Source of the DNA: Escherichia coli
GTDB lineage: Bacteria; Pseudomonadota; Gammaproteobacteria; Enterobacterales; Enterobacteriaceae
Strand: one strand, 5' to 3'
NCBI RefSeq assembly: GCF_016026235.1
Contig: NZ_CP065613.1
Length of the DNA: 64,000 nucleotides
In this document: one piece after another, positions 1 to 64,000 of the stretch
How positions within the stretch are numbered: the first letter of the stretch is position 1
Layout of the letters: every line of letters starts with the position of its first letter
The notes under the pieces: model-generated
Databases searched by the model: none
Told to the model about the DNA's origin: nothing
What the model saw: the letters and a program-made list of their open reading frames with translations, nothing else
Position numbers and translations under genes: made by a program

Positions 1-2105
1 AACCGGAAATCACCGTGCCGGTAGTCACCGACGCGCAAAAGGGCATTATCATTCATTACGTCCCAGCGCTGCCGCGTAAAGTTCTGCGCGTTGAGTTTCG
101 CATCGATAACAACTCAGCGAAGTTCCGCAGTAAAACGGATGAATTGATTACCTATCTGATTGGTAATCGCAGCCCAGGTACACTTTCTGACTGGCTGCAA
201 AAGCAGGGATTAGTTGAGGGCATTAGCGCCAACTCCGATCCTATCGTCAACGGCAACAGCGGTGTATTAGCGATCTCTGCGTCTTTAACCGATAAAGGTC
301 TGGCGAATCGCGATCAGGTTGTGGCGGCCATTTTTAGCTACCTCAATCTGTTACGTGAAAAAGGGATCGATAAACAATACTTCGATGAACTGGCGAATGT
401 GCTGGATATCGACTTCCGTTATCCGTCAATCACCCGTGATATGGATTACGTCGAATGGCTGGCAGATACCATGATTCGCGTTCCTGTTGAGCATACGCTG
501 GATGCAGTCAATATTGCCGATCGGTACGATGCTAAAGCAGTAAAAGAACGTCTTGCGATGATGACGCCGCAGAATGCGCGTATTTGGTATATCAGCCCGA
601 AAGAGCCGCACAACAAAACGGCTTACTTTGTCGATGCGCCGTATCAGGTCGATAAAATCAGCGAACAAACTTTCGCTGACTGGCAGCAAAAAGCTGCCAA
701 TATTGCGCTCTCCTTACCGGAGCTTAACCCCTATATTCCTGACGATTTCTCGCTGATTAAGTCAGAGAAGAAATATGACCATCCAGAGCTGATTGTTGAT
801 GAGTCGAATCTGCGCGTGGTGTATGCGCCAAGCCGTTATTTTTCCAGCGAACCCAAAGCTGATGTCAGCCTGATTTTGCGTAATCCGAAAGCCATGGACA
901 GCGCCCGCAATCAGGTGATGTTTGCGCTCAATGATTATCTCGCAGGGCTGGCGCTTGATCAGTTAAGCAACCAGGCGTCGGTTGGTGGCATAAGTTTTTC
1001 CACCAACGCTAACAACGGCCTTATGGTTAATGCCAATGGTTACACCCAGCGCCTGCCGCAGCTGTTCCAGGCATTGCTCGAGGGGTACTTTAGCTATACC
1101 GCTACGGAAGATCAGCTTGAGCAGGCGAAGTCCTGGTATAACCAGATGATGGATTCCGCAGAAAAGGGCAAAGCGTTCGAGCAGGCGATTATGCCCGCGC
1201 AGATGCTCTCCCTGGTACCTTACTTCTCGCGAGATGAACGGCGCAAAATTTTGCCCTCCATTACGTTGAAAGAGGTGCTGGCCTATCGCGACGCCTTAAA
1301 ATCAGGGGCTCGACCAGAGTTTATGGTTATCGGCAACATGACCGAGGACCAGGCAACAACGCTGGCACGCGATGTGCAAAAACAGTTGGGCGCTGATGGT
1401 TCAGAGTGGTGTCGAAACAAAGATGTAGTGGTCGATAAAAAACAATCCGTCATCTTTGAAAAAGCCGGTAACAGCACCGACTCCGCACTGGCAGCGGTAT
1501 TTGTACCGACTGGCTACGATGAATACACCAGCTCAGCCTATAGCTCTCTGTTGGGGCAGATCGTACAGCCGTGGTTCTACAATCAGTTGCGTACCGAAGA
1601 ACAATTGGGCTATGCCGTATTTGCGTTTCCAATGAGCGTGGGGCGTCAGTGGGGCATGGGCTTCCTTTTGCAAAGCAATGATAAACAGCCTTCATTCTTG
1701 TGGGAGCGTTACAAGGCGTTTTTCCCAACCGCAGAGGCAAAATTGCGAGCGATGAAGCCAGATGAGTTTGCGCAAATCCAGCAGGCGGTAATTACCCAGA
1801 TGCTGCAGGCACCGCAAACGCTCGGCGAAGAAGCATCGAAGTTAAGTAAAGATTTCGATCGCGGCAATATGCGCTTCGATTCGCGTGATAAAATCGTGGC
1901 CCAGATAAAACTGCTGACGCCGCAAAAACTTGCTGATTTCTTCCATCAGGCGGTGGTCGAGCCGCAAGGCATGGCTATTCTGTCGCAGATTTCCGGCAGC
2001 CAGAACGGGAAAGCCGAATATGTGCATCCTGAAGGCTGGAAAGTGTGGGAGAACGTCAGCGCGTTGCAGCAAACAATGCCCCTGATGAGTGAAAAGAATG
2101 AGTGA
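1..2105 (+). CDS. ptrA: Protease III (pitrilysin), 5'-truncated by window start
   Basis: ORF open to the window start; translation ends ...[22 protein letters not shown] as recalled for PtrA; stop overlaps the recB start by 8 bp. Confidence 0.9.
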   Translation, partial: PEITVPVVTDAQKGIIIHYVPALPRKVLRVEFRIDNNSAKFRSKTDELITYLIGNRSPGTLSDWLQKQGLVEGISANSDPIVNGNSGVLAISASLTDKGLANRDQVVAAIFSYLNLLREKGIDKQYFDELANVLDIDFRYPSITRDMDYVEWLADTMIRVPVEHTLDAVNIADRYDAKAVKERLAMMTPQNARIWYISPKEPHNKTAYFVDAPYQVDKISEQTFADWQQKAANIALSLPELNPYIPDDFSLIKSEKKYDHPELIVDESNLRVVYAPSRYFSSEPKADVSLILRNPKAMDSARNQVMFALNDYLAGLALDQLSNQASVGGISFSTNANNGLMVNANGYTQRLPQLFQALLEGYFSYTATEDQLEQAKSWYNQMMDSAEKGKAFEQAIMPAQMLSLVPYFSRDERRKILPSITLKEVLAYRDALKSGARPEFMVIGNMTEDQATTLARDVQKQLGADGSEWCRNKDVVVDKKQSVIFEKAGNSTDSALAAVFVPTGYDEYTSSAYSSLLGQIVQPWFYNQLRTEEQLGYAVFAFPMSVGRQWGMGFLLQSNDKQPSFLWERYKAFFPTAEAKLRAMKPDEFAQIQQAVITQMLQAPQTLGEEASKLSKDFDRGNMRFDSRDKIVAQIKLLTPQKLADFFHQAVVEPQGMAILSQISGSQNGKAEYVHPEGWKVWENVSALQQTMPLMSEKNE

Positions 2106-5100
2106 TGTCGCCGAGACACTAGATCCTTTGCGCTTGCCCTTACAGGGCGAGCGCCTGATTGAAGCCTCTGCCGGCACAGGCAAAACCTTTACGATTGCGG
2201 CGCTCTATTTGCGCCTGTTACTTGGACTAGGCGGTTCCGCCGCCTTTCCCCGCCCGCTGACCGTTGAAGAACTGCTGGTGGTCACCTTTACCGAGGCTGC
2301 CACGGCAGAATTGCGCGGTCGTATCCGTAGCAATATCCACGAGTTGCGCATCGCCTGTCTGCGTGAAACCACCGACAATCCACTGTACGAACGCCTGCTG
2401 GAAGAGATCGACGATAAAGCGCAAGCCGCGCAGTGGTTGTTGTTAGCCGAACGGCAGATGGATGAAGCGGCAGTCTTTACTATTCACGGCTTTTGCCAGC
2501 GCATGCTCAACCTGAATGCCTTTGAATCCGGCATGCTGTTTGAGCAGCAGCTGATTGAAGATGAGTCTCTGCTACGTTACCAGGCCTGCGCCGATTTCTG
2601 GCGTCGCCACTGCTACCCGCTGCCGCGTGAAATAGCCCAGGTCGTCTTTGAAACCTGGAAAGGGCCGCAGGCGTTGCTGCGCGATATTAATCGTTATCTG
2701 CAAGGCGAAGCGCCGGTTATCAAAGCACCGCCGCCCGATGATGAAACGCTGGCTTCCCGCCACGCGCAAATTGTGGCGCGTATTGCTACGGTAAAACAGC
2801 AGTGGCGCGACGCAGTGGGTGAACTGGATGCGCTGATCGAATCTTCTGGTATTGACCGACGCAAGTTTAACCGTAGCAATCAGGCTAAATGGATCGACAA
2901 GATCAGCGCCTGGGCAGAAGAAGAGACCAACAGTTATCAGTTGCCGGAGTCGCTGGAAAAATTCTCCCAGCGTTTCTTAGAAGATCGCACGAAGGCCGGG
3001 GGGGAAACCCCGCGACATCCACTGTTTGAGGCGATCGATCAACTGCTTGCAGAACCATTGTCGATCCGCGATCTGGTGATCACCCGCGCATTGGCTGAGA
3101 TCCGCGAAACAGTAGCGCGTGAAAAACGCCGCCGTGGCGAATTGGGTTTTGATGACATGTTAAGTCGGCTCGATTCCGCGCTGTGTAGCGAAAGCGGTGA
3201 GGTGTTGGCAGCGGCGATCCGTACGCGATTCCCGGTGGCAATGATCGATGAATTTCAGGATACCGACCCCCAGCAGTACCGAATTTTTCGCCGTATCTGG
3301 CACCATCAGCCGGAAACCGCATTGTTGCTAATTGGCGACCCGAAGCAGGCCATATATGCATTCCGGGGTGCGGATATCTTCACTTATATGAAGGCGCGTA
3401 GCGAAGTTCACGCCCACTACACTTTAGACACCAACTGGCGTTCCGCACCAGGAATGGTGAACAGCGTGAACAAGCTTTTCAGCCAGACTGATGACGCGTT
3501 CATGTTTCGCGAAATACCGTTTATTCCAGTGAAATCAGCCGGGAAAAATCAGGCGTTACGTTTTGTATTTAAAGGTGAAACGCAGCCTGCGATGAAAATG
3601 TGGCTGATGGAAGGCGAAAGCTGCGGCGTTGGCGATTATCAAAGTACCATGGCGCAGGTATGTGCTGCGCAAATCCGCGACTGGCTACAAGCCGGACAGC
3701 GAGGCGAAGCGTTGCTGATGAACGGCGACGACGCGCGTCCGGTGCGTGCTTCGGACATCAGCGTGCTGGTGCGCAGCCGCCAGGAGGCCGCCCAGGTGCG
3801 CGATGCCTTAACGTTGCTGGAAATCCCTTCCGTTTACCTTTCGAACCGCGACAGTGTTTTTGAAACTCTGGAAGCGCAGGAAATGCTTTGGTTGTTGCAG
3901 GCGGTGATGACGCCCGAACGTGAGAACACCCTGCGTAGTGTGCTGGCAACGTCAATGATGGGGCTGAACGCGCTGGATATCGAAACGCTGAATAATGACG
4001 AACATGCGTGGGACGCGGTGGTCGAAGAGTTCGATGGTTATCGGCAAATTTGGCGCAAACGTGGCGTTATGCCGATGCTGCGGGCGCTGATGTCGGCGCG
4101 TAACATTGCAGAAAACTTGCTGGCAACGGCAGGCGGTGAGCGGCGTCTTACCGATATCTTGCATATCAGCGAACTGCTACAAGAAGCCGGAACGCAGCTG
4201 GAAAGTGAACATGCCCTGGTACGCTGGTTATCGCAACATATCCTCGAGCCAGACAGTAATGCCTCCAGCCAACAAATGCGCCTCGAAAGTGATAAACATC
4301 TGGTGCAGATTGTCACGATCCATAAATCGAAAGGGCTGGAATATCCGCTTGTCTGGTTGCCATTTATTACCAATTTCCGCGTCCAGGATCAGGCGTTTTA
4401 TCACGATCGCCACTCGTTTGAGGCTGTTCTGGATCTTAACGCTGCGCCAGAAAGTGTCGATCTCGCGGAGGCCGAACGTCTGGCGGAAGATCTGCGTTTG
4501 CTTTACGTGGCGCTGACGCGTTCGGTTTGGCATTGCAGTCTCGGCGTTGCACCGCTGGTGCGCCGTCGTGGCGATAAAAAAGGTGACACCGACGTCCACC
4601 AAAGTGCGCTCGGGCGTTTGCTGCAAAAAGGGGAACCGCAAGATGCGGCAGGGCTTCGCACCTGTATTGAAGCGTTATGCGATGATGATATTGCCTGGCA
4701 AACGGCACAAACTGGTGATAACCAGCCCTGGCAGGTTAATGATGTTTTAACTGCAGAACTGAATGCGAGGACGCTACAACGATTGCCCGGCGATAACTGG
4801 CGTGTCACCAGCTACTCCGGTTTGCAGCAGCGTGGTCACGGTATCGCTCAGGATCTGATGCCACGGCTGGATGTTGATGCCGCAGGCGTGGTCAGCGTCG
4901 TTGAAGAACCGACGTTAACACCGCATCAATTCCCGCGCGGTGCGTCACCGGGGACATTCTTGCACAGTTTGTTTGAAGACCTCGATTTTACCCAGCCGGT
5001 TGACCCGAACTGGGTGCGGGAAAAACTGGAACTCGGCGGCTTTGAATCGCAGTGGGAACCGGTATTGACCGAGTGGATCACGTCTGTCCTCCAGGCACCT

Positions 5101-5640
5101 CTCAATGAAACCGGCGTAAGCCTGAGTCAACTTTCCGCCCGCAATAAACAGGTGGAGATGGAGTTTTATCTGCCGATTAGTGAACCGCTTATCGCCAGTC
5201 AGCTTGATACGTTAATCCGCCAGTTTGACCCGCTATCCGCTGGCTGCCCGCCGCTGGAGTTCATGCAGGTACGCGGCATGTTAAAAGGCTTTATCGACCT
5301 TGTGTTCCGCCACGAAGGGCGTTATTACCTGCTCGACTATAAATCCAACTGGTTGGGTGAAGACAGTTCGGCTTACACCCAACAGGCTATGGCAGCGGCG
5401 ATGCAGGCACACCGCTATGATCTGCAATATCAGCTTTATACCCTGGCGCTGCACCGTTATCTGCGCCATCGCATTGCTGATTACGACTATGAGCGCCACT
5501 TTGGCGGCGTTATTTATCTATTCCTGCGTGGTGTTGATAAAGAACATCCGCAACAAGGGATTTACACAACCCGCCCCAACGCCGAGTTGATTGACCTGAT
5601 GGATGAGATGTTTGCCGGTATGATCCTGGAGGAGGCGTAA
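2098..5640 (+). CDS. recB: RecBCD exonuclease V beta subunit (helicase/nuclease)
   Basis: 1180 codons from ATG 2098 ([32 protein letters not shown], Walker A); the track ORF starts 9 nt upstream at a GTG. Confidence 0.95.
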
Positions 5641-7466
5641 TGAAATTGCAAAAGCAATTACTGGAAGCTGTGGAGCACAAACAGCTACGCCCGCTGGATG
5701 TGCAATTTGCCCTGACCGTGGCGGGAGATGAACATCCTGCCGTCACCATCGCGGCGGCACTGTTAAGTCATGATGCCGGAGAGGGACACGTTTGTTTGCC
5801 GCTTTCACGACTGGAAAATAACGAGGCGTCGCATCCGCTGTTGGCGACCTGTGTCAGTGAAATCGGTGAGCTACAAAATTGGGAAGAATGCTTGTTGGCT
5901 TCTCAAGCGGTCAGCAGGGGAGATGAACCCACGCCGATGATCCTCTGTGGCGATCGTCTTTATTTGAATCGCATGTGGTGTAACGAGCGGACGGTAGCGC
6001 GCTTCTTCAATGAGGTGAATCATGCCATCGAGGTTGATGAAGCTCTATTGGCGCAAACCCTGGACAAACTTTTTCCAGTAAGCGATGAAATTAACTGGCA
6101 AAAAGTTGCAGCGGCAGTGGCGCTGACGCGGCGGATCTCGGTGATTTCCGGCGGCCCTGGCACCGGTAAAACGACCACCGTAGCGAAGTTGCTGGCAGCG
6201 TTAATTCAAATGGCCGACGGCGAACGCTGCCGTATCCGTCTGGCTGCACCAACGGGTAAAGCTGCCGCGCGCTTAACCGAATCTCTCGGCAAGGCTTTGC
6301 GACAGTTACCGCTGACCGATGAACAAAAGAAACGCATTCCGGAAGATGCCAGCACTTTGCACCGATTGCTGGGCGCGCAGCCGGGTAGCCAGCGTTTACG
6401 TCATCATGCCGGTAACCCGCTGCATCTTGATGTGCTGGTGGTAGATGAAGCGTCAATGATCGATCTGCCTATGATGTCGAGACTGATCGACGCCTTGCCA
6501 GATCATGCGCGAGTGATCTTTCTCGGCGATCGTGATCAACTGGCCTCGGTTGAGGCTGGGGCTGTGCTGGGCGATATCTGCGCTTATGCCAACGCGGGCT
6601 TTACCGCCGAGCGTGCCAGGCAGCTAAGCCGCCTGACGGGGACTCACGTTCCGGCAGGAACTGGCACAGAAGCGGCATCTTTGCGCGACAGTCTCTGCCT
6701 GCTGCAAAAAAGCTATCGTTTCGGCAGCGATTCTGGCATTGGTCAGTTAGCTGCGGCGATCAACCGTGGTGATAAAACGGCAGTGAAAACCGTTTTTCAG
6801 CAGGATTTTACTGATATCGAAAAACGACTTTTACAGAGCGGCGAAGATTATATTGCGATGCTTGAGGAAGCTCTTGCGGGTTACGGACGTTATCTGGATC
6901 TGCTGCAAGCGCGTGCCGAGCCGGATTTAATCATTCAGGCGTTCAATGAGTACCAGCTTTTGTGCGCCCTGCGGGAAGGGCCGTTTGGCGTGGCTGGACT
7001 GAATGAGCGAATTGAGCAGTTTATGCAACAGAAGCGCAAAATTCATCGTCATCCGCACTCTCGTTGGTACGAAGGTCGACCAGTGATGATTGCCCGTAAT
7101 GACAGCGCGCTTGGGTTGTTTAATGGCGATATCGGTATTGCGCTGGATCGCGGGCAGGGGACGCGCGTCTGGTTTGCGATGCCGGACGGCAATATTAAGT
7201 CTGTGCAACCGAGTCGCTTGCCAGAGCACGAAACTACGTGGGCGATGACGGTACATAAATCGCAGGGATCGGAGTTCGACCATGCGGCGTTGATTTTACC
7301 GAGCCAACGCACGCCGGTAGTAACGCGAGAGCTGGTATACACCGCGGTGACCCGCGCGCGTCGCCGTCTGTCGCTGTATGCCGATGAGCGTATATTAAGT
7401 GCGGCAATCGCCACTCGTACTGAGCGGCGCAGTGGTCTGGCGGCGTTGTTTAGTTCGCGGGAATAA
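5640..7466 (+). CDS. recD: RecBCD exonuclease V alpha subunit
   Basis: 608 aa; start overlaps the recB stop (ATGA junction); Walker [10 protein letters not shown]. Confidence 0.95.
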
Positions 7467-7474
7467 ACGTAATT

Positions 7475-7516
7475 GCCGGATGCGACGCACGAGTGTTACG
7501 CCTGCCGCATCCGGCG
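7475..7516. repeat. REP-type palindromic element (recD-argA intergenic)
   Basis: Inverted arms gccggatgcg ... cgcatccggc, typical enterobacterial REP. Confidence 0.6.
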
Positions 7517-7527
7517 ATTTTCATCGC

Positions 7528-8859
7528 TTACCCTAAATCCGCCATCAACACTTTGGATTTACGCTGGTAGTTGTACAACTGCTTTTTGCTCTCGGGCAGT
7601 AAATCAATATCCACCGGGGTAAATCCACGTTCCTGGAACCAGTGAATACTGCGCGTGGTCAGCACAAACAATTTGCTTAAGCCGCTCTGCTTCGCCTGAG
7701 CGGCAATGCGTTCCAGCAGAACCTCGCCCCGTGATGAACTGCGGTAATCCGGGTGAACAGCCACACAGGCCATTTCCCCAATCTTCTCTTCCGGGAACGG
7801 ATAGAGCGCGGCGCAGGCAATAGTCGTGTTATCGCGCTGAATAATAGTGAATTTATCGATTTCCATCTCCAGCTGCTCGCGAGAACGGCGTACCAGAATA
7901 CCTTGCTGCTCCAGTGGGCGAATCAACTCCAGAATACCGCCAATATCGTTGATTGTTGCGCGACGAATCTGCTCGGCGCTTTCCATCACAATCTGCGTAC
8001 CGATACCGTCGCGTGAGAACAACTCTTGCAACAGCGCGCCATCTTCCTGATAACTGATTAAATGACAGCGACGCACGCCGCTGCGGCAGGCTTTCACTGC
8101 GCCACGCAAAAAGCGCACCGTACCGGAGTTGTAATCGCCTTTCTCTTCCTGGGCTTCTACCCGCGATTGCGCTTCGTTAGGGAAAAGTTCGGAGACAATA
8201 TCACCGTCGTCATTAGTGACGCCCTGGGAAGAGCAAAAACCAATCATCTTTTCAGCTTTCAGTTTGATGGCCAGTTGAGTAGCAATCTCTTCCGAGGTCA
8301 GATTAAAGCTCTCGCCAGTGACTGAAACAGCGACCGGCCCCATTAGCACTATTGCACTGCTGTCCAGTTGACGATGGATCGCGTCTTCATCAATCCGCCG
8401 GATACGCCCGCTATGGCAGTAATCCACGCCGTCATCGACGCCCAGCGGCTGGGCAATAATAAAATTGCCACTGACGACGTTGATATGCGCGCCCTGTAGC
8501 GGCGTGTTATTGAGACTCATCGACAGGCGAGCAGTAATATCCAGTTGCAATGTTCCCGCAGCCTGCTTCACCAGTTCCAGTGTTTTGGCGTCGGTCACAC
8601 GTATATTCTTGTGATACAGCGGTTCGTGGTGATGCGCAGCCAGATTTGCGTCGATCTGCGGACGTGCGCCATAGACCACCACCAGACGGATGCCGAGGCT
8701 GTGCAACAACCCGATATCATTAACGATACTGGAGAAATTCTCATGCTCAATGGCTTCACCGCCGAGCATGATGACAAACGTTTTTCCCCGGTGGGTATTG
8801 ATATAGGGAACCGAATGGCGGAATCCCTCGACCAGCTCGGTTTTACGTTCCTTTACCAC
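7528..8859 (-). CDS. argA: N-acetylglutamate synthase
   Basis: 443 aa from GTG at 8859-8857 (reverse complement reads GTG GTA AAG = [14 protein letters not shown]...); the track ORF extends 22 aa further upstream. Confidence 0.9.
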
Positions 8860-9090
8860 GGCACACCTCTTTGCATGATTATTCGAAATTATTGTATTTT
8901 TATTCTGTTTTTTCGCAGGGTGCAAGTGTAAATTTTATGCGAGAGCGACTTTTTTATCAGTAATGCCGTGAATATAAAAAGAATGTTTACCGTTTATTAG
9001 ATGACAGATTATGCGTCTTTCGCTAAAGTTTCCGATCAAATTAGTCGTTTACTTGTTACACAGCTTAGATTTCTTTTGCTCGGGAGAGGC

Positions 9091-10344
9091 ATGTCAGGAT
9101 CCAACACTGCAATCAGCCGTCGTCGTTTACTGCAAGGCGCGGGTGCCATGTGGCTATTGAGCGTAAGTCAGGTCAGTCTGGCTGCGGTCAGCCAGGTCGT
9201 GGCGGTGCGCGTCTGGCCTGCGTCCAGCTACACCCGCGTGACGGTAGAATCAAATCGTCAGCTGAAATATAAGCAGTTCGCGTTGAGTAACCCGGAACGC
9301 GTGGTGGTGGATATCGAAGATGTAAACCTGAACTCGGTACTCAAGGGGATGGCGGCACAAATTCGTGCAGACGACCCGTTCATCAAGTCGGCGCGCGTCG
9401 GGCAATTTGACCCGCAAACCGTACGGATGGTTTTTGAATTAAAGCAAAACGTAAAACCGCAGCTGTTTGCCCTTGCGCCGGTCGCCGGGTTTAAAGAGCG
9501 TCTGGTGATGGACCTCTATCCGGCCAATGCACAGGATATGCAGGACCCGCTGCTGGCGCTGCTGGAGGATTACAACAAAGGCGACCTCGAAAAGCAGGTG
9601 CCACCAGCGCAAAGTGGTCCACAACCAGGTAAAGCAGGGCGCGATCGTCCGATTGTCATTATGCTTGACCCTGGCCACGGTGGCGAAGACTCCGGTGCGG
9701 TGGGGAAATACAAAACGCGCGAAAAAGACGTGGTATTGCAAATAGCTCGCCGTCTGCGCTCTCTGATCGAGAAAGAGGGCAATATGAAGGTGTACATGAC
9801 GCGCAATGAAGACATCTTCATTCCGTTGCAAGTGCGCGTTGCAAAAGCCCAGAAACAGCGTGCTGACCTGTTTGTCTCTATCCATGCCGACGCCTTTACC
9901 AGTCGTCAGCCGAGCGGTTCCTCTGTGTTTGCGCTCTCAACCAAAGGTGCAACCAGTACTGCGGCAAAATATCTGGCACAAACCCAGAACGCCTCGGACT
10001 TGATTGGTGGCGTGAGCAAAAGCGGTGACCGCTATGTCGACCACACCATGTTCGATATGGTGCAGTCGCTGACCATTGCCGACAGCCTGAAGTTTGGTAA
10101 AGCGGTACTGAATAAGCTCGGTAAAATCAACAAGCTGCATAAAAATCAAGTTGAACAGGCCGGGTTTGCCGTACTAAAGGCACCAGATATTCCCTCCATT
10201 CTGGTCGAAACGGCGTTTATCAGTAACGTTGAGGAAGAGCGTAAACTGAAAACGGCGACCTTCCAGCAGGAAGTTGCAGAGTCTATTCTTGCAGGGATTA
10301 AAGCGTATTTTGCCGATGGAGCGACGCTGGCGAGAAGGGGATGA
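9091..10344 (+). CDS. amiC: N-acetylmuramoyl-L-alanine amidase AmiC (Tat signal peptide)
   Basis: 417 aa from ATG 9091 ([23 protein letters not shown], twin-arginine motif); the track ORF starts 30 aa upstream. Confidence 0.9.
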
Positions 10345-10375
10345 TAAAAAGGCGCTGAATGGCGCTTTTTTATAG
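10345..10375. terminator. Putative bidirectional rho-independent terminator (amiC / tRNA cluster)
   Basis: aaaaaGGCGCtgaatGGCGCtttttt: GCGC stem with flanking A and T tracts, immediately after the amiC stop. Confidence 0.45.
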
Positions 10376-10417
10376 GAGACCAGAAACAAAAAAACACCTG
10401 CTAGGGTGTTCAATAAT

Positions 10418-10494
<77 letters not shown>

Positions 10495-10518
10495 TCACCG
10501 TACTGCTTTTACTTCATC

Positions 10519-10605
<87 letters not shown>

Positions 10606-10638
10606 TCACCGTACTGCTTTACTTCATCAAATTTTAAT

Positions 10639-10715
<77 letters not shown>

Positions 10716-10923
10716 TCCGTGGATGCGCACTATACTCCGCTCGCGTTTTCATGCAACCTTTTTTTTACCCCGATCACGGATCTGGCATGATTTTGAACAA
10801 AAACAAATCACTAAAGCCTATTTTTTGTGCAAAATTTGCGTCAGGGAGAGGCTGCTCATTTCATTAAACGCGGTGGTTTGTTATCTTCGTTGCGCCTTAT
10901 TTTTTAACCTGAAGAAGAGAACA

Positions 10924-12021
10924 ATGAAAGGACGTTGGGTAAAGTACCTTCTTATGGGCACGGTTGTGGCAATGCTTGCCGCCTGCTCTTCCAAACCAAC
11001 CGATCGCGGACAGCAATATAAAGACGGGAAATTTACCCAGCCTTTCTCTCTGGTGAACCAGCCAGATGCCGTTGGCGCGCCGATTAACGCCGGTGATTTT
11101 GCCGAGCAAATTAACCATATCCGTAATTCATCACCGCGTCTGTATGGCAACCAGAGTAATGTTTATAACGCGGTGCAAGAGTGGCTGCGCGCAGGCGGTG
11201 ATACCCGCAATATGCGCCAGTTCGGCATTGATGCCTGGCAGATGGAAGGTGCCGACAATTATGGTAACGTGCAGTTTACAGGCTATTACACGCCGGTAAT
11301 TCAGGCGCGCCATACCCGCCAGGGCGAGTTCCAGTATCCGATTTACCGTATGCCGCCAAAACGTGGTCGTCTGCCGTCTCGTGCGGAGATCTACGCGGGG
11401 GCATTGAGCGATAAATACATCCTCGCTTACAGCAACTCTCTGATGGATAATTTCATTATGGATGTGCAGGGTAGTGGGTATATCGACTTTGGTGATGGCA
11501 GTCCGCTTAACTTTTTCAGCTATGCAGGGAAAAACGGTCATGCCTATCGCAGCATTGGTAAGGTGCTGATCGACCGTGGCGAAGTGAAAAAAGAAGATAT
11601 GTCGATGCAGGCGATTCGTCACTGGGGCGAAACACACAGTGAAGCCGAGGTTCGCGAGCTGCTGGAACAGAACCCGTCTTTCGTTTTCTTTAAACCGCAA
11701 TCTTTTGCACCGGTGAAAGGGGCAAGTGCGGTGCCGCTGGTTGGCCGTGCTTCTGTTGCCTCTGATCGTTCAATTATTCCGCCAGGTACAACCTTGCTGG
11801 CAGAAGTGCCGCTGCTGGATAATAACGGCAAATTTAACGGTCAGTATGAACTGCGTCTGATGGTGGCACTGGATGTCGGTGGCGCAATCAAAGGCCAACA
11901 CTTCGATATCTATCAAGGGATCGGGCCGGAAGCCGGACACCGCGCAGGTTGGTACAACCACTATGGACGTGTCTGGGTGCTGAAAACGGCTCCGGGCGCA
12001 GGTAACGTCTTTAGCGGCTGA
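10924..12021 (+). CDS. mltA: Membrane-bound lytic murein transglycosylase A (lipoprotein)
   Basis: 365 aa from ATG 10924 (MKGRWVKYLLMGTVVAMLAACSS lipobox); the track ORF 10642.. is an upstream extension running through the tRNA genes. Confidence 0.9.
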   Translation: MKGRWVKYLLMGTVVAMLAACSSKPTDRGQQYKDGKFTQPFSLVNQPDAVGAPINAGDFAEQINHIRNSSPRLYGNQSNVYNAVQEWLRAGGDTRNMRQFGIDAWQMEGADNYGNVQFTGYYTPVIQARHTRQGEFQYPIYRMPPKRGRLPSRAEIYAGALSDKYILAYSNSLMDNFIMDVQGSGYIDFGDGSPLNFFSYAGKNGHAYRSIGKVLIDRGEVKKEDMSMQAIRHWGETHSEAEVRELLEQNPSFVFFKPQSFAPVKGASAVPLVGRASVASDRSIIPPGTTLLAEVPLLDNNGKFNGQYELRLMVALDVGGAIKGQHFDIYQGIGPEAGHRAGWYNHYGRVWVLKTAPGAGNVFSG

Positions 12022-12107
12022 TGTGATATTCTGTATGCCGTTTTTACGGATATGACAGGGTGAGGGATAACCTCACATCCTGATTATTGACTAAGTGCGC
12101 GTTGTTC

Positions 12108-12212
12108 ATGCCGGATGCGGCGTGAACGCCTTATCCAGCCTACAAATCATGCAAATCCAAAATATTGCAGGAGTTATGTAGGCCTGATAAGCGTAGCGCA
12201 TCAGGCATTTAT
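12108..12212. repeat. BIME-like pair of REP palindromes (mltA-tcdA intergenic)
   Basis: tgccggatgcggcgtgaacgccttatccagcctaca and tgtaggcctgataagcgtagcgcatcaggca in opposite orientation. Confidence 0.6.
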
Positions 12213-12259
12213 GCGTTTAGGGTGAGGGATAACCTCGCCCTTTTTAATTCTGAGGTGCT

Positions 12260-13066
12260 ATGTCTGTGGTAATTAGTGATGCATGGCGTCAGCGTTTTGG
12301 TGGCACAGCGCGTCTGTATGGTGAAAAAGCGTTGCAACTGTTTGCTGACGCGCATATTTGTGTGGTCGGTATTGGCGGTGTCGGTTCCTGGGCGGCGGAA
12401 GCGCTGGCGCGCACGGGGATTGGCGCAATCACGCTTATCGATATGGATGATGTGTGCGTCACCAATACCAATCGGCAAATTCATGCCCTGCGCGATAACG
12501 TTGGGCTGGCAAAAGCGGAAGTTATGGCGGAGCGTATTCGCCAGATTAACCCGGAGTGCCGTGTAACGGTGGTGGATGATTTCGTGACGCCGGATAACGT
12601 AGCGCAGTATATGAGCGTGGGTTATTCGTACGTGATTGATGCCATTGATAGTGTACGGCCCAAAGCGGCGCTGATTGCTTATTGTCGGCGCAATAAAATC
12701 CCACTGGTCACAACCGGTGGCGCGGGTGGGCAAATTGACCCGACGCAGATTCAGGTTACCGATCTGGCGAAAACGATTCAGGACCCGCTGGCGGCGAAGT
12801 TGCGTGAGCGCCTGAAAAGCGATTTTGGCGTAGTGAAAAACAGTAAAGGTAAGCTCGGCGTGGATTGCGTGTTCTCTACCGAAGCATTGGTGTATCCGCA
12901 GTCAGATGGTACGGTTTGTGCGATGAAAGCCACGGCGGAAGGGCCAAAGCGGATGGATTGTGCATCTGGATTTGGCGCGGCAACGATGGTGACCGCCACC
13001 TTTGGTTTTGTTGCGGTTTCTCATGCGCTGAAGAAGATGATGGCGAAAGCGGCGCGTCAGGGGTAA
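12260..13066 (+). CDS. tcdA: tRNA threonylcarbamoyladenosine dehydratase (ThiF/MoeB-like)
   Basis: 268 aa; GIGGVGSW nucleotide-binding motif; matches recalled TcdA/CsdL. Confidence 0.9.
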   Translation: MSVVISDAWRQRFGGTARLYGEKALQLFADAHICVVGIGGVGSWAAEALARTGIGAITLIDMDDVCVTNTNRQIHALRDNVGLAKAEVMAERIRQINPECRVTVVDDFVTPDNVAQYMSVGYSYVIDAIDSVRPKAALIAYCRRNKIPLVTTGGAGGQIDPTQIQVTDLAKTIQDPLAAKLRERLKSDFGVVKNSKGKLGVDCVFSTEALVYPQSDGTVCAMKATAEGPKRMDCASGFGAATMVTATFGFVAVSHALKKMMAKAARQG

Positions 13067-13071
13067 ACAAT

Positions 13072-13106
13072 CAGGTCGGATGCGACGCAAACGTCTTATC
13101 CGACCC
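13072..13106. repeat. REP element
   Basis: aggtcggatgcgacgcaaacgtcttatccgacc palindrome. Confidence 0.55.
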
Positions 13107-13116
13107 GGTTCTGTGC

Positions 13117-13560
13117 TTAAACCTGCTTCGTCGCAGCGATAATCGCCTCGCTTAACGCATTTAACCCCTGGCTGCGTGAGGCGCTAAGTTGCGCACGCAA
13201 TCCCAGCTCATCAAACAATGCCAGCGGCGACTGTGCCTGCAATTCGGCGGCGGTTTTCCCCTCAACGGCAGTCAACAGCACCGCCAGCAGGCCGCGCACT
13301 ATACGTCCTTCGCTGTCGCCAAAGAAGTGCATTTTACCGTTTTCAGCCACGGTATATCCCAGCCAGACGCGGTTTTCGCATCCGGCAATCTCTTTAGCCT
13401 GCGCTTTTAACTCGTCTGGCAAAGCCGGAAGCTGTTTCCCCAGCATGATCAACTGGCGATATTTATCTTCCCATTGCGTCAACGGTGCGAAGGTATTGCG
13501 TAACGTTTCTGCGGTTACGGTTGTGCCGAACGGATGTCCGGCGAATTGCGGGTTTGTCAT
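13117..13560 (-). CDS. csdE: Sulfur acceptor protein CsdE (SufE-like)
   Basis: 147 aa; matches recalled CsdE; start overlaps the csdA stop. Confidence 0.9.
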
Positions 13561-14765
13561 TAATCCACCAATAATTCCAGCGCGCGGTCAACGGCATTCA
13601 CCAGCGCATCCACATCACTCTTTGTATTATATGGCGCAAAAGAGGCGCGCAGTGTGCCGGTTACGCCTAATTCTGCCAGTAGCGGCTGAGCGCAATGTTG
13701 CCCGGCCCGCAAGGCAATACCGTACTCCGCCAGCAGCGTCACCATATCGCTGTGATGAACGCCAGCAAAATCAAAGGCCAGCTGGCTGGAATCCTGACAG
13801 CGGAATGAACGGAAGCCTGGACGTTTCGCCAGCGCATCTTCCGCCAGTGTTGCTAAACTACGGCTCCAGCTTTCGGCCTGGTTGATATCGTAATCTGCCA
13901 GCCATTCCAGCGCCGCGCTTAATCCTATGACACCAGCCACATTTGGCGTTCCTGCTTCCAGTTTCCACGGCGCAGATTGAGTCGTGAATCCGTCAAAACT
14001 CACTTCGTGAATCATTTTGCCGCCACCCAGCCAGGGCGACATCGCTTCCAGCAGTTCTGATTTGCCATACAGCACGCCGATACCCGTCGGGCCATACAGT
14101 TTGTGACCAGAGAAAGCATAGAAATCGATATCCAGTTGCTGAACATCCGCGGGGAAATGCACCGCCCCCTGAGCACCATCAACCATCACCACCATCCCGG
14201 CTGAATGAGCAAAGGTAATCGCTCGCGCCAGATCCGGGCAACCGCCAGTAACGTTCGACATCTGACCCAACGCCAGAATCCGACTACGGGGAGTAATCAG
14301 TTCTGGCAACAAATCGACATCCGGCAGTCGCTGCGCATTAAGCGGCAATTTCACCACTTTGGCTCCAGTTTGTTGGGCAACCATCAGCCAGGGGACGAGG
14401 TTAGCGTGGTGTTCTGCCACGCTGACAATAATCTCATCGCCCGGTTGCAGACGCGGACGCGCATAGCATTGTGCCACCATGTTGATGGATTCAGTGGTGC
14501 CGCGCGTCCAGACGATAGTTTTATCATCCGGTGCATTCAGTAATTGCGCCACTTTCTCTCGTGCAGCTTCATAACGCGCGGTCAGGCGTTGGGCTTCGGC
14601 AAACTGGCTGCGATGGACGTTTCCGGCGCTCAGGCTGTAAAACTGTCGAGTGGCTTCAACCACGGCTTCAGGTTTAAGCGCGGTCGCGGCGCTATCGAGA
14701 TAGACGCCCGCATCCTGTAGTGCGGGAAACTGGGCGCGAAACTGCGCGGGATTAAAAACGTTCAT
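13560..14765 (-). CDS. csdA: Cysteine sulfinate desulfinase / cysteine desulfurase CsdA
   Basis: 401 aa from ATG 14765 ([16 protein letters not shown]...); PLP-fold motif [10 protein letters not shown]; the track ORF adds 12 aa upstream. Confidence 0.9.
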
Positions 14766-14956
14766 GGTACTCCTCGGCTTGATGCACCGATCGTGACGCA
14801 AAATTCACTTTGATACAAGGAGAGTGCTAACCATCAGAATTATCTGGATATCCTGGCGAAGCCGCGTAAGTAACATATGCTGAATAGTGTTAGGCGTTAA
14901 TTTTAGCCTGTTAATCAATACTATTAAGATTTATTAATCGCTTTAAGGAGAAGATG

Positions 14957-15184
14957 ATGAAAAAGACTGCCGCAATTATTTCTGCCTGTATGCTGACTTT
15001 TGCCCTGAGCGCCTGTTCCGGTTCGAACTATGTGATGCACACCAATGACGGACGTACCATCGTCTCTGACGGCAAACCACAGACTGATAACGATACCGGT
15101 ATGATTTCGTATAAAGACGCTAATGGCAACAAACAGCAGATCAACCGTACTGACGTGAAAGAGATGGTCGAACTGGATCAGTAA
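14957..15184 (+). CDS. ygdI: DUF903 lipoprotein YgdI
   Basis: 75 aa with lipobox (LSACSG); start may be 14954 or 14957. Confidence 0.8.
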
Positions 15185-15200
15185 TTCGCGATCGCAAGGT

Positions 15201-15406
15201 AAAAAAAAGCACCGCAATTAGGCGGTGCTACATTAATCACTATGGACAGACAGGGTAAATGTACAGGAAGTGAAAAAAGGTAGCTTTGCTACCATGGTCT
15301 GAATCGCAGACCAATTGCAAACACAACAACACAACATCACAACCGTAAGCCAAAAGTTCACCAGAACACGCATTCCGATAAAACTTTTCGTTCCGGCTCA
15401 GGAAGT
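15201..15406 (-). ncRNA. gcvB: GcvB small regulatory RNA
   Basis: Reverse complement begins ACTTCCTGAGCCGGAACGAAAAG, contains the GU-rich R1 region and ends in the hairpin GCACCGC..GCGGTGC plus U-run; 206 nt; divergent from gcvA. Confidence 0.9.
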
Positions 15407-15534
15407 GCCGCCACTATAGGTATTTGCTGGTAGAAGCTCAACGGACAATTTATAATGGCTCAGATTAAAAAAACTAATAGGTTACACAGTGTAATCTAAT
15501 TGTTAAATTCATTTAACATCAAAGTTTAAAAGCC

Positions 15535-16452
15535 ATGTCTAAACGATTACCACCGCTAAATGCCTTACGAGTTTTTGATGCCGCAGCACGCCATTTAAGT
15601 TTCACTCGCGCAGCAGAAGAGCTTTTTGTGACCCAGGCCGCAGTAAGTCATCAAATCAAGTCTCTTGAGGATTTTTTTGGGCTAAAACTGTTCCGCCGCC
15701 GTAATCGTTCACTCCTGCTGACCGAGGAAGGGCAAAGCTATTTCCTCGATATCAAAGAGATATTTTCGCAATTAACCGAAGCGACGCGTAAACTCCAGGC
15801 CCGTAGCGCCAAGGGGGCGTTGACGGTCAGTTTACTCCCCAGTTTCGCCATTCATTGGTTGGTTCCGCGACTTTCCAGCTTTAATTCAGCTTATCCGGGA
15901 ATTGACGTTCGAATCCAGGCGGTTGATCGTCAGGAAGATAAGCTGGCGGATGATGTTGATGTGGCGATATTTTATGGTCGGGGCAACTGGCCGGGGCTAC
16001 GGGTGGAAAAACTGTACGCCGAATATTTATTGCCGGTGTGTTCGCCGCTACTGCTGACAGGCGAAAAACCCTTGAAGACCCCGGAAGATCTGGCTAAACA
16101 TACGTTATTACATGATGCGTCACGCCGTGACTGGCAGACATATACCCGACAGTTGGGGTTAAATCATATCAACGTTCAGCAAGGGCCAATTTTTAGTCAT
16201 AGCGCCATGGTGCTGCAAGCGGCTATTCACGGGCAGGGAGTGGCGCTGGCAAATAACGTGATGGCGCAATCTGAAATCGAGGCCGGACGTCTTGTTTGCC
16301 CGTTTAATGATGTTCTGGTCAGTAAAAACGCTTTTTATCTGGTTTGTCATGACAGCCAGGCAGAACTGGGTAAAATAGCCGCCTTTCGCCAATGGATCCT
16401 GGCGAAAGCCGCTGCTGAACAAGAAAAATTCCGCTTTCGTTATGAACAATAA
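15535..16452 (+). CDS. gcvA: Glycine cleavage system transcriptional activator (LysR family)
   Basis: 305 aa; N-terminal HTH (LNALRVFDAAARHLSFTRAAEELFVTQAAVSHQIKSLE). Confidence 0.95.
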   Translation: MSKRLPPLNALRVFDAAARHLSFTRAAEELFVTQAAVSHQIKSLEDFFGLKLFRRRNRSLLLTEEGQSYFLDIKEIFSQLTEATRKLQARSAKGALTVSLLPSFAIHWLVPRLSSFNSAYPGIDVRIQAVDRQEDKLADDVDVAIFYGRGNWPGLRVEKLYAEYLLPVCSPLLLTGEKPLKTPEDLAKHTLLHDASRRDWQTYTRQLGLNHINVQQGPIFSHSAMVLQAAIHGQGVALANNVMAQSEIEAGRLVCPFNDVLVSKNAFYLVCHDSQAELGKIAAFRQWILAKAAAEQEKFRFRYEQ

Positions 16453-16470
16453 TTTACGTAGGGTACGACC

Positions 16471-16866
16471 ATGACCAGCCGTTTTATGCTGATTTTCGCC
16501 GCCATTAGCGGCTTCATTTTTGTGGCTCTGGGCGCTTTTGGCGCGCATGTGTTAAGTAAAACCATGGGGGCCGTTGAGATGGGCTGGATCCAGACCGGCC
16601 TCGAATACCAGGCGTTTCATACGCTGGCGATCTTAGGTCTGGCGGTGGCAATGCAGCGTCGCATCAGTATCTGGTTTTACTGGAGTAGCGTTTTCCTCGC
16701 GTTAGGCACGGTGTTGTTCAGCGGCAGCCTTTATTGCCTGGCGCTGTCCCATCTGCGTTTGTGGGCGTTTGTCACTCCGGTTGGCGGCGTGAGCTTCCTC
16801 GCGGGCTGGGCGTTAATGTTAGTTGGTGCTATCCGTTTAAAGCGCAAGGGCGTAAGTCATGAATAA
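16471..16866 (+). CDS. ygdD: DUF423 inner-membrane protein YgdD
   Basis: 131 aa, hydrophobic helices; conserved position upstream of rlmM. Confidence 0.8.
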
Positions 16867-17959
16867 GGTTGTATTGCTGTGCCGTCCGGGCTTTGAAAAA
16901 GAGTGCGCCGCAGAAATTACCGATAAAGCCGGCCAGCGGGAAATTTTCGGTTTTGCCCGCGTGAAAGAGAATGCGGGTTATGTCATTTATGAATGTTATC
17001 AACCTGATGATGGCGATAAGTTAATCCGTGAGCTGCCGTTCAGTTCATTAATTTTTGCCCGCCAGTGGTTTGTGGTGGGGGAACTCCTGCAGCATTTGCC
17101 GCCAGAAGATCGTATTACCCCCATTGTCGGCATGTTACAGGGCGTAGTAGAGAAGGGCGGTGAACTGCGTGTTGAAGTTGCCGATACCAACGAAAGCAAA
17201 GAGTTACTGAAATTCTGCCGTAAATTTACTGTTCCGCTACGCGCTGCCTTGCGCGATGCCGGGGTGCTGGCGAACTATGAAACGCCGAAGCGTCCGGTTG
17301 TGCATGTATTCTTTATTGCACCAGGCTGCTGCTATACCGGTTACTCATACAGCAACAATAATTCGCCGTTCTATATGGGCATTCCGCGCCTGAAATTTCC
17401 GGCAGATGCGCCGAGTCGTTCCACGCTCAAACTGGAAGAGGCATTTCATGTGTTTATTCCTGCGGATGAGTGGGATGAACGCCTGGCGAACGGGATGTGG
17501 GCGGTGGATTTAGGCGCTTGCCCTGGCGGCTGGACCTACCAACTGGTGAAGCGCAACATGTGGGTTTATTCCGTCGACAACGGCCCGATGGCGCAAAGTC
17601 TGATGGATACCGGACAGGTGACGTGGCTGCGGGAAGACGGTTTCAAATTCCGTCCGACGCGCAGCAATATCTCCTGGATGGTATGCGATATGGTTGAAAA
17701 ACCGGCGAAAGTTGCGGCATTGATGGCGCAGTGGCTGGTTAATGGCTGGTGCCGTGAAACCATTTTCAACCTCAAACTGCCGATGAAAAAACGCTACGAA
17801 GAAGTGTCACACAATCTGGCGTATATTCAGGCACAGCTTGATGAACATGGCATAAATGCTCAGATTCAGGCGCGGCAGTTGTATCACGATCGCGAAGAAG
17901 TGACGGTGCACGTCCGCCGCATCTGGGCTGCGGTGGGTGGTCGTCGCGACGAGCGATAA
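16859..17959 (+). CDS. rlmM: 23S rRNA 2'-O-ribose C2498 methyltransferase
   Basis: 366 aa; matches recalled RlmM (YgdE); overlaps the ygdD stop. Confidence 0.9.
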
Positions 17960-18002
17960 CAGGCAAGGCCGGGGCGTCGTCTCCGGCCTGCTACCCTTTC
18001 CG

Positions 18003-18734
18003 TCAGGCTGTTACCAAAGAAGTTGCAACCTGGCGCTCATCAGAAATAATGTGCGTTACCTCATCCAGATGCCCGATGCGGGCTTCCCCTGAACGATTAA
18101 ATTTACTTTTATCAATCAATAACAACGATTGCGCGGCACGTTTTAATAGCATCGATTTGTAATCAGCGTTGATCGCATTGGAGTCCCACAGTGCGCCGCT
18201 GCTATCGATCCCTTCACAAGAAAAAATAAACAGATCGATTTCCAGCGATTTAAGTTGGGAAATCAGCGAGGGATTGACGTAACAGCCATATTTGCGCTCA
18301 AGTGTGCCGCCGGAACTGATCAGTTGAATGCGTTCGCGTTTACCGAGTTCATGGCAAATCGGATGGCTATTGGTGAAGACCTGAATGTTGATGTCAGGCA
18401 ACTGGCGTGCCAGATACCAGCAAGTTGAACTGGCGTCTAAGGCTATCACCATCCCTTCTTCAATCCACGCGAGCGCCTCGCGCGCGATATCTGCTTTATG
18501 CGCATAATGGCTTTTCAGCCTGATGTGAAAGGGAGCGCCACTGTCTTGATTTTGACGGTGGATATATTTAGCGCGTCCATGATTGCGCAGAATTTTACCC
18601 TGCGTCTGTAATTCATTGAGATCGCGACGAATGGTTTCTTTACTGACCTTTAGCTGTTCAGAGAGAGCTTCCGTGGTCAGGCTGGTATGGTTCAGCAGCA
18701 GGTCGACTATCGCTTGCTGGCGTGCCGCTTTCAT
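18003..18734 (-). CDS. fucR: L-fucose operon activator (DeoR family)
   Basis: 243 aa from ATG 18734 (MKAARQQAIVDLL...); the track ORF adds 3 aa. Confidence 0.9.
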   Translation of the reverse strand: MKAARQQAIVDLLLNHTSLTTEALSEQLKVSKETIRRDLNELQTQGKILRNHGRAKYIHRQNQDSGAPFHIRLKSHYAHKADIAREALAWIEEGMVIALDASSTCWYLARQLPDINIQVFTNSHPICHELGKRERIQLISSGGTLERKYGCYVNPSLISQLKSLEIDLFIFSCEGIDSSGALWDSNAINADYKSMLLKRAAQSLLLIDKSKFNRSGEARIGHLDEVTHIISDERQVATSLVTA

Positions 18735-18791
18735 ATTTTTCACCCCATCATTCGATAACCGCCCGCGTCATGCGGGCGTACCGGTATGAGA

Positions 18792-19214
18792 TTACGGTGT
18801 TACCCCTTTTTTTAAAAGAATATTCCCGTACTTCGCTCGTTCGCCTGTGATAACGATCGCAAAGGCTTTTTGCGCCCGTTCATAAAACGCAAAACGATTG
18901 ATGCGGATGATGTCAGGACACGGGGCTTGTAGTGAAAGCGCATTACGGTAACGTCGTTCTACTTCAGGATCGAGAGTGTCACCTTCTACCGCCGCCATCA
19001 TCACCAGCGGCGGTGCATAACTGTCCAGTTCAAATAACGGGATAATCGCCTGGAGCAAGTCGCTCACCAACAGGCCATCAGCGCGGATCACCTGCGGTCC
19101 CATCGAATGGGCGGGAAAGTGAGCATCGGAAAAAATAATTTCATCTCCATGTCCCATCTCTGCCAGCACTTTCAATAGTTCGGGAGAAATTAACGGCGAA
19201 ATTGTTTTCAGCAT
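18792..19214 (-). CDS. fucU: L-fucose mutarotase
   Basis: 140 aa; matches recalled FucU. Confidence 0.9.
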
Positions 19215-19215
19215 T

Positions 19216-20664
19216 TCACACTTCCTCTATAAATTCAGGTTCAGTTTGCGGGTAGAAATAACGGTACTGATAATGAATCTGTGCGCGGGCTTCTTCCGGG
19301 CTGTTAAATTCCCCTACGCCATACCAACCGAACAGCGCAGCTCCTGCGACGGTCGTTTCGGCGTCGTCGAGAACTTTTACCGGAATATCAAGCATATTGG
19401 CTTTAATCTGATTCCACAATGTGTTGCGACTTCCTCCACCGACTAACAATAATTCAGAGGCCTTAAAGTGCCCGATTTTTTCCAGCATCTGTAGATTGCG
19501 CTGTAATTGCGCAGTTAACCCTTCCAGCGCCGCGCGATAGAAATGCCCCCGCGTGGTATTAAGCGTCACTCCTTGCCAGCCAGCGTTCTGACACGACAAT
19601 AAATCACACTGCATTTTTACGCCATCCGCGCCAGGCGCGATCAGACGAGCTTCTTCAATCAACATTTGCCAGGGTGTTTCAGCCGTCCAGAACAGTTTTC
19701 TCACCCATTCCAGCACGCCGGATGCCAGCCATTGCATACCTGGGTTATACAACCCTGCCTGGCTATCCAGTTCGCAGGTGGAACCGGCGTACTGACTTAA
19801 CAGCGAAGTATCAACCTGGGCGCTACGGACCATTAAAATTTCCCATGTACCGGAAGAGAGCACGGGTTCATTTTGGTCGGCACCAGCGCCAAAAAGGGCG
19901 AACTGGGTATCGTGACCTGCGGAAATCACCGGTATGCCAACGGGTAAGCCGAGCATTGCTGCGGCGCTGTTCTGTAGCGTACCAATCTGTTCACCCGCTT
20001 CCACCAGACGAGGGAAGAGTCGGCGTGGAATACCGGTGGCTTGTAAAATTTGCGGACTGAAATCGCGTTGCTGGATATCCAGCATCTGGCTGGTTCCGGC
20101 CATCGTGATATCAGTAGTGAATTCGCCGGTTAAACGGTGGTTAATCAGCGACGAAATAAAGAGCCAGGCGTGCGCGCGTTCCAGCAGTTGTGGATGATTT
20201 TCTTTCAACCACACCAACTTATATAACGTATTGAAACTAAAGGCTCCGACGCCAGAAATAGCCTGCAACCGCTGTGCGGAGATCAACTGTTCAATATTGT
20301 CCATAACCGCTGCTGTTCGCGGACATTTCCAGCTAATGATCGGATAGAGCAGATTGCCTTGCTTATCTACCAGAGCGCCATCCACACCAAAGGTGGTGAC
20401 GGCGATACCGCGGATGTGGCATTCAGTCAGTTCACTATTGATTTGCCGACAGCAATCAGCAAAGCGTTGCAAAATGGCGTCTAAAGACCACTGGTGCCAG
20501 GTGTTGTTTTCCATCGCGATATCGCTGGCATTAGGCGTTGAGGCGCGGGCAACAATTTTTCCCTGCCGATTAACCGCGATGGCCCTGACATTGGTCGCGC
20601 CACAGTCGAGTACCAGGATAACTTCTTGTTTCATAATCGCTCCTGCAATATAGCCGGATAACAT
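19216..20664 (-). CDS. fucK: L-fuculokinase
   Basis: FGGY kinase; ORF 482 aa from 20664, alternative start [15 protein letters not shown] at 20634 (472 aa). Confidence 0.9.
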
Positions 20665-20742
20665 TGCTTATCCGGCTAACCACTCTTGCTTGTTCAGGCC
20701 CGGTAGCCGGAGCGACCGGGCATCACATCAGGGAGTAATGTA

Positions 20743-22518
20743 TTAACGCTTGTACAACGGACCGTAGTTCTGGCAAGCGCGGTAATCCTGGCCTTCAATA
20801 TCCATGCCGTGCGCAGCCCAGGCAGAAGGACGATACACTTTGGTCTCTTCAACGTTGTGCATACATACCGGGATACGCAGCATGGAGGCGAGAGTGATAA
20901 AGTCAGCGCCAACGTGGCCGATGGTCAGAACCCCATGGTTAGCGCCCCAGTTCGCCATTACCGAGTACACATCCGTAAACGGCCCTTTACCGGTGAGGCG
21001 CGGTGCAAACCAGGTGGTTGGCCAGGTTGAGTTGGTGCGTTTGTTGAGGATGTCATGCACATCCTTCGGCAATTCCACGCTCCAGCCTTCCGCGATTTGC
21101 AGTACCGGTCCCAGGCCTTTGATGATGTTGACACGAGTCATGGTGAACGGGACGCCGCCTTCGGTAAGGAAGCGGGAAGAGTAACCGCCGCCACGGAAGT
21201 ATTCGTGGATCGCCGGGCACCATTCGGTAGCGGCGAGGCAAGCGTCAGCCTCTTGCTGAGAGATTTCCCAGTGCGGCTTCATCGTCGGGTTACCTTCGCT
21301 GTCGCGTTGTTTACAGGAACCGTCCAGCGCAGCAGAACCTGAGTTGATCAAATGGATGATGCCGTGTTCTGCCAGTCCATCGAGTTTATGCCCCGTTACA
21401 CGCTCAATTGCTTCTGGTGACCAGTAGGTACGCACATCGGCAAATACCTGAGCGGTGCCGGTGAGCTGGTGACCCATTAGCATTGCCACGCCGTTAAGAC
21501 TGTCGTTTTCGGTCGCCACGACAAAGGGTTCGCGCACGCCATTCCAGTCAAATGAACTGTTGAGGATCGCTTCGGCGGTGTCACCATTGGGATATTGATC
21601 GGTCCAGTGACGTTGCCCCTGGAAGCCCGCAGCGATGGCGTTGTAGCCAAGTGATTCTTCCACGCGACCAATATCGGCCAGTTTGCTGTTGCCTTGCATC
21701 ATGTCGCGGATACACATCGCCATCAGTAAACTTTCGCGCAGAACTGCGCGACTTTGCTCGGCATTACGTTGATACTGTTTGTTATTTTCATCTTCGCCAT
21801 AGCGGAAGTTTTTATCAGCCCAGGCCAGTGCCATTTCCAGTTCGGCTTCGTCGTAAATCTTCTGATCGATACGGCGACGCAGTTCGGTCATATCCACCGC
21901 CTGGACTTTCATTCCCAGCCAGGATTCAAAGAAGTTGTGATCAACAATAGAACCGGCGATACCCATCGAAACGCCGCCCAGCGACAGATAGCTTTTACCT
22001 TTCATGCTGGCGACGGCCAAACCGGCGCGGGCAAAGCGCAGCAGTTTTTCTTCAACATCGGCAGGAATCGATGTGTCATCGGCATCCTGAACGTCATGAC
22101 CGTAAATGGAGAATGCTGGGATGCCTTTCTGGCTGTGAGCTGCCAGAGCCGCTGCCAGGTAAACAGCGCCGGGACGTTCAGTGCCGTTAAAGCCCCAAAT
22201 GGCTTTCGGGCGGGTTGGATCCATGTCGATGGTTTCACTGCCATAGCACCAGCAAGGCGTTACCGTAATGGTGAGGCCTACATTCTGACTGCTGAATTTT
22301 TCTTCGCAAGCAGCGGCTTCAGCCATACCCGCGATACAGGTATCGGAAATGACACACTCGACGGCAGCTCCGCAGGCATGGCGCAGTTTCTCGGTCAGCA
22401 GTGCGGCCGTAGCTTTCGCCATATTCATTGTTTGTTCTTCAAGCGACTCACGAACACCCATGCGACGACCGTCAATAACCGGGCGGATACCAATTTTCGG
22501 TAAGCTGATTTTTTTCAT
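20743..22518 (-). CDS. fucI: L-fucose isomerase
   Basis: 591 aa; matches recalled FucI. Confidence 0.95.
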
Positions 22519-22550
22519 TACAGATTCCTCACTTTATTCGGAAAATATGT

Positions 22551-23867
22551 TCAGTTAGTTGCCGTTTGAGAACGGAAACGGGCAAAGATAAAGATGACCG
22601 CGAAGCAGAGTGCGGGGATCAGTTCAGCAGTGGGGATGTTGCCCGCCGCGTCACTGACAAAACCCATGACCGGAGTGACAATACCGCCGCCAATGATGGT
22701 CATAACGATGAAGGACGAACCGTATTTGGTGTCCTGGCCGAGATTCTTAATGCCCAGCGAGAAGATTGTTGGGTACTGAATCGACATAAAGGCGCTGCAT
22801 AAAGTCAGGGCTATTAAGCCCACATGACCGCCAGCGAAGGCTGAGATCAGGCACAGTGCCATAGCGATTAATGCGTAGGCGGCCAGGACTTTGTGTGGTG
22901 CGAAGCGACTGATGAGCCAGGTACCGGTGAAACGACCAATAAAGAAGCACACCATGGTTCCGGTTAAATAGTTAGCGGCAAAGCCTGCAGTCATACCTGG
23001 AATTTCTTCTACAGCGTAGCGAATCAAATAGCTCCAGCAGGCCGTTTGTGCGCCAACGTAGCAGAATTGCGCTAATACTGCCCAGCGCCAGTGGCGAATA
23101 CGCGCCAGGCGAGAAAGCGATGCGGAGAACGATCCTTGTTTGGCGTCACTGTGATTATCACTCTGCAATGCCGGGAATTTCGTCAGCATGATCAGCAGGG
23201 CGACCAGTAACACGATAGCCACGATGATCATATAAGGTGTCTGTACCGATAATACCAGGCTGTGTTTATACGCACTCAATTGCTCTGGAGACATTTTATC
23301 GAGAACGTCTTGCGATTGATGTGGCACGTTAGACAAAATAAGACTTTGCCCAAAGACAACCGCGATAATTGCGCCAAACGAGTTAAATGTTTGCGCAAGA
23401 TTTAAGCGGAAGTGACCACTGCTTTCCGGCCCTAATACCGTAACAAAAGGGTTTGCGGCAGTTTCCAGACAACCTAATCCGGCTGCAATAATAAATAGGC
23501 CAACTAAAAATAAGGTGTAGTTCATTATTTCTGCAGCGGGCCAGAATAATGCAGCGCCCAAGGCATATAAAAATAATCCGGTAATAATCCCTGCTTTATA
23601 ACTGAGTTTTTTCATCAATATCCCAGCAGGGATTGGGATAATGAAATAACCAAAGTAAAAGGCCGATTGGATCAGGCCAGCCTGGAAATTTGTCAGCGTA
23701 AAAGCCTGCTGGAATTGAGGTAATAAAATGTCGTTAAGGTTATTGGCTACCGCCCAAAGAAAAAACAGTGAGCACAGCAGCGCGAATGGAATAATGTAAC
23801 TTCTGCTTTGCCCTGCATCTTTATCTACCGCACGGTAACTCTGCGTTTGTATTGATGTGTTTCCCAT
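22551..23867 (-). CDS. fucP: L-fucose:H+ symporter (MFS)
   Basis: 438 aa, multi-helix membrane protein in the conserved fucPIKUR order. Confidence 0.95.
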   Translation of the reverse strand: MGNTSIQTQSYRAVDKDAGQSRSYIIPFALLCSLFFLWAVANNLNDILLPQFQQAFTLTNFQAGLIQSAFYFGYFIIPIPAGILMKKLSYKAGIITGLFLYALGAALFWPAAEIMNYTLFLVGLFIIAAGLGCLETAANPFVTVLGPESSGHFRLNLAQTFNSFGAIIAVVFGQSLILSNVPHQSQDVLDKMSPEQLSAYKHSLVLSVQTPYMIIVAIVLLVALLIMLTKFPALQSDNHSDAKQGSFSASLSRLARIRHWRWAVLAQFCYVGAQTACWSYLIRYAVEEIPGMTAGFAANYLTGTMVCFFIGRFTGTWLISRFAPHKVLAAYALIAMALCLISAFAGGHVGLIALTLCSAFMSIQYPTIFSLGIKNLGQDTKYGSSFIVMTIIGGGIVTPVMGFVSDAAGNIPTAELIPALCFAVIFIFARFRSQTATN

Positions 23868-24413
23868 AGCATCCTCTTAGGTTCAGAAGCTTAAGCACGT
23901 AATCGGTTATGTTTTCAAAAGTGCAAAACCAGCGAGTTCGGGCTTCATATCAGTGAATATTTGCCTGTCTGAAATGAACTCATGGATTCATTTTCAAATA
24001 AAAAACGCTCTGTAATATGACGGCGGTCACACTTATTAGCTGGAAGGTGACTTTATGTGACTACCATCACTTTAATAATCGAAATTTCATGCCCGTTTCA
24101 GAAAATAAATCATAAAAAACACAAACCAGATGACCGTATTAATTGTTTATGCCGAAAACGGGCATTCCTGGCTTGAGTGAATAGAAAAATGACCGTTTTG
24201 ATAAATATTTTTAAGAGCGGTCATTTTTAATGGGGTTATAAAAAGAGAACTTGCAGTTATTTACTGTGATTAGTTGAACCAGGTCACAAAATATAAGCTT
24301 GTGAATTTCTTTCTGGTTAATCAGGAAGAAGATGGTGGGTAATTAAACGGCTAATTCAATAGTGTGAAAGGAACAACATTATTGCCCTGTTTTGAATCAG
24401 AGAGAGGTAGCTA
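23868..24413. promoter_or_regulatory. Divergent fucPIKUR / fucAO control region
   Basis: 546 bp AT-rich intergenic region between divergent operons; contains the inverted repeat AAAATGACCG ... CGGTCATTTT (about 24187-24229) and a related half-site near 24130. Confidence 0.6.
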
Positions 24414-25061
24414 ATGGAACGAAATAAACTTGCTCGTCAGATTATTGACACTTGCCTGGAAATGACCCGCCTGGGACTGAACCAGGGGACAGCGGGGAAC
24501 GTCAGTGTACGTTATCAGGATGGGATGCTGATTACGCCTACAGGCATTCCATATGAAAAACTGACGGAGTCGCATATTGTCTTTATTGATGGCAACGGTA
24601 AACATGAGGAAGGAAAGCTCCCCTCAAGCGAATGGCGTTTCCATATGGCGGCCTATCAAAGCAGACCGGATGCCAACGCGGTTGTTCACAATCATGCCGT
24701 TCATTGCACGGCAGTTTCCATTCTTAACCGATCGATCCCCGCTATTCACTACATGATTGCGGCGGCTGGCGGTAATTCTATTCCTTGCGCGCCTTATGCG
24801 ACCTTTGGAACACGTGAACTTTCTGAACATGTTGCGCAGGCTCTCAAAAATCGTAAGGCAACTTTGTTACAACATCATGGGCTTATCGCTTGTGAGGTGA
24901 ATCTGGAAAAAGCGTTATGGCTGGCGCATGAAGTTGAAGTGCTGGCGCAACTTTACCTGACGACCCTGGCGATTACGGACCCGGTGCCAGTGCTGAGCGA
25001 TGAAGAGATTGCCGTAGTGCTGGAGAAATTCAAAACCTATGGGTTACGAATTGAAGAGTAA
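24414..25061 (+). CDS. fucA: L-fuculose-1-phosphate aldolase
   Basis: 215 aa; class II aldolase; matches recalled FucA. Confidence 0.95.
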   Translation: MERNKLARQIIDTCLEMTRLGLNQGTAGNVSVRYQDGMLITPTGIPYEKLTESHIVFIDGNGKHEEGKLPSSEWRFHMAAYQSRPDANAVVHNHAVHCTAVSILNRSIPAIHYMIAAAGGNSIPCAPYATFGTRELSEHVAQALKNRKATLLQHHGLIACEVNLEKALWLAHEVEVLAQLYLTTLAITDPVPVLSDEEIAVVLEKFKTYGLRIEE

Positions 25062-25085
25062 TTTCGTAAAGCAACAAGGAGAAGG

Positions 25086-38714: not shown

Positions 38715-40055
38715 ATGAGTTCTCAATTTACGACGCCTGTTGTTACTGAAATGCAGGTCATCCCAGTGGCGGGTCATGACAGTATGCTGATGAATCTGAG
38801 TGGTGCACACGCACCGTTCTTTACGCGTAATATTGTGATTATCAAAGATAATTCTGGTCACACTGGCGTAGGGGAAATTCCCGGCGGCGAGAAAATCCGT
38901 AAAACGCTGGAAGATGCGATTCCGCTGGTGGTAGGTAAAACGCTGGGTGAATACAAAAACGTTCTGACGCTGGTGCGTAATACTTTTGCCGATCGTGATG
39001 CTGGTGGGCGCGGTTTGCAGACATTTGATTTGCGTACCACTATTCATGTAGTTACCGGGATAGAAGCGGCAATGCTGGATCTGCTGGGGCAGCATCTGGG
39101 GGTAAACGTGGCATCGCTGCTGGGCGATGGTCAACAGCGTAGCGAAGTCGAAATGCTCGGTTATCTGTTCTTCGTCGGTAATCGCAAAGCCACACCGCTG
39201 CCGTATCAAAGCCAGCCGGATGACTCATGCGACTGGTATCGCCTGCGTCATGAAGAAGCGATGACGCCGGATGCGGTGGTGCGCCTGGCGGAAGCGGCGT
39301 ATGAAAAATATGGCTTCAACGATTTCAAACTGAAAGGCGGTGTACTGGCCGGGGAAGAAGAGGCCGAGTCTATTGTGGCACTGGCGCAACGCTTCCCGCA
39401 GGCGCGTATTACGCTCGATCCTAACGGTGCCTGGTCGCTGAACGAAGCGATTAAAATTGGTAAATACCTGAAAGGGTCGCTGGCTTATGCAGAAGATCCG
39501 TGTGGTGCGGAGCAAGGTTTCTCCGGGCGTGAAGTGATGGCAGAGTTCCGTCGCGCAACTGGCCTGCCGACCGCAACCAATATGATCGCCACCGACTGGC
39601 GGCAGATAGGCCATACGCTCTCCCTGCAATCCGTTGATATCCCGCTGGCGGATCCGCATTTCTGGACGATGCAAGGTTCGGTACGTGTGGCGCAAATGTG
39701 CCATGAATTTGGCCTGACCTGGGGTTCACACTCAAACAACCACTTCGATATTTCCCTGGCGATGTTTACCCATGTTGCCGCCGCTGCACTGGGTAAAATC
39801 ACCGCGATTGATACGCACTGGATTTGGCAGGAAGGCAATCAGCGCTTGACCAAAGAACCGTTTGAGATCAAAGGCGGTCTGGTTCAGGTGCCGGAAAAAC
39901 CGGGGCTGGGTGTAGAAATCGATATGGATCAAGTGATGAAAGCCCATGAGCTGTATCAGAAACACGGGCTTGGCGCGCGTGACGATGCGATGGGAATGCA
40001 GTATCTGATTCCTGGCTGGACGTTCGATAACAAGCGCCCGTGCATGGTGCGTTAA
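38715..40055 (+). CDS. gudD: Glucarate dehydratase
   Basis: 446 aa from ATG 38715 ([25 protein letters not shown]); enolase-superfamily; the track ORF adds 8 aa. Confidence 0.95.
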
Positions 40056-40178
40056 GACAGAAAACCAAAACCGGCTCTATCTGGAGCCGGCTTGAGACTG
40101 ATGCTAAACGCAAAATAGCCTGTTGTGCTATGTATCAGGTCTACATCATTTTTTAATTCATTGAATTTAATTGGTTTT

Positions 40179-40218
40179 GTAGGCCGGATAAGGCGTTAAC
40201 GCCGCATCCGGCATAAAC
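40179..40218. repeat. REP element
   Basis: gtaggccggataaggcgttaacgccgcatccggcataaac in the gudD-barA convergent intergenic region. Confidence 0.55.
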
Positions 40219-40286
40219 ACAGGCACTTTGTCACCAATCTGAAACCAGCGTCATAAAAAGCCGATTGCTACTCGACAAGACGTCCG

Positions 40287-43043
40287 TTACCCGAGAATTT
40301 TGCTGGCTTCGCGCGCTACATTATCCATCTCGTCCAACAGTTCCAGCAGCTCCGGCTCCAAATCTTCTTCTTTAGTACCGCTACGTAGCTGTTGTTCGAT
40401 CAGTTGGCAGAGATTCTTCATACGCGGCACACCGCTATAGCCGCAACTGCCATGCAGTTTATGAATCAAATCAACCAGGCCTTCCGGGTTTTCTCCAACC
40501 AGCTGTTCCTCAACTTTGTTGCGAACTTCAGGCAGGAAATCGAGTAACATTTGCAGCATATCGCGCGCTAAATCGGTTTTTCCTGCTGCCTGGCGTAGTG
40601 CCAGTTGCCAGTCGAGGGTCGCATTCGGGTTCACCACAATTTCGTTGACTTCGGGCGTCACGACGCGAGAGGAAATACCGCTGCCAGGCTTGTAGCGCAA
40701 CAACAAATTATGCAATCGCTCTTCTTCAATCGGTTTCGCCAGATAATCGCTCATCCCTGCGCCAAGCAGCTTCTCTTTTTGCCCGGCCATTGCATGCGCC
40801 GTTACCGCGATAACCGGCGTTTGTTGCTGATGGGGGAGCTGGTGGATGAGCTCGCAGGCCCGAATGCCATCCATGTCAGGCATTTGAATATCCATTAAGA
40901 TCAAATCGAACGGCATCTGTTTCGCCCGTTCAACCGCCTGATGCCCGCTATCGCAAAGTTCCACATGTTGCACCATATCTTCCAGCAATGCGCCGATAAG
41001 TTTCAGGTTAGCGGGGTTGTCATCAACTGCCATGACTGTCATTGCCAGCTTGCTTTCATCGGTTACAGGCAAAAGCGTGTTTTGTTTGTGATGACAAAAT
41101 TCCGTCAGGGCAGGCAACAGGCGCGTAGGTGTTAATGGTTTCAGCAGACACGCGCCGATACCATCTTGCTTGAGTTTTTCTGCATTGACTTGTGCATGGC
41201 AAGGAAGTGCCAGCATCAGGAAATCGGTCATCGATACCGCTTTCGCTAATCGCTCATGTTGCATTGTTAGCGGCTCGCGGAAGGTCACCGCGATGCCTAA
41301 CAACATCATGTCGTAATGCGCGGGAGGCAGCGCGGAGAACGTTGGGCTATAAACCACTTCCAGCGGCGTTTCACTTAAAATATCCAGCGTGCATTGCGCT
41401 GCTGCGGAGTTTGGTTCGACATAGGCCAGGCGCTTACCGGCGAGGCACTGGGTGGATGGCCCTTCGATAATAATGTTCGGGTTCAGATCGAGATTAATGT
41501 GGAACCAGAAAGTTGAACCGCGATTCGGCTGGCTATGGAACGAAATATCGCCGCCCATTTCATTAACCAGTTTTTGTGTAATCACCAGCCCCAGACCGGT
41601 GCCACCATGACGGCGGGAAATACTGGCATCAGCCTGTCGGAAGGCCTGGAATAAGCGCGATTGATCGCGTTCAGGAATACCAATGCCGGTATCCCGAATC
41701 TGCACTTCAATCTGCACTTTGGTATTACTCAGCGCACGTTTTTCTACCAGAATATCAATGTTGCCATTCTCGGTGAATTTAATTGCATTCCCCACCAGGT
41801 TAGTGATGATTTGCTGTAATCGCAGTGGGTCGCCGATCACGTTATCAGGCACGTCGCTTTTAATATTGAGCGTCAGTTCCAACCCTTTATCGTGAGAAGA
41901 ATGTGCCAGCAGAGTAACGACTTCATCCAGCGTGCTGCGTAGTGGGAATGGAATACTTTCCAGAATCAGCTTACCTGCTTCCAGTTTCGAGAAGTCGAGA
42001 ACATCATTAATAATTGCCAGCAAATTATTTGCCGAACGTTCAATCGTATTCAGGTGATCGCGCTGCGTTGGTGTTAATTCTGTTTTCAGCGTCAGGCGGG
42101 TAAAGCCAATAACACCATTCAGTGGTGTACGCAGTTCGTGTGACATATTTGCCAGAAACTCGGATTTAATACGCGCCGCTTCCTGGGCGCGCTTTTTCGC
42201 CAGATCTAACTCAACGTTCTGAATTTCCATCTGCTCCAGCGTTTCACGCAGATCGGACGTCGCCTGGTCGATATTGTGCTGCATCTCTTCGTGATAAGCA
42301 GCCAGCGACATTGCCATCGAGTTGATACCGTTTTTCAGCATATCCAGCTCGCCGAGCATAAATCCTTCCACCCGGCTGTCGAGTTGCCCGCGACGGATGC
42401 GGTCGACGGTATTCACCATGTTGCGAATCGGACCGGTTACATCGCGCATTAAGCGCCAGCCAAAAATAAGCGCAATACCGATACAAAACAGCATCATCAC
42501 GCTGGAAATAAAGATCTCTTTATATTGCTGCAAGCGAACCGATTTAAGATCCAGCTCAAGCGCAATATATCCCAACATATTTTGACTATTTTTGGCATCG
42601 CTACTGGGCGATTCGTCGGGGGAGTAACTCTCAGAAATAATCGGCGTGCGGAGGATCATAATATCGCCGTCACGAGTGACAGTGAGCTGGCGAGGAAACG
42701 GCACGTTGCTGCCGAGCTGCATTGATGAGGGATCAAGATGAAAATTGGAGGTGACAAAGAGTCGGTTATTTTCATCATAAACCGAAATCGCGCGAACAAT
42801 ATCGGAATGGCGACGATGCAGTACGCTTATTAACTGACCGATAGATTCGCGATTTTGCAGGCTCATGCCATATTCAGTAGAAACTGCAAGCGGCTCAATA
42901 ATGCTGGCACCGGCATCTTCCAGTTGACGCTGCAAGTCGTTATAGCGATGCACGACGAAAAAGATACTCAGCAATAAACCAATAAGGACGGTCGGTGCCA
43001 GGATCAGAATCATCATGCGTGCGCGCAGGCTGTAGTTGGTCAT
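40287..43043 (-). CDS. barA: Hybrid sensor histidine kinase BarA
   Basis: 918 aa; HisKA (SHELRTPLN), receiver and HPt regions; matches recalled BarA. Confidence 0.95.
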
Positions 43044-43099
43044 GGAGTTCCGTTATGGGACAATTAAGGTCACACTGTTAAATTGAGAAAGTCTCGCCA

Positions 43100-44401
43100 A
43101 TGGCGCAATTCTACTCTGCAAAACGACGCACGACGACGCGTCAGATCATAACCGTTTCAGTCAACGACCTCGACTCTTTTGGTCAGGGCGTGGCGCGACA
43201 TAACGGCAAAACGTTATTTATCCCCGGATTATTGCCGCAGGAAAACGCGGAAGTTGCTGTTACTGAAGATAAAAAACAGTATGCCCGCGCTAAAGTCGTA
43301 CGCCGGTTAAGCGATAGCCCGGAACGCGAAACACCACGCTGTCCTCATTTTGGCGTATGCGGCGGCTGTCAGCAACAACACGCCAGCGTGGATTTACAGC
43401 AGCGAAGCAAAAGTGCGGCACTCGCCCGATTAATGAAACACGATGTCTCTGAAGTGATCGCCGATGTTCCCTGGGGCTATCGCCGCCGCGCGCGTTTAAG
43501 TCTGAACTACTTACCGAAAACACAGCAACTTCAGATGGGGTTTCGCAAAGCGGGCTCCAGTGACATTGTCGACGTTAAACAATGCCCCATTTTAGTGCCC
43601 CAACTTGAAGCATTGCTGCCCAAAGTCAGGGCATGCCTGGGCAGCTTACAAGCTATACGCCATCTTGGTCATGTTGAACTGGTACAGGCAACCAGCGGCA
43701 CGCTGATGATTTTGCGCCATACCGCACCGCTAAGTTCGGCAGATCGCGAAAAACTGGAACGCTTTTCGCATTCTGAAGGCCTGGATCTGTATCTCGCCCC
43801 CGATAGTGAGATACTCGAAACCGTCTCTGGTGAGATGCCCTGGTATGACTCAAACGGGTTGCGCTTAACTTTTAGCCCGCGCGATTTTATTCAGGTCAAT
43901 GCGGGTGTGAACCAAAAAATGGTAGCGCGTGCGTTGGAATGGCTGGATGTGCAACCTGAAGATCGCGTACTGGATCTGTTCTGCGGTATGGGCAACTTTA
44001 CACTGCCATTGGCGAAACAAGCAGCCAGTGTGGTCGGTGTAGAAGGTGTTCCGGCGCTGGTGGAAAAAGGCCAGCAGAATGCGCGTCTTAATGGTTTACA
44101 GAATGTGACGTTTTATCACGAAAATCTTGAAGAAGATGTCACAAAGCAGCCGTGGGCGAAAAACGGCTTCGATAAAGTGTTGCTGGACCCGGCGCGAGCA
44201 GGTGCCGCAGGTGTTATGCAGCAAATTATAAAACTGGAACCTATTCGTATAGTTTATGTATCCTGTAACCCTGCAACGCTGGCTCGGGATAGCGAAGCGT
44301 TATTAAAAGCAGGATATACCATTGCGCGACTGGCGATGCTGGATATGTTCCCACACACGGGACATCTGGAATCGATGGTACTTTTCTCGCGCGTTAAATA
44401 G
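43100..44401 (+). CDS. rlmD: 23S rRNA (uracil1939-C5)-methyltransferase
   Basis: 433 aa; Fe-S cysteines [10 protein letters not shown]; matches recalled RlmD/RumA. Confidence 0.9.
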
Positions 44402-44448
44402 TTACGATTTGCCGATTTCGGCAGGTCTGGTCCCTAAAGGAGAGGACA

Positions 44449-46683
44449 ATGGTTGCGGTAAGAAGTGCACATATCAATAAGGCTGGTGAATTTGATCCGG
44501 AAAAATGGATCGCAAGTCTGGGTATTACCAGCCAGAAGTCGTGTGAGTGCTTAGCCGAAACCTGGGCGTATTGTCTGCAACAGACGCAGGGGCATCCGGA
44601 TGCCAGTCTGTTATTGTGGCGTGGTGTTGAGATGGTGGAGATCCTCTCGACATTAAGTATGGACATTGACACGCTGCGGGCGGCGCTGCTGTTCCCTCTG
44701 GCTGATGCCAACGTAGTCAGCGAAGATGTGCTGCGTGAGAGCGTCGGTAAGTCGGTCGTTAACCTTATTCACGGCGTGCGTGATATGGCGGCGATCCGCC
44801 AGCTGAAAGCGACGCACACTGATTCTGTTTCCTCCGAACAGGTCGATAACGTTCGCCGGATGTTATTGGCGATGGTCGATGATTTTCGCTGCGTGGTCAT
44901 CAAACTGGCGGAGCGTATTGCTCATCTGCGCGAAGTAAAAGATGCGCCGGAAGATGAACGCGTACTGGCGGCAAAAGAGTGCACCAATATCTACGCGCCG
45001 TTGGCGAACCGTCTTGGGATTGGGCAACTGAAATGGGAGCTGGAAGATTACTGCTTCCGTTATCTCCACCCGACCGAATACAAACGCATCGCAAAACTGC
45101 TGCATGAACGCCGTCTCGACCGCGAACACTATATCGAAGAGTTTGTCGGCCATCTGCGCGCTGAGATGAAAGCTGAAGGCGTTAAAGCTGAAGTGTATGG
45201 TCGTCCGAAACACATCTACAGCATCTGGCGTAAAATGCAGAAAAAGAACCTCGCCTTTGATGAGCTGTTTGATGTGCGTGCGGTACGTATTGTCGCCGAG
45301 CGTTTACAGGATTGCTATGCCGCACTGGGGATAGTGCACACTCACTATCGCCACCTGCCGGATGAGTTTGACGATTATGTCGCTAACCCGAAACCAAACG
45401 GTTATCAGTCTATTCATACCGTGGTTCTGGGGCCAGGTGGCAAAACCGTTGAGATCCAAATCCGCACCAAACAGATGCATGAAGATGCAGAGTTGGGTGT
45501 TGCTGCGCACTGGAAATATAAAGAGGGCGCGGCAGCTGGCGGCGCACGTTCGGGACATGAAGACCGGATTGCCTGGCTGCGTAAACTGATTGCGTGGCAG
45601 GAAGAGATGGCTGATTCCGGCGAAATGCTCGACGAAGTACGCAGCCAGGTCTTTGACGACCGGGTGTATGTCTTTACGCCGAAAGGTGATGTCGTTGATT
45701 TGCCTGCGGGATCAACGCCGCTGGACTTCGCTTACCACATCCACAGTGATGTCGGACACCGCTGCATCGGGGCAAAAATTGGCGGGCGCATTGTGCCGTT
45801 CACCTACCAGCTGCAGATGGGCGACCAGATTGAAATTATCACCCAGAAACAGCCGAACCCCAGCCGTGACTGGTTAAACCCAAACCTCGGTTACGTCACA
45901 ACCAGCCGTGGGCGTTCGAAAATTCACGCCTGGTTCCGTAAACAGGACCGTGACAAAAACATTCTGGCTGGGCGGCAAATCCTTGACGACGAGCTGGAAC
46001 ATCTGGGGATCAGCCTGAAAGAAGCAGAAAAACATCTGCTGCCGCGTTACAACTTTAATGATGTCGACGAGTTGCTGGCGGCGATTGGTGGCGGGGATAT
46101 CCGTCTCAATCAGATGGTGAACTTCCTGCAATCGCAATTTAATAAGCCGAGTGCCGAAGAGCAGGACGCCGCCGCGCTGAAGCAACTTCAGCAAAAAAGC
46201 TACACGCCGCAAAACCGCAGTAAAGATAACGGTCGCGTGGTAGTCGAAGGTGTTGGCAACCTGATGCACCACATCGCGCGCTGCTGCCAGCCGATTCCTG
46301 GAGATGAGATTGTCGGCTTCATTACCCAGGGGCGCGGTATTTCAGTACACCGCGCCGATTGCGAACAACTGGCGGAACTGCGCTCCCATGCGCCAGAACG
46401 CATTGTTGACGCGGTATGGGGTGAGAGCTACTCCGCCGGATATTCGCTGGTGGTCCGCGTGGTGGCTAATGATCGTAGTGGGTTGTTACGTGATATCACG
46501 ACCATTCTCGCCAACGAGAAGGTGAACGTGCTTGGCGTTGCCAGCCGTAGCGACACCAAACAGCAACTGGCAACCATCGACATGACCATTGAGATTTACA
46601 ACCTGCAGGTGCTGGGCCGCGTGCTGGGTAAACTCAACCAGGTGCCGGATGTTATCGACGCGCGTCGGTTGCACGGGAGTTAG
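44449..46683 (+). CDS. relA: GTP pyrophosphokinase (ppGpp synthetase I)
   Basis: 744 aa; matches recalled RelA. Confidence 0.95.
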   Translation: MVAVRSAHINKAGEFDPEKWIASLGITSQKSCECLAETWAYCLQQTQGHPDASLLLWRGVEMVEILSTLSMDIDTLRAALLFPLADANVVSEDVLRESVGKSVVNLIHGVRDMAAIRQLKATHTDSVSSEQVDNVRRMLLAMVDDFRCVVIKLAERIAHLREVKDAPEDERVLAAKECTNIYAPLANRLGIGQLKWELEDYCFRYLHPTEYKRIAKLLHERRLDREHYIEEFVGHLRAEMKAEGVKAEVYGRPKHIYSIWRKMQKKNLAFDELFDVRAVRIVAERLQDCYAALGIVHTHYRHLPDEFDDYVANPKPNGYQSIHTVVLGPGGKTVEIQIRTKQMHEDAELGVAAHWKYKEGAAAGGARSGHEDRIAWLRKLIAWQEEMADSGEMLDEVRSQVFDDRVYVFTPKGDVVDLPAGSTPLDFAYHIHSDVGHRCIGAKIGGRIVPFTYQLQMGDQIEIITQKQPNPSRDWLNPNLGYVTTSRGRSKIHAWFRKQDRDKNILAGRQILDDELEHLGISLKEAEKHLLPRYNFNDVDELLAAIGGGDIRLNQMVNFLQSQFNKPSAEEQDAAALKQLQQKSYTPQNRSKDNGRVVVEGVGNLMHHIARCCQPIPGDEIVGFITQGRGISVHRADCEQLAELRSHAPERIVDAVWGESYSAGYSLVVRVVANDRSGLLRDITTILANEKVNVLGVASRSDTKQQLATIDMTIEIYNLQVLGRVLGKLNQVPDVIDARRLHGS

Positions 46684-46697
46684 GCAGAAATTTGCTC

Positions 46698-46745
46698 GTA
46701 TCTACAATGTAGATTGATATATACTGTATCTACATATGATAGCGG
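46698..46745. promoter_or_regulatory. mazEF promoter/operator with palindromic sequence
   Basis: atctacaatgtagat and tatctacatat palindromic blocks just upstream of mazE, consistent with the described MazE/MazF autoregulatory operator. Confidence 0.5.
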
Positions 46746-46760
46746 TTTGAGGAAAGGGTT

Positions 46761-47009
46761 ATGATCCACAGTAGCGTAAAGCGTTGGGGAAATTCACCGG
46801 CGGTGCGGATCCCGGCTACGTTAATGCAGGCGCTCAATCTGAATATTGATGATGAAGTGAAGATTGACCTGGTGGATGGCAAATTAATTATTGAGCCAGT
46901 GCGTAAAGAGCCCGTATTTACGCTTGCTGAACTGGTCAACGACATCACGCCGGAAAACCTCCACGAGAATATCGACTGGGGAGAGCCGAAAGATAAGGAA
47001 GTCTGGTAA
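46761..47009 (+). CDS. mazE: Antitoxin MazE
   Basis: 82 aa; matches recalled MazE. Confidence 0.95.
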
Positions 47010-47344
47010 TGGTAAGCCGATACGTACCCGATATGGGCGATCTGATTTGGGTTGATTTTGACCCGACAAAAGGTAGCGAGCAAGCTGGACATCGTCCAGC
47101 TGTTGTCCTGAGTCCTTTCATGTACAACAACAAAACAGGTATGTGTCTGTGTGTTCCTTGTACAACGCAATCAAAAGGATATCCGTTCGAAGTTGTTTTA
47201 TCCGGTCAGGAACGTGATGGCGTAGCGTTAGCTGATCAGGTAAAAAGTATCGCCTGGCGGGCAAGAGGAGCAACGAAGAAAGGAACAGTTGCCCCAGAGG
47301 AATTACAACTCATTAAAGCCAAAATTAACGTACTGATTGGGTAG
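47009..47344 (+). CDS. mazF: mRNA interferase toxin MazF
   Basis: 111 aa; start overlaps the mazE stop; matches recalled MazF. Confidence 0.95.
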   Translation: MVSRYVPDMGDLIWVDFDPTKGSEQAGHRPAVVLSPFMYNNKTGMCLCVPCTTQSKGYPFEVVLSGQERDGVALADQVKSIAWRARGATKKGTVAPEELQLIKAKINVLIG

Positions 47345-47414
47345 TGTTACTAACTCACTTCTATTCTGGTCACAGGTTTCCACCTGACAGACCCGCAATT
47401 TTCAGGACAATTCA

Positions 47415-48206
47415 ATGAATCAAATCGACCGTTTGCTCACTATTATGCAGCGCCTGCGCGATCCGGAAAACGGCTGCCCGTGGGATAAAGAGCAGACATT
47501 TGCCACCATTGCGCCTTACACCCTTGAAGAAACCTACGAAGTGCTGGACGCCATCGCCCGTGAAGATTTTGACGATCTTCGCGGTGAACTGGGCGATCTG
47601 CTATTCCAGGTGGTGTTTTACGCGCAAATGGCTCAGGAAGAAGGGCGCTTTGACTTTAATGATATTTGCGCTGCTATTAGCGATAAATTAGAGCGTCGCC
47701 ATCCGCATGTTTTTGCTGATAGTTCTGCCGAAAACAGTAGTGAAGTGCTTGCCCGTTGGGAGCAAATCAAAACCGAAGAGCGCGCGCAGAAAGCGCAGCA
47801 TTCGGCGCTGGACGATATTCCTCGTAGTTTACCGGCTTTAATGCGGGCGCAAAAAATCCAGAAACGTTGCGCCAACGTTGGCTTCGACTGGACGACGCTT
47901 GGCCCGGTGGTTGATAAAGTCTACGAAGAGATCGACGAGGTGATGTACGAGGCGCGGCAGGCTGTTGTCGACCAGGCTAAACTGGAGGAGGAAATGGGGG
48001 ACCTGCTGTTTGCCACGGTTAATCTGGCTCGCCATTTAGGGACGAAAGCAGAAATCGCATTGCAAAAAGCGAACGAAAAATTCGAGCGTCGTTTTCGCGA
48101 AGTGGAGCGTATTGTTGCCGCGCGTGGACTGGAAATGACAGGTGTTGACCTCGAAACAATGGAAGAAGTCTGGCAACAGGTAAAACGGCAGGAAATTGAT
48201 CTCTAA
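47415..48206 (+). CDS. mazG: Nucleoside triphosphate pyrophosphohydrolase MazG
   Basis: 263 aa; matches recalled MazG. Confidence 0.9.
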   Translation: MNQIDRLLTIMQRLRDPENGCPWDKEQTFATIAPYTLEETYEVLDAIAREDFDDLRGELGDLLFQVVFYAQMAQEEGRFDFNDICAAISDKLERRHPHVFADSSAENSSEVLARWEQIKTEERAQKAQHSALDDIPRSLPALMRAQKIQKRCANVGFDWTTLGPVVDKVYEEIDEVMYEARQAVVDQAKLEEEMGDLLFATVNLARHLGTKAEIALQKANEKFERRFREVERIVAARGLEMTGVDLETMEEVWQQVKRQEIDL

Positions 48207-48418
48207 GGGAATTACGCGGTCAAGCGCCATTTGTGTCATTTTTTAAATGACAAGCGCTTGATTTGCGTCAAAAACATTTACCCCAAAGGGGCTATTTTCT
48301 CACTCCTGATTTCAATAGTGCGCTGGCGAAGAGGAGGGATAATGAAAGTTTGTGGCACAGGTCATGTTCGGGTATACTGCTTTCCCGTCCTGGTTATTCC
48401 ATCGTCTTTTCAACCTAA

Positions 48419-50071
<1,653 letters not shown>

Positions 50072-50143
50072 GTAAAAAAGTTAGAACGGCAACGCGTACC
50101 CTGGGTACGCGTTGTTTGTCTGGAGTTTCAGTTTAACTAGTGA

Positions 50144-51457
<1,314 letters not shown>

Positions 51458-51475
51458 GACTGACTTTATCTGATT

Positions 51476-51508
51476 TAAAAATGCCAGCCTCCGGGCTGGC
51501 ATTTTTTA
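51476..51508. terminator. Rho-independent terminator (bidirectional) after eno
   Basis: aaaaaTGCCAGCCtccgGGCTGGCAtttttta: 8-bp GC-rich stem flanked by A and T runs. Confidence 0.8.
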
Positions 51509-51516
51509 TGGTTGAG

Positions 51517-52410
51517 TTACCAGCGGCCGGATGCGCCGCCACCTCCAGAAGAACCGCCACCGCCGCTAAATCCGCCGCCACTTGAGCCTCCACCGGAAGA
51601 GGATGAAGAAGAACCTTTTCTTGAAGCTCTTTCTTTACTGAGTTTTTTGTATTTGGCGCGTAGCTTTTTATTGACGATAAGCCAAAAAATAACCAGTGGT
51701 ACGATCGCAAAAGGCGTTAACATACCGCAGGCAACGATTAAATTGGTCCATGGTCCTGGCTCGGCAACATAGAGGAATACCATCCCGTAAATGGCGCCAG
51801 TGAGAGTGATCTAGGGTAAATTCGACGGATCGGTAAAAACAATAAAATATGAAAGTACCGCCAGCAATATAATTACAGCAAGCGATAATGGAATAGGGGG
51901 ATTGATACTGTAATAATCCCCCCTGTCTTCCGGTAATTCACCATTTAACAGAAGCGCGCCGATATTTTCGCTTGCCAGTGTTAATCCACCCATCAGGTCA
52001 TCACTTTTGAAGGCAGGGATCAATATATCCCTGATAATCTTCGCCGCTTGCAGGTCGGTAACCACCCCTTCCAGCCCGTAGCCAACCTCAATACGAACAG
52101 CATGATCCTCCTAGGCAACCAGAAGTAAAATACCATCGTTTCTCTGCTTATCTCCCAGTTTCCAGCTATCAAAAACCCTTGTAGCATATTGTTCAATGGA
52201 ATCGTCTCCGGTGGACGGCACTACTAATACAGCGACCTGCGCCCGTGTTTTATGTGTAATATCCTGCAGTTGCTGTGTCAGTGATTGTTGTTCAGAAGTG
52301 CTTAACGTACCAGTAATATCGGTCACCTGTTGGCGCAGTTCCGGCACAGCAATTTGCTGGGCAAGCCCAGGAAGGCACCACAAAGTGAATAGAATAAAGA
52401 TTAAGCGCAT
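51517..52410 (-). pseudogene. ygcG: TPM-domain protein (YgcG-like paralog 3) with two in-frame amber stops
   Basis: One continuous frame (signal peptide MRLIFILFTLWCLPGLA, TPM domain, TM region, Gly/Ser-rich tail ...GGGGSSGGGGASGRW) is broken by TAG at 52111-52113 and 51811-51813 (plus strand CTA); the first aligns to a conserved Trp in the paralogs (LLLVAWQDH). Confidence 0.7.
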
Positions 52411-52415
52411 TACGA

Positions 52416-53564
52416 TCACCAACGGCCGGATGAACCGCCGCCTCCTGAAGAACCGCCACCACCGCGGAAAGAATTTCTCGACGAAGAGCGAGAATGAGCA
52501 TTACGATTCCCCGTTTTCCTGTTGCTTTTTTCTCCTGACCCCAGCTTAAGATTGCCAGTAAATTTGGCCACAATGATCAGCAGAACGATGCCAGCAATGG
52601 TTATTGGGCCGATAAAATGATCAATTAACCCAATAATTGTTGAGATGAATGCAATATCTTTATTACTGGCGAACACCAGGCACCATCCCACAATAATTAT
52701 CAGCATCACGACAAACAATGAATTTCGTCCTGATTCACGAACCTGCGGAGTCTTCTTTTGTTTTTTCACTTTAGCGTTTTTATTTTTTGGGGGCAGCATC
52801 ATAGGAAATACGCGGCACATATTAAAAACTACCGCGAGACGCTGCTTGCAGGTTGTTGCTAACAATAAACTAAAACAAACGACCGATACCCGCCGAATGA
52901 TGACATCGTCCTGAAAGGAGAAAAACCAGACCATAGGGGTAATCATCGATATCATCCATATGCCACGCCGTGGGCGGCTGGCAAATCGCCAGAGGACAAC
53001 GATGGCAACGATCATCAGCAGTGTCCAGGCAAGACATGGCAGCGAACGTTGCGGATTAGCAAACAGATGATTGGCTAAAGCATCCAAAGGGCTAAGGTTC
53101 GCTTTGATATGGGTAAACTGTGCGATGCTTTCAATTCCGCCCGTTAATCCAGCAAAGAGATTGTTTTTTTCGAATTCTGGCTGCATATGGTAACGAACAA
53201 TTTGCGCAGCTTGTTCCGGCGGCAACATCTCTTCCAGTCCATGTCCAATCTTCATTGACGCCAGCCCTTCCGGCCAAACGACGAGAATTAAGATACCTTC
53301 GCCATATCGCTTCTCTCCAACGGGTTTCCAGTGATATACCCCGTAGCTCTGCGAGGCTGCAAGTTTAATGTTTTTGCCCCCTGTTGTCGGCGTAACCAAC
53401 ACGGCCACCTGGAAGTGGTTTTGCTGCTCGAGAGTCTGTAATTGTTGATTTAAAGCACTTTGTTCTTCTGTCGTTAATGTCCCGGTTAAGTCAGTCACTG
53501 AAGGCAATCGTTCAGCGAATACCTGAAAACCGCATAGCATCAGAAGTAAGAGAAAAATACGCAT
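52416..53564 (-). CDS. TPM-domain membrane protein (paralog 2), Gly/Ser-rich C-terminus
   Basis: 382 aa; signal peptide, TPM-like N-terminal domain, several hydrophobic segments, tail ...RGGGGSSGGGGSSGRW. Confidence 0.75.
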   Translation of the reverse strand: MRIFLLLLMLCGFQVFAERLPSVTDLTGTLTTEEQSALNQQLQTLEQQNHFQVAVLVTPTTGGKNIKLAASQSYGVYHWKPVGEKRYGEGILILVVWPEGLASMKIGHGLEEMLPPEQAAQIVRYHMQPEFEKNNLFAGLTGGIESIAQFTHIKANLSPLDALANHLFANPQRSLPCLAWTLLMIVAIVVLWRFASRPRRGIWMISMITPMVWFFSFQDDVIIRRVSVVCFSLLLATTCKQRLAVVFNMCRVFPMMLPPKNKNAKVKKQKKTPQVRESGRNSLFVVMLIIIVGWCLVFASNKDIAFISTIIGLIDHFIGPITIAGIVLLIIVAKFTGNLKLGSGEKSNRKTGNRNAHSRSSSRNSFRGGGGSSGGGGSSGRW

Positions 53565-53578
53565 ATCAATTCCTTTTG

Positions 53579-54472
53579 TTACCAGCGCCCGGAAGCGCCA
53601 CCGCCACCAGATGAACCGCCACCACCGCTAAAATTGTCATTGTCGAATGAAGAGGATGACGATGATGAATAGTGGGAGGAAGAATTGCTTCTTGTATGGC
53701 GTGATGGCTGGTTGGCATCACGCATCGAATCTCGAACCTTTTTGCCGAAGGGGGTAAAAGCGATGGCAACTGCCAGGAACGGTGTGGCGAAGCAGAGTAA
53801 TGTTGCGAGTACTCCCCAGCTTCCGCTGAAACCTGCTATAGGTAAAACAAAGGCCAGTACAATAGCTGCGAAACAAATTACTCCCAGCGTTTTGATATAT
53901 CCTCTGGCAGAAATAAACGTCAGTACTATCGCCCAGACTAACAAAGCCCACCAACCGCTAAAGGGTAAAGGGTGATCGGTCGGTGTTATCGTTGCTAAAT
54001 TATTCCCCGTCAGACGACTTTCAAGATCGCTGATCCCCTTTTGTAAACCGACAGCAAGATCGCCCTTTTTAAACGCTGGAATAATACTGTTGCGTATAAT
54101 TTGCCCGGACTGCGCATCCGTAATAATACCTTCCAGTCCGTAACCAATTTCAATACGCACGGTATGATCCTGCCAGGCGACTAACAGTAGAACGCCATCA
54201 TCGCGGTCTTTATCACCCGGTTTCCAGCTATCGAATACCCGCGTTGCGTACTGCTCGATGCTTTCATCGCCTGTTGTTTCAACCACTAACACGACCAACT
54301 GTGCGTGGTTTTTTTGCGTCAGGGCTTTGATCTGGTTGGTCAGGGTGTTTACTTCGCTATTTGTTAATGTGCCGGTTAAGTCATTCACATACCTGGGTGA
54401 TTCAGGTACTGGAATTTGTGTGGCAAACACAGATGAACAGAAGAAAGCCATAAGGAAGATAAAATTTCGCAT
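53579..54472 (-). CDS. TPM-domain membrane protein (paralog 1), Gly/Ser-rich C-terminus
   Basis: 297 aa from ATG 54472 (MRNFIFLMAFFCSSVFA signal peptide; GGGGAAG-type SD upstream); tail ...SGGGGSSGGGGASGRW. Confidence 0.75.
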   Translation of the reverse strand: MRNFIFLMAFFCSSVFATQIPVPESPRYVNDLTGTLTNSEVNTLTNQIKALTQKNHAQLVVLVVETTGDESIEQYATRVFDSWKPGDKDRDDGVLLLVAWQDHTVRIEIGYGLEGIITDAQSGQIIRNSIIPAFKKGDLAVGLQKGISDLESRLTGNNLATITPTDHPLPFSGWWALLVWAIVLTFISARGYIKTLGVICFAAIVLAFVLPIAGFSGSWGVLATLLCFATPFLAVAIAFTPFGKKVRDSMRDANQPSRHTRSNSSSHYSSSSSSSFDNDNFSGGGGSSGGGGASGRW

Positions 54473-54485
54473 AGAACTTCCCCGC

Positions 54486-55088
54486 TTAATGAGCACTAGC
54501 ATTCTGGCTAAAATCTATTGTTGGTGCTTTACTCACAGCGGCGACATCATCCGGCAAATAATTTTTCTTTGGTGTGTAATCCATGACCTTTGCGGTTAAC
54601 ACAGCGGGGAATTTGCGGATAGTGACATTATATTGTTCAATGGCTTTAATATATCTTCCTCGCGCAACGGCAATCCGATTTTCACTTCCTTCAAGCTGTA
54701 CCATTAAATTTTGATAGAGTTCCTGAGATTTTAACTCAGGGTAACGCTCACTAATTATCGTTAACTGACCGAGAGTGCGAGTCACCTGCGCTTGAGCCTG
54801 TTGCCAGGCTTGTAATTTTTGTTCATCTCCCGGAGTTTGCTGAAGATCGCTACTGGCGCGATTAGCCTGGCTACGAGCCAATGTTACGGCTTCCAGTACA
54901 TCTCGTTCATGGCTGGAATAACCTTTAATACTGGCGACAAGATTAGGAATAAGATAGGCGCGACGTTGATATTGATTCAATACCTCAGACCAGGAGGCGT
55001 TAACCTGCTCATCATAGGTTTGAATATCGTTATATCCACAGCCTGATAAATTGAAAATAAATATAATTACGATGAATATTCTGAGCAT
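54486..55088 (-). CDS. lemA: LemA-family membrane protein
   Basis: 200 aa; N-terminal hydrophobic segment with lipobox-like LSGCG; LemA-like body; first gene of an operon with the TPM genes. Confidence 0.75.
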   Translation of the reverse strand: MLRIFIVIIFIFNLSGCGYNDIQTYDEQVNASWSEVLNQYQRRAYLIPNLVASIKGYSSHERDVLEAVTLARSQANRASSDLQQTPGDEQKLQAWQQAQAQVTRTLGQLTIISERYPELKSQELYQNLMVQLEGSENRIAVARGRYIKAIEQYNVTIRKFPAVLTAKVMDYTPKKNYLPDDVAAVSKAPTIDFSQNASAH

Positions 55089-55260
55089 GTTTAAATCCCT
55101 TTTAATTAATTCCTTAAAACATAATACTCTGCTTCATTTTATTCTTTATGATCTAATCCACTTTTTGCCATAAACCTGCCTGTAACAGAATGTTAATAAG
55201 ACATGATTGTTGTGGCAGGATCTGCAATAATTAACAATTATCCACTTCACAGAGAATGCT

Positions 55261-55932
55261 ATGCAGTACCCGATTAACGAGATGTTCCAGACCCTGCAAG
55301 GTGAGGGTTACTTTACCGGCGTCCCCGCCATTTTTATTCGTTTACAGGGATGCCCGGTTGGCTGTGCCTGGTGCGACACCAAACACACCTGGGAAAAGCT
55401 TGAGGATCGGGAAGTCTCCCTTTTCAGCATTCTGGCGAAGACCAAAGAGAGTGATAAGTGGGGGGCGGCGAGCAGTGAAGACTTGCTGGCTGTCATTGGT
55501 CGCCAGGGATATACCGCGCGGCATGTGGTGATTACGGGTGGTGAGCCTTGCATTCATGATTTGCTGCCACTGACTGACCTGCTCGAAAAGAACGGTTTTA
55601 GCTGCCAGATCGAAACCAGTGGTACTCATGAAGTACGCTGTACACCGAATACCTGGGTTACCGTATCGCCAAAGCTGAACATGCGCGGCGGCTATGAAGT
55701 GTTGTCACAGGCACTGGAGCGAGCCAACGAAATCAAGCATCCAGTGGGACGCGTACGTGATATTGAAGCACTGGATGAACTTTTGGCGACGCTGACCGAT
55801 GATAAACCGCGAGTCATTGCACTGCAGCCGATTAGCCAAAAGGATGATGCCACACGTTTGTGCATTGAAACCTGCATTGCGCGTAATTGGCGTTTGTCGA
55901 TGCAAACCCATAAATATTTAAATATTGCCTGA
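55261..55932 (+). CDS. queE: 7-carboxy-7-deazaguanine synthase (radical SAM)
   Basis: 223 aa; cysteine motif CPVGCAWCDT; matches recalled QueE/YgcF. Confidence 0.9.
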   Translation: MQYPINEMFQTLQGEGYFTGVPAIFIRLQGCPVGCAWCDTKHTWEKLEDREVSLFSILAKTKESDKWGAASSEDLLAVIGRQGYTARHVVITGGEPCIHDLLPLTDLLEKNGFSCQIETSGTHEVRCTPNTWVTVSPKLNMRGGYEVLSQALERANEIKHPVGRVRDIEALDELLATLTDDKPRVIALQPISQKDDATRLCIETCIARNWRLSMQTHKYLNIA

Positions 55933-56059
55933 TTAAACATTTATAAGCGTTATAAATGGGGGGAACCTGTAAAGACTTCTACTCATTTATATTCTTTGTC
56001 GCCTCTGAAAAAGCTCCATTTTGCCCATCCTGGACTAATCATTATCATTCTCTACAAAT

Positions 56060-56270
56060 TCTGTGGCGTTAATTTTTTGTTGGAGTGAAAATTATTGCGG
56101 TAAAGTTTGGTAGATTTTAGTTTGTATAGAATTATTTTAAATATTTACCTTTTTAATCAATGAGTTAAGTGCTCTTTAACATAATGGATGTGTTGTTTGT
56201 GTGATACTGTAAAGTTGGTAGATTGTGACTGGCTTAAAAAATCATTAATTAATAATAGGTTATGTTTAGA
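56060..56270 (+). promoter_or_regulatory. CRISPR leader (AT-rich) of the type I-E array
   Basis: AT-rich sequence ending ...CTGGCTTAAAAAATCATTAATTAATAATAGGTTATGTTTAGA immediately before repeat 1, as in E. coli I-E leaders. Confidence 0.7.
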
Positions 56271-56523
56271 GAGTTCCCCGCGCCAGCGGGGATAAACCGA
56301 TGACAAAAATTTGCAGGTGCTGGCAGAGGCCGAGTTCCCCGCGCCAGCGGGGATAAACCGTCAGGTGGGATGGTCAGCGCGAAACACACGCCGAGTTCCC
56401 CGCGCCAGCGGGGATAAACCGAGCGCGCAGTTATCAGCCGCGACAACATGAAAGAGTTCCCCGCGCCAGCGGGGATAAACCGCTCATATACGTTACAGCG
56501 TCGGAAATGGAGGCGAGTTCCCC

Positions 56524-57815
56524 TGAGGAATCCCCAGAAAACAAGACAGGCATAGTGAGATGTGATCTAATTGATTGTGCTAACAATTTCAAGGAGATCA
56601 CCACTATGCCTGCACGTTCATTATGCCAAAATTTCCTTAACAACATACTGGCCCCTTTGCATCTTTACCGTCAAAAATCACTGATTGACGCAACTAATGC
56701 TGTAATAAATGGCGCTTCCCTCACACTTACCAGTATCGGGCGTCATTTAACCGGTACGGCATCAGTTAAAAACAAAATAAAGCGGGTGGATCGACTGTTG
56801 GGGAATCGACATTTGCAAAATGAGGTTTCCACCATTTTTCAGCGAATTACCCAAAAGATTACGCGGGGAATGTCTCGTGTTGTGATACTCATTGACTGGA
56901 GTGCTTATCATGCCTCTCGTTTTCAGCTTTTGCGGGCAAGCCTGGCATGTGACGGGCGTTCTTTACCGTTGATGAGTTGTGTCGTTCCATCATCACAGAC
57001 AGCGAATGCAGATGTACATGAGCGTTTTCTGGAATCGCTTGCTGAGTGCTTTTCCCCCGGGACTGATGTCATTGTTATTACAGATGCCGGTTTTCAGGGG
57101 CGATGGTTCCAACAGCTCCGCTCCCGTGGCTGGACCTATATTTGCCGGGTACTGGGCAATCATTATTACAATGTTGGTAATGGCTGGGAAAAGGTGTCGG
57201 ACTCAGGCACAAAAGCATCAACGACAGCAATTTATTTAGGTGAAGGCCTGCTGGGTCGAGATAAAAATGCACAACATGAAGGGCATTTTTATCTTTATAA
57301 AAGTAAGCCTAAAGGTCGTAGATTTAAACGCTCGAAGGAAAGAGCAACCAGACCATCGGTGACGGCTAAAGCTCGTACTGCCGGGAAATCACCATGGTTT
57401 ATTTTCACAAACAGTACTGAGTTCTCGCCAAAACAGGTAATGAAATTATACAGCCGTAGAATGCAAATTGAGCAAAATTTCAGGGATGAAAAAAATCCTC
57501 GCTGGGGATTTGGACTACGGTTTGGTGCCAGTCATTCATCCGGGCGGGTCACGGTATTGAGTCTGATCGCAACATTAGCCAGTATCATTATGTGGTTAAG
57601 CGGTTTCAGCCTGGAAAACAAAGGGATACATCATAAATATCAGGCAAATACAGTGAAGCACAGGCGAGTCATCTCGTTATTAAAACTGGCGGAGAATGTG
57701 ATTCGACATTCTCCACTCATACTAAACACACTGTCACTTGACGCAGGGCTGAAAGTTCTACAGCAACGGTATACCAATATGATAATGGTTTACTAAATTT
57801 TCTGGGGATCCCTCA
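56524..57815 (+). mobile_element. IS4-family (IS10-like) insertion sequence, copy 1, inside a CRISPR repeat
   Basis: ~1.29 kb; imperfect terminal inverted repeats CTGAGG(A/G)ATCCCCAGAAAA; flanked by a direct duplication of 10-12 bp of repeat sequence (GCGAGTTCCCC); one transposase ORF. Confidence 0.85.
56606..57796 (+). CDS. IS4-family DDE transposase (IS10-like)
   Basis: 396 aa from ATG 56606 (AAGGAG SD); shares recalled IS10 transposase motifs (KRVDRLLGNRHL, LIDWS, ITDAGF, YSRRMQIEQNFRD, YQANTV); the track ORF start at 56507 is read-through from spacer 4. Confidence 0.8.
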   Translation: MPARSLCQNFLNNILAPLHLYRQKSLIDATNAVINGASLTLTSIGRHLTGTASVKNKIKRVDRLLGNRHLQNEVSTIFQRITQKITRGMSRVVILIDWSAYHASRFQLLRASLACDGRSLPLMSCVVPSSQTANADVHERFLESLAECFSPGTDVIVITDAGFQGRWFQQLRSRGWTYICRVLGNHYYNVGNGWEKVSDSGTKASTTAIYLGEGLLGRDKNAQHEGHFYLYKSKPKGRRFKRSKERATRPSVTAKARTAGKSPWFIFTNSTEFSPKQVMKLYSRRMQIEQNFRDEKNPRWGFGLRFGASHSSGRVTVLSLIATLASIIMWLSGFSLENKGIHHKYQANTVKHRRVISLLKLAENVIRHSPLILNTLSLDAGLKVLQQRYTNMIMVY

Positions 57816-58316
57816 GGCGAGTTCCCCGCGCCAGCGGGGATAAACCACCATATAACCCGTTATCTCTTTCTCAAGTTTTTATATTAGCAGTACTTGTAAT
57901 AAGCAACATATCCACGTAACACCTCATGTTCAAAATAGTTCTCCATGCCAGAGAAGTTCACAATTATCGATACAAAAAATTAAGTTTAATCAAAGTATTA
58001 TTTGTATGATTCTTAAATCATTAAGAAATTTTAATATATTATTTTTTTAATATTAATTAATGCCTGTTAATTTTTGCTTAAGTATAACAGTGTATTTTTT
58101 AAGCTTGTTATTCATTGATTAAGTAATAAATCTGGAAGTTTGTCTTTGTTTTGAGGCTAATGAGTGGTTTTACATAACCGCCTCTATACGCTGTTGATGA
58201 ATAGTTCTTATGAATAAAGATATTCAGTTCATACTTTAAGTGAAAATTGATAAAGTGCGATTCGTATTGTCTTTTATTCTAAAGACATCGAGTGTAGTTA
58301 ATATTCCTTGTAAAAA

Positions 58317-58376
58317 CAGGGATAAACCGAACTAGTTAAAGTTTTTATTATGTTCCCCGCGTCAGCGGGGATAACC
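58317..58376 (+). repeat. Degenerate CRISPR repeat remnant
   Basis: cagggataaaccg, then ~22 bp, then GTTCCCCGCGTCAGCGGGGATAACC (diverged from the canonical repeat), preceded by ~450 bp of AT-rich sequence. Confidence 0.55.
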
Positions 58377-58423
58377 ATTCAGGTATGTTCAGGCCGGGCT
58401 GTTTCCCGCCCGGCCTTCCTCAC

Positions 58424-59902
58424 TTACGCATTCGACCAGCTCTGGATCGAATCCGCATTCCCCAATTCCCCATGCATCACTTCATACGATTTTTTCAGGA
58501 TCACATCAGTATGTTTGGTTAGGTCTTTGAAAATGCCTTTATTCATCGCGTCGTAGCGTTTGGCATTGCTCTCAACAGGCATAAAGATATCTTTCACGCG
58601 AACCATTTTGTCGACAGCCGTTGCGTAATCCGGGTATAGCCCCAGACCTACCGCCGTATTGATCGCTGCCCCCAGACTTGCACAACCGTTAATGGCGTTA
58701 CGGCGTGCCGGAAGGTTGAACACGTCGGCAAAAATTTGCATAAACAGATCGCTGTTCGAACCGCCGCCAGTAATGATCACATGCTTTGCAAAGTGATTCA
58801 TTTCATTACACATATTGTCGTAATTGTTCTTCAGCGTCAGCGCCACGCTTTCCAGTATCGAACGATATATCCATGCGTAATCCATGCTGGAATCAAAGCC
58901 GATCATAATCCCGCGTTTGTACGGTTCCCACGGATTGGTCAGCCAGTCCAGCACCGTCATCAGCCCATTACAGCCAGGTGGCACACTAGAGGCTTTCTTG
59001 TTGAGTAAATCTTCCGGTGAAAGATCCTGAGCCCTGGCATCCTGAATTAACGACTCGCCTAGCATGTCGCGCAGCCAGCTCACCGTCCACATGCCTTTGC
59101 GAATACCGTAACCTTCATACAGCAATGTTTGCGGAATAGAAGACATAATCGGCCAGTACGCCACCGGATCTTTCGGCAGTGCTTTGCCGTTCATCATCAA
59201 TGCGATGTAAGTGCCAAGAGAAATTACCGCAGTTTCATCATCCAGTAATCCGGCCCCCAGAGCTTCTACCGGTTTATCACTGGTGGTACAAACAACCGGC
59301 AGTCCTGCCGGGAAATGTGTCGCCAGTGCGGCTTGTGGTGTGATATGTCCGAGGACGGTGCCAGGCATTTGCACATCAAACAGCATATGACGGGGGATAT
59401 TAAACTTCTCCATTACCGCAGCATCTTCGCTCCATGCCCAGCTCTTATAATCCACCGGCCACTGACCAAAATAGTTGGCGATATTGTCTTTAAACTCGCC
59501 GGTTAAGCGATGCGTCAGATAACCCGAAAAAGAGGTGACATAGGCCACGTCAGGATTAGTGTGTTCGTAGGGACGCGTTACGCGTGCATCCTGCCAGCTA
59601 ATCAATGGCGCAGCTGGCGTGCCATCGGCTTTCAATAACGCACGGCAGCAACGGATGGATCCCAGACCAATACCGACAATATCTTCTTTATTCCCGGCAA
59701 ACTGACTCATCAAATCGTGACCGGCAAAACATAATGATGCCCATAAATCGTCGTCAGGATGTTCTGCGGTATCGGCATCTGGCGTGTGCATCGGCTGCAA
59801 TAAGCCTTTACCTTCGCAAACCACATTACCTTCCAGATCGTACATCACCACTTTTGTGCTCTGACTTCCGCCATCAATCCCTATGATGTATTTTTTCGAC
59901 AT
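58424..59902 (-). CDS. ygcE: FGGY-family sugar kinase YgcE
   Basis: 492 aa; MSKKYIIGIDGGSQSTKVVMYDLEG...; glycerol/xylulose-kinase-like. Confidence 0.85.
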   Translation of the reverse strand: MSKKYIIGIDGGSQSTKVVMYDLEGNVVCEGKGLLQPMHTPDADTAEHPDDDLWASLCFAGHDLMSQFAGNKEDIVGIGLGSIRCCRALLKADGTPAAPLISWQDARVTRPYEHTNPDVAYVTSFSGYLTHRLTGEFKDNIANYFGQWPVDYKSWAWSEDAAVMEKFNIPRHMLFDVQMPGTVLGHITPQAALATHFPAGLPVVCTTSDKPVEALGAGLLDDETAVISLGTYIALMMNGKALPKDPVAYWPIMSSIPQTLLYEGYGIRKGMWTVSWLRDMLGESLIQDARAQDLSPEDLLNKKASSVPPGCNGLMTVLDWLTNPWEPYKRGIMIGFDSSMDYAWIYRSILESVALTLKNNYDNMCNEMNHFAKHVIITGGGSNSDLFMQIFADVFNLPARRNAINGCASLGAAINTAVGLGLYPDYATAVDKMVRVKDIFMPVESNAKRYDAMNKGIFKDLTKHTDVILKKSYEVMHGELGNADSIQSWSNA

Positions 59903-59928
59903 GATTTTTCTCCTGTAATTTTCCTGGC

Positions 59929-61983
59929 TTACTTGCTGCTAGCTATTGCGGGGGCGCTATCAGCAGTACGAATTTTTTGGAACAGCAAAAAGGTAAAGAC
60001 GATCACCATGCCGAGCGCCGCCATGCCCATCAGCCACATATTGCGGTAGGCTTCTGCTGCGGGCAGGGTGTCTTGCCAGTGGCCGATAATTGGGTAAACG
60101 AAGACATCCGGCAGGAATCCTATCACCGAACAAATACCTACCGTGGTGCCCATAATGTAAGACGGTGTTCTCGCTTCGCCGGGGCAGGCCCAGTACAGTC
60201 CACGTGAGGCGTAGCAGGTGAATCCCAGCAGTAAAATCAGGCCAATCCCCATTGCGACCGATTGCGGGTTAGAGTTGGTAACAAGCAGGGCAGTCAGTGC
60301 CAGCAGGCCGATGATGGAAAGGATTTGGATCACGCGGGTAGGGGATTTCACTTTGCTGTAGGTGGTGATTATGCCGCCAAGTGGGCCGCACAGCGCGCGG
60401 AATATTTTGTTGATCACAATCCCCATGTAGCTCGCCGCCACCAGCGACATGCCGTACATTTCGGTCAGATAGTTGGTGGAGGTAATGACTCCAACTTATT
60501 GATAGTGTTTTATGTTCAGATAATGCCCGATGACTTTGTCATGCAGCTCCACCGATTTTGAGAACGACAGCGACTTCCGTCCCAGCCGTGCCAGGTGCTG
60601 CCTCAGATTCAGGTTATGCCGCTCAATTCGCTGCGTATATCGCTTGCTGATTACGTGCAGCTTTCCCTTCAGGCGGGATTCATACAGCGGCCAGCCATCC
60701 GTCATCCATATCACCACGTCAAAGGGTGACAGCAGGCTCATAAGACGCCCCAGCGTCGCCATAGTGCGTTCACCGAATACGTGCGCAACAACCGTCTTCC
60801 GGAGACTGTCATACGCGTAAAACAGCCAGCGCTGGCGCGATTTAGCCCCGACATAGCCCCACTGTTCGTCCATTTCCGCGCAGACGATGACGTCACTGCC
60901 CGGCTGTATGCGCGAGGTTACCGACTGCGGCCTGAGTTTTTTAAGTGACGTAAAATCGTGTTGAGGCCAACGCCCATAATGCGGGCAGTTGCCCGGCATC
61001 CAACGCCATTCATGGCCATATCAATGATTTTCTGGTGCGTACCGGGTTGAGAAGCGGTGTAAGTGAACTGCAGTTGCCATGTTTTACGGCAGTGAGAGCA
61101 GAGATAGCGCTGATGTCCGGCGGTGCTTTTGCCGTTACGCACCACCCCGTCAGTAGCTGAACAGGAGGGACAGCTGATAGAAACAGAAGCCACTGGAGCA
61201 CCTCAAAAACACCATCATACACTAAATCAGTAAGTTGGCAGCATCACCGTTGGTGGAGTAACTCAGAATGGCGTAGATGGTGAAGACACCAAAAATCACC
61301 ATGCTGCAATACCAGGTGGTGCTGATGCGCAAAACGGCCAGGATGTCGCTAAGCTGGAATGATTGTTTTTCTTCGTTATTGGCACTGCGCAGGTTGTTGT
61401 TATCGCTAACAAAAAACCAGCACAGAATCCCCAACAAGATGTAAACCACACTATAGATGATAATGACCGTTTTCAGGCTGGTGCTGTCATCCGGTGCAAA
61501 GCGAGAAAAAACCCACATGGTAAACACTGCCAGCGACATTACACCGACGCCGCGCAGCCCTTCCATCCAGCCCATAATTTTCCCTTGCTCGCTATGATCG
61601 CCAAGCAACGAGGCGGCTTTAATCGACACCGACCACAGCATTAAAATCGTCGTTATCGCAAATGCGACCTGAATACAGAGCATTACCCACAGCGGTGGAT
61701 ACGTTGCCATTAACAGACCCAGTAATCCGGTAATGATCATCGCGGAAGTAATCATTTTGCGATGTGAGAATTTATCGGCAATAACGCCGCTGGGGGCATA
61801 AAGAATAATAGCTGCAATACCAAAGGTACTCATTATTAAACCTATCTCGGTATTGCTGAATCCCATAAATTTCGCCATGGGAATTTGATAAATATAACGT
61901 AAATAAGCCAGGTCGAAACTAACGCCGCCGCTAAAACTAATTATCGCGAGGGTTATCCAACGGCGATATGAGTTGTGTTGCAT
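59929..61983 (-). pseudogene. yqcE: MFS transporter YqcE-like, disrupted by IS1
   Basis: N-terminal part 61249-61983 and C-terminal part 59929-60480 are in the same reading frame across a 768-bp IS1 plus 9-bp duplication; together ~425 aa. Confidence 0.8.
60481..61248 (-). mobile_element. IS1: IS1 insertion sequence (insA 60918-61193, insB 60496-60999)
   Basis: 768 bp; ends GGTAATGACTCCAACTTATTGAT (plus strand) and reverse complement of GGTGATGCTGCCAACTTACTGAT; InsA ([23 protein letters not shown]...) and InsB ORFs; 9-bp target duplication GTTGGTGGA at 60472-60480 and 61249-61257. Confidence 0.95.
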
Positions 61984-62234
61984 ATCGTATTCCCATTTGT
62001 AATAGACAAAAAAAAGAGAAAAGTAAGCCGCCCTTTCAGGTGGATTACTTTTCTCAGGTCTCTAGTAATTGAAATAATAAATAACATGGAAAGCAGAGGT
62101 GTTGTGTGAGAGTAATCACGCTTCTGCTTTTTAAAACTATTTGATAATGCGAATATCACACTGTGATTACGATCACATTAGCAGTTATGTCCTTATGCTA
62201 AAAATTATCTCCAGTTACCAGAGATAATGAGAAA

Positions 62235-62278
62235 GGTAACTTCCCTCTCGCGGGGGAAGTTACCTTTCTTTTTTTTTT
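62235..62278 (+). terminator. Hairpin plus T-tract in the ygcW 5' region (terminator- or attenuator-like)
   Basis: GGTAACTTCCCtctcgcGGGGAAGTTACC (11-bp perfect arms) followed by tttcttttttttttt, ending ~25 bp before the ygcW ATG. Confidence 0.5.
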
Positions 62279-62302
62279 GCCTTACGGAAATTGGAGCTAA
62301 CT

Positions 62303-63088
62303 ATGTCAATCGAATCTCTCAATGCGTTCTCAATGGATTTTTTCTCCCTGAAAGGTAAAACCGCAATTGTTACCGGCGGGAATAGCGGTTTAGGCCAGGC
62401 ATTTGCCATGGCGTTGGCCAAAGCAGGCGCAAATGTCTTTATTCCAAGTTTTGTCAAAGATAACGGCGAAACAAAGGAAATGATTGAAAATCAGGGTGTT
62501 GAGGTGGACTTCATGCAGGTGGATATCACCGCAGAAGGCGCGCCGCAGAAGATTATCGCTGCCTGCTGTGAGCGTTTCGGTACAGTTGATATTCTGGTTA
62601 ACAATGCCGGTATTTGTAAGCTGAATAAGGTGCTGGACTTCGGTCGTGCCGACTGGGATCCAATGATTGATGTGAACCTGACCGCCGCATTCGAGTTAAG
62701 CTACGAAGCGGCAAAAATTATGATCCCGCAGAAAAGCGGTAAAATCATTAATATCTGTTCATTGTTCTCTTACTTAGGTGGACAATGGTCACCTGCATAT
62801 TCTGCCACTAAACATGCTCTTGCCGGATTCACCAAAGCTTATTGTGATGAACTAGGTCAATATAATATTCAGGTAAATGGTATTGCCCCTGGCTATTATG
62901 CAACAGATATTACGCTGGCGACACGCAGTAATCCAGAAACCAATCAGCGCGTTCTTGATCATATTCCAGCAAACCGTTGGGGCGATACTCAGGATTTAAT
63001 GGGCGCTGCCGTATTCCTCGCAAGTCAGGCATCGAATTATGTCAACGGGCATTTATTAGTGGTCGATGGCGGTTATTTAGTGCGCTAA
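62303..63088 (+). CDS. ygcW: Short-chain dehydrogenase/reductase YgcW
   Basis: 261 aa from ATG 62303 (GGAG SD); TGGNSGLGQA Rossmann motif and YSATK catalytic motif. Confidence 0.85.
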   Translation: MSIESLNAFSMDFFSLKGKTAIVTGGNSGLGQAFAMALAKAGANVFIPSFVKDNGETKEMIENQGVEVDFMQVDITAEGAPQKIIAACCERFGTVDILVNNAGICKLNKVLDFGRADWDPMIDVNLTAAFELSYEAAKIMIPQKSGKIINICSLFSYLGGQWSPAYSATKHALAGFTKAYCDELGQYNIQVNGIAPGYYATDITLATRSNPETNQRVLDHIPANRWGDTQDLMGAAVFLASQASNYVNGHLLVVDGGYLVR

Positions 63089-63157
63089 TCCATAACGGTG
63101 GTTTCTGTTTTCTCTTATTAATGATTATTCCATTTTTATTATCAGGAAGGAATTACT

Positions 63158-64000: not shown

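Follow-up and report, generated by a model that had tools for sequence, protein, structure and literature searches.

In Bacillus subtilis, GlpP together with glycerol-3-phosphate binds the leader of glpD and prevents termination (PMC7430163; PMC9604022). As canonical representatives of this type of control we took eight leaders, consisting of the B. subtilis glpD 5′ UTR (PMC9604022, Table S4) and seven glpF or glpD leaders located beside canonical glpP genes in Priestia, Lysinibacillus, Bacillus, and Paenibacillus. All eight displayed the same order of elements: a −10 hexamer, ~7 nt, the box AAGUU(A/C)AUA and, after a few nucleotides, the 5′ strand of a short helix (GGU/GUG). A purine loop, typically (A/G)GAGA-N3-4-GAGAGA, followed in every case and led to the 3′ strand of the helix (ACC/CAC), a terminator, and a U-run. 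In the leaders paired by eye, without statistics, the helix 3′ strand was placed at the beginning of the terminator 5′ arm, and the helix was weak in some of them (e.g., the Priestia glpF leader). The sequence GAG(A/U)-N3-4-GAGA, which has a background frequency of 0.057 per kb, was present in 6/8 of the canonical leaders, 16 to 19 nt downstream of the 5′ box and directly ahead of the terminator arm.

To our knowledge, GlpP-type systems have otherwise been known only from Firmicutes, and the Escherichia coli gene ygcP has been annotated as a “glycerol-3-phosphate responsive antiterminator” for decades without a target being assigned to it. Our literature search returned no functional work on ygcP or on the surrounding ygc cluster. 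Here, we describe a hairpin in the leader of ygcW that we consider, with a probability of roughly 75%, to be the default terminator of a YgcP-responsive attenuator, with a twin in front of yqcE-ygcE.

The window analyzed is a 64-kb stretch of E. coli DNA in which yqcE and ygcW diverge from a common intergenic region. The genes of interest are arranged as follows:

58424-59902, minus strand: ygcE, encoding the FGGY-family kinase of the ygc cluster
61983, minus strand: start codon of yqcE, a gene split by IS1
yqcE/ygcW divergent intergenic region: 319 bp
62303..63088, plus strand: ygcW, encoding an SDR oxidoreductase (ATG at 62303), the first gene of the operon proposed to be controlled

In K-12, the ygcW operon comprises ygcW-U-S-R-Q, and ygcP, which lies outside the window, is 6 kb from ygcW. 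In the strain analyzed here, ygcU is truncated after ygcW, and yqcE and ygcU are both disrupted by insertion sequences. Because the regulated operons are broken in this way, the regulatory elements of this strain may be relics of a system that is perhaps decaying.

The earlier note had pointed out a terminator-like hairpin in the ygcW leader with a perfect 11-bp stem. Its arms, GGTAACTTCCC (62235-62245) and GGGAAGTTACC (62254-62264), are indeed perfect complements, but the length was undercounted: the perfect arms span 16 nt (62230-62245 and 62254-62269), and the full stem is longer still when G-U pairs are included:

62229..62270, plus strand: terminator hairpin of the ygcW leader, 19 bp with G-U pairs, with the 4-nt loop UCGC at 62248-62251
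62269..62278, plus strand: U-run of the ygcW leader, T10 here and T9 in K-12

The T10 run ends 24 nt before the ygcW ATG, in agreement with the T-run noted earlier near the start of the gene, and the intervening 24 nt contain GGAG. The minimum free energy of the hairpin was −31.7 kcal/mol, compared to −16.1 ± 2.9 kcal/mol in 200 dinucleotide shuffles (z = −5.4), none of which folded as stably (0/200). A 19-bp stem of this stability with T10 directly after it has the structure of an intrinsic terminator; six terminator-like sites were counted in a 700-nt stretch where 0.6 were expected. As had been recognized from the outset, no upstream gene on the same strand could use the hairpin: the upstream neighbor, yqcE, is divergent, and the hairpin is therefore not a gene-end terminator. 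RefSeq carries no annotated feature under the ygcW element in 5,063 E. coli genomes.

Published Term-seq data from E. coli K-12 in LB (Adams et al. 2021, PMC7815308, supplementary files 1 and 3) include an RNA 3′ end in each of the two divergent leaders. We transferred the K-12 positions to the window through a K-12/window alignment (A1), and the flanking sequences given in the published table match both leaders exactly:

62264, plus strand (K-12 2900311, minus strand): RNA 3′ end at −38 of ygcW, mean reads 40,640
62019 (K-12 2900556, plus strand): RNA 3′ end at −36 of yqcE, mean reads 1,557

The end in the ygcW leader had a Rho score of 0.50 (“No”) and an intrinsic-terminator score of 15.8, and that in the yqcE leader had a Rho score of 0.61 (“No”) and an intrinsic-terminator score of 11.4 (PMC7815308), such that both leaders carry the Rho-insensitive in vivo 3′ ends expected of intrinsic terminators. 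Neither end is located in the U-run; they fall 5 nt (ygcW) and 3 nt (yqcE) within the A-U-rich foot of the extended stems. This position counts against simple termination in the U-run and calls for an explanation, possibly 3′ trimming after termination, as we suspect, or another process. The abundant 3′ end at 62264 indicates that transcripts begin upstream of the hairpin and stop there. A ygcW start mapping downstream of the hairpin, which the earlier note had named as the outcome that would refute it, is thus at odds with these data, and its suggestion of a small-RNA 3′ end is borne out by an abundant, Rho-independent end at the hairpin. Both ends are catalogued as “orphan / upstream ORF” in PMC7815308; the “regulatory element” column is blank for both, and ygcW is absent from the main text of that paper.

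The yqcE leader, AUUACUAGAGACCUGAGAAAAGUAAUCCACCUGAAAGGGCGGCUUACUUUUCUCUUUUUUUU (62069-62008, minus strand), contains the same device as the ygcW leader, and the two copies belong to one motif of ~74 nt. We collected 109 instances of this motif, of which 99 distinct sequences were aligned (alignment A2) and used to build a covariance model (R1). The two copies in the window are as follows:

62205..62278, plus strand: whole ygcW-leader motif (R1, 85.3 bits)
62008..62078, minus strand: second motif copy, in the yqcE leader (R1, 78.6 bits)
62069-62064 and 62049-62044, minus strand: yqcE antiterminator, AUUACU paired with AGUAAU
62055-62039 and 62032-62016, minus strand: yqcE terminator arms, an inverted repeat
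62015-62008, minus strand: yqcE U-run

These were the only two R1 matches in the 64-kb window, and the model detected no third copy either there or in the 18-kb K-12 cluster. Family members scored 41 to 85 bits, compared to at most 33 bits for generic terminators in unrelated loci. A search of the region against Rfam 15 returned noise: the best match, at 25 bits (E = 0.27), was below its gathering score of 90.

Relatives of YgcW were surveyed in one genome per species, giving 80 loci. The motif preceded ygcW orthologues or their operons in ~45 Enterobacterales and ~12 Firmicutes, and its instances were always directly downstream of a predicted promoter. Among the Enterobacterales (Escherichia, Citrobacter, Klebsiella, Serratia, Rahnella, Pantoea/Erwinia, Budvicia, and others), it occurred before ygcW and, divergently, before the adjoining transporter gene; in the Firmicutes (Clostridia, Tissierellia, Cohnella, and Sporomusa), there were two to three copies per cluster. 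Of 5,426 complete E. coli genomes, 5,063 carried the ygcW element at ≥95% identity, and the median number of places with the element was two per genome. The longer stem, the yqcE twin, the two CRP sites described below, the wide conservation, and the link to ygcP had all been missed in the earlier note.

Across the family, the motif consensus is (A/G)UUAC-Y-AGAG-N4-5-GAGAAAAG-UAAC-[variable upper stem and loop]-UUrC-UUUUCUC-U7-9. The terminator helix was 90% paired on A2, with double changes at 9 of its 17 pairs. None of 500 shuffles reached the observed paired fraction and covariation score, all slid controls were also below these values, and RNAalifold returned the same terminator helix as the consensus structure of the alignment. 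G-U pairs were frequent in this helix (U-G in 51 and U-A in 46 sequences at one pair; G-U in 15 sequences at another), suggesting that selection acts on the RNA rather than on a DNA palindrome.

A second, competing helix is conserved at the 5′ end of the motif. In the ygcW leader, its parts are the following:

62213..62219, plus strand: antiterminator 5′ strand AGUUACC, which pairs with 62235-62241
62235..62241, plus strand: antiterminator 3′ strand GGUAACU, also the middle of the terminator 5′ arm, so that the two pairings are mutually exclusive
62220..62234, plus strand: antiterminator loop AGAGAUAAUGAGAAA with the boxes AGAG and GAGAAA, the proposed YgcP recognition site

The 5′ strand AGUUACC is identical to part of the terminator 3′ arm. 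We counted antiterminator pairs on anchored strands, since MAFFT had misplaced 13 variants with long loops. The 6-bp core of this 6- to 7-bp helix was paired in 98 to 100% of the 99 distinct instances, a result matched by 0/10,000 shuffles. Fully compensatory switches were found at two positions (G-C in 65 and A-U in 33 sequences; C-G in 24 and U-A in 71) and recurred in both phyla and in both “ygcW-type” and “yqcE-type” copies. An alternative, covarying helix thus uses part of the terminator 5′ arm, and the attenuator put forward as one possibility in the earlier note gains support from this conserved competition. We regard it as highly probable that the hairpin is a conditional terminator within a conserved attenuator.

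On its own, the antiterminator had a mean folding energy of −4 kcal/mol (−6.4 kcal/mol for ygcW), compared to a mean of −27 kcal/mol for the full element. This large difference implies that termination is the default and that a stabilizing factor is required for read-through, consistent with the abundant 3′ end in LB. The loop offers a plausible site for such a factor. Its AGAG and GAGA-A-G boxes hold the invariant bases of the motif (A2 columns G17, G19, G25-A28, A30, and G32 among the 99 distinct sequences), and GAG(A/U)-N3-4-GAGA was present in 84/99 ygc instances, compared to a background frequency of 0.057 per kb. In both the loop and the GAGAAAAG section of the terminator stem, the bases themselves, not just their pairing, are invariant, pointing to sequence-specific recognition.

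Upstream of both leaders lie predicted promoter elements and CRP or CRP-like sites:

62162..62177, no strand assigned: perfect CRP site TGTGATTACGATCACA, from sequence and published CRP binding
62196..62204, plus strand: predicted extended −10 of the ygcW promoter, TG-c-TAAAAA
62105..62120, no strand assigned: second CRP-like site TGTGAGAGTAATCACG, an inverted repeat
62083-62078, minus strand: predicted yqcE −10, TATTTA, with TG at 62086-62085

From the conserved extended −10, ygcW transcription is predicted to start at ~62211-62213, which would center TGTGATTACGATCACA ~41.5 to 43.5 bp upstream, in class II geometry. CRP binding at this site was observed in vivo by ChIP in ETEC H10407 (PMC4287617) and in vitro by Footprint-seq with K-12 (Kd, ~1.7 nM; PMC12871828), and the site had earlier been predicted by PhyloScan (PMC1794230). 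The second site, TGTGAGAGTAATCACG, would be centered ~41.5 bp upstream of a predicted yqcE start at ~62071; it is not separately resolved in the CRP papers. In all orthologous leaders, 7 to 9 nt separate the end of a −10-like hexamer (TGnTA.../TATAAT-like) from the first conserved motif base; the Firmicute hexamers are close to the consensus TATAAT.

The candidate for the stabilizing factor is YgcP. The protein belongs to PF04309, the GlpP family (E = 1.4 × 10−62; “glycerol-3-phosphate responsive antiterminator”), and is related to PDB entries 3kts and 1vkf. A PF04309 gene lay within 10 kb of the motif in 13/13 inspectable motif-bearing clusters (K-12; loci L041, L050, L054, L055, L058, L062, L064, L074, and L078; L086 and L087; L092), with presence assessed by tblastn in ten loci and on the contigs of L053, L060, and L059 with 10-kb flanks. 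A homologous cluster without the motif, in Halalkalibacter (L091), had no PF04309 gene and instead contained a sigma-54 two-component system. Locus L059/L090 was rejected as a motif-less control because it carries the motif and ygcP further upstream, leaving the Halalkalibacter cluster as the sole true negative. The Firmicute clusters encode the same enzymes as that of E. coli (SDR, FGGY kinase, FAD-linked oxidase, and ETF alpha/beta), and their transporters are of the BCCT rather than the MFS type. YgcP of E. coli and its counterparts in the Firmicute clusters form a subgroup with 50 to 62% identity (tblastn), in contrast to the much weaker match of YgcP to Listeria GlpP (3kts; E = 1 × 10−27).

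These observations are consistent with the following mechanism. Two back-to-back promoters would be activated by CRP-cAMP, and each transcript would open, within 1 to 2 nt, with a weak 6- to 7-bp antiterminator hairpin (~−6 kcal/mol for ygcW) whose loop of 14 to 15 nt would expose the invariant AGAG and GAGAAAAG. Without a bound factor, the stronger terminator (−32 kcal/mol) would capture the shared GGUAACU, and RNA polymerase would halt in the U-run, releasing a leader RNA of ~50 to 65 nt. Effector-loaded YgcP, we infer, would bind and stabilize the antiterminator hairpin and its GAGA boxes, blocking the lower half of the terminator and allowing read-through into ygcW-ygcU-ygcS-ygcR-ygcQ on one side and yqcE-ygcE on the other. 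By analogy with GlpK, glycerol-3-phosphate, and GlpP, the phosphorylated product of the FGGY kinase YgcE is the probable effector.

The same architecture could be read as a riboswitch, in which the ~29-nt 5′ hairpin would be an aptamer sensing a metabolite of the cluster and YgcP would have another role. Such a device would account for the high conservation of the unpaired nucleotides and for the presence of the motif in the 5′ UTR in two phyla with a terminator as expression platform; as it matches no known family, it would add a new class to the known riboswitches, one that occurs in E. coli K-12. We consider this quite unlikely, given that the aptamer would consist of only one 6- to 7-bp hairpin with a 13- to 19-nt loop, that 13 instances tolerate a 3-nt insertion between the stem and the first box, that a PF04309 antiterminator gene always co-occurs with the motif, and that the boxes and layout are held in common with GlpP-controlled leaders. 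An unregulated premature terminator would likewise end its RNA in a terminator and U-tail, producing a stable trans-acting sRNA (~50 nt) that is Hfq/ProQ dependent or acts as a sponge, with ygcW expressed by leaky read-through. The great abundance of the 3′ end in LB (40,640 reads) is in keeping with this idea, and other 5′ UTR termination products do act in trans (Adams et al., PMC7815308). Yet it gives the covarying antiterminator no role and leaves aside the fact that the element is doubled before both operons of the cluster and travels with the cluster between phyla; the searchable RIL-seq-derived supplements, an incomplete and hence weak source, contained no entry for it. As a replacement for YgcP-responsive attenuation we therefore regard a trans-acting sRNA as very unlikely; as a by-product of such attenuation, it could coexist with it.

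Two further explanations were rejected. A dimeric repressor of the divergent promoters might bind the hairpin DNA as an operator, and in E. coli the 16-bp perfect palindrome just after the promoter would suit it; other species, however, maintain arm pairing through G-U wobbles and compensatory changes that break DNA symmetry, and most have a mismatch within the stem. The U-run is moreover strand specific and RNA 3′ ends map there. On the basis of the G-U covariation, an operator is highly improbable. Attenuation through a leader peptide would depend on a small ORF of 43 codons (62227-62358) whose AUG at 62227 lies in the antiterminator loop. This ORF has no Shine-Dalgarno sequence and enters ygcW out of frame, and its AUG is not conserved, being replaced by CUG or CAG in yqcE copies and by UUGAGAG or CCGAGAG in Firmicute copies, so that the probability of this explanation is close to negligible.

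Parts of this picture are already known: a public table lists the 3′ ends, binding by CRP has been reported, and YgcP has long been annotated as PF04309. Neither in the literature searched nor in Rfam or genome annotations did we find a description of the attenuator or its twin, of the RNA family, or of the link to YgcP. Most likely, YgcP-responsive attenuation represents GlpP-type antitermination in E. coli and other Enterobacterales, with a new regulon and a distinct RNA motif, and lets YgcP switch on an uncharacterized cluster of sugar-like catabolic genes. YgcP thereby gains a precisely located candidate RNA target in front of each of the two ygc operons, both with mapped 3′ ends, and the functions of ygcP and of the cluster become directly testable; an inducer of read-through would reveal the substrate of the cluster. 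The work also defines an RNA family of ~100 distinct instances that is lacking from Rfam. Along with the catabolic genes, the regulatory module seems to have been transferred as a unit between Firmicutes and Enterobacterales.

Among known systems, the protein-stabilized antiterminators of BglG, SacY, and LicT resemble the ygc element in having a weak hairpin of ~29 nt that overlaps the 5′ arm of a terminator and in controlling catabolic operons, and one such system exists in E. coli (bgl). Unlike these, the ygc-associated protein is of the PF04309 family, and none of the 17 features annotated in the K-12 cluster is a CAT-PRD gene. Inspection of the ygc leader by eye showed neither the RAT consensus nor its two-bulge structure. 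HutP, TRAP, and PyrR are attenuation proteins that bind RNA at short repeated purine-rich boxes (NAG/GAG) within or beside terminator/antiterminator alternatives (PMC2425495), as proposed for the ygc element, but differ in protein fold, repeat number, and repeat spacing. HutP/TRAP/PyrR-type genes are absent from the ygc cluster, and neither the PyrR model nor the other models of Rfam gave a match. The Term-seq catalogue of 5′ UTR ends (Adams et al. 2021) lists both 3′ ends but not the antiterminator, the RNA family, or the YgcP link.

The closest resemblance is to the GlpP system. As with GlpP and glpD, glpFK, and glpTQ in B. subtilis, the PF04309 gene is encoded with the genes proposed to be regulated, and a strong intrinsic terminator lies in the leader directly after the promoter. 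The ygc leaders also share with GlpP leaders an AGUUA-type box at the RNA 5′ end and, upstream of the terminator, a short helix with a purine loop and tandem GAGA boxes 7 to 8 nt apart; the loop of a Bacillus sp. glpD leader, AGAGAAUCGAGAGACC, is close to the ygc sequence AGAGACGAUGAGAAAAG. These common features suggest a common PF04309 recognition code, composed of tandem GAGA boxes in the antiterminator loop and a 5′ AGUUA box. R1 scored canonical GlpP leaders at 9.5 to 19 bits, below generic terminators, and given these low scores the sequence relationship rests on short boxes and shared architecture; without cross-detection by R1, we do not call the two RNAs one family, and canonical GlpP leaders have no Rfam family either. 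The ygc leaders are more compact: their AGUUAC box would itself serve as the antiterminator 5′ strand, and the ~8 to 10 extra nt of canonical leaders are missing. Their second box is GAGAAAAG rather than the canonical GAGAGACC. The regulated genes also differ, comprising an SDR, FGGY kinase, FAD oxidase, ETF, and transporters instead of glp genes, and in E. coli the predicted geometry would layer this control on CRP class II promoters. Since these genes are not glp genes and an FGGY kinase is encoded in the cluster itself, YgcP probably responds not to glycerol-3-phosphate but to another phosphorylated effector. Judged from its sequence features, the ygc element is a compact, distinct RNA class with a plan like that of the GlpP leaders.

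Both operons that lie downstream of the attenuators, the ~74-nt leader elements preceding ygcW and the divergent yqcE, carry lesions in this strain (window coordinates):

60496-61221, IS1 inside yqcE, with InsA and InsB ORFs (PF03811, PF12759, PF03400)
63158-63964, truncated ygcU, cut after ~150 codons, and the following ORF
63608-63964, minus strand, 118-aa ORF 3' of truncated ygcU

IS1 splits yqcE, the MFS transporter gene under the second attenuator, and only the start of the FAD_binding_4 domain is left in ygcU; both operons are therefore disrupted. The 118-aa ORF had no Pfam match and resembles the terminal part of a second insertion element. The lesions may reflect Shigella-like decay.

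Published Term-seq 3' ends map to 62264 and 62019, which is 5 nt and 3 nt, respectively, inside the extended stems (terminator hairpins counted with G-U pairs), in the A-U-rich stem foot and outside the U-runs. We guess that this offset from the U-runs reflects trimming after termination. One further element concerns where yqcE transcription begins:

62204-62233, minus strand, within the ygcW leader: TTCTCA-18-GATAAT, a sigma-70-like match directed towards yqcE

The same match has also been given as the predicted yqcE promoter, with its spacer marked as H-NS-bound (PMC3946193); this prediction is at odds with the yqcE start site inferred from conservation.

Across alignment A2 (99 distinct motif instances), a terminator mismatch at columns 38/68, mostly C.C or U.C, is conserved in 67 sequences; the 5' base of this position is one that pairs when the antiterminator forms. 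With a perfect stem at these columns, the ygcW copy of E. coli is atypical. Separately, a locus in Limnobaculum eriocheiris (L033:2399-2476) holds one palindromic terminator between A9 and T9, with both antiterminator halves absent. This palindrome appears to be a fusion of two divergent motifs and looks like the product of recombination between inverted copies.

In the Firmicute versions of the cluster (contigs L086, L087, and L092), BCCT-family transporters stand in place of MFS, the FAD-oxidase/ETF module is duplicated, and YgcW shares 71-80% identity with that of E. coli. These features suggest that the cluster moved laterally along with its regulator and RNA motif. A homologous BCCT-SDR-FGGY-FAD-oxidase cluster in Halalkalibacter oceani (L091) has neither the motif nor ygcP, the PF04309 antiterminator gene, and adjoins a sensor kinase and a sigma-54 activator; this looks like regulator replacement.

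Canonical GlpP-controlled glpF/glpD leaders, which no family in Rfam represents, were located as follows:

L083:8565-8740 and 11128-11296, canonical glpF/glpD leaders; also present on L085, L088, and L089

All of them conserve an AAGUU(A/C)AUA box at the 5' end, directly after the start site.
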